In this document: positions 1 through 64,000 of the stretch, in pieces
Layout: every line of letters begins with the position of its first letter
Position numbering within the stretch: position 1 is the first letter of the stretch
DNA from: Sphaerotilus sp.
GTDB taxonomy: Bacteria > Pseudomonadota > Gammaproteobacteria > Burkholderiales > Burkholderiaceae_C
Assembly: GCF_031429695.1 (NCBI RefSeq)
Contig: NZ_JANPAB010000030.1
Location: forward strand, 32,569 to 96,568
Direction of reading: 5' to 3'
DNA: 64,000 bases
Notes under the pieces: generated by a model
Seen by the model: the letters and a program-made list of their open reading frames with translations, nothing else
What the model was told of the DNA's origin: nothing
Databases searched by the model: none
Position numbers and translations under genes: made by a program

Positions 1-467
1 CCCAGTGCGGCGGCCAGCGCAGCTTCGGCCTGCGCGTGGGCGAAAGGTTCGAGCAGGCCCTGGTTGTCGTGCGGCCCGACCATCACGAACGGCGCGCCGG
101 CGGTGTGGAAAGAGTGCAGGTCCAGCAGCACCTCATGCGCCTGCAGCAACGGACAGAGCACACGGGCGACCCGGTCCTCGAAGTCCTGCGGGATGGCGGG
201 CGGCACCAGCTTGCGGTTGAGGTTGCGCTCGCCTTCGCGGGCGTGGCCGCGGTAGGCCAGCGGGTTGGTGACCGGCACCAGCGTGAGCTGTCCGCGCAGC
301 AGGGTCAGATGGCCCCGGTCCAGCGCCTCGATCACGCTGTGCAGCGCCTGCGTGCCGCAGGTCTCGTTGCCGTGTACCGCGCCGAGCACGATGAGCCGTG
401 GCCCGGGCTGCAGGCCGAGGTACTGGTGGACACGCAGGGTGGTCGGGTGGTCAGTGGAGCGGGTCAT
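1..467 (-). CDS. Succinylglutamate desuccinylase/aspartoacylase (M14-like) family protein, runs off the window edge
   Basis: Not in the ORF track. Manual minus-strand translation from ATG 467: MTRSTDHPTTLRVHQYLGLQPGPRLIVLGAVHGNETCG...VPVTNPLAY...RNLNRKL, with HGNE and NLNR motifs. Alternative start at 479. Confidence 0.75.
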   Translation of the reverse strand, partial: MTRSTDHPTTLRVHQYLGLQPGPRLIVLGAVHGNETCGTQALHSVIEALDRGHLTLLRGQLTLVPVTNPLAYRGHAREGERNLNRKLVPPAIPQDFEDRVARVLCPLLQAHEVLLDLHSFHTAGAPFVMVGPHDNQGLLEPFAHAQAEAALAAAL

Positions 468-548
468 GCCCGGGAGCATAGCCGCGGCGGCCCCTGGCAC
501 AGGCTCCCCATCTTCCCTTGGTCCGGCACGGCAACGCACACGGTTTGG

Positions 549-594
549 TTATCCCCCGCACCTGTGCATAACCCTGGGGACAAGCTGTGGTTGA
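549..594. promoter_or_regulatory. Cluster of four DnaA-box-like 9-mers in a divergent intergenic region
   Basis: TTATCCCCC (549-557), TGTGCATAA (563-571), TGGGGACAA (575-583), TGTGGTTGA (586-594), compared with consensus TTATCCACA/TGTGGATAA. Confidence 0.4.
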
Positions 595-676
595 ATGCGC
601 CAAGTACTTGTCACTGTGTGACTTTTGTTGGAATGCTCTTTCTTTGAGCAGCGCCGCGGAGCAGACCTGGAGCGCC

Positions 677-2071
677 ATGCCCTACACCCACACCCTCGGC
701 GGCCACGTCTGGCAGTTCGCCGATCTGGTCACCCTGATGGCGCGGGCCACACCGCTGCGCTCCGGTGATGTGCTGGCCGGTGTCGCCGCACACACCGCCG
801 AAGAGCGCATGGCCGCCCGCATGGCGCTGGCAGACCTGCCGCTCAAGACCTTCCTGAACGAGGCGTTGGTCCCCTACGAGACCGACGAGGTCACGCGGCT
901 GATCCTCGACACCCACGACGCCGCCGCCTTCGCCGAGATCGCCCACCTCACCGTGGGCGACTTCCGCGACTGGTTGCTCGGCGACGCCGCCGACGAGGTG
1001 ACGCTGGCCCGCGTGCGCCGCGGCATCACGCCGGAGATGGCCGCCGCGGTGAGCAAGCTCATGCGCAACCAGGATTTGATCCTCGTGGCGCGCAAATGCC
1101 GCGTCATCACCCGCTTCCGCAACACCCTCGGCCTGCCCGGTCGGATGGCGATGCGCCTGCAGCCCAACCACCCGACCGACGACCCGCGCGCCATCGCCGT
1201 CTCCATGCTCGACGGCCTGCTCTACGGCGCAGGCGACGCAGTGATCGGCATCAACCCGGCGGGCGATGGGCAGAGGGCGCTGACGGACCTGCTGCGGCTG
1301 GTGGACGGGGTGATCCAGCGCTTCGAGATCCCGACGCAGTCCTGCGTGCTCACCCACGTCACGAACCAGATCCAGGCCATCGAGCACGGCGCGCCAGTCG
1401 ATCTGGTCTTCCAGTCCATCGCCGGCACCGAGGCCGCCAACCGCAGCTTCGGCATCGACCTGGCCCTGCTGCGCGAGGCGCGGGAAGCCGCGCTCAGCCT
1501 GAAGCGCGGCACCCTCGGCGACAACGTGATGTATTTCGAGACCGGCCAGGGCTCGGCGCTGTCGGCCAACGCCCACCACGGCGTGGACCAGCAGACCTGC
1601 GAAGCGCGTGCCCACGGCGTTGCCCGCGCCTTCGACCCGCTGATCTGCAACACCGTGGTCGGATTCATCGGGCCGGAGTACCTGTTCGATGGCAGGCAGA
1701 TCATCCGCGCCGGGCTGGAGGACCATTTCTGCGGCAAGCTGCTGGGGCTGCCGATCGGCTGCGATGTCTGCTACACCAACCACGCCGAGGCCGACTCGGA
1801 CGACATGGACACGCTGATGACGCTGCTCGGCGTGGCCGGCGTCACCTTCCTGATCGGCGTGCCCGGCGCGGACGACGTGATGCTCAACTACCAGAGCACC
1901 TCGTTCCACGACGCGCTCTACCTGCGCGAGGTGCTCGGCTTGAAACGGGCACCGGAGTTCGAGGCGTGGCTGGCGCGCATGGGCATCACGGACGCTGCGG
2001 GGCGGGTGCTGCCCGTCGCGTCTGGCCATGCCTTGCTGACGCACATGGCGCACATGGAACACCTCGGATGA
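677..2071 (+). CDS. eutB: Ethanolamine ammonia-lyase large subunit
   Basis: TPLRSGDVLAG, RLQPNHPTDD, MYFETGQGSALS, GLEDHFCGKLLG, DDVMLNYQSTSFHD. Start trimmed to ATG 677. Confidence 0.97.
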   Translation: MPYTHTLGGHVWQFADLVTLMARATPLRSGDVLAGVAAHTAEERMAARMALADLPLKTFLNEALVPYETDEVTRLILDTHDAAAFAEIAHLTVGDFRDWLLGDAADEVTLARVRRGITPEMAAAVSKLMRNQDLILVARKCRVITRFRNTLGLPGRMAMRLQPNHPTDDPRAIAVSMLDGLLYGAGDAVIGINPAGDGQRALTDLLRLVDGVIQRFEIPTQSCVLTHVTNQIQAIEHGAPVDLVFQSIAGTEAANRSFGIDLALLREAREAALSLKRGTLGDNVMYFETGQGSALSANAHHGVDQQTCEARAHGVARAFDPLICNTVVGFIGPEYLFDGRQIIRAGLEDHFCGKLLGLPIGCDVCYTNHAEADSDDMDTLMTLLGVAGVTFLIGVPGADDVMLNYQSTSFHDALYLREVLGLKRAPEFEAWLARMGITDAAGRVLPVASGHALLTHMAHMEHLG

Positions 2072-2868
2072 GCGACCCGAACGCCCTCACCACGCCCGAC
2101 CCCTGGGCCTGTCTGCGGGCGCTGACACCGGCCCGCGTCGGACTGGGTCGCGCCGGATCGAGCCTGCCGACGCGCGAGCTGCTGGCGTTCGGCGCCGCCC
2201 ACGCGCAAGCCCGCGACGCCGTCCACCTGCCGCTGGACGCCGACGCGCTGTGCATGCAAATCGAAACCCTCGGCCTGCCTACGCTGCGCGTTCGCAGCGC
2301 TGCGCCAGACCGGGCCACCTACCTGCTGCGCCCGGACCTCGGGCGCCGGCTGGAGCGAGACAGCGCCGTGCAGCTCGACGCCCACGGCCCAGCAGGAGCC
2401 GAGACCGACCTCCTGCTCGTGGTCGGCGACGGGCTGTCGTCTGCAGCGGTCCAGCGCCAGGCCGTGCCGCTGATCGAAGCGCTGGTCCGCCAGCGGCCGG
2501 ACGGCTGGCGACTCGGCCCGGTCGTCATCGCCACGCAGGCCCGCGTGGCGCTGGGCGATGACATCGGCCAGCGGCTGGCGGCGCCAATGGTCGCGGTGCT
2601 GATCGGCGAGCGGCCGGGGCTGAGTTCGCCGGACAGCCTGGGCGTCTACCTGACCCATGCGCCGCGCGTCGGCCGCACGGATGCGGAGCGCAACTGCCTG
2701 TCGAACGTGCGCGCCGAAGGGCTGCAGCATGCGGAGGCGGCGCGCAAGCTGTGGTGGCTGGTGCAAGCGGCGCGGCAACTGCAGCTCACCGGGGTGGGCT
2801 TGAAAGACCACAGCGACCTGTGTGACATTTACCACCCCATCCTTTCCAGGAGACCCTTCCATGAATGA
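2068..2868 (+). CDS. eutC: Ethanolamine ammonia-lyase small subunit
   Basis: ATGA overlap with eutB; TPARVGLGRAG, AHAQARDAVH, LLRPDLGRRL, LIGERPGLSSPDSLG, RNCLSNVR. Confidence 0.95.
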   Translation: MSDPNALTTPDPWACLRALTPARVGLGRAGSSLPTRELLAFGAAHAQARDAVHLPLDADALCMQIETLGLPTLRVRSAAPDRATYLLRPDLGRRLERDSAVQLDAHGPAGAETDLLLVVGDGLSSAAVQRQAVPLIEALVRQRPDGWRLGPVVIATQARVALGDDIGQRLAAPMVAVLIGERPGLSSPDSLGVYLTHAPRVGRTDAERNCLSNVRAEGLQHAEAARKLWWLVQAARQLQLTGVGLKDHSDLCDIYHPILSRRPFHE

Positions 2869-3763
2869 CTTTCCCATCGGTGTGATCGGCCTGGGCGCGA
2901 TGGGCCGAGGCATGGCCGCCTCGCTGCGCCGCGCCGGCTACCGCGTCCATGTCTGCGATGTGCGCCCTGAAGCCGCGCAAGCCTTCGCCGAGGAAGGCGG
3001 CATCGCCTGCAGCAGCCCGGCCGAGGTCGCGGCGCACTGCGAGGTCGTCGTCAGCGTGGTGGTCAACGCCGCGCAGACCGAGTCGGTGCTGTTCGGCGAT
3101 GGCGGCGCGGCGGCAGCGATGCGGCCGGGCAGCGTGTTCATCATGTGCTCGACCGTGGACCCGAACTGGTCCGTCGCGCTGGAAGGCAGGCTGGCAGCAC
3201 TGGGCATGCTGTACCTGGACGCACCGATCTCCGGTGGTGCCGCCAAGGCCGCGTCGGGCCAGATGACGATGATGACCTCCGGCTCGCCCGACGCCTATGC
3301 CAAGGTCGGCAGCGCGCTCGACGCGATGGCGGCCAAGGTCTACAAGCTCGGCGACCGGGCGGGCAACGGCAGCAAGGTGAAGATCATCAACCAGTTGCTC
3401 GCCGGGGTTCACATCGCCGCAGCGGCCGAGGCGATGGCGCTGGGCTTGCGCGAAGGGGTGGACGCCGCGGCGCTGTACGAGGTGATCACCAACAGCGCGG
3501 GCAACAGCTGGATGTTCGAGAACCGGATGGCGCATGTGCTCGCTGCCGACTACACGCCGCTGTCGGCGGTGGACATCTTCGTGAAGGATCTCGGCCTCGT
3601 GCTCGACACGGCGCGGGCGACCAAGTTCCCGCTGCCGCTGTCGGCGACGGCGCACCAGATATTCATGCAGGCGTCCACCGCCGGGTTCGGGCGCGAGGAC
3701 GATTCGGCCGTGATCAAGATCTTCCCTGGCATCACGCTGCCGCAAGCCGAGCCGAAGCCATGA
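2861..3763 (+). CDS. ltnD: L-threonate dehydrogenase (beta-hydroxyacid dehydrogenase family)
   Basis: GLGAMG, DAPISGG, KIINQLLAGVHIAAAAEAM, NSWMFENR, FVKDL; directly upstream of otnK. Confidence 0.85.
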   Translation: MNDFPIGVIGLGAMGRGMAASLRRAGYRVHVCDVRPEAAQAFAEEGGIACSSPAEVAAHCEVVVSVVVNAAQTESVLFGDGGAAAAMRPGSVFIMCSTVDPNWSVALEGRLAALGMLYLDAPISGGAAKAASGQMTMMTSGSPDAYAKVGSALDAMAAKVYKLGDRAGNGSKVKIINQLLAGVHIAAAAEAMALGLREGVDAAALYEVITNSAGNSWMFENRMAHVLAADYTPLSAVDIFVKDLGLVLDTARATKFPLPLSATAHQIFMQASTAGFGREDDSAVIKIFPGITLPQAEPKP

Positions 3764-5070
3764 CCCTCCCCATGAACCGCCGCCCCGTGCCCTTGCTGGG
3801 CTGCATCGCCGACGATTTCACCGGCGCGACCGACCTCGCCAACAACCTCGTCCGCAGCGGGATGCGCACGGTGCAGACCATCGGCGTGCCAGCCGACGCC
3901 GAAGCGCGGGTGGATGCCGACGCGATCGTGGTCGCGCTGAAGTCGCGCACCATGGCCGCGGACGAGGCGGTCGCGCAGTCGCTGGCGGCGCTGCGCTGGC
4001 TGCAGGCGCAGGGGGTCGAGCAGGTGTATTTCAAATACTGCTCCACCTTCGACTCGACCCCGGCGGGCAACATCGGCCCGGTGACGGACGCCCTGCTCGA
4101 CGCGCTGCACGGTCCCGGCCAGGGCTTCACCATCGCCTGCCCCGCTTTCCCGGACAACCAGCGCACGGTGTTCAAGGGCCACCTGTTCGTCGGCGACGTG
4201 CTGCTGTCGGACAGCGGGATGCGGCATCACCCGCTGACGCCGATGACCGATGCCAACCTCGTGCGCGTGCTGCAGGCGCAGACGCGGCGGCGGGTCGGGC
4301 TGGTCGATCAGGCGGTCGTGGCGCGGGGGGCGGAGGCCATCGCGCAGCGGTTCCGCGACCTGCAGGCCGAGGGCGTGGGCATCGCGGTGGTGGATGCGGT
4401 GAGCAACGCTGATTTGTTCCGCATCGGTCAGGCGCTGGCCGGGATGCCGCTGGTGACGGCCGGCTCCGGCATCGCGATTGGCCTGCCGCAGAACTGGCAG
4501 ACCTCGGGTGAGGCCGCCGATCAACTGCCGCCAGCCACCGGGCACCAGGCCGTGGTGTCGGGTAGCTGCTCTGTGGCGACCAATGCGCAGGTGCAGCATT
4601 TCCGGGCGCAAGGCCGACCCGCGTTTGCCGTGAATCCGCTGGAGATCGCCGCCGGGGTCGATGTAGTGGGGCAGGCGCTGGACTGGGCCGCGCCGCTGCT
4701 GGCGCAAGGGCCAGGACAAGGGCCGGTGCTGGTCTACGCCACGGCAGACGCAGAAGCCGTCCGCGCCGTGCAGGCACAGCTCGGTGTGGCCGAAGCGGGC
4801 GCGCTGGTGGAACACACGCTGTCGCGCATCGCGGCGGGCCTCGTGCAGGCCGGCGTGCGGCAACTGGTCGTTGCGGGCGGGGAAACGTCCGGCGCGGTCG
4901 TGCAGGCGCTGGGCGTCACGCAGATGGCGATCGGGCCGCAGATCGATCCGGGGGTGCCGTGGACGGCGGTGGCTTCGCCGCTGTGTCCAGGGGAGGTGGT
5001 GCATGTGGCGCTGAAGTCGGGGAACTTCGGGAGTGGGGACTTCTTCAGCAAGGCGTTTGCGCGGCTTTGA
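3760..5070 (+). CDS. otnK: 3-oxo-tetronate kinase (four-carbon acid sugar kinase family)
   Basis: LGCIADDFTGATD, YFKYCSTFDST, VVAGGETSG, LKSGNFG; ATGA overlap with ltnD. Confidence 0.88.
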   Translation: MTLPMNRRPVPLLGCIADDFTGATDLANNLVRSGMRTVQTIGVPADAEARVDADAIVVALKSRTMAADEAVAQSLAALRWLQAQGVEQVYFKYCSTFDSTPAGNIGPVTDALLDALHGPGQGFTIACPAFPDNQRTVFKGHLFVGDVLLSDSGMRHHPLTPMTDANLVRVLQAQTRRRVGLVDQAVVARGAEAIAQRFRDLQAEGVGIAVVDAVSNADLFRIGQALAGMPLVTAGSGIAIGLPQNWQTSGEAADQLPPATGHQAVVSGSCSVATNAQVQHFRAQGRPAFAVNPLEIAAGVDVVGQALDWAAPLLAQGPGQGPVLVYATADAEAVRAVQAQLGVAEAGALVEHTLSRIAAGLVQAGVRQLVVAGGETSGAVVQALGVTQMAIGPQIDPGVPWTAVASPLCPGEVVHVALKSGNFGSGDFFSKAFARL

Positions 5071-5094
5071 GTCGGTGCGGCGAATAGGGCGAGC

Positions 5095-5119
5095 ATTCAC
5101 CGCAAAACATGCGGTGAAT
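5095..5119. terminator. Hairpin between convergent otnK and vapC, possible terminator
   Basis: ATTCACCGCA-aaaca-TGCGGTGAAT, perfect 10-bp stem; no clear U-tract. Confidence 0.45.
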
Positions 5120-5151
5120 AGCCAACAAGCTGAAGCGGCAGGCGGGTCGGA

Positions 5152-5568
5152 TCAGTCGATCAGCCAGTCTTCCACCACCAGCCCTGGCACCCGCTTGAAC
5201 TCTCGTGTGTTGTGCGTCACCAGCACCAGTCCCCGTGAACGCGCATGGGCGGCGATCCACAGGTCGTTGCCGCCGATTGGCGTTCCGCTGCGCTCCAGGG
5301 CGGCGCGGATGTCGGCGTAGTGGCGGTCAGCCTCGCCATCGATTGGCAGCACCGTGATCGTCGCCAGCAGTGCGTTGACTCGGTCGGTCAACGCCGGCGA
5401 ACCCTTGCGCTCGGCGCCGAAGCGCATCTCGGCGGCGACGATGATGCTGGTGCAGACCGCCTCGTCGCCTGCGGTCGCCAGCCGTTGCAGCAGGTCAGGC
5501 GAGACCGGCCGACGCATCAATGCAGAGAGCGTGTTGGTGTCGAGCAGCCATTCCAGCCCGGCGGTCAT
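5152..5568 (-). CDS. vapC: PIN-domain toxin
   Basis: LLDTNTLS, SIIVAAEM, IGGNDLWIAAHA, LVTHNTREF. Confidence 0.9.
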   Translation of the reverse strand: MTAGLEWLLDTNTLSALMRRPVSPDLLQRLATAGDEAVCTSIIVAAEMRFGAERKGSPALTDRVNALLATITVLPIDGEADRHYADIRAALERSGTPIGGNDLWIAAHARSRGLVLVTHNTREFKRVPGLVVEDWLID

Positions 5569-5816
5569 TCGAACAGCTCCCCGCGCTCCTGCGGCGGCGG
5601 GTCGTCGATGTCAGGAAAGTCGTCCACGGGTGGCAGTGACTCCCACTGGCGCACCAGATCCAGCAGGCGATGGCGGCGCACCGGGGTCAGGATCAGGCTG
5701 TCACCCTCGCGGCGGATCGTCACCTCGGTGCCATCGATCTCGAATTCGCGGGGGATGCGGATGGCCTGGTTGGCGCCGTTGCGGAAGACGGCGATGCGGC
5801 GGATGGGGTCAGGCAT
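5565..5816 (-). CDS. vapB: AbrB/MazE-fold antitoxin
   Basis: VFRNGANQAIRIPREF; 83 aa; overlaps the vapC start. Confidence 0.85.
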   Translation of the reverse strand: MPDPIRRIAVFRNGANQAIRIPREFEIDGTEVTIRREGDSLILTPVRRHRLLDLVRQWESLPPVDDFPDIDDPPPQERGELFE

Positions 5817-5831
5817 GGGGCACCTTCAAAA

Positions 5832-5853
5832 AGCATATGCCATAGCATATGCT
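5832..5853. promoter_or_regulatory. Tandem palindromes upstream of vapB, likely TA operator
   Basis: GCATATGC at 5833-5840 and 5845-5852, about 16 bp upstream of the vapB start. Confidence 0.55.
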
Positions 5854-5919
5854 CTTACTGGTGAATTGCCCAGTCAGCGAAGCCGGATGCCTGGACTGAT
5901 GATTCGCCTCCCAGACCCC

Positions 5920-6402
5920 TCAAGCCCCAAACAGCCGCGGATCAAACCGAAACGGATACCGCTCGATGCTCACCCGGATGGCACCGTACTGTGGATGCGC
6001 CGGGTTGATGAGCAGGTTGCGCTCCGCTGGCTCGGTGTACGACGGCACCCACAGCCCCAGACTCGACCCCGCACTGGCCCACGCCATCCCCAGCGCCTGC
6101 GTACCCGCTTCATCCTCGCGCCAGTCCGGCGACAAACCCAGCGCCTGCGCCTCCAGAAAAACAGCATCGTGCGGCAGGTCGAGCCGCATGAGCGCCTGAT
6201 TCCGAGGATTCGCGCCGTTGCAGTGAACACGCTTTTCCAGTTGGCACAGCGCCCGGCTCGATCCGGCGTACACCACGGGATGCCGCCCTCGGGTGTGCCA
6301 CCGGCCGTTGCCCAGCGTCGAGCCATGTCCCAGGCTGGCCAGCACCGCCGCCACGGCCAGCGTTGAATCAGCGCAATCGCCGATCCGCCAGACTGTCGTC
6401 AA
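5920..6402 (-). CDS. RES-domain toxin (NAD+ phosphorylase family)
   Basis: WRI, GRWH, YAGSSRALCQLE, LWVPS, NLLINPAH. Probable TTG start at 6402 overlaps the antitoxin stop. Confidence 0.85.
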   Translation of the reverse strand: MTTVWRIGDCADSTLAVAAVLASLGHGSTLGNGRWHTRGRHPVVYAGSSRALCQLEKRVHCNGANPRNQALMRLDLPHDAVFLEAQALGLSPDWREDEAGTQALGMAWASAGSSLGLWVPSYTEPAERNLLINPAHPQYGAIRVSIERYPFRFDPRLFGA

Positions 6403-6710
6403 ACCACACCGCCGTACTGGATCGCCAGCAGGATGTCCTTGACGCGCTGCGCACCGTAGGAGGTTCTGGCGGACTCCAGCGGGGTTTCGCCGTCGAGCAT
6501 CGGATGGGGCCGGCGCAGCCACTGCGACGCTTCCGCTTCCGACTCGAATGTGTCCGCCGCCATCTGATCGAGTTCGAGCAGCCGCAGGACACTCTCGGCC
6601 GAATGCATCGGCAGCAACTGGCCCTTGGTGGCCCGGCGGTTCGCAGTGCTGCGGTCCAGGTGGATGATGCCGATTCGAACAGCCCGATTCGCATGGCAGA
6701 CTGCCCGCAC
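6399..6710 (-). CDS. Xre/MbcA/ParS-type antitoxin, possibly N-terminally shortened
   Basis: C-terminus DTFESEAEASQWLRRPHPMLDGETPL...GAQRVKDILLAIQYG. In-frame TAG at 6720-6722 limits the N-terminus. Confidence 0.75.
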   Translation of the reverse strand: MRAVCHANRAVRIGIIHLDRSTANRRATKGQLLPMHSAESVLRLLELDQMAADTFESEAEASQWLRRPHPMLDGETPLESARTSYGAQRVKDILLAIQYGGVV

Positions 6711-6746
6711 ACGCCCACTCTAGCCGCCTCCCCCGGAAAGCTCCCC

Positions 6747-7403
6747 ATGCCCGATACCGCCCTGCTGCGCGCCGAGATCTGCCGCGTCGGCGCCTCGCTG
6801 TTCACCCGAGGCTACGTCCACGCCAGCGCCGGCAACATCAGCGTGCGCACCGACGACGGCGGTTTCCTGATCACGCCGACCGACGCCTGCCTGGGCACGC
6901 TGTCGCCCGAGCGGCTGGCCTGCGTCAACGCGGACGGCGTGCAGACCAGCGGCGACCGCGCCTCGAAGACACTCGCGCTGCACCGCCGCATCTACGCCGC
7001 CGATCCGGAGGCCCGCTGCGTCATCCACACGCACTCGACCCACCTCGTCGCGCTGACGCTGGCCGGCGTCTGGCACCCGGACGACATCGTGCCGCCGATC
7101 ACGCCGTACTTCGTGATGAAGGTTGGCCACGTCCCGCTGATCCCCTACCACCGCCCCGGTGACCCGGCCGCCGCCGCCCTCGTCGCTGAGCGAATCACGG
7201 CCAGCCGCGTCGCCGGCACCCCGCTGCGCGCCGTGATGCTCGACCGCCTCGGCCCCAACGTCTGGCACCGCAGCCCGGCCGAAGCCAGCGCCGTGCTCGA
7301 AGAGCTGGAGGAGACCGCGCGGCTGTGGCTGCTGACCCGCCCCGCCCCGCTCACCGACGCGCAGATCGACGAGTTGCGACAGCATTTCGGCGCACGCTGG
7401 TAA
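6747..7403 (+). CDS. otnC: 3-oxo-tetronate 4-phosphate decarboxylase (class II aldolase family)
   Basis: AGNISVR, LITPTDACLG, SKTLALH, VIHTHSTH, EELEETARL. Confidence 0.85.
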   Translation: MPDTALLRAEICRVGASLFTRGYVHASAGNISVRTDDGGFLITPTDACLGTLSPERLACVNADGVQTSGDRASKTLALHRRIYAADPEARCVIHTHSTHLVALTLAGVWHPDDIVPPITPYFVMKVGHVPLIPYHRPGDPAAAALVAERITASRVAGTPLRAVMLDRLGPNVWHRSPAEASAVLEELEETARLWLLTRPAPLTDAQIDELRQHFGARW

Positions 7404-7405
7404 CG

Positions 7406-8416
7406 ATGGCCCACCTCCCGTACCCGATCACCAAGGGCCACTGGCTGGCGCCCGAGGTGCGGTTCCACACGGGCGAGGTGATGCCGACGCTGCGCATGGC
7501 GTACACCACCTTGGGGAACCCGGACGGCGAGCCGGTGCTCGTGCTGCATGGCACCAACGGCAGCGCGGCCAGCCTGCTCACCCCGGCGTTCGCGGGCGCG
7601 CTGTTCGGCCCCGGCCAGCCGCTGGACGCCCGCCACCACCGCCTCATCCTGCCCGACGCGATCGGTGCGGGCGCGTCGGCCAAGCCCTCCGACGGCCTGC
7701 GCACCGCCTTTCCGCGCTACCACTACGGCGACATGGTGGACGCCCAGCACCGGCTGCTGACGGAGCACCTCGGCGTGTACCACCTGCGGGCGGTGATCGG
7801 CTACTCGATGGGCGGGACGCACGCCTGGCTCTGGGCGCAGCGGCACCCGCAGTGCATGGACGCCATCGTGCCACTGGCTGCGTTGCCGGCCGCGATGTCG
7901 GGGCGCAACTGGATGCTGCGGCGGCTGCTCATCGAGGCAATCCGCAGCGATCCCGAGTGGCAAGGCGGCCACTACACCCGCCAGCCGCGCAGCCTGCAGT
8001 GGGCGTCGGCGTTCCATGCAGTGGCGACCAACGGCGGCTGCCAAGGTTGGCAGAAACTGGCGCCGTCCCGAGACAGGGCCGATGCGCTGGTGGAACAGCG
8101 GCTGAACGCTCCGTTCCTCGGCGACGCCAACGACCACCTCTACCAGTGGGACGCCGCCCGCGACTACGACCCAACGCCGGACCTGGAGCGCATCGAGGCC
8201 GCCGTGCTCGCCATCAACTCCGCGGACGACGAGCGCAACCCGCCCGAGCTGGGCCTGCTCGACGCCGCGATGAAGCGCCTGCGGCACGGCCGCGCCCTGC
8301 TCCTCCCCGGCAGCCCCGACACCACGGGCCACAGCACCGTGCTGCAGGCCGCCCGCTGGACCCCAGCGTTCGCCGACTTCCTGGCCCAGGTGCCGCGGCG
8401 GACATCCCCTTCCTGA
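7406..8416 (+). CDS. Alpha/beta hydrolase, homoserine O-acetyltransferase (MetX)-like
   Basis: LVLHGT, PDAIG, GYSMGG elbow, INSADDERNP, TTGH. Confidence 0.85.
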   Translation: MAHLPYPITKGHWLAPEVRFHTGEVMPTLRMAYTTLGNPDGEPVLVLHGTNGSAASLLTPAFAGALFGPGQPLDARHHRLILPDAIGAGASAKPSDGLRTAFPRYHYGDMVDAQHRLLTEHLGVYHLRAVIGYSMGGTHAWLWAQRHPQCMDAIVPLAALPAAMSGRNWMLRRLLIEAIRSDPEWQGGHYTRQPRSLQWASAFHAVATNGGCQGWQKLAPSRDRADALVEQRLNAPFLGDANDHLYQWDAARDYDPTPDLERIEAAVLAINSADDERNPPELGLLDAAMKRLRHGRALLLPGSPDTTGHSTVLQAARWTPAFADFLAQVPRRTSPS

Positions 8417-8449
8417 CTTCTGACGCTTGACGCGAGAACCCACCCTGCC

Positions 8450-9334
8450 ATGCCCCGCTTCGCCGCCAACCTGTCGATGCTCTACAACGAGCACGCCTTC
8501 CTCGACCGCTTCGCCGCCGCCGCTGCGGATGGCTTCGAGGCCGTCGAATACCTGTTCCCCTATGCCTTCGAGGCGGCCGACATCGCCCAACGGCTGGCCG
8601 ACCACGGATTGCAACAGGTGCTGTTCAACGCGCCGCCGGGTGACTGGGACGCGGGCGAGCGGGGCATTGCCTGCCTGCCGGGGCGCGAGGCCGAGTTCCG
8701 CGACGGGTTCGAGCGGGCGCTGGTCTACGCCGACGCACTCGACTGCCCGCGCATCCACGTCATGGCTGGGCTTGCGCCGCAAGGCGTGGAGCGTGCGCAA
8801 CTGCAGGCGATCTACGAAGGCAACCTCGCCTGGGCCGCCGGGCAAGCCGCCGCCGCGGGACGGGCGGTGCTGATCGAGCCGATCAATTCACGCGACATGC
8901 CCGGCTACTTCCTGAACCGCCAGGACGAGGCGCACCGCATCGTGCAGGCGATCGGCGCCGCGAACCTGCAGGTGCAGTTCGACCTCTACCACTGCCAGAT
9001 CGTCGAAGGCGACGTGGCGATGAAGCTGCGCCAGTCCCTGCCCACCGGGCGCGTCGGGCACCTGCAGATCGCCAGCGTGCCGATGCGCCATGAGCCGGAC
9101 CTCGGCGAGCTGAACTACCCGTACCTGTTCGGCGTGATCGACGAGGTGTCGGCGGCCTGCGGCTGGCAGGGCTGGGTGGGCTGCGAGTACCGACCCGCCC
9201 GCGGTGCGGTGGCGGGCGGCACGTCGGACGGGCTGGGCTGGCTGAATCAGGCCAGCGCGGCGTTCAGGTCGGCTTCTGCCTCGGCGAAACCCTTGGCGAC
9301 AGCATCGGCGCCCATTGCCAGACCTTCCGCGTAG
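8450..9334 (+). CDS. otnI: 2-oxo-tetronate isomerase (Hyi family)
   Basis: [43 protein letters not shown]. The 3' end overlaps azoR by 88 bp. Confidence 0.85.
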
Positions 9335-9846
9335 ATGAAACGCACGTCGGTCAGGCCCAGAAAGCCCAGCACGCTCTTCAGGTACGGCACCTGCGAGTCG
9401 TTCGGCGTATCGCGGTAGAGGCCGCCGCGGGCCAGTGCGACATACACCGTCTTGCCCTTGAGCAGGCCTTCCGGGCCGGTGGCGGTGTAGCGGAAGGTCA
9501 CGCCGGCCCGGGCGATGGCGTCGATCCAGCTCTTGAGCTGCACCGGCACGCCGAAGTTGTACATCGGCACACCCAGCACGATGGTGTCATGGGCCTGGAT
9601 CTCGGCGATCAGTACATCGTCGAGCGCGACGCGGGCGGCCTGCTCCGGGCTGCGGGCATCGGCCGGGGTGAACAGCGCGCCCAGTGCGGCCTCGTCCAGC
9701 AGCGGATGCGGCGTCACGGCGAGGTCACGCAGCGTCAGGGTCGCGCCGGGATTGGCGGCTTGCAGGCGGGCGGTGACCTGATTGGCCACGCGGGTCGAAT
9801 TCGCGCCGTCGCGGCGGGCACTGGCGTTGATCTGGAGGATGTTCAT
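9247..9846 (-). CDS. azoR: FMN-dependent NADH-azoreductase
   Basis: [41 protein letters not shown]. Confidence 0.93.
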
Positions 9847-9916
9847 GGCGGTGTCCACAGTTTGGAGGAGATGACTGCACTTTAAGCGTCACCAATCTGC
9901 GGTGGAATCCGCCTGA

Positions 9917-10900
9917 ATGGATATGATTGTTCCAATCATGGAACAATCCAAGCTCTCCACGGACGCCGCAATCGACCCAAACGACCTGCTCATCTTCGCC
10001 CGCGTGGCCGAGCTGGGCAGCTTCAGCCGCGCCGCCGACCAGCTCGGTTTGCCCAAATCGACCGTCTCGCGCCGGCTGGCCGGGCTGGAACAGCGGGTCG
10101 GCGAGCGCCTGCTGCTGCGCACGACACGGCGCCAGACCCTCACCGAGTTCGGCACGCAACTGCTGGAACACGCCCAGCAGGTGGCGGCCGAGGTGGCGGC
10201 CGTCACAGCCCTGAGTGCCCACCGGCAGGCCGAGCCGAGCGGCCGGCTGCGCGTGTCGATGCCGAGCGATTTTGCCAACCTGCTGCTGGTCGATGCGCTG
10301 GCGGCGTTTGTCGCTCGGCACCCGGCGATCTCGCTGGAGCTGGACCTCTCGCCGCGGCGGGTCGATCTGCTGGGCGAGGGCTTCGATCTGGTAGTGCGGA
10401 TCGGCGACCTGCCCGATGACGGGCTGCTGGTGGCGCGCCGGCTGGCGGTGTTCCCCTCCGGCCTGTATGCCGCGCCAAGTTATCTGGCTGAACGGGCGGA
10501 GCCGATGGAGCCGGCCGATCTGGCCGCGCACCAGGCCGTGCGCAACCAGGGCAGCAACGGCGAGCCGGCTCCCTGGACGCTGATGCGCGACACGCAACGC
10601 TGGCAAGGTGTGCCGCCCGGCCGGGTCGGCGCCAATTCGCCCGAGCTGCTGATCCGGCTGGCACGCGCTGGTGCCGGCATCGCTGCAGTGCCGGACTATT
10701 TTGCGCAATCCGATGTACGCCAGGGGCGGCTGCAGCGTGTGCTGCCGGCGTGGTGCCTGCCAAGTCCGACGGCGTGGGTGGTGTTTCCGGGCCGGCGGTT
10801 GATGCCCGCCAAGACGCGGGTGTTCATCGACATGCTGCTGGCCGCGCTCGGCGGCGCGGATCAGCCGCCTGCGTCACCGCCCGCATCGCCGCTTACTTGA
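9917..10900 (+). CDS. LysR-family regulator (CrgA/DmlR-like); start uncertain
   Basis: [35 protein letters not shown]. Confidence 0.93.
9926..9947. promoter_or_regulatory. Perfect inverted repeat between divergent azoR and the LysR gene, likely operator
   Basis: ATTGTTCCA-atca-TGGAACAAT. Confidence 0.6.
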
Positions 10901-11381
10901 CCGGAATCGGCTTGCCGACCGGCACCGCGGTGATGCTGTTCTTGGGCGAACCGTCGAGCAGCTTTTCCGAGTAGGTCATGTAGACCAGCGACTGCCGCTT
11001 CGCATCGACCACGCGCACGATGCGCAGCCGCTTGAACAGGATCGACAGCCGCTCGCTGAACACCTCGTCCTGCTGCGGCAGCGGCTGCTTGATGCGGATC
11101 TCACCGACCTGGCGGCAGGCGATGGAGGCATCCGACTTGTCGGTGGCGAGTCCGACAGCGCCGGTGATGCCGCCCGTCTTGGCCCGCGAGACGAAGCAGG
11201 TGACGCCCTCGACCAGCGGGTCGTCGTAGGCTTCGATGACGATCTTGTGGTTCGGGCCGATCAGCTTGAAGGCGGTGCTGACTTCGCCGAGGGTTTCAGC
11301 ATGCGCAGGCAAAGCGAACGTGGCGGCCAGCACCAGCGCGGACAGGGCACCGCGGCCAAGGAAGGAGGTAGGTTTCTGCAT
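10893..11381 (-). CDS. creA: CreA family protein
   Basis: Signal peptide; [38 protein letters not shown]. Confidence 0.88.
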
Positions 11382-11413
11382 GGACCGAGATGATGAACGA
11401 AAATCGTGGCGCC

Positions 11414-12385
11414 ATGCACGCCCATCCCAAAGCCCCTGCCCCGCCCGCCGCACCCGCGGTCCTCCCCACCGTCCTCATCAGCGAAGTCGGCCCCCGCGAC
11501 GGCTTGCAGAGCGTGCAGGCCGTGATGCCGACTGCGTACAAGCTGGCCTGGATCGACGCGCTGCACACCAGCGGTCTGCGCGAGATCGAGGTCGGCTCCT
11601 TCGTGCCAGCGCGCGCGCTGCCGCAGATGGCCGATGTCGCCGACGTGGTGCGCCATGCGACCGCCCTGCCCGGCTGGGTCGTGATGGCGCTGGTGCCGAA
11701 CCTGCGGGGCGCGGAGGCGGCGCTGGCGGCCGGCGTCCACAAGCTGACGATCCCCGTCTCGGCCAGCGAGGCGCATTCGCTCGCCAACGTGCGCCGCAGC
11801 CGGGTCGAGATGGTGGCGGTGGTGCGCGAGATCGTGGCGCTGCGGGATGCGGTGGCGCCGGGCGTGCCGATCGAGATCGGCATGTCCACGGCGTTCGGCT
11901 GCACGCTCCAGGGCGCCGTGGCGGACGACGAGGTGGTCTGGCTGGCCGAGCAGCTCGCGGCAGCGGGCGTGGACGAGATCGGGCTGTCCGACACGACCGG
12001 CATGGCGAACCCGGCCCAGGTGCGGCGGCTGTTCCAGCGGGTGCGCGCTGCGGTCGGCGACAAGACCGGCTCGGCGCATATGCACAACACCCGCGGGCTG
12101 GGGCTGGCGAACTGCCTCGCCGCCTACGACGTGGGCGTGCGGACGTTTGATGCGTCGCTCGGCGGGCTGGGCGGCTGTCCCTATGCGCCGGGGGCGTCGG
12201 GGAATGTGGTGACCGAGGATCTGGTGTTCATGTTCGAGGCGATGGGCGTGGACACCGGGGTGAACCTCGGGCGGCTGATCGCGGCAAGGGAGGCGCTGAA
12301 GGCAGGGCTGCCGGGGGAGGCGCTGTACGGGATGACGCCGGAGGCGGGGCTGCCCAAGGGATTTGCCGGGCGCCGCACCGCCTGA
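11414..12385 (+). CDS. Hydroxymethylglutaryl-CoA lyase family protein
   Basis: [39 protein letters not shown]. Alternative start 11390. Confidence 0.88.
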
Positions 12386-14383
12386 TCAGAACGCCCAGGC
12401 CGCCAACTCGAAGTAGTCGAATCCCCCGCTGCGCCCACCCAGGCACGCCCCGAGGAAGTCCTCGACCCGCCGCTCTGCCCGCAGCCGCTGCCCCCAGCTC
12501 CACGAGCGCGACAGGTGCCCCGCCCCGGACAGCAGCAGGTAGTCCACGGGCTGCTCCCGCGCCTGCATCGCGTTGACCACCATGTCCGACTGGTCCTGCC
12601 GCACACGCACGTCGTTGGTGGTCTGGATCACCAGCAGCGGCTTGGTGATCGCCGCCGTGCGGTGGACCGGTGATTTGGCTTTCATCACCTCGCGCTCGGA
12701 CGGGACCGCCGGATTGCCGACGTAGCGGTGCCAGATCTGCATGTTCGGCTCCCAGTACGGCGGCACGTTCTCCACCAGCGACACCAGGTCCGACACGCCC
12801 ACCGTGTCGACGCCGCAGGCGAACCGCTCGGGCGTGAACGTCAGCCCCACCAGCGTCGCGTAGCCGCCGTAGCTCGCGCCCATGATCGCCACGCGCTGCG
12901 GATCGGCCACGCCCTGCGCCACCGCCCAGTCCACCGCATCGAGCAGGTCATCGTGCATCTTGCCGGCGAACTCGCCGATGGCCGCGAGCTGGTGGCGCCG
13001 GCCGTAGCCGGTCGAGCCGCGGTAGTTGACCTGCAGCACCGCGTAGCCCCGGTTGGCGAGGAACTGCGTGCTGCCCAGGCCGTTGTCCCAGTAGTCCCGC
13101 GCCCACGGCCCGCCATGGACGTGCAGCACCATCGGCCCCGGCGGACGCCGCTCATGACCGGGCGGCAGCGTGAGGTAGCCATACAGCGGCAGGCCATCGC
13201 GCGCCGTGAACTGCACCGGCCGCGTCACGCCGAGCTGTCCGGGGTAGGCGTTGGCGGTGCCCTGCCCCAGCTCGGTCGTGCGGCCCGTGCGGCGGTCGAG
13301 CAGCAGGTAACGGCGCTCGGTGTCGGTGTCCGCCAGCACCGTCAGCAGGCGCCCGTCCTGGCTGATGCTGAGCAAGCCCAGCCGGCGCGGACGCTCGGGA
13401 AAGAAGCGGTCGAGATCCCGCGCCCACTCGGCATCCAGCGGGTAGATGCGCTGGTGGCCGGGATGGGACAAGGCCGCTAGCGGCTCGCGGGTCTGCGGGA
13501 GCAGCCAGACCCAGTCGATGTCCACGTCCGGATCGTCCTGGATCACCCGCTGCTGCCCGGTGCCCACGTCCAGATGCACCAGCGCCCGCCGCTCGCGCCC
13601 CTGGTTGGTGACGAGGTAGAAGCCGCGCCGCTGCGCATCCGGCCCGACCACCGTGACGAGGTCATCGGTGTGCCAGCGCAGCACCTCGCGGGCCTCGGCG
13701 ATATCGGTGAACGAGGCGTGCAGGCTGACCACCTCACCCTGCTTGCGCACGACGCCCACCACCTGCCCCGCCCGGTCGGTCACGACGCCGAGCGCATCGC
13801 CGGGATTACGCTGCACCAGCGTTTCCTTGCCCGTCTCGATGTGCAGCCGGTAGAGGTCGAACAGCCGCCGGTCGCGCCGGTTGTGCAGCACCAGCACGTG
13901 TTTCGGATCGTCCTCCAGCATCTGGTGCAGATGCACCGCCACGCCCGGAAACGGCGTCAGATCCCGCGCCCGCGGCTCGCTCGCCAGCGTGTCGAGCGCC
14001 ATGAGGTGGTAGTTCTCGTTGCCACCCTGGTCGCGGCTGAACAGCACATGCCGGCTGTCCTGCGCCCACCGGAAACCCCCCAGGCCCAACGCCACCACGC
14101 GGTCCACGCCCGTCGGCTGGCCGTCCGCATCGACCGGGCGGACGAACAGCGCCGGACCGGTGCCGTACACACCGATCCAGCCGAGCTGCCCGCCATCCGG
14201 CGAGAGCTGGTAGTCGCCGGCCGAGCGTTTGTTGGCGAAAAAATCGCGGGCAGGGATCAGCGGAGGCAGCGTGTCGCCTTGCAAGGCGGCGTGCTTCGGT
14301 GCGACGGCACAGCCGGCTTGCAACACGACCAGCAGCCACGGAAGACACCAGTTCAGCCAACGGGAACGGGCAATGGTCCGCAT
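12386..14383 (-). CDS. S9 family peptidase, exported
   Basis: N-terminal signal; HVHGGPW, NYRGSTGYG, GASYGG, DVRV, GAGH. Confidence 0.9.
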   Translation of the reverse strand: MRTIARSRWLNWCLPWLLVVLQAGCAVAPKHAALQGDTLPPLIPARDFFANKRSAGDYQLSPDGGQLGWIGVYGTGPALFVRPVDADGQPTGVDRVVALGLGGFRWAQDSRHVLFSRDQGGNENYHLMALDTLASEPRARDLTPFPGVAVHLHQMLEDDPKHVLVLHNRRDRRLFDLYRLHIETGKETLVQRNPGDALGVVTDRAGQVVGVVRKQGEVVSLHASFTDIAEAREVLRWHTDDLVTVVGPDAQRRGFYLVTNQGRERRALVHLDVGTGQQRVIQDDPDVDIDWVWLLPQTREPLAALSHPGHQRIYPLDAEWARDLDRFFPERPRRLGLLSISQDGRLLTVLADTDTERRYLLLDRRTGRTTELGQGTANAYPGQLGVTRPVQFTARDGLPLYGYLTLPPGHERRPPGPMVLHVHGGPWARDYWDNGLGSTQFLANRGYAVLQVNYRGSTGYGRRHQLAAIGEFAGKMHDDLLDAVDWAVAQGVADPQRVAIMGASYGGYATLVGLTFTPERFACGVDTVGVSDLVSLVENVPPYWEPNMQIWHRYVGNPAVPSEREVMKAKSPVHRTAAITKPLLVIQTTNDVRVRQDQSDMVVNAMQAREQPVDYLLLSGAGHLSRSWSWGQRLRAERRVEDFLGACLGGRSGGFDYFELAAWAF

Positions 14384-14402
14384 GAAAACCTTTCAGGTGC
14401 TG

Positions 14403-15287
14403 TCAAGTGGAAGGGGCGCGCAAGGCCCGCGCGTGGTGCGCCACATGGTCATCCACCACGCTGGCGATGAAGTAGTAGCCGTGGTCATACCCCGTGTGCC
14501 GCCGCAATGTCAGCGGCTGGCCGACCGACGCACACGCCGCCTCGAACGCATCCGGATGCAACTGCTCGGCCAGGAACTTGTCCGCCAGCCCCTGGTCGAT
14601 CAGGATGCCTTCGGGGTACGGCGCCCCGTCCTGCCGCGCCATCAGCACGCTGGCGTCGTGGTCGCCCCAGGTCGATTTGTCTTGCCCAAGGTAGCCGGTG
14701 AACGCCTTGTGGCCCCACGGGCACTGCGTCGGCGCACAGATCGGCGCGAACGCCGACACGCTCGCGAACCGGCCCGGATGCCGCAGCGCCAGCGTCAGCG
14801 CGCCGTGGCCACCCATCGAGTGCCCGGAAATGCCCAGTCGCGTGCCATCCAGCCCGCACTGCGCCACCACCGCCGGGATCAGCTCGCGCAGCAGGTGGCT
14901 TTCCATGCGCCAGTGGCCGGCCCACGGGGGCTGCGTGGCGTCCAGGTAGAAACCCGCGCCGACGCCGAAATCCCAGTGGTCCGCTTCACCGATCACGCCG
15001 GCGCCTCGCGGGCTGGTGTCGGGCATCAGCAGCGCCAGCCCGTGTGCCGCCGCAGCGCGCTGGGCGCCAGCCTTCATCGTGAAGGTCTCTTCGGTGCAGG
15101 TCAGCCCGGCCAGAAAGATCAGCAGCGGCACGGCCTCACCTGCCAGCGCCTGCTTCGGCAGGAACAGCGCGAACCGCATCGGCAGGCCAATCTCCCGCGA
15201 CGCATGGCGATAGAACCGCTGCACGCCGCCGAAGCAGCCGTGTTCGCTGACGAGTTCCAGCCCGTCTAAAGTGGTCGCGGGCACCAT
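14403..15287 (-). CDS. fghA: S-formylglutathione hydrolase
   Basis: LAGLTC, WDFGVGAGFY, GHSMGG, GYDHGYYF. Confidence 0.95.
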   Translation of the reverse strand: MVPATTLDGLELVSEHGCFGGVQRFYRHASREIGLPMRFALFLPKQALAGEAVPLLIFLAGLTCTEETFTMKAGAQRAAAAHGLALLMPDTSPRGAGVIGEADHWDFGVGAGFYLDATQPPWAGHWRMESHLLRELIPAVVAQCGLDGTRLGISGHSMGGHGALTLALRHPGRFASVSAFAPICAPTQCPWGHKAFTGYLGQDKSTWGDHDASVLMARQDGAPYPEGILIDQGLADKFLAEQLHPDAFEAACASVGQPLTLRRHTGYDHGYYFIASVVDDHVAHHARALRAPST

Positions 15288-15289
15288 GC

Positions 15290-16408
<1,119 letters not shown>

Positions 16409-16467
16409 GGCGGCGGTTCTCCAGGGTGGAAAAGGGATCCGGAGAAGATACATCGCAATTCGGTCCA

Positions 16468-17892
16468 TCACGGCTTGGCCGCGCCTCCTTTGCGAACCGT
16501 CCAGCCGCTCGTCTGCATCGTCACCCAGCCACCGGCACGCAGGTTCGCGGGAAGGTCGGTGATCTCGATCTGGGTGCCATCCAGATTGAGCCAGGCCCCG
16601 ACGTGCAGACCCGGGGGCAGCGCCTGCAGGAGCGTGTCACGCACATCCAGGTTCCCGGCGACGAACAGCCCCGTCGGCAGCGACCGGAACGGCGCCCCGC
16701 GCAGGTGGAGCGGGCCATGGATGCGCAGCATCCCCTCGGGCAGCGCACTCACCTGGGTGTGCGAGAGGTCCAGACCACCGCCCACCTGCAAGCCCTGCGG
16801 CAACGCTCGAACCTGGGTGCGTGCGATCACCAGCCGGCCGCCGACCACCAGGGCCTCGGGCAACGCCTCGATCAGCGTCCCGCCGAGGCACAAGCTGCCC
16901 CCGACGCTGAAACCGGCCGGCAGCGACCGGATCGGCAGACCACTCGCGTCGAGCGAGCCACGCACCACCAGGTCATCGGGCAATGTGTCGATCTGCGTTT
17001 TCACGAGACACAGGTCACCTCCCACCACCAGACCCGCCGGCAGCGACCGGATCGGCATGCCCCGCAGGTCCAGGTCCCCGCCCACCGACAGGCCGGCAGG
17101 CAAGGCCGTGATCAGGGTCCCTTGAACATGCAGATCTCCTCCGACGCTCAGCCCTGGCGGCAATGCCGCCACCGCCGTGTCGGTCAGATTCAGCGACCCG
17201 AACACCTGCAAACCTTCGGGCAATCGGACGACCAAGGTACCGCCAAGATTTAGGCTATCCCGCACCACCAGCCCCTCGGGCAGGTGCTCCACGAGCGTTT
17301 CGAGCAGGTCCAGCGAACCTTCGACCACCAGGCCGGCCGGCAGCTCACACATCGGCGTCAACCCCAGATCCAGCAATCCGCCCACCCGCACGCCGGGTGG
17401 CAGTCGGCTCACCTTCGTGCCCCGCAGGTCGAGGCGGCCTTCGACCGTCAGATGCTCAGGCAAGGCTTGCAGCGGCGTGTGGGACAGGTCCAGATCACCC
17501 CGGATCACCAAGCGCTCGGGCAGGGACTCGATCCGGGACAGGCTCAGGTCGAGATCGCCACCGATGTTCAGTCCTGCCGGCAGCGAACGCAGCCGGGTAC
17601 CGGTCAGGCAGACCCTGCCGTCCACCTGCAGATCCGCCGGCAAGTCCTCGATCTGCAAGCCGGAGGCCAACAGGTTGCCAGTCACCCGCAGCCGCAACGG
17701 CAGGTGGCGAATCGACGAACCGCGCAACTGGAGGTTGCCCCGAACCTCCAGGCCGTCGGGCAGCCACTGGATCGCGCAGTATTCCAGATCCAGCGTGTCC
17801 CGGACCAGCCAACCCGTCGCGGTGCGGGTCATCTCGTCGCCCATTTCGAGGATCAAGTCATCCAGATCCTCCGTCATGTCATCCGGTTCCAT
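16468..17892 (-). CDS. Protein of about 20 tandem 20-aa leucine-rich-repeat-like units
   Basis: Consensus LPxGLxVxGxLxLxxTxIxx; GGAGG RBS upstream. Confidence 0.85.
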   Translation of the reverse strand: MEPDDMTEDLDDLILEMGDEMTRTATGWLVRDTLDLEYCAIQWLPDGLEVRGNLQLRGSSIRHLPLRLRVTGNLLASGLQIEDLPADLQVDGRVCLTGTRLRSLPAGLNIGGDLDLSLSRIESLPERLVIRGDLDLSHTPLQALPEHLTVEGRLDLRGTKVSRLPPGVRVGGLLDLGLTPMCELPAGLVVEGSLDLLETLVEHLPEGLVVRDSLNLGGTLVVRLPEGLQVFGSLNLTDTAVAALPPGLSVGGDLHVQGTLITALPAGLSVGGDLDLRGMPIRSLPAGLVVGGDLCLVKTQIDTLPDDLVVRGSLDASGLPIRSLPAGFSVGGSLCLGGTLIEALPEALVVGGRLVIARTQVRALPQGLQVGGGLDLSHTQVSALPEGMLRIHGPLHLRGAPFRSLPTGLFVAGNLDVRDTLLQALPPGLHVGAWLNLDGTQIEITDLPANLRAGGWVTMQTSGWTVRKGGAAKP

Positions 17893-17980
17893 GGGTACCT
17901 CCAGGTCAGGGCTTCGTGTGATCCGACTCTAGCCGGACCCCGGTGCTGCAGCCATCCCGGCCACCCCATAGACTGTCGCC

Positions 17981-18742
17981 ATGAACCTGACTTCCCCCAC
18001 CACCACCCTCCTCGTCACCGGCGGCAGCCGCGGCATCGGCGCCGCAGTGGCACGGCTGGCCGCCCGACAGGGCCACACCGTCTGCCTGAGCTACCACCAG
18101 CAGCGCGAACAGGCCGAGGCGCTCGTCGCGCAGATCCGCGCCGAGGGCGGCCATGCGCTGGCGGTGCAGGCCGATGTCGCGGTCGAGGCGGACGTGCTGC
18201 GGCTGTTCGAGCGCCTCGACGCCGAACCCGGGCGGCTGGTCGGGCTGGTCAACAACGCCGGCATGCTGGAGCGGCAGGCGCGCGTGATCGACATGGACGC
18301 CGCCCGGCTGCGGCGCGTGTTCGACACCAACGTCGTCGGCAGCTTCCTCTGTGCGCGGGAAGCGGTGCGGCGGATGTCCACGGCGCGGGGTGGCACGGGC
18401 GGTGCCATCGTCAACCTGTCCTCGCGGGCCGCCCGGCTGGGGTCACCGGGCGAGTTCGTCGATTACGCGGCGTCCAAGGGCGCCATCGACAGCTTCACCA
18501 TTGGCCTGGCGCGTGAGGTGGCCGCCGAGGGCATCCGCGTCAACGCGGTCGCCCCGGGGTTGATCGAGACCGAGATCCACGCCAGCAGCGGCGAACCGGG
18601 GCGGGTCGAGCGGCTCAAGGCCGGCGTGCCGATGCAGCGTGGCGGGCATCCCGATGAGGTGGCGCGGGCCGTGTTGTGGCTGCTGTCGGCCGAGGCGTCC
18701 TACATCACGGGGACGGTGCTGGACGTGTCGGGCGGACGCTGA
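17981..18742 (+). CDS. Short-chain dehydrogenase/reductase
   Basis: TGGSRGIG, NNAG, YAASK, NAVAPG. Confidence 0.93.
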   Translation: MNLTSPTTTLLVTGGSRGIGAAVARLAARQGHTVCLSYHQQREQAEALVAQIRAEGGHALAVQADVAVEADVLRLFERLDAEPGRLVGLVNNAGMLERQARVIDMDAARLRRVFDTNVVGSFLCAREAVRRMSTARGGTGGAIVNLSSRAARLGSPGEFVDYAASKGAIDSFTIGLAREVAAEGIRVNAVAPGLIETEIHASSGEPGRVERLKAGVPMQRGGHPDEVARAVLWLLSAEASYITGTVLDVSGGR

Positions 18743-18745
18743 GGC

Positions 18746-18907
18746 TCAGGCCGAATTCCCTGCCGCAAGCTGCTCGCCCAGCGCGGTATCGATCCCTTTG
18801 GCCGTCACGTAGGCAGGCCGGGTGACCAGCCGGGCCGCGTAGTCCTCGAACTAGGGCCGGTGGGTGTAGAGGACAAGGTCGCACCAGGCATCATCGATGA
18901 GCGGCAT
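18746..18907 (-). pseudogene. Glutathione S-transferase C-terminal remnant with internal stop
   Basis: Manual translation ...THRP*FEDYAARLVTRPAYVTAKGIDTAL; in-frame TAG at 18851-18853. Confidence 0.55.
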
Positions 18908-18964
18908 GGTCAGGCTCCGGTAGAGGTCGGTGGAAATCGATGATAGCCAGACCTCGCCGGTCGC

Positions 18965-20035
18965 TCAGGAATTGCGCTGCTCCGCGCCCCGCAGCAGCTT
19001 GGCGGCGGTGGACATTTTCAGGACCACCTGCGACGGCATGAGGAAGGGGTAGCTGTCCGCCACGCCGATGCTCCGGTTGATGGCGTTCAGGAATTGCGCC
19101 ACGGGGAGCCACTGGAACAGCAGCAGATCGCTCCAGGACTGGGCGTAGAGCAGGTCCGCGGACGGCTGGGACGTGGCGACCGGACTGGACAGCGACAGTC
19201 CCCATGCCTGTGCCGTCTCGACCGCGTCCTGCACCAGCAGCACATGGGCGCAGGTCTCGGCCCAGTCCTCGTGGGGATGCGAGCTGGCGTAGACGCTGAT
19301 GTGGTGCTGGGCCCAGTCCGCCGGTGGACCGTCCGCGTGGTGACGGGCCAAGGCCTGACCATAGTCGGCCCGCTCGTCACCGAACACCTCGCGAAAGAGG
19401 CCGGTCGCTTCGCTGTCGGTCTCGATCCATCGGTACTGCAGGTAGTGGCTGGTTTCGTGGCGCACGTGACCCAGCAGAGTGCGCCAAGGCTCTCCGAAGT
19501 CGGACCGGACCGACTCGCGGTGCACGCTGTCGGCCTCGTCCAGGCTCAGGATGATCGTTCCACGGTCGTGACCCGTCATCACCGGCGGCTGGCACGGTTG
19601 AGACGCCAGGAAGTGGAAGGCCAGACCGAGACCGTCGCCGGGATCCTTCTTGGGCTCGGGCTTCAACCCGATCCGCAGGAGGCCATAGACCAGGCGGCGC
19701 TTGGCCTGCTCGTATTCGGCCCACATCTGGCGGTGACCCGCGACGCTCAGGTCCGGCCGCGTCAAGGTGAGCCGGCAACTCTGGCAGAGCTGTTGCGGAT
19801 CGTTGTCCGTGACCATCCAGTTGCAGGCGGAATACGCGAGGCGGGTGCGGCAGGGCTGCATCGGCGGGCCAGCGTCCCCCGGAAGCCGCCCCGGTACGTC
19901 AGGGACACCTGGCAGATCGAAGGCCATCATCTGCATGCCCACGGGGTCAAACCCCAGGGTGGCACCGCAGTTCAGGCACTCGGTGTTTTCGAAGAAGAGG
20001 CTGTGCTGGCACTTCGGGCAGGTGTAAGGGCGCAT
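18965..20035 (-). CDS. Putative zinc-binding metallopeptidase with N-terminal zinc ribbon
   Basis: CPKC/CLNC ribbon; EPWRTLLGHVRHETSHY (HExxH); HPHEDWAET. Confidence 0.85.
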   Translation of the reverse strand: MRPYTCPKCQHSLFFENTECLNCGATLGFDPVGMQMMAFDLPGVPDVPGRLPGDAGPPMQPCRTRLAYSACNWMVTDNDPQQLCQSCRLTLTRPDLSVAGHRQMWAEYEQAKRRLVYGLLRIGLKPEPKKDPGDGLGLAFHFLASQPCQPPVMTGHDRGTIILSLDEADSVHRESVRSDFGEPWRTLLGHVRHETSHYLQYRWIETDSEATGLFREVFGDERADYGQALARHHADGPPADWAQHHISVYASSHPHEDWAETCAHVLLVQDAVETAQAWGLSLSSPVATSQPSADLLYAQSWSDLLLFQWLPVAQFLNAINRSIGVADSYPFLMPSQVVLKMSTAAKLLRGAEQRNS

Positions 20036-20039
20036 GAAT

Positions 20040-20204
20040 TCAGCCCTTGCGCATGAGCCCCATCAGGAAGGAAATGGCGGCGAAGACCAGGAACACGAGG
20101 AACAGGATCTTGGCGATGCCGGCCGCACCGGCGGCGAGGCCGCCAAAGCCGAGCACGGCGGCGATCAGGGCGATGACCAGGAATACGACGGTGTAGTGCA
20201 GCAT
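20040..20204 (-). CDS. DUF1328 small membrane protein
   Basis: [29 protein letters not shown]. Confidence 0.9.
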
Positions 20205-20360
20205 GGTGACTCCTGTGCGAAGGGGGCCTTGAGGCTCCGGGAGGGGTGAGCGCGGCGTGGTGCGTGGGAGTTGCCGCGGTGGATCCACTTTAGGAGTCCC
20301 CCTGTCCGCTGGGAGGCAGACCGCGCCCCGGTGCGGTGTCGGATCGAGAGGGGCGTGGTC

Positions 20361-20376
20361 GTAGGTACCGTCCTAC
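20361..20376. promoter_or_regulatory. Inverted repeat GTAGG-N6-CCTAC upstream of DUF1328
   Basis: GTAGGtaccgtCCTAC; related copy at 21845-21860. Confidence 0.4.
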
Positions 20377-20377
20377 C

Positions 20378-21784
20378 CTACCCCTGCGCCATGCGGGGCA
20401 GACTCGCCTTCAGCTCGGTGCCTTGCCCGGCGCGGGAGGCAATGTCCAGCCGGCCGTTCTCGGATTCGACACGGAAACGCATGCCGCGCAGTCCGTGACT
20501 CCCGACGCGGGTCCGGGCCAGGTCGAAGCCCACGCCGTCGTCCTGCACGCGCACGCACACCCGCCCCGGCTCCGCCTCGTTGCACAATTCCACCTGCACG
20601 GTCGTGGCGTGGGCGTACTTGACGATGTTGGTCAGCGCCTCCTGCACCACCCGGTAGACCGTGAGATCGGCGCTGGATGACAGGCTGGCGGGTTCGAACC
20701 GGGTCTGGATGTCCAGGCCGGAGCGTTCCTTGACCTCCTCGCACAGGATCTCCAGAGCGGGGATCAGCCCCAGCGTGCTGAGGGTGGAGGGCCGGAGATC
20801 CTCGATGATGCGGCGCTTGAGGGCAATGCCGCTGTTGAGCGTGTCCGTCAGATGCGACAGGCAGGGCACCAGATCGGGCAAGGTCTGCTGCAGCTTCGGC
20901 CGGATGCGGGCTGCGTCGAGCTTGGCGGTGGTGAGCAGCGCGCCCAGCTCGTCGTGCAGCTCGCGTGCCAGGTGCGCGCGCTCGTCTTCGCGTGCGGTCT
21001 GGAGGTGCCGGGCCAGTTCCGTGAGGTCGCCGGTGCGCCGCAGGACTTCCGCTTCGAGCCGGTCACGCTCCTCCACGATCTCGGCTTGCCGCTGGACACG
21101 CTGCCGCTCCAGTTCACGCCCCTGCCGCACGAACAACGTCAGCACCAGCAGACTGATGAGCGTCATGGCGGCCACCCCGATCCGGCTCATCCACAGCGTC
21201 TCGTAGACGTTCTTCAGCCCGGACGCAATGCGGGCGTTTTCGTGCTGCACCAGTGCATCGGCCGCGACACGGATCTGGTCCATGAGATCCCGGCCGATGC
21301 CCGAGCGCACGATGTCCAGCGCCACAGAGGACTTTCCAGCCGCGTGCAGGCGCAACACTTCGTCCATCTCCCCGAACCGGGAGTCCACCAGCCGCGCCAG
21401 ATCCAGGCGCCTGGCTTCACCCTCGGCATCGTGGAGTGCGGCGTACAGCCGTTTCATCTCCGTCAGTGCCCGCAGGACATCCTCGTGTGCGCGGACATAG
21501 GGCGCCATGTACTCGGCACCGCCGACGAGCAGGTACCCCCGCTTGCCCGATTCCGCGTCCGAGATGCGCTGGAGCATCTGCAGGGCCTGGACCCGGACTT
21601 GTCCCTTGAGGACGAGCTGGTCGAGTTGCCCGGCGGATTCCCGGTAGGACAGCTCACTGATGCCCAGCATCAGGGTGGCCACCAGCACCGCGGCCGGGAC
21701 CGGGACCGACAGCCCGAGCAGAAGTGGGCGTTTCAGCACCCCAGAAATGGCATTCCACATGGCCTGCACTATGCCGGATATCAC
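20378..21784 (-). CDS. CHASE3-domain sensor histidine kinase (HisKA_3 type)
   Basis: TM; DAESGKRGYLL; TM; ARELHDELG; YRVVQEALTN; DDGVGF; HGLRGM. Confidence 0.9.
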   Translation of the reverse strand: MISGIVQAMWNAISGVLKRPLLLGLSVPVPAAVLVATLMLGISELSYRESAGQLDQLVLKGQVRVQALQMLQRISDAESGKRGYLLVGGAEYMAPYVRAHEDVLRALTEMKRLYAALHDAEGEARRLDLARLVDSRFGEMDEVLRLHAAGKSSVALDIVRSGIGRDLMDQIRVAADALVQHENARIASGLKNVYETLWMSRIGVAAMTLISLLVLTLFVRQGRELERQRVQRQAEIVEERDRLEAEVLRRTGDLTELARHLQTAREDERAHLARELHDELGALLTTAKLDAARIRPKLQQTLPDLVPCLSHLTDTLNSGIALKRRIIEDLRPSTLSTLGLIPALEILCEEVKERSGLDIQTRFEPASLSSSADLTVYRVVQEALTNIVKYAHATTVQVELCNEAEPGRVCVRVQDDGVGFDLARTRVGSHGLRGMRFRVESENGRLDIASRAGQGTELKASLPRMAQG

Positions 21785-21844
21785 GAAACACCGAAAAATG
21801 ACCGATGTTCCGCGTGGGCATCACGCACCAGTGCGCCGCTCCGT

Positions 21845-21860
21845 GTAGGACATGTCTGAC
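21845..21860. promoter_or_regulatory. Imperfect inverted repeat GTAGG-N6-CTGAC
   Basis: Same spacing as the 20361 site; lies in a divergent promoter region. Confidence 0.35.
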
Positions 21861-21925
21861 AAGTGCGCGCGCGGGTGTCCCATCGCGCCAGACAGAAGGG
21901 CTGTCTATATTGACGGCAGGCCCTT

Positions 21926-21951
21926 CATCCGGACGTCCGGACGTCCGGATG
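21926..21951. repeat. Perfect 26-bp palindrome that is also an 8-bp tandem repeat
   Basis: CATCCGGACGTCCGGACGTCCGGATG. Confidence 0.85.
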
Positions 21952-21971
21952 GACCTCTCCAGGAGATCGCC

Positions 21972-22118
21972 ATGTCCTGCCCGCGATGGATTCCCTATGT
22001 GCTTGTGGTCGCGATGTCGCTGTTGGTGTCGCTGTACCAGCCGGTGGATGTCCCGCAGCACGCGCCGCACGGCAGCGTCGCGCCGCTGGAATTCATTTCG
22101 CTCGGCTTGATCCGCTGA
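21972..22118 (+). CDS. Small hypothetical membrane or secreted protein (48 aa)
   Basis: AGGAG RBS at 21961-21965; hydrophobic stretch IPYVLVVAMSLLVSLY. Confidence 0.55.
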   Translation: MSCPRWIPYVLVVAMSLLVSLYQPVDVPQHAPHGSVAPLEFISLGLIR

Positions 22119-22152
22119 GGATTCCCCGGCTCCGTCAGCGCGGGCCTCAGCG

Positions 22153-24078
22153 TCAGCCCGCCCGCACCGCCAGCGCCTTCCCGATCCGATTCCGCCCCAC
22201 CGACGTTTTCGGCACCTTGACCTTGAGATGCCCGAACCACGCCCGCACGTCCTCGTCCAGCCCGATCCCGTGCATGTAGTTGTAGAGCGCCTTCTTCAGC
22301 CCCACGCCCAGCGCGTCGTGGTCGGTGCCGGTCGGGTCGATGAAGCCGACATCGTTCTGCGCGAAGGTCACCGGCGGCAGCGGGCGCAGCTTCACGCCGT
22401 ACTCCGCCGGGTTCAGCCCCACGGGGGAATGCACCGTGCAGGCGAAGCGGTGGAAAAACCCGCTCTGGATGCAGCCGTGTTCGAACAACTGGCGCACGTA
22501 CTCCAGCGCATCGACCGTGTCCTGCACCGTCTGCGTCGGGAAGCCGTACATCAGGTAGGCGTGGACCAGGATGCCCGCGTCGCTGAAGCCCTTGGTCACC
22601 CGCGCCACCTGATCGACCGAGACGCCCTTCTTCATCAGCGTCAGCAGCCGGTCGGACGCGACTTCCAGCCCGCCCGACATCGCGATGCAGCCGCTGTCGG
22701 CGAGTTCCTGGCACAGCTCGGGCGTGAAGGTCTTCTCGAAGCGGATGTTGCCCCACCACGAGATCTGCACGTCGCGGCGCTGCAGCTCGGCGGCCAGCGT
22801 CTTCAGCGCCTTGGGCGGCGCGGCCTCATCGACAAAGTGGAAGCCGGTCTGGCCGGTTTCGGCGACGATGGCCTCGATGCGGTCCACCAGCGTCTCGGCG
22901 GTGGCCGTCTCGTAGCGCGAGATGTAGTCCAGGCTCACGTCGCAGAAGCTGCACTTCTTCCAGTAGCAGCCATGCGCCACCGTCAGCTTGTTCCAGCGCC
23001 CGTCACTCCACAGCCGGTTCATCGGGTTGAGCATGTCGAGCAGCGACAGGTACTTGTCCAGCGGCAGGCCGTCCCAGGTCGGCGTACCCACCTCGGAGAA
23101 CGGCACGTCCGGCTCGACAAAGTTGATGTAGCGCACGAGGCCGGTGTCCGCGTCCCGCACGAAGGTGCGCACGAGGCGTTGCCGTGATCGCTTGCCGTTC
23201 AGATGCTCCAGCAGCGCCAGCAGCGGGCGCTCGCCGCTGTCGAGCATCACGTAGTCGATGTGGTCGAACACGCGCGGCTCGGCGAGTTCGCGCAGCTCCG
23301 TGTTGACGAAGCCGCCACCCAGGGCCACGACGATCGTCGGATCGACCGCCTTGACCGCCTGCGCAATCCGGAACGCCGCGTACACCGCCCCCGGAAACGG
23401 CACCGACAGCAGCACCAGCCGCGGCCGATGCCGCTCGACTGCCGCCTTGGTCAGCTCGGTCAGCACCTCGTCCATCAGATTCGGCGCGGCGGCCAGCGCG
23501 GCGGCCAGCGGCTCGAAGGTCGGCTGGCTGGTGGCGAGCGACTCGGCGTAGCGCACGAACTCGAAGCGTGGATCGACCGCGTCGCGCAGCACGTCGGCGA
23601 GGTCGTTCAGGTACAGCGTGGCCAGATGGCGCGCCTTGTCCTGCAGGCCGAGCGCGCCGAACGCCCAGGCCAGCGGGTCGCCACCGTCCTCGTCCACATA
23701 GACATCCAGCGTGCGGAACCGCGGCCCCTCGGGCAGGAAGGCGCGGCTGTTGATCCGGTGCGCCAGCGTTGCATCGCGGCCTTGGAGGAAGGCGATGACG
23801 CGGTCGATGGTCGCCACGTACCGGTCGAACTGCGCCATGAAGCTCTGCACCGGCTCGGTCGGTTGCGTTGGCGGCGCAGCCTCGACGCGCCGCCGGATTT
23901 CCAGCAACCCGCCCCGCGACAGCAGCCGCAGCACCAGCGCCAGCGCCAGATCCTCCTGCACCGCGTCCACCCCGCGCGAGCGCAGGAAGCCGGTCAGGTA
24001 GGCGGTGGACGGGTACGGGGTGTTGAGCTGGGTCATCGGCGGGATGACAGACAGCACGCGCAAGGGGGTATCGGGCAT
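22153..24078 (-). CDS. B12-binding-domain radical SAM protein
   Basis: CYWKKCSFC (CxxxCxxC), FHFVDEA, GLEVAS, YLMYGFP. Confidence 0.9.
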   Translation of the reverse strand: MPDTPLRVLSVIPPMTQLNTPYPSTAYLTGFLRSRGVDAVQEDLALALVLRLLSRGGLLEIRRRVEAAPPTQPTEPVQSFMAQFDRYVATIDRVIAFLQGRDATLAHRINSRAFLPEGPRFRTLDVYVDEDGGDPLAWAFGALGLQDKARHLATLYLNDLADVLRDAVDPRFEFVRYAESLATSQPTFEPLAAALAAAPNLMDEVLTELTKAAVERHRPRLVLLSVPFPGAVYAAFRIAQAVKAVDPTIVVALGGGFVNTELRELAEPRVFDHIDYVMLDSGERPLLALLEHLNGKRSRQRLVRTFVRDADTGLVRYINFVEPDVPFSEVGTPTWDGLPLDKYLSLLDMLNPMNRLWSDGRWNKLTVAHGCYWKKCSFCDVSLDYISRYETATAETLVDRIEAIVAETGQTGFHFVDEAAPPKALKTLAAELQRRDVQISWWGNIRFEKTFTPELCQELADSGCIAMSGGLEVASDRLLTLMKKGVSVDQVARVTKGFSDAGILVHAYLMYGFPTQTVQDTVDALEYVRQLFEHGCIQSGFFHRFACTVHSPVGLNPAEYGVKLRPLPPVTFAQNDVGFIDPTGTDHDALGVGLKKALYNYMHGIGLDEDVRAWFGHLKVKVPKTSVGRNRIGKALAVRAG

Positions 24079-24232
24079 GGCGCGGCTCGGGGTGCAAGCA
24101 GACGACTGGGGGCGTACATTTTGCCAGCCGCGCGCATGTCCTTTGAATGAAGGATGCCTCGCCGCGCGCACCCTTGACTTCATGGCGAGGTACGTCTATG
24201 AACCATGTGGTGCGACGACCAAGGAGCGCGAC

Positions 24233-25243
24233 ATGGCAATCACCGTGGGCAATGTGCAGAAACGCATCGGGCTGGCCTTGTCCGGCGGCGGATTCCGGGC
24301 TGCGGCGTTCCACCTGGGGGTGTTCCGGCAGTTGCAGACCCAGGGGTTGCTCTGGAAGCTGGATCTGCTGACCTGCGTCTCCGGTGGCAGCATCGCCGGC
24401 GCCTTCCTGTGCCGGCACTGGGGCGACGACAGCGCGCTCGATCGGCTGGAACAATACCTGCGCAGCGCATCCATCGCGGTGTCGTCTGTCCTTGGCGGGA
24501 TGTTGGACCCCTTCCATACCCGGCTGGACAAGCTGGCCGACACCTACGACCGCGACCTGTTCGGCGACTGCACGCTGAATGCGCTGTCCGCCGGCCCGCG
24601 CCTCTACCTGAACGCGACCAATCTGGCCACCGGCAACCTGTTCTCCTTCGTCACCGGTGGCGGCAAGCCAACCGAGATGGGTGAATGGGAGATGGGTTTC
24701 CAGCCCGCCGATGCCTTCCGGCTGAGCCGCGCGGTGGCCGCGTCATCGGCGTTTCCGCCGGTGTTCCCGCCGCTGCGGCTGGACCGGAGCGACTACCCGG
24801 CCGACGGCGCCGATTTCATCTGCCTGACCGACGGCGGCGTGTACGACAACCTCGGCGTCAACCCGCTGCTGCGCGACCGCAACGCGCTGGACTATGTGAT
24901 CGTCAGCGACGGCGGCAAGCCTTTCTCGATCGTCGAGCGGCCCACGGAGACCGGCAGCGCGGTGCTGGTCGAGGCCATCGACATCCTGATGGAGCAGGTG
25001 CGCGGTCTGCAATTCAGGCGGCTGGAGCTGGGCATGCACCTCGCGCACGGACCGAAGCCGGTGTGGTTCTCGATCGACAGCGCCATCGGACAGGCGCAGG
25101 ACGGGGACGCCGCGTTCGCCTCGGCGATCAGCACCAACCTGAAGCGCCTGTCCGCGCCGGAGATGGTGGTGCTGAAGCGGCATGCCGGGGCGCTGCTGAT
25201 GCACCGCCTGCTGAGCTACACGCCCGAGCTGCTCCATGCCTGA
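24233..25243 (+). CDS. Patatin-like phospholipase
   Basis: AAGGAG RBS at 24221-24226; LALSGGGFRA, CVSGGS, ASSAFP, LTDGGVYDN. Confidence 0.92.
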   Translation: MAITVGNVQKRIGLALSGGGFRAAAFHLGVFRQLQTQGLLWKLDLLTCVSGGSIAGAFLCRHWGDDSALDRLEQYLRSASIAVSSVLGGMLDPFHTRLDKLADTYDRDLFGDCTLNALSAGPRLYLNATNLATGNLFSFVTGGGKPTEMGEWEMGFQPADAFRLSRAVAASSAFPPVFPPLRLDRSDYPADGADFICLTDGGVYDNLGVNPLLRDRNALDYVIVSDGGKPFSIVERPTETGSAVLVEAIDILMEQVRGLQFRRLELGMHLAHGPKPVWFSIDSAIGQAQDGDAAFASAISTNLKRLSAPEMVVLKRHAGALLMHRLLSYTPELLHA

Positions 25244-27344
25244 CCGGCTCGGCCTCGACGCGCTGGCCCCGCTGCTCGGTCTGGTGGACACGGATCCGGA
25301 CCCGCAGGTCCGGCGCGTGGCGCTGGCGGTGGCCGCCCGTTTTCCGCTGGATGCGCAGGCCTGCGCCGAACTCGCCACCTACGGGCGCACGGTCGCGCCG
25401 TCCCCTGCGGTGCAGTCGCTGGACGCGGGCAGCGTGGCGGCCCGCATTCGCGCCGAGGTCGAGGTGATTCTGGACACACGCGACGTCGACGCCCGGCTGG
25501 CCTTGCTGTCCCGCCTCGGCCAGTACGGCGACCAGCTCAGCGGCCGCAAAGCCGGCGCGACACGGGGCATGCACCGCGGCGTGCGGGAGTCCGCGCACGA
25601 AGACCCGGGCGGTGCCCTGCCGGAGGAGCGTCGGGTGCAACTGCGCATCGTGCAGCAAGGGCACCGCCGCCGCACCTTCCTCGCCGGGGCGGCCCACGTC
25701 ATCCGCTGCTGGATCGGCCCACTGGAGGACGACGAGATTGCCGCCAACCAACCCATTCCGGATGTCGCCCTTCCGGCCGAAGGCCTGCGGCTGCAAGCCC
25801 AGCTGTACTGGCGCGACGGCCTCGGCAACGAGCACAGCGACAGCCAGTTCCTGCTGCTGCCCGCCGCGCGCGACGCCCGCAGCGGCGACTGCGACCTGCA
25901 CCTCACGGTACCGGAGGGCGAATCCTTCGTGGCGGCCGACATCGTGTTCCGCTACCGCGGGCGGATCTTCGAGGCGGTGCGGCTCGACGCGGCCGTGCTG
26001 GTCGCGGGCGAAACCGAGACGGCGGACCACCAAGTCCGGCTGCGGGTGCAGGCCAGCCGCCGCGAGGTGCTCGACATCGTCAACAGCCCCGCGGTCGACG
26101 GGACGCTGGTGCTGGATGCACCGCGATCGCCCTCGGCCGACCCCGGCGCCAGCCTGCTGCTGTTCGACGCCCACGGTGCCCATGCCGTCGACCTGGGTGG
26201 TTCGGCGACCGCGCTGCGCTGGCTGAACGACACGCTGCACCTGACCGAGACGGCCGTCGTGCGACGACAAGCCAGGTCGGGCTCGCCGGGCACTGAAGAA
26301 CTCGACGCCGACGACCCCGACGTCCTCGGCCTGCTGCGCACCTTGGCACGCCACGGCGCCAATCTCTGGAACCAGTTGCGTGACAACGGCTTCCGCGATC
26401 CCGGAGAGCGCCTGCAACTGCTCAACCGCACGCGCGACCACGTGCCACTCGAATTTGTCTACGACCGCGGCGTGCCGGCCGAGGACGCACGGCTGTGCGA
26501 CGGCTGGCGCGAGGCACTGCAGTCGGACACGGCGACCTGTCCGGTGTGCAGCCGCACGCCGTTGACGCAGGACCAGCGCGACAACGTCGCCACCCTGTGT
26601 CCATTGGGATTCTGGTCGTTGCAGAAGGTGATCGAGCGCATCGACCCGGACGCGCTCCCTGGGTCAGGGTCAGGCGCATCGGTGCCGACCGCGGCACGAC
26701 GCAGCCTGCGCCCGATCGACTCGGCGCTGTTCGCCTGCAGCGACAAGGTGCCCGAAGCCGAGCGCACCCGGCTGTGGGAGACGCTCACCCAGTGCGTGCC
26801 CCGCGCCGCGCGGGCCGCGGACTGGCCGCAGTGGAAGGCGGCGATGCAGGCAGATCCTGCACTGCTGCTGGTCCTGCCCCACCACGACACCGACCAGGGG
26901 CTGGACTACCTGGAGATCGGCGCCGACGGCCTGGCACATGCCCAGGCACGGCTCGGGCGCGAACAGCTCTCGCCCAGCTACATCAACCCCGACGCCACCG
27001 AACCCGGCCCGATCGTGTTGATGCTGGGTTGCCAGACAGCCACCGACACCGAGAACCCGACCGGCTACACCGACCTGACCCGCCGGGTGCAGCAGCAGCA
27101 CGCCGCCATCGTGCTCGGCACGCTGGCCAAGGTGCTCGGCCGCCACGCCGCACCGGTCGCGCAGGAGCTGGTCCGGCAGCTCGCCACGGTGCGCGATGGC
27201 GACACCGACTTCGGCACCGTGATGCGCCGGGTGCGCCGCCGCATGCTCGGGCGCGGCTACCTGATGGCCTTGTGCCTTGTCGCGCTGGGCGATGCGCAGT
27301 GGCGGCTGGCCCCGCTGCAAGCCGACACCACGCCCGCGCACTGA
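25236..27344 (+). CDS. Multidomain protein with a C-terminal CHAT/caspase-like domain
   Basis: Short helical HEAT-like N-terminus, beta-rich middle, CPLGFW, then LLLVLPHH...IVLMLGCQT...IVLGT matching the CHAT His/Cys strand pattern. Confidence 0.65.
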   Translation: MPDRLGLDALAPLLGLVDTDPDPQVRRVALAVAARFPLDAQACAELATYGRTVAPSPAVQSLDAGSVAARIRAEVEVILDTRDVDARLALLSRLGQYGDQLSGRKAGATRGMHRGVRESAHEDPGGALPEERRVQLRIVQQGHRRRTFLAGAAHVIRCWIGPLEDDEIAANQPIPDVALPAEGLRLQAQLYWRDGLGNEHSDSQFLLLPAARDARSGDCDLHLTVPEGESFVAADIVFRYRGRIFEAVRLDAAVLVAGETETADHQVRLRVQASRREVLDIVNSPAVDGTLVLDAPRSPSADPGASLLLFDAHGAHAVDLGGSATALRWLNDTLHLTETAVVRRQARSGSPGTEELDADDPDVLGLLRTLARHGANLWNQLRDNGFRDPGERLQLLNRTRDHVPLEFVYDRGVPAEDARLCDGWREALQSDTATCPVCSRTPLTQDQRDNVATLCPLGFWSLQKVIERIDPDALPGSGSGASVPTAARRSLRPIDSALFACSDKVPEAERTRLWETLTQCVPRAARAADWPQWKAAMQADPALLLVLPHHDTDQGLDYLEIGADGLAHAQARLGREQLSPSYINPDATEPGPIVLMLGCQTATDTENPTGYTDLTRRVQQQHAAIVLGTLAKVLGRHAAPVAQELVRQLATVRDGDTDFGTVMRRVRRRMLGRGYLMALCLVALGDAQWRLAPLQADTTPAH

Positions 27345-27358
27345 ACCAGGAGTCCCCC

Positions 27359-28567
27359 ATGTTCCGCATCGAAATGCTGCCCGCCGCCCACGGCGACTGC
27401 CTGTGGATCGAGCATGGCGACGCGGCCCACCCCCGGCGCCTGCTGATCGACGGCGGGCCGAGCCGCACCTACGCCGCCCTGCGCGCCAGGGTGCTGCAGG
27501 TACCCACTGCGGAGCGGCGCTTCGATGCACTGGTCATCACGCACATCGACGCCGACCACATCGAAGGCGTGGTCCGCCTGCTGCAGGATGCCGAAGCGCT
27601 GGGCTGCACCTTCGACCGGATCTGGTTCAACGGCCGCGACCAGCTCGACCAGGTGCCGGACCCCGCCGGCCAACCGCTGGGCGCCCTGCAGGGTGAACTG
27701 CTCGGCCTGCTCATCGCCGACTACGAACGCCGCACCGGCACCACGGTCTGGAATGTCGGCTGGCCCGACCGGCTGGCGGCGATCGACCGGGCAGACGGAC
27801 GCCTGCCCAGCGTCGATTTCGGACCGGGCGGGTGCCGGCTGACGCTGCTGTCGCCCGACCACCGCCGCCTGCTCGCACTGAAGGACACCTGGCGCAGGGC
27901 GCTGGAGGAAGCCGGCATCGCGTCCGGCGACGAAACCGCCTTGCGCCTGCGGCTGGCGGCCTCGCCCCACCTTCGACCGCTCGGTGATGGGCTGGGCGCG
28001 GATGGCGCAGGGCCGGAAACGGTGGAAGAACCACCAGTCGCCGCCCCGGAGGCCGAACTGGATGACGCGCTGGGCGGCGCGGGTGAAGCCGGCTCCGCCT
28101 TCGGCAGCGATGCCAGCGAAGCCAACGGCAGCAGCATCGCGCTGTTGCTGGAATACCCCAGCGAGCGCCCCACCGTGCGCCTGCTGCTGGCTGGCGACGC
28201 CTGGGCCTCGGTGCTGGAGGCCTCGATCGGCTGCCTGTCGTCGTCCGCGCACGGCGAGCGTCTCACGCTCACTGGCTTCAAGCTGCCGCACCACGGCAGC
28301 GTGCGCAATCTCACCGCGAAGTTGCTGCGCGCCATCGACAGCGCACGCTATCTCGTGTCGACCAGCGGCGCCGTGTTCGGCCACCCGAACGCCCGGGCCA
28401 TCGACCTGGTGCTGGCCGAACACCCTGGCCCGGCGGCACCGCAACTGCTGTTCAATTACCGGCGTGCGACCACCACGCCGTGGGCTGCGCCCGAGCGGCA
28501 GCAGGCCGAGCACTTCGTGGCCATCTACCCGCCGGCCGCAGCGCAGCCGACCGTGCTGGCGCTGTAA
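27359..28567 (+). CDS. MBL-fold metallohydrolase (ComEC/Avs1a-like)
   Basis: AGGAG RBS; MLPAAHGDC, LIDGG, THIDADHIEG, NGSSIA, LAGDA, KLPHHGS. Confidence 0.88.
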   Translation: MFRIEMLPAAHGDCLWIEHGDAAHPRRLLIDGGPSRTYAALRARVLQVPTAERRFDALVITHIDADHIEGVVRLLQDAEALGCTFDRIWFNGRDQLDQVPDPAGQPLGALQGELLGLLIADYERRTGTTVWNVGWPDRLAAIDRADGRLPSVDFGPGGCRLTLLSPDHRRLLALKDTWRRALEEAGIASGDETALRLRLAASPHLRPLGDGLGADGAGPETVEEPPVAAPEAELDDALGGAGEAGSAFGSDASEANGSSIALLLEYPSERPTVRLLLAGDAWASVLEASIGCLSSSAHGERLTLTGFKLPHHGSVRNLTAKLLRAIDSARYLVSTSGAVFGHPNARAIDLVLAEHPGPAAPQLLFNYRRATTTPWAAPERQQAEHFVAIYPPAAAQPTVLAL

Positions 28568-28578
28568 AGCAGCCGGAC

Positions 28579-29364
28579 TCAGACGCTCGGGATCACTCCA
28601 CCGTCGACACGAACCACCGACCCGGTCACGTACGACGCCCGCGCGCTCGCCAGAAACGCGACCACATCCGCGTATTCCTGCACATCGCCCACACGCCCCA
28701 TCGGGATCGCCGCGGTGCTGTCGGCCTGCACCTGCGCAAGATCCTTGCCCTGCCGCTGCGCGGCCATCTCGTCGAGGAACTGGATGCGGTCGGTGGCGAT
28801 GCGGCCGGGCACGACGATGTTGGCGGTGATGCCGTCACGCGCCACTTCGCGGGCCAGCGTCTTCGACCAGCCCACCAGCGACAGCCGCAGCGCGTTCGAC
28901 ATCGCCAGGTTCGCGATCGGCGCGACCACGCCCGACGAGGTGCTGGTGACGATGCGGCCCCAGCGCTGCGTGCGCATGCCGGGCAGCACGCGGTCCGTCA
29001 CCGCGATCACGCTCAGCACCATCGCCTGGAACTGCGCCAGCCAGCGCTCGGGCGACTGGCCGGCGGCCGTGCTCGGGGGCGGTCCCCCGGTGTTGTTGAC
29101 CAGGATCTCGACCGGACCGAAACGCGCCTCGATCTCGGCGATGTTCGGTTCGATCTGCGCCAGATCGGCCAGATCCCAGGTGAGCGCCAGCGCCTGGCCT
29201 CCGGCGGACTCGATCTCGGCCACGAGGGTGGTCAGCCGGTCCGTGCGCCGGGCCGCCACGGCCACGCGGGCGCCCTCGGCAGCCAGTGTGCGGGCGATGG
29301 CCGCGCCGAGCCCGCTGCTGGCGCCCAGCACGAGCGCCGTCTTGTTCTTCAGTCCCAGATCCAT
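28579..29364 (-). CDS. SDR oxidoreductase
   Basis: [20 protein letters not shown]. Confidence 0.9.
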
Positions 29365-29377
29365 CGGATGCTCCGGT

Positions 29378-30028
<651 letters not shown>

Positions 30029-30064
30029 GGCCCGATTGTCGGCGAACCGGGCGGGCTGCCGAGG

Positions 30065-33000
30065 TCACAGGGTTTCGCAGCGCTTGTACCAAAGCCGGAT
30101 CCACTCCGGCAACGCTTCCGCCGGCATCGGACGGCCAATGAAAAACCCCTGCGCGATGTCACAACCGGCGGCGCGCACGAAATCCCAGTCGGCCCGGTCC
30201 TCCACGCCCTCGGCCACCGCAGTCATGTCGAGCTGGTGCGCCATCTCCAGGCTGGCGGTGAAGATGGCGCGCTGGGTGGCGTGGTCACGGTTGCCATGCA
30301 CGAAGCCGCGGTCGATCTTGAGTTCATCGAAGGGGATGTCGCGCAACTGCGCCAGCGACGAATGGCCGGTGCCGAAGTCGTCGATCGACAGGCCGATGTG
30401 CTTGAGCCGCAGCCGGGTGAGGATGTCCATCGGCACCCGGGCGTCGCGTGTCAGGCGCGACTCGGTCACCTCCAGCATCAGGTCGGCCAGCGGCACGCCG
30501 TGGTGCGTGGCCTCGCGCAGCACGAACTCCGGGAAGTCCAGCCGCGCCAGGTTGTCCATCGAGACGTTGACCGCCACCCGCAGCGCCATGCCCGCCGCCC
30601 GCCAGCGCCGGGCCTGGGCCAGCGCCTGCGACAGCACGTTGCGGGTGAGCGCGTCGATCTGGCCGCTGGATTCGGTCACGGCGATGAAGCTGTCGGGATA
30701 CAGCAGACCTTCGGTCGGATGCCGCCAGCGCACCAGCGCTTCCACGCCGACCACCGAACCGTCGGACAGCGCCACCTTGGGCTGGTAGTGCAGCACCAGC
30801 TCGTTGCCACGCAGGGCACGCTCGATCTCTTCCGGCCGGCGCGTGCGGGCCGCCCGGTGGATCTGCGCCGGCACGAACCCGCGCCAGCGTGCCACCAGAT
30901 CGCTCAGGATGGCCGACGGCACCGGCTTGTGCAGGTGGCTCAGGACATGGAGCTGGTAGGCGCTGGCGAGCTTGGCCGCCGTCTCCAGCACGCGGGTGTC
31001 GGCGCCGCTGATCAGCGCCAGCGCACCGGCGTAGTGCTGCTCGGCCAGGTGGCGCATGAACTCGACCCCGTCCATGCCCGGCATGTTCAGGTCGAGCAGC
31101 AACAGCATGGCCGATGTGTCGCGCCCGCGCAGCCGCTGCAAGGCCGCGGCACCGGACGTGCAGGACTGCACCAGCGGGACGCCCAGCGTGGCGAGCTGGC
31201 GCTGCAGCACCTGCAACTGGAACGGATCGTCGTCCACGAGCATCAGCTCGGGCTCGGCGCCGCAGAGCAATGGGGTGTCCCGCACCGCCGGTTCGTCGTC
31301 CAGACGCGCCACCAGCAGCGCCAGCTCGCTCTCGAAGCGCTGCAGCAGGGCCATGACCGCCACGCCGTCACCCGCCGCGCCAGCCTGTTCCAGTCCGGCG
31401 CAGCATCCCCCCAGCGCCATCGCCCCGATGGCACGGGCCGACGACACCAGACGGTGTCCCAGCGCGCCCACCTGTGACCAGTCGGTGCGGGCCACCGCCG
31501 TGCGCAGCACCTGGGCCGTGGCCCGCGTCGAGGCGAGGAAGTCACGCCGGAAACTGGCCAGCAGCACCGGATCGTCCCCGATGAGCTGCGCCAGCGCCGT
31601 GCTGTCGAACACCGGCAGCAGCGGGATCTCGGCGGGCAGTGGCCCAGCCGCAGCCACCTCGGGTAGACCGGTCAGCCAGCGCGCCAGCGTCGCGCCGAGC
31701 TGGTCGAGCTGCACCGGCTTGCTGAGGTAGTCGTCCATGCCGGCGGCGCGGCAGCGCTCGGCCTCGCCGCTCAGGGCGTTGGCGGTCAGCGCGATGATGG
31801 GCAGCCGCTGGCCGGGCAGTTCCTCGCGCCGCACGGCGCTGGCGAGTTCATAGCCATCCATGCCGGGCATGTGCAGGTCGGTCAGCAGCAGGGCGTAGCG
31901 TCCGCTGCGGGCGCGTTCCAGCGCATCCAGCCCGTTGCCGGCCACCTCGGCCGCCAGCCCGAGCAGTGAAAGCTGGCGGCGGATCACCTTCTGGTTGATG
32001 TCGTTGTCCTCGGCCACCAGCACCAGGCGGCCCTGCAGGCCAGTCTCGCCCTGGTCGGGCGCCAGTGCACTGCCCAGCGGCACGCTGGCGGCGAGGTCCA
32101 TCGGTTCCGGCACGAGCCGGCTGGCGGCCAGCGCCACCGCCTTGAGCAGCGCGGCGCGGTGCAACGCATCGTGGTCGAGCACCACCAGCCCGGGGCCGAG
32201 CACCCGCGGGTTGCGGCGCTGGCCCGGCGCAAGCCAGACCCAGCGCAGCCCCGGCGCCCCCACCTCCTCGCGCAGCCGGTCCAGCGTGGTGTCCAGCGGC
32301 TCGCGGGTCTGGTCGGTCTGGCACAGCACGACGGTCGAGCGGTCCGGCGGCAACCCGGTCAGCGCCTGCCGCAGAGGGTCCAGCGCCGGCCAGCACTGCA
32401 CCTGAGCGCCCGCGCCCGCCAGATAGGCACACCAGTCCCGGGCCTGCTGCGCGTCCCCCAGCACGATGTGGCAATGCAACCCCGACAGGTCATTCACCCG
32501 CTCGGCCGCCGCCAGCAACTGCCCCGGCACCGTGTCGCACCGGTGCATCGGCAGGGTCACCGTGAACACGGCGCCCTCCCCCGGCTGGCTCTCGACACCG
32601 ATCTCGCCACCAAAGGCGCTCGCCAGACGGCGGCAGATGGACAGCCCGAGGCCGGTCCCGCCATAGCGGCGCGAGGTGCTGCCTTCGGCCTGCTCGAACG
32701 GATCGAAGATCCGGGTCTGGGCCGACAGCGGCAGTCCGACCCCGTTGTCGCACACCTGCAGGCGAAATCGGTCCACGCCGTGGGCCTCGACACGCACCCG
32801 CACCTGGCCGGGTCGTTCGATTCCCGCCGAGAACTTGATGGCATTGCCCACCAGGTTGTTGAGGATCTGACGCAGCCGCACTGCGTCGCTGCTGATCCAG
32901 TCGGGCAGCGTCGGATCGACGAACACCTGCAGCGCCACGCGCCGGGCCGCCGCCACCGGCTGCAGCGTGTCGCACACCCCTTCGGCCAGCCGCAGCAGCG

Positions 33001-33814
33001 CGACGGGCTCCGATTCCAGCGCCAGATGCCCCGCCTCGATCTTCGAGAAATCGAGGATGCCATCCAGAATACCCAGCAGCGCGAAGGCCGAGTCGCGGAT
33101 CGTGTCGGCCAGATCGGACTGGTAGGGCGTGAGGCTAGACTGCCGCAGCACATCGACGATGCCGACCACGCCGTTCATCGGCGTGCGGATCTCGTGGCTC
33201 ATGGTGGCCAGGAAGGCGCTCTTGGCCTCGTTGGCCGCTTCGGCGGCCTGCTTGGCCAGCGCCAGTTCGGCCGTGCGGCGGGCCACCCGGTCTTCGAGGT
33301 GGTGGAGGTGCAGATCCAGCGCCTGGGCCTGGCGCCAGCTCACCATCCAGTGGGCCGCCGCCCGGCCGAGATCGACCAGGATGCCGCGCTGCGCCTCGGT
33401 GAGGCGGCGTGGCTCGCGGTCGAGGATGCACAGCGTGCCGATCTTGTGGCCGTCGATGTCGATCGGCACCCCGGCGTAGAAACGCAGATTCGGTTCCCCG
33501 GTGACCAGCGGGTTGTCGGCGAACCGCTCGTCCAGCGTCGTGTCGGGCACCTCGAACACCGTGTCGCCAAGGATGGTGTAACCGCACAACCCCGTGGCAC
33601 GGTCAGTCTGCGTGACGGGCAGCCCCAGAACGGCCTTGAACCATTGGCGGCCCGCATCGACCAGACTGACCATGGAGATCGGACAATCCAGCGCCAGCGC
33701 GGCACTGCGCACCAGCCCATCCAGCACTGGGTCGGCCGGGCTGTCGAGCACGTTCAGCCCATGCAGGGTGCGCAGACGCGCGGCTTCATCAAGAGGCTTC
33801 GGTGCCGGCATCAT
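30065..33814 (-). CDS. Hybrid sensor kinase-phosphodiesterase: GAF-HisKA-HATPase-REC-HPt-REC-EAL
   Basis: RFYAGVP; MSHEIRTPMNG; GGTGLGL; DLHMPGMDG; LGHRL; DLNMPGMDG; VEALVRW; DDFGTGHSS. Confidence 0.9.
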   Translation of the reverse strand: MMPAPKPLDEAARLRTLHGLNVLDSPADPVLDGLVRSAALALDCPISMVSLVDAGRQWFKAVLGLPVTQTDRATGLCGYTILGDTVFEVPDTTLDERFADNPLVTGEPNLRFYAGVPIDIDGHKIGTLCILDREPRRLTEAQRGILVDLGRAAAHWMVSWRQAQALDLHLHHLEDRVARRTAELALAKQAAEAANEAKSAFLATMSHEIRTPMNGVVGIVDVLRQSSLTPYQSDLADTIRDSAFALLGILDGILDFSKIEAGHLALESEPVALLRLAEGVCDTLQPVAAARRVALQVFVDPTLPDWISSDAVRLRQILNNLVGNAIKFSAGIERPGQVRVRVEAHGVDRFRLQVCDNGVGLPLSAQTRIFDPFEQAEGSTSRRYGGTGLGLSICRRLASAFGGEIGVESQPGEGAVFTVTLPMHRCDTVPGQLLAAAERVNDLSGLHCHIVLGDAQQARDWCAYLAGAGAQVQCWPALDPLRQALTGLPPDRSTVVLCQTDQTREPLDTTLDRLREEVGAPGLRWVWLAPGQRRNPRVLGPGLVVLDHDALHRAALLKAVALAASRLVPEPMDLAASVPLGSALAPDQGETGLQGRLVLVAEDNDINQKVIRRQLSLLGLAAEVAGNGLDALERARSGRYALLLTDLHMPGMDGYELASAVRREELPGQRLPIIALTANALSGEAERCRAAGMDDYLSKPVQLDQLGATLARWLTGLPEVAAAGPLPAEIPLLPVFDSTALAQLIGDDPVLLASFRRDFLASTRATAQVLRTAVARTDWSQVGALGHRLVSSARAIGAMALGGCCAGLEQAGAAGDGVAVMALLQRFESELALLVARLDDEPAVRDTPLLCGAEPELMLVDDDPFQLQVLQRQLATLGVPLVQSCTSGAAALQRLRGRDTSAMLLLLDLNMPGMDGVEFMRHLAEQHYAGALALISGADTRVLETAAKLASAYQLHVLSHLHKPVPSAILSDLVARWRGFVPAQIHRAARTRRPEEIERALRGNELVLHYQPKVALSDGSVVGVEALVRWRHPTEGLLYPDSFIAVTESSGQIDALTRNVLSQALAQARRWRAAGMALRVAVNVSMDNLARLDFPEFVLREATHHGVPLADLMLEVTESRLTRDARVPMDILTRLRLKHIGLSIDDFGTGHSSLAQLRDIPFDELKIDRGFVHGNRDHATQRAIFTASLEMAHQLDMTAVAEGVEDRADWDFVRAAGCDIAQGFFIGRPMPAEALPEWIRLWYKRCETL

Positions 33815-34226
33815 TTGCAGCTTTCATCTTGTTCTTGTGCCAGTGTCGCAACACGGCTTCCAGGTCAGCCCAGGCCCGCACCACCTGGTGACCGGGCACG
33901 GTGCGCGCACACACGTCGAACAGCAGCACCTCGGTGACCGGCGCCACGCGGGCCAGGTGGCGCACCACGATCGGCGCGAAGGCGTCGTCCACCGACAGGT
34001 CCAGCAGCAGCAAGTCGGCGGGTTTGCGCATGGAACACAAAAGCGCGTCCACCACCGAATCGGCCGACTCGACCAGCGCGCCCGGCACGGCACGGGCCAG
34101 TACCTCGCGCACCAGCGCATGCCGGCTCGACACGCCGACGACCATCAGCACCCGACAGGGCAAGGTGGCAGGCGCCGGGTCACCGGGATCGGACGGCCGC
34201 GCGAATTCCAAAAGGGTCTGGGGCAT
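33789..34226 (-). CDS. Degenerate single receiver-like domain protein
   Basis: REC-like pattern PADLLLLDL; acidic pocket and conserved Lys not evident. Confidence 0.5.
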   Translation of the reverse strand: MPQTLLEFARPSDPGDPAPATLPCRVLMVVGVSSRHALVREVLARAVPGALVESADSVVDALLCSMRKPADLLLLDLSVDDAFAPIVVRHLARVAPVTEVLLFDVCARTVPGHQVVRAWADLEAVLRHWHKNKMKAANDAGTEAS

Positions 34227-34314
34227 GCCATGACTCTAGGCGGGCGGCCCGTCACGGTCTGTGGGGAGTTCTGGATGCGTGGTGGCGGGAACCCGCGTCA
34301 ACGCTGGAACAAAG

Positions 34315-34956
34315 TCACGGCTCGGCGGCATCGATCAGGCCGGCCCGGATGGCCAGCCGCACCAGCGCGGGCACATCCGCCACGGCGAGCTTGCCCATCA
34401 GGCGGCTGCGGTAGGAGTCCACCGTCTTGGACGACAGGTGCAGCAGCGCACCGATTTCGGTGCTCGACCGCCCGCGCACCACCAGCTCGGCGATCTGCCG
34501 CTCGCGCACCGACAAGGCATCGACCGCAGAGGACTCGTCGCGGGCCGTCAGGCCCTGCACGGCCAGATCGGCCACCTCGGGGCTGAGGTGGCGGCGGCCC
34601 TGCAGCACGGTGTCGATCGCGCCCATCAGTTCCGCCGACGACGACCCCTTGAGCACGTAGCCCGCCGCACCCAGCCGCATCGCCTCGGCCACATGCCGGG
34701 GCTGGGCCGACATGGTCAGCACGATGGTGCGGGTTGGCAGGCGGCGCCGCTGCAGCTCGGTGAGCAGCTCCAGCCCGGAGCGTTCGCCCAGGTGCAGATC
34801 AAGCAGCAACAGCGCGGGCACGAGCCGCTGCAGTTCCGCCAGCGCCAGCGTCGGATCCCCCGTTTCACCGACGATCCGGTGGCCGCCAGCCTGCAGCACG
34901 GCGCGCAGACCATCGCGCATCATGGCGTGGTCGTCCACCAGATAGACATCCGTCAC
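34315..34956 (-). CDS. NarL/LuxR-family response regulator
   Basis: LVDDH, LLDLHL, GYVLK, LSVRERQI, KTVDSYR; GTG start overlaps the kinase stop. Confidence 0.92.
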   Translation of the reverse strand: MTDVYLVDDHAMMRDGLRAVLQAGGHRIVGETGDPTLALAELQRLVPALLLLDLHLGERSGLELLTELQRRRLPTRTIVLTMSAQPRHVAEAMRLGAAGYVLKGSSSAELMGAIDTVLQGRRHLSPEVADLAVQGLTARDESSAVDALSVRERQIAELVVRGRSSTEIGALLHLSSKTVDSYRSRLMGKLAVADVPALVRLAIRAGLIDAAEP

Positions 34957-37451
34957 GGCGCAGGCCCCTCCCAGTGCATGGAAACCTCGGTGCCACGGCC
35001 ACTGCCAATCCCAGGGCCAATGCCGTGTGACACAGCAAAACGCGCGCCAATGGCAATGGCCCGTTCGCGCATGCCGACGATGCCGAGGTGCCCGGGCCGG
35101 CCGTGCAGCATCGGCGCCGGAATGCCTCGACCATCGTCGATCACGCACAGGTCGAGTCCCCCGTGCCCGGTCGGCGCCGACAGCAGCACGCGGATCAGGC
35201 TTGCGCCAGCGTGCTGGCGGGCATTGGCGATGGCCTCTCGTGCCACCATGAAGAAGCCGTATTCCACATCCGCCGGCCAGCGCCCCGCTACCACGTCATC
35301 GCCCGCTTCGACCAGCACGTCCGCCCCGTTGTCGATGCCGACACCGGGCAGCACCCGCGAGCGGATCTCGTTGTCGATCGCGGCGGCCAGCCCTTGCTCC
35401 TCCAGCAGCGGCGGGCGCAGGTCGGCCAGAACCTGCCGCACTTCGCGCACCGCCTGGTCGAGCATCTGCGCGATGCGGTCGCAGGCGAGGTGCAGGCCTT
35501 CTGGCATCGTCGCCCCAAAGGAGGTGTGGGCCGCGTCCAGGTGGAGGCGGACCACGGCCAGGGTCTGCCCGACCTGGTCGTGCAGCGACTGCGCCACGCG
35601 CTGGGTGGTCTCCTTTTCCTGCTCCAGCAAACGCCGGGTCAGCTCGGCCAGCTCCATCTGGTAGGTCAGCACGGCCTTCTCCGACGCACGCCGCACGGTG
35701 ATGTCCCGCAGCACCTGCACGTGGCGCTGCGCGTCCAGCGACCGCATGCTGACCTCGGCCGGAAACTGCGTGCCATCGCGGCGCCGGTGTTCCCATTCGT
35801 CGAGGTGGGTACCACCCGCCGGCAGCCGCAGCATCTCGCTATCGAGCCGCGCACGTTCCTGGTCGGCCAGCAGGTCCGGCAGCGACAGCCGCAGCAACTC
35901 GTCGTGCGCGTAACCCAGCATGGCCAGCGCCTGGGGGTTAGCGTCGAGGATGCGCAGCGTGCGGTCGATCAGCAGGACACCGTCGGCCAGTTGTTCGAAC
36001 ACCAGGCGCCGGTAGGCCTCGGACTCGCGCAGCGCCTCCTCGGCACGTCGGCGCTCGGTGATGTCGAAGGTGGTGCCGGCCATGTAGGTGGCCCGGCCCT
36101 GCGCGTCCCACACCGCCTGGCCATGCGTGCGGAACCAGTGCCACGAACCGTCGGCATGGCGCAGGCGGAACTCCAGGCCGTACGGCACCCGCTGGCTCAG
36201 ATGCGCCGTCAGGGCGTGCCGGAAACGCGACAGGTCGTCCGGATGCAGGCAGCTCTCCAGGTGCTGCAGGCTGCCCTCCGGGGATGGCGCGGTCTGCCCC
36301 AGACCTTGCCAGAATTCAGTGGCCACGATCAGTTCCCTGGTCTCTGCACTCCAGTCCCACACCTGCCCCTGGCGCGCCGCCAGCCGGTAGCGCAACTCGC
36401 TGACCTGCAGGGCACGTTCGGCGGACTTGCGGGCCGTGATGTCGGTGAAATAGATCGACAGGCCCTCTGGCGACGGGTAGATGCGGTTCTCGAACCAGCG
36501 GTCCCAGGGCTTGAAATGCTCCTCCAGCACAACAGGCTGCTGGGTGCGCATCGCCTGCTCGTAGGCCCGGTGAAACGGCTGGCCGATCCCCTCGGGAAAC
36601 TCGATCCAGATGTTGCGGCCGATCAGGTCATCCGGGTGCTCTCGGCCCAGCAGGCGCGCAGCCTGCAGGTTGAGGTAGGTGTAGCGCCAGTCCTGGTCGA
36701 GCGCGACGAATCCGTCGTCCACCCGCGCCAGCACGTCACGCAACACGTCCCGCGCCTGGCTGGCCTCGGCCAGCGCCGCCTGCCGCTGCTGCGCCAGCTC
36801 GCTGCGTTCGGTGATGTCCCGGGAGATGCCGAACAGGCCCGTCACCTGCCCGCTGGCATCGCGCAGCGGTCCCTTGGTGGCGAGAAAGGTCATGCGGCCC
36901 TGAACGGTGTCGAGCACTTCCTCGAAGGTCTCCGGCCGGTCCTGCTGCATGACCTGCTGGTCATTGGCGCGGACCATCGCCGCCTGGTCGGCCGGAAAGA
37001 CGGCGGTGTCGTCCAACCCGATCACCTGGTCCACCTCCAGTCCCGCCAGGCGGGCAGCCGCCCGGTTGAACAACTGGTAGCGGCCCTCGCGGTCCTTGGC
37101 GAAGATGGCGTCCGGCGAGCCTTCGGCCAGTGCCTGCAGCAGGGCCTGCGACTGCTGGTGGTGCTGCCAGACGGCCCGCTCGCGGTCGAACGCGCGGTGC
37201 AGGCGCTCGACACCCCGCGCCATCAGGCCGTAGAGCAACACCGCAGTGACTCCCACGAACCCCCAGCCCTTGACCAAGCCGGCCAGCACCCGCTGCTCCG
37301 GGTCTGCCAGCAGCAGCGCCACCACGGAGTCGGACAGACCGATCCACAGCGCCGAAACAACAACGTACCAGCCCACCACCCGCCGGACGTCGGCGAACGA
37401 TTGCCTGCGGGCGTCCGAGTCGGTGGGAGACGGTGCTGGCACGGTGTTCAT
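34953..37451 (-). CDS. Membrane multi-PAS sensor histidine kinase (HisKA_3)
   Basis: Two TM segments; about four PAS/PAC domains; SLHDQVGQ, EAIANA, DDGRG, HLGIVGM. Confidence 0.9.
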   Translation of the reverse strand: MNTVPAPSPTDSDARRQSFADVRRVVGWYVVVSALWIGLSDSVVALLLADPEQRVLAGLVKGWGFVGVTAVLLYGLMARGVERLHRAFDRERAVWQHHQQSQALLQALAEGSPDAIFAKDREGRYQLFNRAAARLAGLEVDQVIGLDDTAVFPADQAAMVRANDQQVMQQDRPETFEEVLDTVQGRMTFLATKGPLRDASGQVTGLFGISRDITERSELAQQRQAALAEASQARDVLRDVLARVDDGFVALDQDWRYTYLNLQAARLLGREHPDDLIGRNIWIEFPEGIGQPFHRAYEQAMRTQQPVVLEEHFKPWDRWFENRIYPSPEGLSIYFTDITARKSAERALQVSELRYRLAARQGQVWDWSAETRELIVATEFWQGLGQTAPSPEGSLQHLESCLHPDDLSRFRHALTAHLSQRVPYGLEFRLRHADGSWHWFRTHGQAVWDAQGRATYMAGTTFDITERRRAEEALRESEAYRRLVFEQLADGVLLIDRTLRILDANPQALAMLGYAHDELLRLSLPDLLADQERARLDSEMLRLPAGGTHLDEWEHRRRDGTQFPAEVSMRSLDAQRHVQVLRDITVRRASEKAVLTYQMELAELTRRLLEQEKETTQRVAQSLHDQVGQTLAVVRLHLDAAHTSFGATMPEGLHLACDRIAQMLDQAVREVRQVLADLRPPLLEEQGLAAAIDNEIRSRVLPGVGIDNGADVLVEAGDDVVAGRWPADVEYGFFMVAREAIANARQHAGASLIRVLLSAPTGHGGLDLCVIDDGRGIPAPMLHGRPGHLGIVGMRERAIAIGARFAVSHGIGPGIGSGRGTEVSMHWEGPAP

Positions 37452-37461
37452 GGAATCCCCT

Positions 37462-38058
37462 TCAGAGGATGCGGGCCGCCGTGTCGAAGTCCAGACGCGG
37501 TCCGCGCGGACGGTTGCCAGCCGGATCGGCATGACCCAGATTGACCAGCAGATACGACTGGAAGCGCCCGTCCGGGAAAAACGCCGCGTCCACCTTGGCG
37601 CGGTCGAATCCACCCATCGGACCGACGCCCAGACCGAGCATCCGCGCCGCCAGGATCAGGTAGCCGCCCTGCAGCGTGCCGCTGATCCGGCCAGTTTCAG
37701 CGGCCATGGCCGGGTTGTCGGCAAATCGCTGGGCAGCCCCGGCACCGCCGGACGGGAACTGCGTTGGCAGGTGGGTGTGGAACGCGGTGTCGATGGCGAG
37801 GATGGCCGTCACCGGCGCGGCCATCGTCTTGTCCACGTTGCCGGGCGACAGCGTTGGCTGCAGCAGTGCCTTGGCCTCGGCGCCACGCACGAACACCAGC
37901 CGCATCGGCTGGCAGTTCATCGAGGTCGGGCCGAACTTGCAGAGGCCGTAAAGGGCGTGCAGCACCGCGTCGGTGACGGGCTGCGCAGTGAAGGCATTGG
38001 CCGTGTGGGCCTCGAAAAACGTCTGGTCGAGTGCGGTGGAATCGAGCGGTGTGGTCAT
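37462..38058 (-). CDS. rutE: Malonic semialdehyde reductase-like nitroreductase
   Basis: GPTSMNCQP, GYLILAARMLG, GPMGGFD, LVNLGH. Confidence 0.8.
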   Translation of the reverse strand: MTTPLDSTALDQTFFEAHTANAFTAQPVTDAVLHALYGLCKFGPTSMNCQPMRLVFVRGAEAKALLQPTLSPGNVDKTMAAPVTAILAIDTAFHTHLPTQFPSGGAGAAQRFADNPAMAAETGRISGTLQGGYLILAARMLGLGVGPMGGFDRAKVDAAFFPDGRFQSYLLVNLGHADPAGNRPRGPRLDFDTAARIL

Positions 38059-38091
38059 CAGGCAGCGTCCAGTCAATGGAAGCCGCCGAGA

Positions 38092-39351
38092 TTACAGGTT
38101 CCGGCCAATTCCCCACATGCCCAAGGGGCCTTCGCGAACCCGAAAAGCCGGCAGCACCACCCGGAACACCGAGCCCTTGCCCGGCACGCTGTCGATCAGC
38201 AGTTCGCCGTCGTGGCGCTGCACCACATGCTTGACGATCGCCAGCCCCAGCCCCGTGCCGCCGGTCTCGCGCGAACGGCTGCTGTCCACGCGGTAGAAGC
38301 GCTCGGTCAGGCGGGGGATGTGCTCGCGCTCGATGCCCGTACCGGTGTCGGTGACCCGGAACTCACCCGTCCCGTCCGGCCGCACCGACCATTGCGCCGT
38401 CACGCGACCACCGGCCGGGGTGTAGCGCAGCGCGTTGCTCACCAAGTTCCAGAACGCGCTGAACAGCTCGGACTCGATCCCGCCCAATTGCGCCGGACTG
38501 CCGGATTGCAGCTCGAAATGGTGCTGATCCCGGTCCGAGGCGCGGGCACTGATCTCGATCTGCGCCAGCAACTCTCCCACGTCGGTCCAGGTGTCGGGCA
38601 GTGGCCGCGGCGCGCCTTCGATCTGCGCCAGCGCCAGCAGATCGGTGACGAGGTTGCGCATGCGGTCGGTCTGCTGGCGCATCAGGGCGAGCACCCGCTG
38701 ACGCTCGGAACCGGTCAGCGGCAGATCCGCCAAGGTTTCGATGAAGCCGGCCAGCACGGTCAGCGGACTGCGGATCTCGTGCGAGACGTTGGCGACGAAG
38801 TCGCGGCGCATCCGGTCGCTGCGCTCGCGCACGGTGATGTCCTGGGACAGGACGAGCTTCAGCGCATCACCATAGGGCCGCACCGTGACGGACAGCATCG
38901 CCTCGCCCCGCGGACTCGGAAAGCTCACGCCCTCGTCAAACCGCTCCGCCTGCAGGTACTCGACAAACGCGGGCGAGCGCACGAGGTTGGTCACCCGCTG
39001 GTCGCGGTCGCGCTGCACGTCGAGCCCGAAATGGCCCGCCGCGGTCTGGTTGATCCACTGCAACTGGTCCTGCGCGTCGAGCAGCAGGATGCCGTTGGGT
39101 GATGCGTCGATGGCGGTGAGAAAGGTCGCCAGCCGATGCGCGTGTTCGGCCTGCCGGACATCCGCGGCGCGCAAGGCCCGTTCAACCCGCTCCCCGATCT
39201 CGCCGAGCGTGCCCGGCAGATCGGGCGCGTCCTTGTCGCCCATGCCGGACGCCGTCCAGCGCAGCAGCACGCGCTGGCGCCGCCACATCTGCGAGGCCGC
39301 CACCGTGGCGCCAAACGCCAGCAGCAGGCTCAGCACCAGGGCGATGGTCAT
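38092..39351 (-). CDS. phoR: Phosphate regulon sensor kinase
   Basis: DFVANVSHEIRSPL, ERFYRVD, GTGLGLAIVKH. Confidence 0.93.
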   Translation of the reverse strand: MTIALVLSLLLAFGATVAASQMWRRQRVLLRWTASGMGDKDAPDLPGTLGEIGERVERALRAADVRQAEHAHRLATFLTAIDASPNGILLLDAQDQLQWINQTAAGHFGLDVQRDRDQRVTNLVRSPAFVEYLQAERFDEGVSFPSPRGEAMLSVTVRPYGDALKLVLSQDITVRERSDRMRRDFVANVSHEIRSPLTVLAGFIETLADLPLTGSERQRVLALMRQQTDRMRNLVTDLLALAQIEGAPRPLPDTWTDVGELLAQIEISARASDRDQHHFELQSGSPAQLGGIESELFSAFWNLVSNALRYTPAGGRVTAQWSVRPDGTGEFRVTDTGTGIEREHIPRLTERFYRVDSSRSRETGGTGLGLAIVKHVVQRHDGELLIDSVPGKGSVFRVVLPAFRVREGPLGMWGIGRNL

Positions 39352-40064
39352 GCAGCGGCCTGGCTGGTGGCACCGGTGGCCGTCGGCCGGGCCAGCCGAT
39401 AACCCGCACCACGCACCGTCTCGATCAGGTCCGAGCAGCCGACCGGCGCCAGCGCAGCCCGCAGGCGCTTGATGTGGACATCGACCGTGCGTTCCTCGAT
39501 GAACACATGGTCGCCCCAGACGCGGTCGAGCAACTGGCTGCGGCTGTGGACCCGTTCCGGGTGCGTCATCAGGAAACGCAGCAGGCGGAACTCGGTCGGG
39601 CCGAGCGCGACCTCCTCGTGGCCGTGCCAGACGCGGCGCGTGGCCGGGTCGAGCCGGATCGGGCCAGCGTCGACCGGCGTGTCCAGCGCCTCAGGCAGCT
39701 TGCGGCGCAGCACCGCCCGGATGCGCGCCAGCAGCTCGCCGGGCGAGAACGGCTTGGTCAGGTAGTCGTCCGCCCCCGCATCCAGCCCCTGGATCAGGTC
39801 GCGCTCTTCGGAGCGGGCGGTGAGCATGATGATCGGCAGCTCCCGGGTGCGCACGTCACCGCGCCAGCGCCTCGCCAGCGACACACCCGACTCGCCCGGC
39901 AGCATCCAGTCCAGGATGACCAGCTCCGGCAGTTGCTCCGTCACCAGCCGCACGGCGGCATCGGCCGTGCCGGCGACCCGCACGTCATGGCCCTCGTAGC
40001 GCAGGTTCAGCGCAATCAGCTCGGCGATGGCCGGCTCGTCCTCGACGATCAGGATGCGTCCCAT
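39348..40064 (-). CDS. phoB: Phosphate regulon response regulator
   Basis: LDWMLPG, VWGDHVFIEERTVDVHIKRLR. Confidence 0.95.
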   Translation of the reverse strand: MGRILIVEDEPAIAELIALNLRYEGHDVRVAGTADAAVRLVTEQLPELVILDWMLPGESGVSLARRWRGDVRTRELPIIMLTARSEERDLIQGLDAGADDYLTKPFSPGELLARIRAVLRRKLPEALDTPVDAGPIRLDPATRRVWHGHEEVALGPTEFRLLRFLMTHPERVHSRSQLLDRVWGDHVFIEERTVDVHIKRLRAALAPVGCSDLIETVRGAGYRLARPTATGATSQAAA

Positions 40065-40082
40065 GGTGGGCCTCTGCGGAAG

Positions 40083-40784
40083 TTACTGGATAGCCGTCTC
40101 GACGCTGTCGAGCGGCGAGTGGCGCACGTCGGCGCCCTTGACGATGTAGATCACCTGCTCGGCGATGTTCTTGGCGTGGTCGCCGACGCGCTCGATCGCC
40201 TTGACGACGAACACGAGGTCGATGCTGGCGGAAATGGTCCGCGGGTCTTCCATCATGTAGGTGATGAGCTTGCGCATCAGGCCGTCGAACTCGGCGTCGA
40301 TCTCGTTGTCCTGCTTGATGACCTGCAGCGCCTGCGACGCATCCAGTCGCGCAAAGGCACCGAGCGCCCGGCGCAGCGAGGTGGTGGCCAGCGCCGCCTC
40401 GAACGACACGTCGGCCACCGGCAGGCGGCTGGACATGCCCGTGGTCATCAGGCGCTGCACGGTGCGGGCGATGCGCGCCGCCTCGTCGCCGACACGCTCC
40501 AGGTTGCCGATGGTCTTGGACGTGGCGATCAGCAGGCGCAGGTCGCGGGCAGTCGGCTGGCGCCGGGCGATGATGGTCGAGAGATCGCGGTCCATGTCGA
40601 TCTCCATCTGGTTGACCCGGTGCTCCTGGCGGATGACCTGGTCGGCGGTTTCGTGGCTGAAGTGGGTCAGCGCGTAGACGGCTTGCGCGACCTGGGCTTC
40701 GACCAGACCGCCCATTTCGAGCACGCGGGTGGAGATGCCGCTGAGTTCGGCGTCGAACTGCGTGGAAAGGTGCTTGTCGCTCAT
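40083..40784 (-). CDS. phoU: Phosphate signalling protein
   Basis: RRQPTARDLR, LERVGD, IERVGDHAKNIAE. Confidence 0.96.
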   Translation of the reverse strand: MSDKHLSTQFDAELSGISTRVLEMGGLVEAQVAQAVYALTHFSHETADQVIRQEHRVNQMEIDMDRDLSTIIARRQPTARDLRLLIATSKTIGNLERVGDEAARIARTVQRLMTTGMSSRLPVADVSFEAALATTSLRRALGAFARLDASQALQVIKQDNEIDAEFDGLMRKLITYMMEDPRTISASIDLVFVVKAIERVGDHAKNIAEQVIYIVKGADVRHSPLDSVETAIQ

Positions 40785-40824
40785 GGGGTGTCCTGGAAGG
40801 CGTGGATCCGAAGGCGGCGCGGAC

Positions 40825-41622
40825 TCAACCGAAACGGCCGGTGATGTAGTCCTCGGTTTCCTTGCGCCTGGGCTTCATGAAGATGTCCTGGGTCGCGCCG
40901 TACTCGATGAGTTCGCCGATGTACATGTAGGCGGTGTAATCCGACACGCGGGCGGCCTGCTGCATGTTGTGGGTGACGATGAGGATGGTCACCTTGTGCT
41001 TGATCTCGCCGATCAGCTCCTCGATCGCGCCGGTGGCGATCGGGTCGAGCGCCGAAGTCGGCTCGTCGAACAGGAGGATTTCCGGGTCGGTCGCCAGGGC
41101 GCGGGCGATGCACAGGCGCTGCTGCTGGCCGCCGGACATGGCGGACGCCAGATCGTGCAGCCGGTCCTTGGCCTCGTTCCACAGCGCCGCGCTCTTCAGC
41201 GCCGCCTCGACCTTGTCGTCGAGGTAGCTGCGCGATTTCTCGCCCCGCACCCGCAGCCCGTAGGCCACGTTCTCGTAGATCGACTTCGGGAACGGATTCG
41301 GCTTCTGGAACACCATCGACACGCGCATGCGCACCTCGATCGGATCGACGTTCCGGTCGAGCACGTCGATGTTGTCCGGATAGAGGTGGATGCCGCCGCC
41401 ACCGTAGCGGTGGCCCGGGTACAGGTCGTGCATCCGGTTGAAGCAGCGCAGGTAGGTCGATTTGCCGCAGCCGCTGGGGCCGATCAGCGCGGTGACCTTG
41501 TGCTCGTAGACGGGCATCGAGATGCCTTTGAGCGCCTGGAAGTCGCCGTAGTAGAAGTCGAGTTGCTTCGATTCGGCCTTGAGCGTCGGGGCGTTGTCGG
41601 GCAGGGTGATGGTCGAGGCCAT
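40825..41622 (-). CDS. pstB: Phosphate ABC transporter ATPase
   Basis: [34 protein letters not shown]. Confidence 0.96.
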
Positions 41623-41636
41623 GGAGGGTTTCCTGG

Positions 41637-42578
41637 TTACCACTTGATGTTCTTGCGCAGGCGGTAGCGCAGCCAGATGGCCACGCCGTTCATGCCCAGC
41701 GTCATGAAGACGAGCACGAAGCTCGCGGCGGCGGCGTTCTGGTGGAAGGCGGGGTCGGGGCGCGAAGTCCAGTTGAAGATCTGGATCGGCATCACCGTGA
41801 ACGGCGAGAACAGCCAGTCGAACAGGCCCGCGACATGGCCCGCTTCGTCGGCCGTGAACGGCACCGGCGGCAGGAAGGCGATGAAGGTCAGCGCGCCGAT
41901 GGTGATGATCGGGGCGGTCTCGCCGATGGCGCGCGACAGGCCGATGATCACGCCGGTCAGGATGCCGGGCGTGCTGTAGGGCAGCAGGTGGTCGCTGACA
42001 ACCTGCCACTGCGACGCGCCGCAGCCATACGCCGCCTCGCGCACATGCTGCGGAATCGCCCGCAAGGCTTCGCGGGTGGTGGTGATGACGATCGGCAGGA
42101 TCAGCAGCGCCAGCGTCAGCCCCGCCGTCAGGATCGACTGGCCCAGCCCGAAGGTGTAGACGAACAGCCCGAGCGCCAGCAGCCCGTAGATGATCGATGG
42201 CACGCCCGCCAGGTTGGTGATGTTCAGCTCGATCACGTCGGTGAACCAGTTCTTGCGGGCGTATTCCTCCAGGTACACCGCCCCGGCGATGCCCAGCGGC
42301 ACGGCCACCAGCGCGGTCAGCACCATCACCAGGATCGAGCCGACCCAGGCCGACAGGATTCCCGCCTGCCCTGCGCGGCGCGAGGGGAAGTGGGTGAAGA
42401 AATCCGCGTCCAGCCGACCGAAGCCGGTGAGCGCCATGTCGGTGAACAGCGCCACCAGCGTCAGGATGCCGACCGCCAGTGCGGCCAGCCCGAGCAGGCC
42501 GAACAGCATGTCCCAGCGCTTGTGCTTGCGGATCAGGGCGCGCAGGCTGGCCAGATCGGTCTTGCGTGTGTGTTCCAT
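41637..42578 (-). CDS. pstA: Phosphate ABC transporter permease
   Basis: [24 protein letters not shown]. Confidence 0.95.
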
Positions 42579-42600
42579 GGGGAGATCCTCAGTCCGTAAC

Positions 42601-43578
42601 TCAGTACGCTTCGCGGAAGCGACGGCGCAGCCAGTAGCCCGCCAGGTTGAACACCAGCGTCACGGCCATCAGCGTCAGGCCGGCGGCGAAGATGGTCTGG
42701 TAGCCGATGCTGCCGTGCGGCAGGTCACCGAGCGCCACCTGCACGATGTACGAGGTGATGGTCGCGGCGGGCTGGGTCGGATCGAGCGTGAGGTTGGGCT
42801 GCATCCCGGCAGCCACCGCCAGGATCATGGTCTCGCCCACTGCCCGGGAGATGCCCAGGATGTAGGCCGCCGCGATGCCCGACAGCGCCGCCGGCACGAC
42901 CACCGTCACGGCGGTCTGCAGCCGCGTGGCGCCCATGGCGTAGGAGCCTTCGCGCAGGCTCATCGGCACCGAGCGCATCGCGTCCTCCGACAGCGACGAG
43001 ATGTACGGGATGATCATGATCCCCATCACGATGCCGGCCGACAGCACGTTGAAACCCGGCAGCTCCGGGAACACCTTCTGCAGCAGCGGCGTCACGAACA
43101 GCAGCGCGAAGTAGCCGTAGATGATGGTCGGGATGCCCGAGAGCAGCTCCAGCATCGGCTTGAGCGTTTCCCGGGTCTTGTGGCCGGCGAACTCGGACAG
43201 GTAGATGGCGATCACCGTACCGAGCGGGATGGCGATCAGCAGCGCGACGACCGAGCTGGTGAGCGTGCCCGACAGCAGCACGCCGATGCCGAAGTGCGCG
43301 TCCGAGAACAGCGGCGTCCACTGCGTGTCGGTCAGGAAATCGACGATCGACACGGCCTGGAAGAACACCAGCGATTCCTTGACCAGCACGTAGACGATGC
43401 CCAGCGTGGTGAAGACCGACACGCAGGCCGCCGCCAGCAACACCAGCTCGATGGCCTTCTCGCGGCGCTGGCGCTTGGCCTTGGATGCCGCGTATTCGGC
43501 CAGTTTCGCCGCCCCCGAGAGGGCCGGCACGGAGGTCACGTTCATCACGTCATCCGGGGTTGCTGAGGTGGCAGACAT
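42601..43578 (-). CDS. pstC: Phosphate ABC transporter permease
   Basis: LSGIPTIIYG, SRAVGETM. Confidence 0.95.
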   Translation of the reverse strand: MSATSATPDDVMNVTSVPALSGAAKLAEYAASKAKRQRREKAIELVLLAAACVSVFTTLGIVYVLVKESLVFFQAVSIVDFLTDTQWTPLFSDAHFGIGVLLSGTLTSSVVALLIAIPLGTVIAIYLSEFAGHKTRETLKPMLELLSGIPTIIYGYFALLFVTPLLQKVFPELPGFNVLSAGIVMGIMIIPYISSLSEDAMRSVPMSLREGSYAMGATRLQTAVTVVVPAALSGIAAAYILGISRAVGETMILAVAAGMQPNLTLDPTQPAATITSYIVQVALGDLPHGSIGYQTIFAAGLTLMAVTLVFNLAGYWLRRRFREAY

Positions 43579-43594
43579 GCGCGGTCTCCGGCGC

Positions 43595-44593
43595 TTACTT
43601 GGCTTCGCGCGCCTGCAGCGCCTCGATCGTCACGCCGACTTCGGCGACACCACCGAACACGGTGCCCTTCTTGCCCTTGGCGAGGTGCTCCAGGTTGGTG
43701 ATGTACGCCTTCGGGGGCAGCGGCACGTACTTCACTTCCTTGGCGATCTTCGGGCCGGCCTTCATGTAGTACTCGACGAACTCCTTCACCTCCGGCTTGG
43801 CCAGCGACTTGGCGTTGACGTAGATGAAGATCGGGCGGGCCAGCGGCTGGTAGGAGCCGTCGATCACGGTCTGTTCGCTCGGCAGCACGCCCGGCTTGCC
43901 CGCCTTCTCGACGATCGGCACCGCCTTGAGCTTGGCGGTGTTCTCGGCGTAGTAGGCGTAGCCGAAGTAGCCGAGCGCGTTCACGTCGTTGGCCACACCG
44001 GTGACCAGCACGTTGTCGTCTTCGGATGCGGTGAAGTCACCGCGGCTGGCCTTGGCCTTGCCGTTGATGGCTTCGGTGAAGTAGTCGAAGGTGCCCGAAT
44101 CGGCGCCCGCGCCGAACAGCTTGATCGGCGCCTTCGGCCACGCGGGGTTCACCTGGTCCCAGGTCATGACCTTGCCTTGCGCGGCCGGCTCCCACATCGT
44201 CTTCAGCTCGGCGACGGTGATCTGTTTCAGGAAGGTGTTCTTCGGGTTGATGACCACGGTCAGCGCATCGAACGCCACCGGCAGCTCGAAATACTCGACG
44301 CCCGCGGCCTTGCAGTCGGCGATTTCCTTGGTCAGGATCGGCCGCGAGGCGCCGGAGATGTCGGTCTCGTCGCGGCAGAATTTCTTGAAACCGCCACCCG
44401 TGCCCGAGATGCCGACGGTGACCTTGATGGCACCCTTCTTCATCTTCTGGAAGTCCTCGGCCACGCCTTCGGTGATCGGGAACACGGTGGACGAGCCGTC
44501 GATCTTGATGACCTGCGCCTGCGCCACGCAGGGCAGCACGCCAGCAGCGGTCACGAGGGCGGCGACGGTGGCCAGTTGGGTCAGCTTGTTCAT
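43595..44593 (-). CDS. pstS: Phosphate ABC transporter substrate-binding protein
   Basis: Signal peptide; DGSSTVFP, SGTGGG, DSGTFDYF, YQPLARP. Confidence 0.93.
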   Translation of the reverse strand: MNKLTQLATVAALVTAAGVLPCVAQAQVIKIDGSSTVFPITEGVAEDFQKMKKGAIKVTVGISGTGGGFKKFCRDETDISGASRPILTKEIADCKAAGVEYFELPVAFDALTVVINPKNTFLKQITVAELKTMWEPAAQGKVMTWDQVNPAWPKAPIKLFGAGADSGTFDYFTEAINGKAKASRGDFTASEDDNVLVTGVANDVNALGYFGYAYYAENTAKLKAVPIVEKAGKPGVLPSEQTVIDGSYQPLARPIFIYVNAKSLAKPEVKEFVEYYMKAGPKIAKEVKYVPLPPKAYITNLEHLAKGKKGTVFGGVAEVGVTIEALQAREAK

Positions 44594-44652
44594 CAGAGGT
44601 TCTCCTGGGGAGACGAATCGTTGTGGGACTCGGGCCAATGTAGGCAGAAGCT

Positions 44653-44670
44653 GTGAAAGTTTCGTGACAC
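44653..44670 (-). promoter_or_regulatory. Pho box upstream of pstS
   Basis: Minus strand GTGTCAC-gaaa-CTTTCAC (7-4-7). Confidence 0.75.
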
Positions 44671-44689
44671 CCGGCGTCACGGATCCGCA

Positions 44690-45085
44690 TCACGACCCGG
44701 CACTGAAGCGGTAGCCGATGCCGCGCACGGTGCGGATGACATCACCCGCCCCGGCGTCTTCGAGGCAGCGGCGCAGTCGCTTGATGTTCTGGTCCACGGT
44801 GCGGGCATCGACCTCGCTGCCCTCGCCCCAGACCGCGTCGAGGATCTGCCGCCGCTCGACGGCATGGTCCGGTCGCGCCATCAGGCACTGCAGCAGCTTC
44901 AGTTCCACCGGGGCCAGTTCGACCGGCGTGGTGCGCCCGTGGCGGTGGACGGTGATCAGGTGCCGCTCGGCGTCGATCTCGATCGGGCCGGCGCGCAGGC
45001 ACCGCGTGTCATGTGCCGTGTGCGCCGAGAGCCACTCGCGAACCACCGCGTCGTCGACCAACATCACCACCATGCGCATCGCCAT
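44690..45085 (-). CDS. PhoB-like winged-helix protein lacking a receiver domain
   Basis: 131 aa; LLQCLM, VWGEGSEVDARTVDQNIKRLR, IRTVRGIGYRF; GAGG RBS. Confidence 0.8.
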   Translation of the reverse strand: MAMRMVVMLVDDAVVREWLSAHTAHDTRCLRAGPIEIDAERHLITVHRHGRTTPVELAPVELKLLQCLMARPDHAVERRQILDAVWGEGSEVDARTVDQNIKRLRRCLEDAGAGDVIRTVRGIGYRFSAGS

Positions 45086-45132
45086 CGCTTCACCTCTTCA
45101 CCGACCAGAAGCCGCCATGGTCGTGCTGACAT

Positions 45133-45150
45133 GTGACAGTGTTTTGACAA
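45133..45150 (-). promoter_or_regulatory. Pho box upstream of the PhoB-like wHTH gene
   Basis: Minus strand TTGTCAA-aaca-CTGTCAC. Confidence 0.7.
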
Positions 45151-45179
45151 GGAGGGGCCACCTTGAAATAAATCCACTA

Positions 45180-45195
45180 TTCCAATAAAGTGGAA
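45180..45195. promoter_or_regulatory. Likely ArsR operator
   Basis: TTCCA-ataaag-TGGAA just before the arsR start. Confidence 0.5.
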
Positions 45196-45197
45196 AC

Positions 45198-45557
45198 ATG
45201 GAATCAACCAGCGAAACAATGCAAGAATCCGCCGCTATCGCCGCGCTGGCCGCACTGGCTCAAACGATGCGGCTGCGCGTCTTTCGGGCCTTGATTGGCG
45301 CCGGGCCGGACGGCATGACACCGAGTGCGCTCGGCGTGCTGCTCGACGTGCCGGCCTCGACGCTGTCGTTCCACCTGAAGGAGCTGATGCACGCCGGACT
45401 CGTCACCCAGGAGCGCGACGGCCGCAACCTCATCTACCGCGCCGCGATGGCGCAGATGAACGCGCTGCTCGACTACCTCACCGCGCACTGCTGCGAAGGC
45501 GCAGCCACCGCCTGCGCCACGACCGCCCCACCCGACTGCGGCACCACCTGCCGCTGA
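45198..45557 (+). CDS. arsR: ArsR-family repressor with C-terminal cysteines
   Basis: STLSFHLKEL; LTAHCC. Confidence 0.9.
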   Translation: MESTSETMQESAAIAALAALAQTMRLRVFRALIGAGPDGMTPSALGVLLDVPASTLSFHLKELMHAGLVTQERDGRNLIYRAAMAQMNALLDYLTAHCCEGAATACATTAPPDCGTTCR

Positions 45558-45600
45558 TCACCCGACCCAAGCCATCCCCACATCCCCACCGGAGTCCCGC

Positions 45601-46080
45601 ATGAAGCGTTTCCACGTCCACCTCCACGTCAATGACCTCGCCAGGAGCATCGCCTTCTATTCGAAGCTGTTCGCCGCCGAACCCGCCCGCGTCGAGGGCG
45701 ACTACGCCAAGTGGATGCTCGACGACCCGGCGGTCAACTTCGCCATCTCGACCCGCGGTGCCCAGCCCGGCATCGACCACCTGGGCATCCAGACCAACAA
45801 CGCCGAGGAACTCGCCGCGCTGAAAGCCCGTGCCGAGGCCGCCGACATGGCCTTGCTCGACGAAGGCGCGACCACCTGCTGCTACGCCAAGAGCGAAAAG
45901 CACTGGCTCACCGACCCGCAGGGCATCGCCTGGGAGCATTTCCACACGCTCGGCAACATCCCCGTGTTCCGCGAGGCCCCGGCCGCAGTGGTCGAAACCG
46001 CCACCGCCTGCTGCACGCCAACGCCGCGTGGCAAGCCGATCGGCATCCCCGTCAAGTCGGCGGGCTCGTCCTGCTGCTGA
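45601..46080 (+). CDS. arsI: ArsI/CadI-family VOC protein (possible C-As lyase)
   Basis: RFHVHL, DHLG, TCCYAKSEKHW, WEHF. Confidence 0.82.
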   Translation: MKRFHVHLHVNDLARSIAFYSKLFAAEPARVEGDYAKWMLDDPAVNFAISTRGAQPGIDHLGIQTNNAEELAALKARAEAADMALLDEGATTCCYAKSEKHWLTDPQGIAWEHFHTLGNIPVFREAPAAVVETATACCTPTPRGKPIGIPVKSAGSSCC

Positions 46081-46104
46081 GCAGAACGCTGAGCGGAACC
46101 CGCC

Positions 46105-46620
46105 ATGACCGTCCACGTCCTGATCCTCTGCACCCACAACTCGGCCCGCAGCGTGCTGAGCGAGGGCATGCTCAACCACCTGGCGGCTCGGCTCGGTCGC
46201 GATGTCCGTGCCCACAGCGCCGGCAGCGCCCCGAGTGGCCGGCTCAACCCGTTCGCGCTGCAGGCGCTGAACGCCGCCGGCATCGACACCGCGGCCTGCC
46301 GCAGCAAGTCATGGGACGAGTTCACTGGCCCGGACGCGCCGCCGCTGTCCATCGTCATCACCGTGTGCGACTCGGCCGCGGCGGAAAGCTGCCCGGTGTT
46401 CCATGGCGGCAGTGGTTCGAACGGCGCCCCGCCCGTCAAGGTCCACTGGGGCTACCCGGACCCGTCGAACGCGGAAGGAGGCGACGCCGGCAAGGCCCGC
46501 GCCTTCGAGCTGGCCCGGCAGGCGATCGGCTACCGGATGCTGCAGTTGCTCGCGCTGCCGCTGGAGACGATGGACCGCGCTGCGCTGCAAGCGGCGCTCA
46601 CCGCCATCGGGCGGAGCTGA
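46105..46620 (+). CDS. arsC: Arsenate reductase, LMW-PTP fold
   Basis: LCTHNSARS, VCDSAAAESCP, HWGYPDP. Confidence 0.88.
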   Translation: MTVHVLILCTHNSARSVLSEGMLNHLAARLGRDVRAHSAGSAPSGRLNPFALQALNAAGIDTAACRSKSWDEFTGPDAPPLSIVITVCDSAAAESCPVFHGGSGSNGAPPVKVHWGYPDPSNAEGGDAGKARAFELARQAIGYRMLQLLALPLETMDRAALQAALTAIGRS

Positions 46621-46624
46621 GCCG

Positions 46625-47329
46625 ATGCCGACTTCCACGACCACGCTTTTTCGTCACCTGAGCGCCGAAGCTCTCGGCACCGCGCTGCTGCTGGCCATCG
46701 TGATCGGCTCCGGCGTCATGGCCGAGCGGCTCTCGGGCGGCAACGTCGCGGTGGCGCTGCTGGCGAACACGGCGGCGACGGTCGGCGGGCTGTATGTGCT
46801 GATCGAGGTCTTCGGCCCGGTCAGCGGCGCGCACTTCAATCCGGCCGTCAGCGCCGTGATGGCGTGGCGTGGCGAGCTGCCCGCCACGCGCTTGCTGCCC
46901 TGCGTGCTGGCGCAGCTCGTCGGCGCCGTGGCAGGCGCGTGGCTGGCCCACGGCATGTTCGACTTGCCGGTGCTGCAATGGTCCACCAAGGTGCGCAGCG
47001 GCACGGGACAGCGGCTGGCGGAAGCGGTCGCCACGGCCGGGCTGCTGCTGGTGATCCTGCGCGCCGGTCCGGGCAAGGCACCGTCGCTGGTGGCGGCCTA
47101 CATCGGCTCGGCCTACTGGTTCACGGCCTCGACCTCGTTCGCCAACCCGGCCGCCGCCTTCGGGCGCATGTGGAGCGACACCTTCGCCGGCATCGCCCCG
47201 GCGAGCGTGCCGGGGTTCATCGTGGCGCAGTGCGCGGGGGCTGTCCTGGGGGTGTGGCTGGACCGGCTGCTCGGGCATCCGGCACCCACACCGTCCCCCG
47301 GGCCCCTCAACGGCAGTCCACGACCTTGA
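46625..47329 (+). CDS. MIP/aquaglyceroporin (AqpS-like)
   Basis: SGAHFNPAVS and FANPA motifs; last gene of the ars operon. Confidence 0.88.
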   Translation: MPTSTTTLFRHLSAEALGTALLLAIVIGSGVMAERLSGGNVAVALLANTAATVGGLYVLIEVFGPVSGAHFNPAVSAVMAWRGELPATRLLPCVLAQLVGAVAGAWLAHGMFDLPVLQWSTKVRSGTGQRLAEAVATAGLLLVILRAGPGKAPSLVAAYIGSAYWFTASTSFANPAAAFGRMWSDTFAGIAPASVPGFIVAQCAGAVLGVWLDRLLGHPAPTPSPGPLNGSPRP

Positions 47330-48524
47330 ACTCGACCCGCCGGTCCACGGCGTCCTTCAGGTCATCGCTGCCAGTGCCGACGAGGTTGTCGCGCCAGGCC
47401 ACGCCGGCGGTGTCGATGCGGCGGGCCAGCATCGGGTTGGCGGCTTCGAGCTGCTCGCGCACGGCGGCGGCGCGCTGGGCGGACAGCGTCAGGTTGAAAT
47501 CCAGCGCCCCGGTGCGGCTCGAATGGCCGATCACCTGCAGGCAGGACGGCGCCTCACCCGCCTGCCGGGCGATCTCGCGCAGCCAGTCCGGGTAGGGCTT
47601 GCGGATGGCAGGGTCGGCGATGTAGTCGGTCTTGCCGGGTGAGAACAGCAGCTTCACGCCCATCGCGCGGGTCTTCAGGCCGAGCGCGACGATGCGGGAG
47701 AAGGCATCGCGCGATTCGTCCTCGCGGCCCGAGCGGACGGACGCGAGGTAGGTGCCGACCAGCGCCTGCATCGTGTCCGCACCAGGCAAGGTGGCCGCCG
47801 AACGGTAGAGCATCAGCGCCCGGTCGTAGCTGCCGACGCTGTAGGCCAGCCCGGCCTCGTCCAGTCGGGCGATGGACACGGTGCGCTCACGCTCCGACAA
47901 CACCGCGGCACCGGGTACTGCGGGTGTGGCACTGGCGTCTGCCGCCATCAGCGCAAACGGGCTTTCCCGAAAGAACGCCACCGGGGTTCCGTCCAGCGTG
48001 CCGTCGGCTATCGATGCATCGCTGCGCGCCAGCGTGCGGCCGTCTTTCAGGCTGACGAAGCGCAGGGCGAGCGTCATGCGGTCGGTGGCGCGGCGGCCGT
48101 CGGGCAGCGTGGCCGCGGTCAGCGTCGTGTCCAGGCGCACATCGCTCACGGCCGCCGCGGCCGCCGTGAACGGCACCAGCTCCAGCCCGCGGTGCTGGCT
48201 CTTGAGGTGGACCGCGATCAGTTCGCGCACGCGCACCGTGGTCGCCGTCTGCTGCCGGCTGATGGCGTCGAGCACCGGCGCGACGTAGACCTGCGTGGGA
48301 CGGATGGTCAGGAAGCGCGCGAGACCGCGCTCGGTTTCCATGCGCCGCACAGCGTCGTCGGTGGCCATGCCCACCGCCTGGGCCAGCGGCAGCTCGGCGG
48401 TGATCGGCGGCGGGGGCAGTGTGCTGCAGCCGGCCAGCGAAAGCGCCAGCGCCAGCAGCACGGCGAAGGTCAGGTGGCCAAGGTGGCGGCTTGCGGCGTG
48501 GTGCAACGGGGGGCGCTGGGGCAT
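47307..48524 (-). CDS. OmpA-family lipoprotein
   Basis: Lipobox LAGC; C-terminal GHSSRTG, NLTLSAQRA, RRVEF; helical TPR-like middle. Confidence 0.8.
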   Translation of the reverse strand: MPQRPPLHHAASRHLGHLTFAVLLALALSLAGCSTLPPPPITAELPLAQAVGMATDDAVRRMETERGLARFLTIRPTQVYVAPVLDAISRQQTATTVRVRELIAVHLKSQHRGLELVPFTAAAAAVSDVRLDTTLTAATLPDGRRATDRMTLALRFVSLKDGRTLARSDASIADGTLDGTPVAFFRESPFALMAADASATPAVPGAAVLSERERTVSIARLDEAGLAYSVGSYDRALMLYRSAATLPGADTMQALVGTYLASVRSGREDESRDAFSRIVALGLKTRAMGVKLLFSPGKTDYIADPAIRKPYPDWLREIARQAGEAPSCLQVIGHSSRTGALDFNLTLSAQRAAAVREQLEAANPMLARRIDTAGVAWRDNLVGTGSDDLKDAVDRRVEFKVVDCR

Positions 48525-48571
48525 GGTGGCAGCTCCTGGGTCAGGGTCAAGGACGCACGGTGTGCGCGGGT

Positions 48572-49981
48572 TCATTCGCAGGCGGGATTGCGCTCACGTT
48601 CGGCGCCACCGATCTCCAGCGAGCGGCGGCGTAGCCAGTCGATGCAGGCCTCAGACGGTTTTTTCTTGCTGGCAGCAGCGGTCTGGACTGGCGGAGGCAC
48701 CGGCACGGGGGCTCGGCTGGCCGCAGCGACGGGTGGACGGACAGGCTTGGCGGTCTCGGCAGAGCGCACGGGCCTGGGTGGTGGCGCGGGGGCGGCGGTT
48801 GGCGGCGGCGCGATCACCACCGCCGACGCAGGCCGAGGTGGTGCGACCGGGGCAGCGACCGGGGGCACCAACTTGGCCGGCTCTGCGGTGCGGGCGATCG
48901 GAACGGGCGGGGCTTCGGGCGGGGCGGGCTCGTGGTTGATCCACAGCACCGAGAACACCGCCGAGAACGACACCAGCAACCCCACCAGCGTCACCACGCC
49001 TGTGCGGTCGGGCTTGACCGGCGCGGGGGGTGGCGCGGGCGGCGGCGGGGCCACCCCCGGTTTCGGCTCGGCAACGACCGGCGCGTGGTGTTCCGACCAG
49101 CCCAGGGCCATGCGCAGTGCCGCGACGCTGCCGAGGCGGTCCGCGGGTTTGAGTGCCAGCGCGCTGCGCAGGGCACGGCGGCGCAGCGGATCGGGCTCGA
49201 CCCGCTCCAGCTCGGCCCAGCAGTCCGGCGCATCGGCCTGGCGACGTGACAGGCTGGGCGGCGCCGAGCCGGTGAGCAGCCAGTGGGCGAGTGCCGCGAT
49301 GCCATGCACGTCGGTCCACGGGCCGGTGGCCAGCCCGGCGTCCCGGCCAGCGTCGGTCTGCTCCAGCGCCAGCCAGGGGGACAGCGGCTGGCGGCTGGGA
49401 TCGGTGTCCGGCAGCGGCAGGCACCACGCCCCGCTGTCCTGCACGCGCACCCGCTCGGGTGTCAGGCTGCCGTGGACCTCGCCCAGGCGGTGCAGCGGCT
49501 CGACCGCGCTGCAGCATGCGTGCAGTCCGGCGTCCACGGTGGCGCGGTCCGGCCAGCCGGGGCCGTCCTCGGCCACCTGGCGCAGCGTGCGGCCCGTCAC
49601 GGGCGTCAGGCAGACCCAGGCGGTGCCGTTGGCCTGCCCTTGCGCTTCGATGCGCACCAGCGCCGAAGGGGCCAGCCGGGCCAGATCGGCGGAGCGGCCG
49701 GCCTGCGCCCAGTGGCCGGTCAGCCGCGTCCAGCGCGCCAGCCAGTCGCGGAAATCGGCCTCGGCGTCTGGCAGCGGCACCACCTCCACACCGATGCGCT
49801 GCACCAGCCCGACCGGGCAGCCCTCGCGGACCGCCACGGTGCGGCCGCTGTGGCGCTCTTCGGCGGCGTAGTCGAAGCCGTCCAGGTCATCGCCCAGGCA
49901 ACCCGTCAGCACGTATGGACCCAGGCAGGTACCCGGTGGCAGCGGGGTCGGGAAGGCGAGAGTGGCGTAATGGGATGGCAT
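48572..49981 (-). CDS. Membrane Ser/Thr pseudokinase with Pro-rich linker
   Basis: Kinase-fold order retained (TVAVRE, HGSLTPE, GPWTDVH, ALKPADR) with catalytic motifs degenerate; one TM segment. Start trimmed from the 881-aa ORF. Confidence 0.7.
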   Translation of the reverse strand: MPSHYATLAFPTPLPPGTCLGPYVLTGCLGDDLDGFDYAAEERHSGRTVAVREGCPVGLVQRIGVEVVPLPDAEADFRDWLARWTRLTGHWAQAGRSADLARLAPSALVRIEAQGQANGTAWVCLTPVTGRTLRQVAEDGPGWPDRATVDAGLHACCSAVEPLHRLGEVHGSLTPERVRVQDSGAWCLPLPDTDPSRQPLSPWLALEQTDAGRDAGLATGPWTDVHGIAALAHWLLTGSAPPSLSRRQADAPDCWAELERVEPDPLRRRALRSALALKPADRLGSVAALRMALGWSEHHAPVVAEPKPGVAPPPPAPPPAPVKPDRTGVVTLVGLLVSFSAVFSVLWINHEPAPPEAPPVPIARTAEPAKLVPPVAAPVAPPRPASAVVIAPPPTAAPAPPPRPVRSAETAKPVRPPVAAASRAPVPVPPPVQTAAASKKKPSEACIDWLRRRSLEIGGAERERNPACE

Positions 49982-50083
49982 GAGCGGCTGGATTATGGAA
50001 ACAATGCCCCGATCTGACATTGCGCATGGGACGTTTTCACACGCCGGCTTCAGCATTGGCAAAGTTTCGAAGGGATTCCCGCA

Positions 50084-51382
50084 ATGAAAGAAGTGATCGA
50101 TACCACAGTCGCCGATGCACTGAACCAGGATTGCCACTGCCTGACGCTCGACCCCGCCGCCCTGGCCCGCGCGCTGGACGCCGAACTCGGCGCGCCGGGC
50201 CTGTCCGCGGATGTGCAGGCACGCTGTCCCTACGTCTTCGCCGCGCAGCCGGTGTTCGTGGCCGCCAGCCACCTGCGGCGCATGGCCGAGGTGGTGCATG
50301 CGGTTGAATCGGTCGTCGCCCAGCCCGCCTGGCACGAGCGGGTGCTGGCCGCCGCGCCCGAGACCGCCCGCGTGGCGCTGGCGCCTGGGCAGGCACTGCC
50401 GCGCAGCGTCTTTTTCGGCCATGACTTCCACCTCGACCGCGACCAGCTCGGTCTGATCGAGGTCAACACCAACGCCGGCGGCGCGCTGCTGAACGCCGTG
50501 CTCGCCCGCGCCCAGCGCGCCTGCTGTCCGGAGACGGCCCCGCTGGTGCCCACCCGCGCCCACGCCGAGGCCTTCGAAACGGCCATCGTCGCCATGTTCC
50601 GCGCCGAGTGGGCGCACACCGGCCGCACCGCGCCACTGCGCACCATCGCCATCGTGGACGAGGCACCCGAGGCGCAGTACCTGCACGCCGAGTTCCTGCT
50701 CTTCCAGCAGCTCTTCGCGCGCCACGGCCTGCATGCCGTCATCGCCGATCCGACTGCGCTGGACTGGCGCGCCGGCCGCCTCTGGCACGGCGACACCGCG
50801 ATCGACCTCGTCTACAACCGCCTGACCGATTTCTACTTCGACCAACCCGCCAGCGCCGCGCTGCGCCAGGCGTGGATGACACAGACCGCCGTCATCACGC
50901 CGCATCCGCAGGCCCACGCGCTCTACGCCGACAAGCGCCACCTCGCCGTCTTCAGCGACGAAGCAGCGCTGGTCGAACTGGGCGTGCCGGCCGAGACGCG
51001 GGCGCTGTTGCTGGCGCATGTGCCCCGCACCGAGGTGGTCCTGCGCGCCAACGCCGAGCGGCTCTGGGCAGCGCGGCGCGGGCTGTTCTTCAAGCCGGCA
51101 GGCGGCTTCGGCAGCCGCGCGGCCTGGCGCGGCGACAAGCTCACCCGGCGTGTCTGGGACGAGATCACCGCCCGCGACGGCGACTACGTGGCACAGGCCA
51201 TCGCCGCTCCCGGCCAACGCCAGCTTCGGGCCGAGGATGCCCAGAACCTGATGAAGTTCGATCTGCGCGCCTACGCCTACGACACGCAGGTGCAGTGGGT
51301 CGCCGCGCGGCTCTACCAGGGGCAGACGACCAATTTCCGCACCTCGGGCGGCGGGTTCGCGCCGGTCTACAGCACCGGCTGA
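50084..51382 (+). CDS. Circularly permuted ATP-grasp-like protein
   Basis: LIEVNTNAGG, LVYNRL, FKPAGGFGS, FDLRAY, ARLYQG. Confidence 0.7.
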   Translation: MKEVIDTTVADALNQDCHCLTLDPAALARALDAELGAPGLSADVQARCPYVFAAQPVFVAASHLRRMAEVVHAVESVVAQPAWHERVLAAAPETARVALAPGQALPRSVFFGHDFHLDRDQLGLIEVNTNAGGALLNAVLARAQRACCPETAPLVPTRAHAEAFETAIVAMFRAEWAHTGRTAPLRTIAIVDEAPEAQYLHAEFLLFQQLFARHGLHAVIADPTALDWRAGRLWHGDTAIDLVYNRLTDFYFDQPASAALRQAWMTQTAVITPHPQAHALYADKRHLAVFSDEAALVELGVPAETRALLLAHVPRTEVVLRANAERLWAARRGLFFKPAGGFGSRAAWRGDKLTRRVWDEITARDGDYVAQAIAAPGQRQLRAEDAQNLMKFDLRAYAYDTQVQWVAARLYQGQTTNFRTSGGGFAPVYSTG

Positions 51383-51458
51383 ACCAGACCTGACCCGGGC
51401 CGGCCAAGCCGTACTTCAGTCGGGGACCACGGGCGGCACGGCGCCACAGAATCACCGC

Positions 51459-51734
51459 ATGAACTCTCCCCTTTCGTCCCCGCACCGCTACGCTGGCTCC
51501 GGCCACGAAGCCTCGCCCGCCCGGGCTTGCGGGCGGCGCTTGCTGCACACGCGCCGCTACGTGACCTCGCTCATCCACCTGGCCAAGACGATGGACATCC
51601 ACGCCATCAAGCGCCTGCGCCAGCGCGCCCGCCAGTCCGGTCGCGGCGCCGTGCTCGGGCTGACGGCACTGACCGAAACGCTGATCCTGCCGACGCCGGA
51701 ACTCGGCCTGCCGCACCAGCCCACAGCGCGCTGA
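51459..51734 (+). CDS. Hypothetical protein (91 aa)
   Basis: Strong G/C third-position bias in the 3' two thirds; no motif recognised. Confidence 0.5.
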   Translation: MNSPLSSPHRYAGSGHEASPARACGRRLLHTRRYVTSLIHLAKTMDIHAIKRLRQRARQSGRGAVLGLTALTETLILPTPELGLPHQPTAR

Positions 51735-51741
51735 AACCGCC

Positions 51742-52506
51742 TCAGGGACACTGCGCCGCGGTGCGCGCGCGCGGCAGCACCTGCTCGCGGTAGCAGCCCT
51801 GCATGTTCGGCGTGGTGCAGTCCGACGCCTTGGTGCCGGACCAGTAGTTGCAGAAGAGGTTGCCGCCCGCACGGGCGCAGCCGAGGTAGCGCACGTCCTT
51901 CCAGATCAGCGCCGTGAAGTGGCCCGCAGCGCCGGAGGGGTCGCCCGGCCGGTATCCGGACACTTCCCCGTACCAGGCCCGCACCGCATCGGCGCCGGTG
52001 GGCACCTCCGACGAGCCGTACAGGTTTTCGCCCAGTGGCCCGATCGGGGCGTTGTAGGCATCGCTGTGCGCGAACCCGCCGCGGCTGACCCAGTTGCGGG
52101 CATAGGCCGCAATCCCCTCGTGCCAGGCCAGCGGCGGCGCGCCGTGCAGGCAGCGCACCTGGTTGTGGGCGCGCAGGATGTCCCGGGCAAACGCATCGTT
52201 GCCCGCCGTGCCGGCAGTGGCGCGGGGTGGCTGGGCGGACGGGGCCGGCGCTTGCGCGGCGGGCGCCACCTCGGCAGCGGCAGGCGCGCCGTCACAGGAT
52301 TCCGTGAGCATGGAGAGCGGCAGCGTGCCACTGCCGCTCATGTTGCCCTCCCGCCAGCGGTAGGACGCCTGACCGTCGCCCGTGCGAACGAGGGTGACGC
52401 AGCGGTCATCGACCACATAGCGCTCGCCGGCCCGCGGCGCCGCGGCCGCCGTGCAGGCGAACGCAAGGCCCGACAACAGGGACAGGGTCAGGGATGGAAC
52501 GCGCAT
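51742..52506 (-). CDS. Secreted CAP/SCP domain protein
   Basis: Signal peptide; ILRAHN, GENLY, GHFTALIWK. Confidence 0.88.
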   Translation of the reverse strand: MRVPSLTLSLLSGLAFACTAAAAPRAGERYVVDDRCVTLVRTGDGQASYRWREGNMSGSGTLPLSMLTESCDGAPAAAEVAPAAQAPAPSAQPPRATAGTAGNDAFARDILRAHNQVRCLHGAPPLAWHEGIAAYARNWVSRGGFAHSDAYNAPIGPLGENLYGSSEVPTGADAVRAWYGEVSGYRPGDPSGAAGHFTALIWKDVRYLGCARAGGNLFCNYWSGTKASDCTTPNMQGCYREQVLPRARTAAQCP

Positions 52507-52651
52507 GTCGAACTCCTCCGCCAATGAGCTGGCTGCCGGCATCTTCGGCCCGAACGCTGCCTGGCCGTGTGAAATCGTACCGGCACATCCTCAAGACTGA
52601 GGACGACAGGTACCACAACGAACCGCGCAGCGTGACGCAAAATCGCGGCCC

Positions 52652-54589
52652 ATGAACCTCCTCCTCTGCACCGCCCTGGGCCTCGTCACGGCGGTGGCGC
52701 AAGCCGCCGTCACCACGCCAACCCCACCGCTGAAGGGCTACGGCATCGTTGCCTACAGCTCCCCCGACGCGGCCACCACCGCCTGGATGGACCAGCGCTT
52801 CGAGGTTCGGCTGGCCGGCCCGAAGCCGGGGTCGACCGCGGTGAAGTGGATGGGCTACCAGGACATCTATGGCCTCGGTTCGATCGCCGAGCTGCTGGAG
52901 ATGAAGGACTGGGCGCTGTCGAAGCGGCTGGTCGCCGAGGACATGCTGCTGCACGCCAAGGCGGACTACACCGCCCGCATCGGCCGCATCTTCGACGGCC
53001 TGGACCGCTTCGACGCCTTCGAGGGCCGCAATGGCGTGCTGCGCAGCACGGACGGACGCACCTTCACCGACGTGTCCCCCCTCGCCTATGCAGGCCAGGT
53101 GGCCCTGTCCGGTGAAACCTACATCGGCTACGAGGAGCCGTATGCGGACATCCGGTTCACGCTCGCCATGGCCGGCGTGGAGGTCGTGCGCAGCGTGCAG
53201 TACTGGAACGGCAGCGCCTGGGCGAACCTGGTCAACGGACTGCAGGACGACACCGCCAGCCTCACCCGTTCGGGCAAGCTCTCGTTCGTGCCGCCAGCGG
53301 ACTGGCAGCCGACGAGCCTGAACGGCTCGCGTCGCAAGTACTTCGTCCGCCTGGTCGTCAGCGCGGCCCGTGTCGTGCCGGTCAGCAGCCAGATCCGCGG
53401 CGACGACTGGCTGGGCGCCACACCGCAGAGCGGCCGGGGCTGGGACGCCAGCAGCCCAAGCATCGTCCACCGCGGCACGCCGCTGGCCTACAACCCCACT
53501 CCGCCGGCCGGCGCCACAGCGAAATTCCCTTACCAGGCCCGCATCTCGTTCTGGTCCGTCAACCACTTCGTCGCCAACCCGGCCGACCAGCAAGGGCTGG
53601 CCGACGGCACCTGGGCAACGTTCCTGGCCGACAAGATCGTCAAGGACAGCCGCAGCAGCGGCGCCGGCGGCGTGATGTGCGACGACGGGGAGCGCGATGT
53701 CGCCGACGACGGTGTCCCCGCCACGGCCACCGACTTCGCCGACAAGGCAGGCACCACCACCTGGGCCGCGGCGACGCTCGCCAAGTACCGCAACCTCGTG
53801 CGCCTGGTGCGCCAGCAGCAGCCCGCGCTGCTGCTGGGCGTGAACGCCGCCAGCACCGCGCTGGCCAAGGCCGGCCAGTGGAACATCGTCGAATACCACA
53901 CCTTCGTCTGGAAAACCAACGACCTGCGGGGCATCACGTCGGGCGACGACGGCCGCCCGACCCGCATGGCCTATGACGACTACCTGCCCGCCAGCAACCC
54001 GGGTGGCACGCTGGGTGTCTTCCTCTACGCCGACACCGAGGCCACGGTTGCGGCCGGTGGCGCAGCCTGGGACCGCGGCAACCGCGGCCCGATCGCGGCC
54101 CTGTCCAAGCACCACATCGCCCGCAACGCCAACACCGTGTTCGCCTACTACTCGCGTGGTGGCTACATCTACAGCGAAACCGACGAGGTGCTGCGGGTGG
54201 ATGGCGTGGTGCTGCACCAGGCGAAGCAGGCGCTGCCACGCCTCGACCAGGTGCGCCGCTGGGCGACGTGGTTCCCGGCGATGGGTGTGGACATCGGCGT
54301 GCCGGATGCACGCGGCTACCGCGCCGGGGTGCGCGATCTGGCGTGGAAACGCGGCGCCGACCTCGGCGGCGGGCCGGATGTCTGGCGGCGGGACTACACC
54401 AACGCCGTCGTGCTGCACCGCCCCGCGGCGTGGAACACCACGGCGGCGCAGTACACCGTCACATCGCCCGCCATCGACCTCGGCGGGCGCTACTACCCGC
54501 TGGCCGCGGACGGCAGCGCCGGCGCGGCGGTCACCAGCGTGCGCTTGCGGGCGGGGGAAGGGGCGATTCTGCTGAAGAGTCCGCGCTGA
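52652..54589 (+). CDS. Secreted protein, putative glycoside hydrolase-like
   Basis: Signal peptide; GVMCDD; C-terminal WRRDYTNAVVLHRP resembles GHL15-type tails (from memory, unverified). Confidence 0.5.
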   Translation: MNLLLCTALGLVTAVAQAAVTTPTPPLKGYGIVAYSSPDAATTAWMDQRFEVRLAGPKPGSTAVKWMGYQDIYGLGSIAELLEMKDWALSKRLVAEDMLLHAKADYTARIGRIFDGLDRFDAFEGRNGVLRSTDGRTFTDVSPLAYAGQVALSGETYIGYEEPYADIRFTLAMAGVEVVRSVQYWNGSAWANLVNGLQDDTASLTRSGKLSFVPPADWQPTSLNGSRRKYFVRLVVSAARVVPVSSQIRGDDWLGATPQSGRGWDASSPSIVHRGTPLAYNPTPPAGATAKFPYQARISFWSVNHFVANPADQQGLADGTWATFLADKIVKDSRSSGAGGVMCDDGERDVADDGVPATATDFADKAGTTTWAAATLAKYRNLVRLVRQQQPALLLGVNAASTALAKAGQWNIVEYHTFVWKTNDLRGITSGDDGRPTRMAYDDYLPASNPGGTLGVFLYADTEATVAAGGAAWDRGNRGPIAALSKHHIARNANTVFAYYSRGGYIYSETDEVLRVDGVVLHQAKQALPRLDQVRRWATWFPAMGVDIGVPDARGYRAGVRDLAWKRGADLGGGPDVWRRDYTNAVVLHRPAAWNTTAAQYTVTSPAIDLGGRYYPLAADGSAGAAVTSVRLRAGEGAILLKSPR

Positions 54590-54726
54590 GCCGCAGCGGC
54601 GGCACGCCATCGATGGACATTGCCGAATCGACATAGCAGATCTGCGGGTGCAGCGCTGTCGATGGCGTCTCGCGCTCCATAGACTCGGTCCTCTGCGGGC
54701 ACCCATGCCCGCCACGAGGAGAGAAC

Positions 54727-55503
54727 ATGGACGACCTGACCCAACTCGACGTCAGCATCGCTGACCATATCGCCACCCTGTCCATGAACAGCCCACCCGT
54801 CAATGCCCTGACGAGGGTGCTGAACGACGAGTTGACACTGGCGCTGGACCGCATTTCGGAGATGGACGACGTGCGCGTGGTGGTGTTGACCGGGGTCGGC
54901 AAGGTCTTCTGTGCCGGCGCCGATCTCAAGGGCCGCGCGGAGATCATCAAGGGGCCGGGCGACCTCCCCGCCCACTCGCGCCGGACCCGGGAGTGCTTTC
55001 ATTCGATCCGCGAATGCGCCAAGCCGGTCATCGTGGCCATCAACGGCGCGGCGCTCGGATCGGGGTTGGCGATGTGTGCGTCCGCCGACATCCTCGTGGC
55101 CTCGGAAAAGGGCTCGCTGGGCATGCCCGAAGTGGATGTGGGTCTGCTCGGCGGTGCCCGCCATGCGATGCGCTTGTTCAGTCACTCGCGGCTGCGCCGC
55201 ATGGCCCTGACTGGGATGCGCGTCGACGGCGCGGAACTCTACCGTCTGGGGATTGTGGAAGCCTGCACCACGCCCGAGAACCTGATGCCGACCGCGCTGG
55301 AGATCGCACGCACGATCGCCAGCAAGAGCCCGGTGTCCACACGCATGGGCAAGCACACGCTGAACGTGATCGAGGACATGAGCCTGCGCGACGGCTATCG
55401 CTACGAGCAGGACATGACCGCGGCCATCGGCAAGACCGAGGATGCCAGGGAAGCACAGCTCGCCTTCAAGGAAAAGCGCCCCCCGGTCTTCACGGGCCGG
55501 TGA
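54727..55503 (+). CDS. Enoyl-CoA hydratase/isomerase family protein
   Basis: FCAGADL, AINGAALGSG, GMPEV. Confidence 0.92.
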   Translation: MDDLTQLDVSIADHIATLSMNSPPVNALTRVLNDELTLALDRISEMDDVRVVVLTGVGKVFCAGADLKGRAEIIKGPGDLPAHSRRTRECFHSIRECAKPVIVAINGAALGSGLAMCASADILVASEKGSLGMPEVDVGLLGGARHAMRLFSHSRLRRMALTGMRVDGAELYRLGIVEACTTPENLMPTALEIARTIASKSPVSTRMGKHTLNVIEDMSLRDGYRYEQDMTAAIGKTEDAREAQLAFKEKRPPVFTGR

Positions 55504-55540
55504 GGATGCGAGGGCGCGCCACGGCCAGGCCGACGCGCCG

Positions 55541-57100
55541 TCAGGGCATTTCGCAACGGAAGCTGGCCGCGGCATCGACGCTGCCAGAACCGACGTAGCG
55601 CGAGATCAGCGGGTAGGCGCAGATGTTCCGGGTGCGGCCGGGAAAGCGCTTCCCCTTGGCCACCAGCACCTCGGGAGCCTGGCCTTTCTCGACCCAGTCC
55701 TGGATGGCGGCGACGGGATCGAACTGGTCGAGCGCAGCCCCGCCCGCGGAGTGGCCCATGCCGGGGAAGTTGAACAGGCGCGCGAACTGTTTGGTGGACT
55801 CAAGACCGCCATTGGCGGCAATCAGCGCGCGGTACCAGCGATTGACCCCGCTCGGATTGACCAGGGTATCGGCCAGCCCCACATACACGATGTGCTTGCC
55901 ATTGCGTGCCTTGAACGCTTCGTACTGGGTCGAGTTGGTGGCCGTGAAGGCGGCCGATGCAAGCATGGAGGCCGGGTCGGTGTCGAAGTTGAACTTGAGG
56001 TAGTCGAAGTCCGGTGCCGCAGGCGTCATGAAGACGTATCGGATGGACTGGTTGGTGAACTTGCTGGCGTTCGGCACGGCGCCCGTCGCGCTGCCGATGT
56101 GGTCGGTGCGCCACTCCGGTTCACCGATGCCCGTGTCCCAGGGGGTGGGTGGGTAGAGCAAGGTGCCCGCCGAGTCACGTGGCCCGGACATCACCTTGTT
56201 GAACGCGGCCACCTGCTGGGCCGACAGACAGGTGTCGGCCTTGGCGCCGGGACACTGCAGCTCGCTGACGTCGTAGGTGCATGCCGGGTAGTTCTCGATC
56301 AAGCCGTCGACCACACCGTCCAGTGCGTCACACGTTCTCAGCACACCCGCGTTGATGAGTTTCAGGTCGCTGTCGGAATAGGCCTTGCTGAGGATCGGCT
56401 GACCATTGGCGTCCAGGGGCGCGATGGCCGTGAATTCCTGCAGCATCTGCATCGAGCCGGTCTGGGCCAGGTGCTGCTCCAGGATGGGGGCGCCGGAGAC
56501 GATGCCGTCAAAGTGCTGCGGGAAGCGCTGCGCCATCATCATGCCCTGGCGTCCGCCGCCCGAGGTTCCGACGTAGTAGGCGTACTGGGGCGCCTTGCCG
56601 TAGAACTTGCCGATGACGTCCTTGGCCAGGACGGTCACCTTGTCCACCGCGTTGTAGCCCCAGTCGATGCGCGCCTGCGGATCGAGCCCGAAGGTGGCGT
56701 CACGCCCGCTGGTGCCGGTATGGCCCATGTCGCTGGTCACCACCGCAGTGCCTTGCGACAGCGCGGGGGCGCCGCCCGTGCGCTGGAAGCCGTAGGCCGG
56801 CGGAATGCTGCCATCGACGCCGCCGCCGCCCAGGAACTGGAATCGTCCGTTCCACGCGAGCGGCAACCTCAGTTCGAAGCCGATGCTGTACCGCACCCCG
56901 TTCACGCCTGTTCGCGGATGGATCTCGCCGGTGACCAGACAGTGCGCTGGCATTTTGGTGGTGCCCGAACTGACCGCTCCGGCATCGATCTGGACCGCGC
57001 TCTTGAATACGGTGTTCGCGAAGCTCAGCCCTTGTACTGCCGTGCAGTCGGGTGCCAGGACGGATGTGGCTGCGAGGGCGCTCAGCGCAATGATCATCAT
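55541..57100 (-). CDS. Tannase/feruloyl esterase family hydrolase
   Basis: WNGRF, GLDPQARID, GTSGGGRQG, DALDGVVDG, PGMGHS, WVEKG, CAYP. Confidence 0.9.
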   Translation of the reverse strand: MMIIALSALAATSVLAPDCTAVQGLSFANTVFKSAVQIDAGAVSSGTTKMPAHCLVTGEIHPRTGVNGVRYSIGFELRLPLAWNGRFQFLGGGGVDGSIPPAYGFQRTGGAPALSQGTAVVTSDMGHTGTSGRDATFGLDPQARIDWGYNAVDKVTVLAKDVIGKFYGKAPQYAYYVGTSGGGRQGMMMAQRFPQHFDGIVSGAPILEQHLAQTGSMQMLQEFTAIAPLDANGQPILSKAYSDSDLKLINAGVLRTCDALDGVVDGLIENYPACTYDVSELQCPGAKADTCLSAQQVAAFNKVMSGPRDSAGTLLYPPTPWDTGIGEPEWRTDHIGSATGAVPNASKFTNQSIRYVFMTPAAPDFDYLKFNFDTDPASMLASAAFTATNSTQYEAFKARNGKHIVYVGLADTLVNPSGVNRWYRALIAANGGLESTKQFARLFNFPGMGHSAGGAALDQFDPVAAIQDWVEKGQAPEVLVAKGKRFPGRTRNICAYPLISRYVGSGSVDAAASFRCEMP

Positions 57101-57152
57101 GGTGTGTCTCCAGTGTTTTGAACGCGCTGCTGCACAGCGGCGGCATTGGTCT

Positions 57153-57929
57153 TCATGTCGGCAGCGTGCGCGCCCAGGCCGTGAGGGCTGCGGCCACCGC
57201 TGCCGGCTGTTCAGGGAGCATGGCGTGGCTGGCCTGCTCCAGCAGCTGTACCGTCACTTTGGCGCCGAGGACTTCTTGCAGTTCCAGGCGGGTGGCAGCC
57301 GGGCGCCAGGGGTCGCATGCACCTTGCAGGTCTAGGATCGGTGCGTGGCTCACCGGCCACCACGCCGTCTTGGGCGGCGTCACGGCAGCAGCGCGATAGG
57401 TCTCCCGCAGCGCCGGATGCCATCCGTCCAGCCACACGCTGGCGTCGTTGCCGGGCGCGAAAAAAGCCCTTTGCAGCGCAGACAGGCGTTCGTCCCGCGG
57501 CCGGCTGGCATCGGCAGCCACATCCAGGGCCGCTGTCAGGCCGGGTGGAAACGTCCGCGCTGCGCCGGCCAGCACGGCCACCCCGCGCACCAACGCAGGA
57601 TGGTTGAGGGCAGCTACCCGCGCAACGAAGTGACCGAAGGCGTGGCCGGCAACGATGGCGCGGCCGCCGCCCAGGCGTTCGATGACCAGCGCCACATCCT
57701 GTGCCAGCGCGTCCAGTGTCAGGCCCTGCATCGGCCCCTTGCTGTTCGCCATGCCACGGGGCTGCGGCCGCAGGACCGAGAAGCCCGCTGCAGCCGTGCG
57801 CCCGGCCACGTCGTCGAAGTCGAGTGAGTCGCGCTGCGACGACGGCAGCACCACGATGGCCGGGCCGATGCCGTCGACGAGCACGTCGACCTGCACCTGC
57901 CCGTCGACCAGCAATTCGCGTCGCTGCAC
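57153..57929 (-). CDS. Alpha/beta hydrolase with GHAFG elbow
   Basis: AGHAFG, LQGACD, ASHAM; GTG start. Confidence 0.8.
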   Translation of the reverse strand: MQRRELLVDGQVQVDVLVDGIGPAIVVLPSSQRDSLDFDDVAGRTAAAGFSVLRPQPRGMANSKGPMQGLTLDALAQDVALVIERLGGGRAIVAGHAFGHFVARVAALNHPALVRGVAVLAGAARTFPPGLTAALDVAADASRPRDERLSALQRAFFAPGNDASVWLDGWHPALRETYRAAAVTPPKTAWWPVSHAPILDLQGACDPWRPAATRLELQEVLGAKVTVQLLEQASHAMLPEQPAAVAAALTAWARTLPT

Positions 57930-57933
57930 AGGT

Positions 57934-58929
57934 CTAGTCCACCGTCGCGCCCGACTTCTTCACGATCTCCGCCCACTTCGGCAGTTCGGCACGCACGAGG
58001 GCCGCGAACTCCTCGGGTGTGCTGAAGGTCGGCTCGATGCCCAGCGCGATCAGCTGGCTGCGCAGCGCCGGCGTGGCCATCGTGCGCCCCAGCGCGGTGT
58101 GCAAGGTGGCGATGACCTCCTTGGGCGTGCCGGCAGGGGCGAGCACACCGAGCCAGTTCGACACGTCGTACCCCTTGAGTCCAGCCTCCGCGATCGTCGG
58201 GACTTGCGGCAACGCACCGATGCGGGTTTTCGAGGTGACGCCCAGTGCGCGCACCTTGCCGGCCTTGATGTGTTCCTCGTACACGGTGTACGAGTCGAAG
58301 GTCATGTCCACGCGCCCGGCGAGCACGTCCACCAGCAGCGGTGAACTGCCCTTGTAGGGCACATGCACCATGGTCACGCCGGCCTGGGACTCGAACAGCG
58401 CACCCGCCAGGTGGCTGGAGCTGCCGTTGCCGGCCGAGCCGTAGCTCAGACTGTCAGGCTTGCTCCTGGCCTGCGCAACCAGCTCGGCAACGCTCTTCGC
58501 CGCGACCGACGGGCCCACGATCAGCACGCGCGGCGTGATGTGCGTCAGGCTGATGGGGGCAAAGTCCTTCTGCGGGTCGTAGCGCAGCTTGGGGTAGATG
58601 GCCGGGTTGATGGCCTGGGTGCCCATGGTGCCGAAGAACAGCGTGTAGCCGTCCGCGGGCGACTTGACGGCCGCTTCGGCGGCGGTGGTGCCGCCGGCCC
58701 CGCCGCGGTTGTCAATGACGATCTGCTGCCCCAGTTCCTGGCCCAGGCGCTGCGCCATGCCGCGCGCCATCACGTCGGCAGCGCCGCCTGGCGGGAAGGG
58801 CACGATCAGGCGGATCGGCTTGTCGGGGTAGGCGGCGCTCGCGGCGGTCGAGAGGCCGCAGAGCCCTGCCAGAGCGAGCAAGCCCGCCCGCAGGACGGTG
58901 TGCACCGAGGTCGAGATGGGTGTGGTCAT
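57934..58929 (-). CDS. Bug/TctC tripartite tricarboxylate transporter substrate-binding protein
   Basis: PFPPGGAAD, NRGGAGG, YGSAG, VPYKG. Confidence 0.93.
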   Translation of the reverse strand: MTTPISTSVHTVLRAGLLALAGLCGLSTAASAAYPDKPIRLIVPFPPGGAADVMARGMAQRLGQELGQQIVIDNRGGAGGTTAAEAAVKSPADGYTLFFGTMGTQAINPAIYPKLRYDPQKDFAPISLTHITPRVLIVGPSVAAKSVAELVAQARSKPDSLSYGSAGNGSSSHLAGALFESQAGVTMVHVPYKGSSPLLVDVLAGRVDMTFDSYTVYEEHIKAGKVRALGVTSKTRIGALPQVPTIAEAGLKGYDVSNWLGVLAPAGTPKEVIATLHTALGRTMATPALRSQLIALGIEPTFSTPEEFAALVRAELPKWAEIVKKSGATVD

Positions 58930-58942
58930 GTCGGAAGTCTCC

Positions 58943-59926
58943 TCATTCGAGGGTGATCTTGGCCTGGGTCACGACGCGGCGCCACTTGTCGAACTCGGCC
59001 TGCACCATGGCCTTGTACTCTTGCGACGTCGACGCGGTCGCGATGACGCCTTGCCTGGACAACTGCTCCTTCACGTCACTCGACTGCACCGCCGCCACAA
59101 GCGCGTCGCGGAACTTCTGCTGCACGGCCACCGGCACGCCGCTCGCGGCGATGACGCCATACGCCGTGTCCATCACCACGCCGGGGAGGCCCGCTTCCCG
59201 GGTGGTCGGAACGTCGGGCAGTTGAGGCGCACGGCTGGGGCTGGCCACGGCCAGCACTTTCAGTGCGCCGGAAGCGACATGCGGCAACACGACCAGCAGG
59301 TCCACCATCGCCACATCGATTTCGCCACCGAGCAGGCCGGTGACCGCGGGGGCCGCGCCCTTGTACGGCACGTGCGTCATGTCGATGCCGGCCTCCAGCT
59401 TGAGGAGTTCGGCACCGATGTGCGGCGTGGTCCCCGGTCCGGCCGAGCCATAGTTGAGCTTGCCAGGTGCCGCCTTGGCCAGCTTGATCAGGTCGGCCAG
59501 GTCGACCAGGTTCTTTGCGACCAGATTCTTCCCGACCACGATGACGGCAGGTCCGCGTGCGACGGTGGTGACGAACTGGATGTCCGCCAGGGCATAAGGC
59601 ACCTTCGTCAGGTTGGGCATGCCGGCCAGCGGTCCCTGGGCGGTGAGCGCGAAGGTGTAGCCGTCTGGCGGCGCCTTCAGCATGAGGTCGACTCCGATGC
59701 TGCCGCCGGCGCCGCCCTTGTTGTCGACGAGGATGGTCTGCTGCAGGCCTTCGCCGGCCTTTCTGGCCACCAGACGTGCAATCACGTCGCCCGGGCCGCC
59801 GGCGGCGTAGGGAACCACCAGGCGGATCGGCTTGGTCGGCCAGGACTCGGCGTGTGCCGCCTGCATGGCCATCGACAGCGGTGCGGCGGCCATGCAGAGC
59901 GCGACGAATTTCAGTATCCGTGTCAT
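58943..59926 (-). CDS. Bug/TctC substrate-binding protein
   Basis: PYAAGGPGD, NKGGAGG, YGSAG, HVPYKG. Confidence 0.93.
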   Translation of the reverse strand: MTRILKFVALCMAAAPLSMAMQAAHAESWPTKPIRLVVPYAAGGPGDVIARLVARKAGEGLQQTILVDNKGGAGGSIGVDLMLKAPPDGYTFALTAQGPLAGMPNLTKVPYALADIQFVTTVARGPAVIVVGKNLVAKNLVDLADLIKLAKAAPGKLNYGSAGPGTTPHIGAELLKLEAGIDMTHVPYKGAAPAVTGLLGGEIDVAMVDLLVVLPHVASGALKVLAVASPSRAPQLPDVPTTREAGLPGVVMDTAYGVIAASGVPVAVQQKFRDALVAAVQSSDVKEQLSRQGVIATASTSQEYKAMVQAEFDKWRRVVTQAKITLE

Positions 59927-60134
59927 CTTGTCTCCTGATCGAATGGACGCGAGTCTGGACGTCGGGGCCACATCCAGGAAGGCACTGGCGAGGCAACTCA
60001 GCTATGTACGGACTGCAAGGCGCGCTGCACGGTATGCGTTCCGGCGCATGCCAGCCTTGCCATCGGGTGGGTAGGCAAACCTGCGGTGCGTACCTAAAGT
60101 CCCCTCCCATGCACCGACCCGGAAAGACACCGCG

Positions 60135-61367
60135 ATGAACGCCAACGCCGGCCCCCTGTCCCATGTGAAGGTTCTCGACCTGAGCCGCATCCTGGCCGCA
60201 CCTTGGGCGGCGCAGATCCTCGCGGATCTGGGCGCCGAGGTGATCAAGGTCGAGCGGCCCCAGGTCGGCGACGACACGCGCGCATGGGGCCCGCCCTTCC
60301 TGAAGGGCCCCGACGGCAAGGACACCAAGGAAGCCGGCTACTACCTGGCCGTGAACCGTGGCAAGCGCTCGATCACGGTCAGTCTCGACAAGCCCGAGGG
60401 CCAGCGCATCGTGCGTGAACTGGCGCTGCAGGCGGACATCGTGCTGGAGAACTACAAGGCCGGCACGCTGGAGCGTTATGGCCTCGACGAGGCCTCGCTG
60501 CGCAAGATCAATCCCCGCCTCATCTACTGCTCCGTCACCGGTTTCGGCCAGACCGGACCGCGCCGCGACCAGCCCGCCTACGACTTCCTGATCCAGGCCA
60601 TGGGCGGCCTGATGAGCGTGACCGGAGAGAAGGACGGACGGCCCGGCGGCGGTCCGCAAAAGGTCGGCATTCCCATCGTCGATCTGATGACCGGCATGTA
60701 CGCTGCCGTGTCGGTGCTCGCGGCACTGGCCCGCCGCAACGAGACGGGCACGGGGGACTACATCGACATCGCGATGCTCGATGTGCAGGTCGCCACGTTG
60801 TCCAACCAGGCGATGAATTACCTGGTGTCGGGCAAGGTGCCCAGACGCAATGGCAATGCGCATCCGAACATCCAGCCCCAGGACGTGTACGCCTGTGCCG
60901 ATGGCGACGTGATCCTGGTCGTCGGCAATGATGGCCAGTTCGCCAGGCTCTGCGAGGTGTTCGGGCGCACCGAATGGGCCAGCGATGAACGTTTCGCGAC
61001 CAACGCACAGCGCGTGCGCCACATTGGCGAGTTGTCGGCCATGCTGTGCAGCGTGTTTGGCGCGTGGGAGCGCGAGCGGCTGATCGCCGCACTCGATGCC
61101 GCCGGCGTGCCTTGCGGGGCGATCAACTCGGTGGCCAACGTTTTCGAGGATCCGCAGGTGAAGGCCCGCGGCATGTTGAAGCATGTGCCGCATCCGAGCG
61201 GTGTCGACGTGCCGCAGGTGGCGACGCCGATGCGTTTCTCCGACACGCCGCTGCAGTCCCGGAGCGCGCCGCCGCTGCTGGGCCAGCACAGCGACGACAT
61301 CCTTGCCGAACTGGGCTACGGCGCCGCCGACATCGCCGCGTTGCGCGCGACAGGAGCCATCGGATGA
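60135..61367 (+). CDS. CaiB/BaiF family III CoA-transferase
   Basis: DLGAEVIKVE, GDDTR, NRGK, PAYD, HPNIQP. Confidence 0.93.
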   Translation: MNANAGPLSHVKVLDLSRILAAPWAAQILADLGAEVIKVERPQVGDDTRAWGPPFLKGPDGKDTKEAGYYLAVNRGKRSITVSLDKPEGQRIVRELALQADIVLENYKAGTLERYGLDEASLRKINPRLIYCSVTGFGQTGPRRDQPAYDFLIQAMGGLMSVTGEKDGRPGGGPQKVGIPIVDLMTGMYAAVSVLAALARRNETGTGDYIDIAMLDVQVATLSNQAMNYLVSGKVPRRNGNAHPNIQPQDVYACADGDVILVVGNDGQFARLCEVFGRTEWASDERFATNAQRVRHIGELSAMLCSVFGAWERERLIAALDAAGVPCGAINSVANVFEDPQVKARGMLKHVPHPSGVDVPQVATPMRFSDTPLQSRSAPPLLGQHSDDILAELGYGAADIAALRATGAIG

Positions 61368-61969
61368 AGCTGCACTGGTCACCCAAATCGCCCTACGTCC
61401 GCAAGGTGATGGTCTGCGCCCATGAACTGGGGCTGGAGGACCGGATGGAGCTGGTGCGTTCGGTCGCGGCGATGCTCAAGCCGAACGAGCGCCTGATGCA
61501 GGACAACCCGCTGTCCAAGATTCCGACCCTGGTGCTGGACGATGGCTTCGTGTTGTTCGACTCGGTCGTCATCTGCGAGTACCTGAACGACCTCGGCGGC
61601 GGAACGCTGTTCCCCTCGCAAGGCACCGACAAGTGGCAGGCACTGCGGTGGCATGCCCTGGGCGACGGACTGCTCGACGCGCTGATCCTTTGGCGCAACG
61701 AGCGTGAACGGGCGGTGCCGCTCGCAGTGCTGCTCGATGCCTTCGAACTGAAGGTGCGGGCGACGCTGCAGCAGCTCGACGACGAGGCCCAGGCGCTCAA
61801 CGAGACGGTCTTCTCCATCGGCCACGTTGCCGTCGGCTGCGCCCTGGGCTACCTGGACTACCGCTTCGACACCCTGGATTGGCGCGGCGCCGCACCACGC
61901 CTGGCGGAGTGGTACGCCGAGACCCGCGCGCGTCCGTCCCTTCAGAACACGGAACCGGTCGATGGCTGA
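61364..61969 (+). CDS. Glutathione S-transferase family protein
   Basis: SPYVRKV, NPLSKIPTL, DSVVICEYL. Confidence 0.9.
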   Translation: MKLHWSPKSPYVRKVMVCAHELGLEDRMELVRSVAAMLKPNERLMQDNPLSKIPTLVLDDGFVLFDSVVICEYLNDLGGGTLFPSQGTDKWQALRWHALGDGLLDALILWRNERERAVPLAVLLDAFELKVRATLQQLDDEAQALNETVFSIGHVAVGCALGYLDYRFDTLDWRGAAPRLAEWYAETRARPSLQNTEPVDG

Positions 61970-61984
61970 TCGGGTGCCGCCGGC

Positions 61985-62788
61985 TCAGCCGTACAGCGCC
62001 GACGGGTTGTGGACCAGGATCTGTTCGACCAGCGCGGGGCTGGCGGTCCAGCGCTTGAACGTGTCCAGCAGGAGGGCCGCGTCGGGACTGGGCACCACAC
62101 GCAGATGCGGCCAATCGCTGCCCCACAGCAAGCGCTGCGGATTGGCCCGCAGCAAGGCCTCGTGGAAAGGCCGGCACGGCGCCAGGTCGGTGGCCGGCAG
62201 CAGGTTGCGATAGGCACACAGCTTGACCCAGGCGTGGCCAGCGTTCACCAGCGACAACAGGCAGGCAAAACCGGGTTCGTCGACTCCGGCGTGCGCATCG
62301 AAGCCCCCCATGTGATCGATGACCACGGGCACCGGCAACTGACGCAAGCGATCGGCAATGTCGGGCAGCACCTTGCAGTCGGTCCACAGCTCGGCGTGCA
62401 GCCCCGCATCGGCCAGTTGCGGCGCCATGCGGAGCAGGTCGTCTAACGAGGCACTGCCCGCGAAGTTGGCACCAGCGCCGCTGCGGTGGCTGAAGCGCGC
62501 CGCGCGGATGCCCTTGTCGCGCAGTCCCTTCAGCGTGGGCAGGGTGTCCGGCCGCAGCACGAGCACGCCGCGCAGTTGCGGATGGGCGGCCAGCGCATCG
62601 AAGACCAGCGAGTGGTCATCGCCGCAGGCGCTCGGATGCACGAGCACGCCGTGCGACAAGCCCAGGCGCGCCAGCAGCGCCAGGTAAGCCGGAGCCGGCG
62701 CTTCGGGCGGCGTGTAACTGCGCTCGGCCGCGAGCGGGTAGCGCGCGTACGGGCCGAACAGGTGGGCGTGGCAGTCCCAGCCCGCCAT
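61985..62788 (-). CDS. Amidohydrolase_2 family protein (LigI-like)
   Basis: DCHAH, DHMG, WGSDWPH. Confidence 0.85.
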   Translation of the reverse strand: MAGWDCHAHLFGPYARYPLAAERSYTPPEAPAPAYLALLARLGLSHGVLVHPSACGDDHSLVFDALAAHPQLRGVLVLRPDTLPTLKGLRDKGIRAARFSHRSGAGANFAGSASLDDLLRMAPQLADAGLHAELWTDCKVLPDIADRLRQLPVPVVIDHMGGFDAHAGVDEPGFACLLSLVNAGHAWVKLCAYRNLLPATDLAPCRPFHEALLRANPQRLLWGSDWPHLRVVPSPDAALLLDTFKRWTASPALVEQILVHNPSALYG

Positions 62789-63357
62789 CACGACCTCTGC
62801 CTCTGCGGCAAGGGGAACGCAGGCTCCACGCCTTCGGGCAAGGGAATCTCGTGCGCATTGAGCGTCATCGCGACCATCGTGTAGTAACCCACCAGCGCCG
62901 TCAGCTCGACCAGCTTGCGCTCGCCCAGCCGTGCCAGCGCGTCGGCATAGGTGGCATCGGCAATCGAGTGGCACGCGTTGAGTTCGACAGCAACCTGCAC
63001 GATGGCGGCGTCGTCTGCCGTCAGGCCCGCTGGCGGGGTTCGGGCCAGGATCGCTTCGATGACAGGCGCTTCGATGCCCACCCGCTCGGCCTCCAGGCGG
63101 TGCGCGTACCACTCGAAAGGTGAGTTGCAGGCACGGCCGGTGACAAGAATCGCCAGTTCCGACTGCCGCGGTGTCAAGGTGGTGTTGTAGCGCAGCAGTT
63201 CACCCAGGGCTTGCCAGCGGTCGGCAAGATCGGCGTTGTGCAGCGCGGCGCGCAACGGACCCTGGATCTTGCCGCGGCGGCCGGACACGATCTTGTCGTG
63301 GACGCGGCGCTGGTCGGCATCCATGGTTTCTGGCGTGGGCAAGGTGATGCGCGGCAT
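62788..63357 (-). CDS. Carboxymuconolactone decarboxylase family protein
   Basis: ELAILVTGR, FEWYAH, ELTALVGYY. Confidence 0.85.
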   Translation of the reverse strand: MPRITLPTPETMDADQRRVHDKIVSGRRGKIQGPLRAALHNADLADRWQALGELLRYNTTLTPRQSELAILVTGRACNSPFEWYAHRLEAERVGIEAPVIEAILARTPPAGLTADDAAIVQVAVELNACHSIADATYADALARLGERKLVELTALVGYYTMVAMTLNAHEIPLPEGVEPAFPLPQRQRS

Positions 63358-63442
63358 GGGGTCTCCTGGGGCACGTCCGAGCTTAGCGGGCCGAACGGCG
63401 CGGGCCAACGCAGCCCCGTGAAACCCAGCTATGCCTGTCCGG

Positions 63443-64000
63443 TCAAGGCAGCGTGCCTGGCTGCCACATGCCGGCCCGCGCCATGTCATCGACGATCGCG
63501 ACGATCTGCGACGCGACGGCGGTGACTGCGCGCGCCGGTCCCTTGGACTTCGAGCAGGCCATCGCCACCGTGCGCTGGAACGGCGGATCCACGATCCTGG
63601 CCGCCCGCAGGCGCCCGTCGGCGACCTCGCTCCACACGGCGTGCAGCGGCAGCACGGTGTAGAGCCGCTCGTTGGCGACGAGCGACTTCTGCAGCGGCAA
63701 CGAGTCTGCCTCGATGGCTGGCACCAGCGTGATGTGGTGTTGCCGGGCCACGGCATCCAGCGCCGTGCGCAGACCGTTCGGCGCACTGGGAAGGATGAAT
63801 GGCAATCCGTCCAATGCAGTGAACGGCACATCGGGGCCGGCGGCATGCCGGTCACCGGGAGGCCCGATGAGGTAACTGTCCACCACCGCCAGCGACTGTT
63901 CGGCGTCGGCCAGTGTTGGCCCGTAGCGGTACAGAATGGCGATGTCGATGCGTGCATCGGCGAGCCACTCTTCCACCTGACCGCTCGATCCTTCCAGCAC
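63443..64000 (-). CDS. LysR-family regulator, C-terminal part (5' end outside the window)
   Basis: EEWLADARIDIAIL, LPFILPS, NGLR. Confidence 0.8.
   Translation of the reverse strand: MLEGSSGQVEEWLADARIDIAILYRYGPTLADAEQSLAVVDSYLIGPPGDRHAAGPDVPFTALDGLPFILPSAPNGLRTALDAVARQHHITLVPAIEADSLPLQKSLVANERLYTVLPLHAVWSEVADGRLRAARIVDPPFQRTVAMACSKSKGPARAVTAVASQIVAIVDDMARAGMWQPGTLP

Follow-up and report, generated by a model that had tools for sequence, protein, structure and literature searches.

A Sphaerotilus cassette of a patatin, a predicted caspase/CHAT-fold protease and an MBL-fold protein is a probable Canu-like, protease-gated nuclease module

Protease-gated nucleases of the MBL superfamily were described in 2025 (PMC12799240; PMC12642450; bioRxiv 10.1101/2025.09.03.673762). 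Among them, the caspase-nuclease system Canu has a validated prototype in Klebsiella aerogenes, KaeCanABC (Science 2025, PMC12799240), in which mutating either G104 or G189 of KaeCanC abolishes defence. Figure S2 of the same study delineates a 'caspase-/CHAT-' associated nuclease clade, whose loci are variable. In Lysobacter capsici, a caspase-like protease is associated with a lipase-like alpha/beta-hydrolase zymogen that is activated by two cuts (PMC12642450).

The window analysed here, a stretch of 64,000 nucleotides from Sphaerotilus sp., carries three closely spaced, co-oriented genes on the forward strand (patatin, protease, and MBL; positions 24,233 to 28,567). The original prediction presented them as a candidate undescribed defence or conflict system. 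We estimate, with a probability of roughly 0.65, that they form a Canu-like anti-phage (abortive-infection) cassette, made of a protease-gated nuclease module and a linked lipase. The term "undescribed" is justified insofar as Pfam, NCBIfam, and PADLOC v2 return no match to the 702-aa protease and miss the trio, but the kind of system, Canu included, has been known since 2025, so the cassette is not wholly undescribed: it corresponds to a catalogued kind of system and not to a catalogued exact architecture. The features are listed in Table 1.

Table 1. Features of the cassette and its flanks (positions within the window).
Feature	Position	Strand	Basis
B12-binding radical-SAM gene, flank	22153-24081	-	
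Shine-Dalgarno AAGGAG, 7 nt 5' of patatin start codon	24221..24226	+	read from sequence
Patatin-like phospholipase, 336 aa	24233..25243	+	Pfam PF01734
Multidomain cysteine protease, 702 aa, caspase/CHAT (clan CD) fold (predicted)	25236..27344	+	AF2 + Foldseek
N-terminal helical HEAT-like module, aa 1-104	25236..25547	+	helices in AF2 model
All-beta Ig-like sandwich domain, aa 131-320	25626..26195	+	strands 133-319 in model
Helical + caspase/CHAT-fold catalytic region, aa 321-702	26196..27344	+	Foldseek
Four-cysteine cluster C421, C435-P-x-C438, C455	26496..26600	+	invariant, 26-sequence alignment
His549-His550 codons, predicted catalytic histidine	26880..26885	+	invariant; after beta-strand 543-547
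Cys599 codon, predicted catalytic cysteine, LMLGCQT	27030..27032	+	invariant; after strand 593-596
Shine-Dalgarno AGGAG, 5' of MBL gene	27348..27352	+	read from sequence
ComEC-like MBL-fold pro-nuclease (predicted), 402 aa	27359..28567	+	PADLOC, BLASTP, AF2, Foldseek
Predicted gating loop 1, aa 97-108, ends in predicted cleavage site Q-P-L-G108/A (cut at slash)	27647..27682	+	
Predicted gating loop 2, aa 205-252: P-L-G209-D-G-L-G213/A (cut at slash), variable acidic insert ending D-A-L-G239	27971..28114	+	
SDR gene, flank	28579-29364	-	

The tight coupling read from the sequence holds: the first two genes overlap by 8 bp, the third follows after a gap of 14 bp, and ribosome-binding sites precede genes 1 and 3. 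The third codon positions are GC-rich in all three (GC3 of 0.90, 0.88, and 0.87, in a window of 69% GC), and the long antisense open reading frames over the cassette are the usual artefacts of high-GC DNA. The flanking radical-SAM and SDR genes are, as had been proposed, unrelated, ordinary housekeeping genes rather than a defence island. Pfam and PADLOC found no Cas or other CRISPR-associated family among the three genes and their flanks.

The MBL protein has the predicted HxDxDH motif (H62-I-D-A-D-H67), and its other metal-binding residues are D280, H311-H312, and H342. It matches the PADLOC models of the effectors of Lamassu, DRT, and Avs1a (LmuA, 3e-56; RTasMBL, 2e-39; Avs1a, 2e-35), and scores 165 bits with the NCBIfam model of Avs1a, far under the cut-off of 420 bits. 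BLASTP aligns it with KaeCanC over the full length (31% identity, E 1e-47), at a score (154 bits) above those of the trypsin-partnered HamM (114 bits) and of LmuA-H (99 bits). The MBL tree mixes phyla, and places KaeCanC with the clade of our protein, a grouping that has long branches and weak support (76/95). Among solved structures, Foldseek ranks the MBL (nuclease) domain of ComEC (9ic4) closest to the AF2 model (pLDDT 82). The sole disordered parts of this model (pLDDT <50) are residues 99-107 and 211-252. The 24 orthologues aligned all have G108, L212, and G213, in loops that otherwise vary, and L107 is nearly invariant. KaeCanC G104 aligns with G108, and G189 pairs with G213 in the MAFFT alignment and with G209 in that of BLASTP. 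Judging from the alignments and the model, the protein has the features that mark a protease-gated pro-nuclease, with a predicted DNase activity.

The original prediction had seen a CHAT-like His/Cys pattern in gene 2, and this pattern is conserved: in the motifs LPHHD and MLGCQT, the latter akin to the CHAT motif LSACxT, 26 relatives (42-82% identical) show no substitution at His549/550, G598, C599, or T601. Neither the Pfam CHAT model nor a canonical CHAT profile has detectable sequence similarity to the protein. The fold, caspase/CHAT as anticipated, was assigned via the AF2 model (pLDDT 84, pTM 0.75), whose best Foldseek matches are Csx29/TPR-CHAT (E 5e-9), separase, gingipain R, and DdvA, each with a probability of 1.0, the TM-scores for the full chain reaching only about 0.3. 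In the model, the histidine follows a strand, a position typical of clan CD peptidases. Gene 2 is thus most likely a caspase/CHAT-fold cysteine protease with His549(/550)-Cys599 as predicted dyad. The four-cysteine cluster is probably a structural zinc site. Conservation in the family is highest in the catalytic region, the only one in which the weakest relatives align. The N-terminal module, followed by a disordered linker (aa 105-126), is a short form of a HEAT region that spans about 470 aa in most relatives (family profile against HEAT/alphaRep repeats, E 4e-6) and that is swapped for TIR/SEFIR or HU in some. Foldseek gives partial matches of the Ig-like domain to Asf1, the Wzt carbohydrate-binding domain, and Vps26. 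The homologues of the protease, 131 of them close and about 1000 clusters at 50% identity, are usually around 1000 aa long.

Gene 1 encodes an intact patatin, as its motifs had indicated (G18GGFR22 for the oxyanion, the nucleophile S53 in VSGGS, and D200GG; Pfam PF01734, 75 bits for a cut-off of 27.7, E 1.2e-20). The PADLOC phospholipase effector model matches it marginally (E 0.0026). It is better conserved than the other two proteins, with 71-90% identity where the protease has around 50%, and its orthologues adjoin the protease gene in 23 other loci. A lipase gene is linked to the protease-MBL pair in 30 of the 38 informative loci, the remaining 7 of these lipases being Tle1-like hydrolases (PF09994); the other 8 loci lack it, which indicates that the core can do without the lipase. 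The patatin lacks any insertion with respect to the Pfam domain (199 residues for 190 model positions) and shows no obvious gating loop, which leaves proteolytic licensing of the lipase unsupported. Its part may be that of a linked second effector, perhaps licensed by the protease.

The pair or the trio was found again in 48 loci of other genomes, an arrangement far beyond chance that bears out the expected co-occurrence of these genes. In essentially all those with a checkable contig the MBL gene directly adjoins the protease gene, and it lies downstream in all checkable loci except one. The 48 loci belong to Pseudomonadota, Chloroflexota, Acidobacteriota, Actinomycetota, and Bacteroidota. 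Among relatives, the adjacency spans six phyla, is kept in a relative with 32% identity and in a TIR-fused variant, and also occurs on megaplasmids of Mycobacterium and Cupriavidus. Within the genus, 3 of 25 genomes carry the cassette itself, and within the order 2 of 301 do; at the same site, one close relative is cleanly empty and another has a different cargo. It is therefore rare, patchily distributed, and horizontally moving. Purifying selection acts on all three genes (dN/dS of 0.16-0.17 for the patatin, 0.33-0.36 for the protease, and 0.24-0.28 for the MBL). Enrichment in defence islands is weak: the immediate neighbours are mostly housekeeping genes, and of 120 genes examined around related loci PADLOC matched only a scattered few. 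AbiTii does occur as a neighbour, and in one relative, G018, the cassette adjoins a cluster of lipid-metabolism-like genes.

We infer the following course of events. Gene 2 would be both sensor and initiator, with its HEAT-like module and Ig-like sandwich joined to the protease, and gene 3 a ComEC-like DNase made as an inactive proenzyme whose two disordered loops block the active site. Infection would activate the protease, probably via changes in the N-terminal modules driven by a ligand or by oligomerisation. The protease would then cut the MBL loops after Leu-Gly, at G108 and at G213 (or the neighbouring G209), with a possible extra cut at G239 excising the acidic insert. The freed DNase would degrade DNA and stop the infected cell. 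The patatin (Ser53-Asp200) would act on membrane lipids as a second effector, and may also need a licence from the protease. That the protease activates a nuclease and/or a lipase had been proposed from the start. For the nuclease this is the best-supported reading, given the fold of gene 2, the wide co-occurrence, and the pro-nuclease hallmarks of the MBL, whereas for the lipase we infer it purely.

The lipase might instead share the locus with the same protease-nuclease core without being a substrate, acting upstream or in parallel, e.g., as a sensor of membrane damage or lipids, or a regulator, that controls the protease, or as an independently regulated effector held by the HEAT module. 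The strong conservation of the patatin, its lack of insertion loops, its absence from some loci, and the Tle1-like replacements, often divergently transcribed rather than co-operonic, speak for this. Yet a caspase-like protease has been proven to activate another lipase-like alpha/beta-hydrolase from its zymogen (PMC12642450), and the exchange of two unrelated lipase families would be expected if the lipases are interchangeable effectors rather than a specific sensor. The overlap of the first two genes also couples the translation of the patatin to that of the protease here, and we regard a non-substrate lipase as rather unlikely.

It is very improbable that gene 2 is a non-catalytic scaffold or pseudo-protease, with the MBL controlled by binding or sequestration. 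Pseudo-enzymes do occur among clan CD relatives and no sequence model recognises the peptidase, but its His and Cys are invariant, at canonical post-strand positions, and the invariant Leu-Gly within variable disordered loops is hard to explain without cleavage. That these are housekeeping enzymes merely neighbouring each other, for lipid turnover and ComEC-like DNA processing, would suit the ComEC competence nuclease as nearest fold and the gene cluster of G018; the scarcity of the cassette in the genus and order, the precise presence/absence polymorphism at its site, the mixing of phyla in the tree, and the plasmid-borne relatives make it scarcely credible. Patatin-like and Tle1-like families include secreted type VI secretion effectors, which, with the housekeeping flanks and the sparse defence neighbours of related loci, favours a cassette for regulated self-destruction (cell death in stress or development) or an inter-bacterial toxin. 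This we find improbable: no secretion, VgrG/PAAR, immunity, or signal-peptide features were found beside the cassette genes, the pro-enzyme logic suits intracellular suicide, TIR/SEFIR-fused variants and neighbours such as AbiTii point to immunity, and the MBL family is proven in phage defence (PMC12799240).

Compared with described systems, the cassette shares the MBL superfamily with the trypsin-MBL modules (Hachiman HamMAB, AVAST types 1/2, Lamassu, DRT), in which the two-site proteolytic unlocking of a DNase follows the same logic as predicted here (PMC12799240; PMC12642450; bioRxiv 10.1101/2025.09.03.673762). These modules use a trypsin-like serine protease instead of the predicted caspase-fold cysteine protease, and the cassette is devoid of their STAND NTPase, helicase, SMC, or reverse-transcriptase sensors. 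In its predicted structure, the protease is most like that of Craspase (type III-E gRAMP with TPR-CHAT/Csx29), where a CHAT-fold protease likewise follows a helical-repeat module, but the repeats are here HEAT, not TPR, and the predicted substrate is a nuclease zymogen. The cassette lacks the cyclase or nucleotide-sensing domain of CBASS with CapV, with which it has in common a patatin phospholipase as putative death effector in a defence operon. The seven sister loci with a Tle1-like alpha/beta-hydrolase in the patatin's place recall the system of Lysobacter capsici, while the patatin itself has another fold, with no visible gating insert, and the cleavage is there after Arg (PMC12642450) and here predicted at Leu-Gly.

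The closest likeness is with Canu. The MBL is homologous to CanC, shares its HxDxDH and HH motifs, and has two disordered insertions as well as conserved glycines aligned with G104 and G189; its gene lies directly 3' of that of a clan CD cysteine protease; and the protease comes with an Ig-like domain. On the other hand, CanA is a 390-aa MALT1-like paracaspase, to which the 702-aa CHAT/separase-like protein with its N-terminal HEAT module has no similarity by BLASTP, no CanB homologue is found at the cassette, and neither of two published accounts mentions a linked lipase gene. What this locus adds to the known kind of system is a divergent CHAT-fold protease that carries HEAT and Ig-like domains, an organisation that dispenses with CanB, and a linked lipase as putative second effector.

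All three genes, and each motif that the original prediction named in them, are present in the window. The first two genes overlap by 8 bp and a 14-bp gap separates the second from the third, with ribosome-binding sites before gene 1 (AAGGAG) and gene 3 (AGGAG). The GC3 of the cassette is 0.87-0.90 across the three reading frames, against 69% GC overall, and the many antisense ORFs are therefore high-GC noise. The cassette is flanked upstream by a B12/radical-SAM gene and a CHASE3 histidine kinase, and downstream by an SDR, a PRK-family kinase, and a GAF-HK-REC-EAL protein. We searched its insertion boundaries for signatures of mobile elements and found none, the sole repeat being a 7-bp match expected by chance; the window contains no tRNA, and none of the flanking genes that were annotated encodes a transposase or an integrase. 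A putative zinc metallopeptidase with an N-terminal zinc-ribbon domain (Peptidase_Mx, E 8e-81) is encoded 4 kb upstream, and we saw no link between it and the cassette. The added lengths of genes 1 and 2 approach the ~1040 aa of most homologues of gene 2, and we considered that the two might be one frameshifted gene. This was rejected because the N-terminus of the long homologues consists of HEAT repeats, not of a patatin, and because these loci have a separate patatin gene upstream.

Coordinates of the cassette, of its surroundings, and of the loci of related genomes mentioned in the text
Feature	Sequence	Positions	Strand	Length
Gene 1, patatin	window	24233-25243	+	336 aa
Gene 2, protease candidate	window	25236-27344	+	702 aa
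Gene 3, MBL-fold protein	window	27359-28567	+	402 aa
Putative zinc metallopeptidase	window	18965-20035	-	
Radical-SAM gene adjacent to the cassette	window	22153-24081		
Polymorphic site between radical-SAM and SDR genes	window	24063-28577		
Abutting radical-SAM and SDR genes (genome G011)	L054	6836-6841		
Different gene at the cassette site (genome G004)	L056	4493-6294		1.8 kb
Second patatin-like gene (genome G018)	L053	2539-3699		
Protease relative with in-frame TGA (genome G030)	L052	1504-3585		
TIR/SEFIR variant of the protease (P0113)	L058	256-2574		
HU variant of the protease (P0115)	L018	3913-6114		
Interrupted MBL gene, Dechloromonas MAG	L019	12243-14455		~2.2 kb (insert)
Broken MBL frame, MAG	L004	12000-12080		
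Broken MBL frame, MAG	L014	12051-12053		
Protease-MBL pair, Mycobacterium sp. JS623 plasmid pMYCSM01	L060	3633-7137		
Protease-MBL pair, Cupriavidus basilensis plasmid pRK1-1	L061	3372-7003		
Locus lacking a lipase, Thauera-like	L033	5609-7717		
Canonical CHAT protein after the MBL gene	L027	12705-15794		~1010-1030 aa
Canonical CHAT protein after the MBL gene	L028	8424-11456		~1010-1030 aa
Canonical CHAT protein after the MBL gene	L029	4402-7386		~1010-1030 aa
Canonical CHAT protein after the MBL gene	L035	10905-13994		~1010-1030 aa

The cassette was found in 3 of the 25 genomes of the genus and in 2 of the 301 genomes of the order, and congeners differ in what they carry at its site, between the radical-SAM and SDR genes. 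These two genes abut in a close relative (G011), where the window has the 4.5-kb cassette, and another congener (G004) carries a different gene at this position. By eye, and without a profile check, the latter looks like an alpha/beta-hydrolase fused to a methyltransferase-type C-terminal region. In a third genome (G018) the cassette is present and its downstream neighbours differ; inspection by eye shows an apparent cluster of lipid-metabolism genes after it, including another patatin-like gene. Between congeners, dN/dS is lowest in the patatin (0.16-0.17), intermediate in the MBL (0.24-0.28), and highest in the protease (0.33-0.36). Hence, selection maintains all three genes, the protease being the fastest to evolve. 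The dS between the window and its congeners is 0.38-0.56 in the cassette, about twofold the 0.19-0.22 of the adjacent radical-SAM gene, which hints at a separate history, e.g., by recombination or transfer.

The protein encoded by gene 2 is an orphan at the level of sequence. It matches nothing in Pfam (even at E <=1), NCBIfam, or PADLOC, nor any PDB sequence by phmmer or hmmsearch; in particular, the Pfam CHAT profile (PF12770) does not match it, and BLASTP shows no similarity to CanA, the paracaspase of the Klebsiella aerogenes caspase-nuclease system KaeCanABC. Its family is nonetheless large, with 131 close homologues and, in a profile search, 1816 clusters at 50% identity (1045 of them with E <=1e-30). 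The typical relative has ~1000-1050 aa and shares with the window protein a conserved core (residues ~130-702). Long forms have an additional N-terminal region of ~470 aa made of HEAT repeats, and the short form (about 700-735 aa) is conserved in the window and its congeners. A confident AlphaFold2 model built from 26 homologues (pLDDT 84, pTM 0.75) starts with a helical module (aa 1-104) and, past a disordered linker, continues with an all-beta sandwich (aa 131-320) and a C-terminal region that is helical plus alpha/beta. Compared with the PDB by Foldseek, this model comes closest to the Craspase component Csx29/TPR-CHAT (E 5e-9). Further matches are to separases, to gingipain R, and to DdvA, an anti-sigma factor with a CHAT domain; E-values range from 5e-9 to 4e-5, with a probability of 1.0 throughout. 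Two motifs are invariant in 26 relatives: His549-His550, directly after the strand 543-547, and Gly598-Cys599-x-Thr601, directly after the strand 593-596. In the predicted structure, a His and then a Cys thus each stand behind a beta-strand, as in the caspase-hemoglobinase fold, and by their order and placement His549/550 and Cys599 are the predicted clan-CD dyad. A cluster of four cysteines (C421, C435, C438, C455) is invariant as well. The caspase/CHAT fold first proposed for gene 2 is therefore borne out by the predicted structure, from which the assignment comes, all sequence-level proofs being negative.

The N-terminus of the protease varies in other ways. A metagenomic variant (P0113) has a TIR/SEFIR domain in place of the HEAT module, and a related protein from a Lysobacterales MAG (P0115) has an HU-type DNA-binding domain there; both retain the Ig-like and CHAT core, with the MBL gene downstream. 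Together with the long and short HEAT forms, this indicates that the N-terminus is a swappable module. A relative with 32% identity, from another family of the same order (G030), has an in-frame TGA in its reading frame, and the gene after it is an intact-looking MBL gene.

The product of gene 3 has the features of a pro-nuclease. It matches the PADLOC effector models RTasMBL (2e-39) and Avs1a (2e-35), and its metal-binding motifs are intact, with H62, D64, D66, H67, D280, H311, H312, and H342 invariant. The solved fold nearest to its model (pLDDT 82) is the nuclease domain of ComEC. Using the KaeCanABC sequences from Table S1 of the paper on Canu, the caspase-nuclease systems, we aligned it by BLASTP, over its whole length, with KaeCanC, the MBL pro-nuclease (31% identity, E 1e-47). 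Bit scores are higher for CanC (154) than for the MBL effectors HamM of Hachiman (114) and LmuA-H of Lamassu (99). The loop glycine G104 of CanC pairs with G108 of gene 3 (Q-P-L-G|A) in both alignments; G189 pairs with G213 (D-G-L-G|A) in MAFFT and with the neighbouring G209 in BLASTP. Both G108 and L212-G213 are invariant in 24 MBL orthologues, down to 38% identity, and the loops around them vary in length and sequence. In the model, the pLDDT falls below 50 at residues 99-107 and 211-252 only, which are exactly these loops. Gene 3 is thus predicted to have two disordered insertions near the active site, with conserved cleavage glycines. Long-loop forms have an extra conserved D-x-L-G motif behind a variable acidic insert (G239 in the window), which suggests that the insert is excised. 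The MBL tree nests sequences of Chloroflexota, Acidobacteriota, and Bacteroidota among the proteobacterial ones. When KaeCanC, HamM, and LmuA-H are included it points in the expected direction, but because of its weak support and long branches we do not use it as a main argument. A few MBL genes look damaged. In a Dechloromonas MAG the gene is interrupted by an insert that, by eye, holds HIT-family, pfkB-kinase, and lipoprotein genes as well as ambiguous bases, and that is either a nuclease-inactivating rearrangement or an assembly artefact. In two other MAGs (L004, L014), whose isolate names start with ‘MFD’, a shift of one or two bases breaks the frame; either errors in sequencing or decay of the gene could account for this.

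The co-occurrence of the genes in other genomes, implied by the original prediction, was confirmed when two peptide patterns, run against 185,579 species genomes, gave at least 48 loci. Wherever the contig extends, the MBL orthologue adjoins the protease gene, and it lies directly downstream in all loci but one, the exception being an Acidimicrobiia locus (L042) in which the two genes are divergent. Among the phyla represented are Chloroflexota, Acidobacteriota, Actinomycetota, and Bacteroidota, and the pairing persists in a 32%-identical relative and in the TIR/SEFIR variant. It also persists in relatives with 27-31% identity on megaplasmids of Mycobacterium and Cupriavidus, where RefSeq annotates both genes as ‘hypothetical protein’. 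These carriers are mobilizable or conjugative; a ‘caspase family protein’ and a WD40 protein are encoded near the Mycobacterium pair, and an IS3 transposase and a PIN-domain gene beside the Cupriavidus one. No homologue was found in the phage genomes searched. Among the 38 loci with enough flanking sequence, 23 encode a patatin, 7 have a Tle1-like DUF2235 alpha/beta-hydrolase instead, and 8 have no lipase. The patatin gene is mostly just upstream of the protease gene (downstream in two loci). The conserved core is therefore the protease and the MBL, with the lipase as a frequent and exchangeable companion.

Enrichment in defence islands, which the original prediction had proposed to survey, was neither strongly supported nor refuted: across 32 related loci, the 120 closest neighbouring genes yielded only scattered PADLOC matches, several of them generic. 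Defence genes were sporadic, with AbiTii beside one locus (L033) and single matches to NsnC, AriA, mad3/8, and others. That Thauera-like locus lacks a lipase and has AbiTii-domain and P63C-domain genes ~1.7 kb upstream of the protease gene, a neighbourhood of defence or prophage type. Four gammaproteobacterial loci (Woeseiaceae and relatives) encode a second large protein after the MBL gene; it ends in a CHAT domain that Pfam identifies as canonical (E 3e-38), and its N-terminal ~700 aa are unrecognised. They thus carry two clan-CD proteases, possibly a two-tier cascade. Aligned by hhalign with canonical CHAT proteins from sister loci, the gene 2 family profile gives a probability of 0.1%.

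Taken together, the cassette is best explained, with a probability of about 65%, as a Canu-like abortive-infection module. The CHAT-fold protease would act as sensor and initiator, and the MBL would be a gated DNase that the protease opens by cuts after Leu-Gly. The lipase may be a second effector. Gene 1 encodes a patatin by its Pfam score (PF01734, 75 bits, cut-off 27.7) and by its motifs: G18GGFR22, Ser53, and Asp200-Gly-Gly are kept in 23 orthologues, with a nucleophile elbow that is GGSIA, not GxSxG. A role as a second effector licensed by the protease is favoured by the tight coupling of the two genes, by the replacement of the patatin with an unrelated lipase family in sister loci, and by a published precedent, in which a caspase-like protease activates a lipase-like alpha/beta-hydrolase zymogen by two cuts (PMC12642450). 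It is disfavoured because the protease-MBL core of several lineages works without any lipase, and because the patatin lacks a gating insertion and offers no more than a weak candidate cut site. The latter is a conserved loop at aa 147-155, E-M-G-E-W-E-(L/M)-G, resembling the Leu/Met-Gly sites of the nuclease; no convincing gating insertion or clear cut site was found in either the patatins or the Tle1-like lipases. We therefore regard it as tentative, and on balance doubtful, that one CHAT-fold protease licenses a DNase and a membrane lipase at once, with the N-terminal modules setting the firing cue. If it did, the patatin, and the Tle1-like hydrolases of sister loci, would be a new class of protease-controlled zymogens, the swappable HEAT, TIR/SEFIR, and HU modules would decide which infection cue triggers the system, and the protease would amount to an ‘executioner caspase’ of bacteria, acting on several substrates.

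Other readings compete with that of a Canu-like module. The lipase might be a regulator, a role to be set beside both its coupling to the protease gene and its absence from some loci. Gene 2 might encode a pseudo-protease; its profile searches are negative, and its predicted dyad is invariant. The cassette might serve housekeeping; its site is empty or differently filled in congeners. It might also have a conflict role other than against phage.

Among known systems, AVAST type 1 differs in that the cassette MBL is well below the NCBIfam cut-off for Avs1a (165 vs 420 bits), and neither the three genes nor their flanks encode an NTPase or a trypsin domain. The MBL resembles that of Lamassu, matching the PADLOC LmuA model (PDLC03854, 3e-56); genes 1 and 2 match neither LmuB nor any other PADLOC model, and the flanks are the radical-SAM and SDR genes. 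For CBASS, no cyclase is found in the cassette or its neighbours, and the match between the patatin and the PADLOC effector model is marginal (E 0.0026). The closest relatives are systems described in 2025, when the proteolytic unlocking of latent nucleases was first recognised in bacterial immunity: MBL ‘pro-nucleases’ unlocked by a genetically linked protease (PMC12799240; PMC12642450; bioRxiv 10.1101/2025.09.03.673762). Caspase-nuclease loci were named ‘canu’ (PMC12799240), and an MBL clade beside caspase-like proteases was defined likewise (PMC12642450). The only tested caspase-partnered example is KaeCanABC, in which defence against T4 requires the caspase Cys, the nuclease His, and the loop glycines G104 and G189, and CanAB turns CanC into a nuclease in vitro (PMC12799240). 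Because protease-gated MBL nucleases with caspase- and CHAT-associated clades are known, the cassette is not categorically new, and the original description of it as undescribed holds in part only. None of the three publications mentions a patatin, and literature searches for a patatin-CHAT-MBL system returned nothing further. New features are a large sequence-orphan family of CHAT-fold proteases built on HEAT and Ig modules, the lack of CanB, a lipase partner that recurs and can be exchanged, and the specific predicted cut sites.

The protease family comprises about a thousand clusters at 50% identity in metagenomes. Its members carry no annotation beyond ‘hypothetical protein’, and Pfam, NCBIfam, and PADLOC all overlook them; profiles for it in defence-finder tools would reveal many unannotated systems. 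The predictions are concrete and cheap to test, at the catalytic residues and at the Leu-Gly cut sites G108 and G213. A further question is whether one and the same caspase-like enzyme of a bacterium fires both a DNase and a lipase, which, if true, would be a closer parallel to the multi-substrate executioner caspases of eukaryotes. Compared with Canu, the window shares an MBL homologous to CanC with intact metal-binding motifs and, directly upstream of its gene, that of a caspase-family protease (clan-CD fold by Foldseek). It differs in that this protease has no sequence similarity to CanA, and BLASTP and tblastn detected no homologue of CanB, either in the window or in the related loci; the fused HEAT and Ig modules may substitute for it. 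Relative to KaeCanABC, the same pro-nuclease is thus paired with a structurally different, sequence-orphan CHAT-fold protease.
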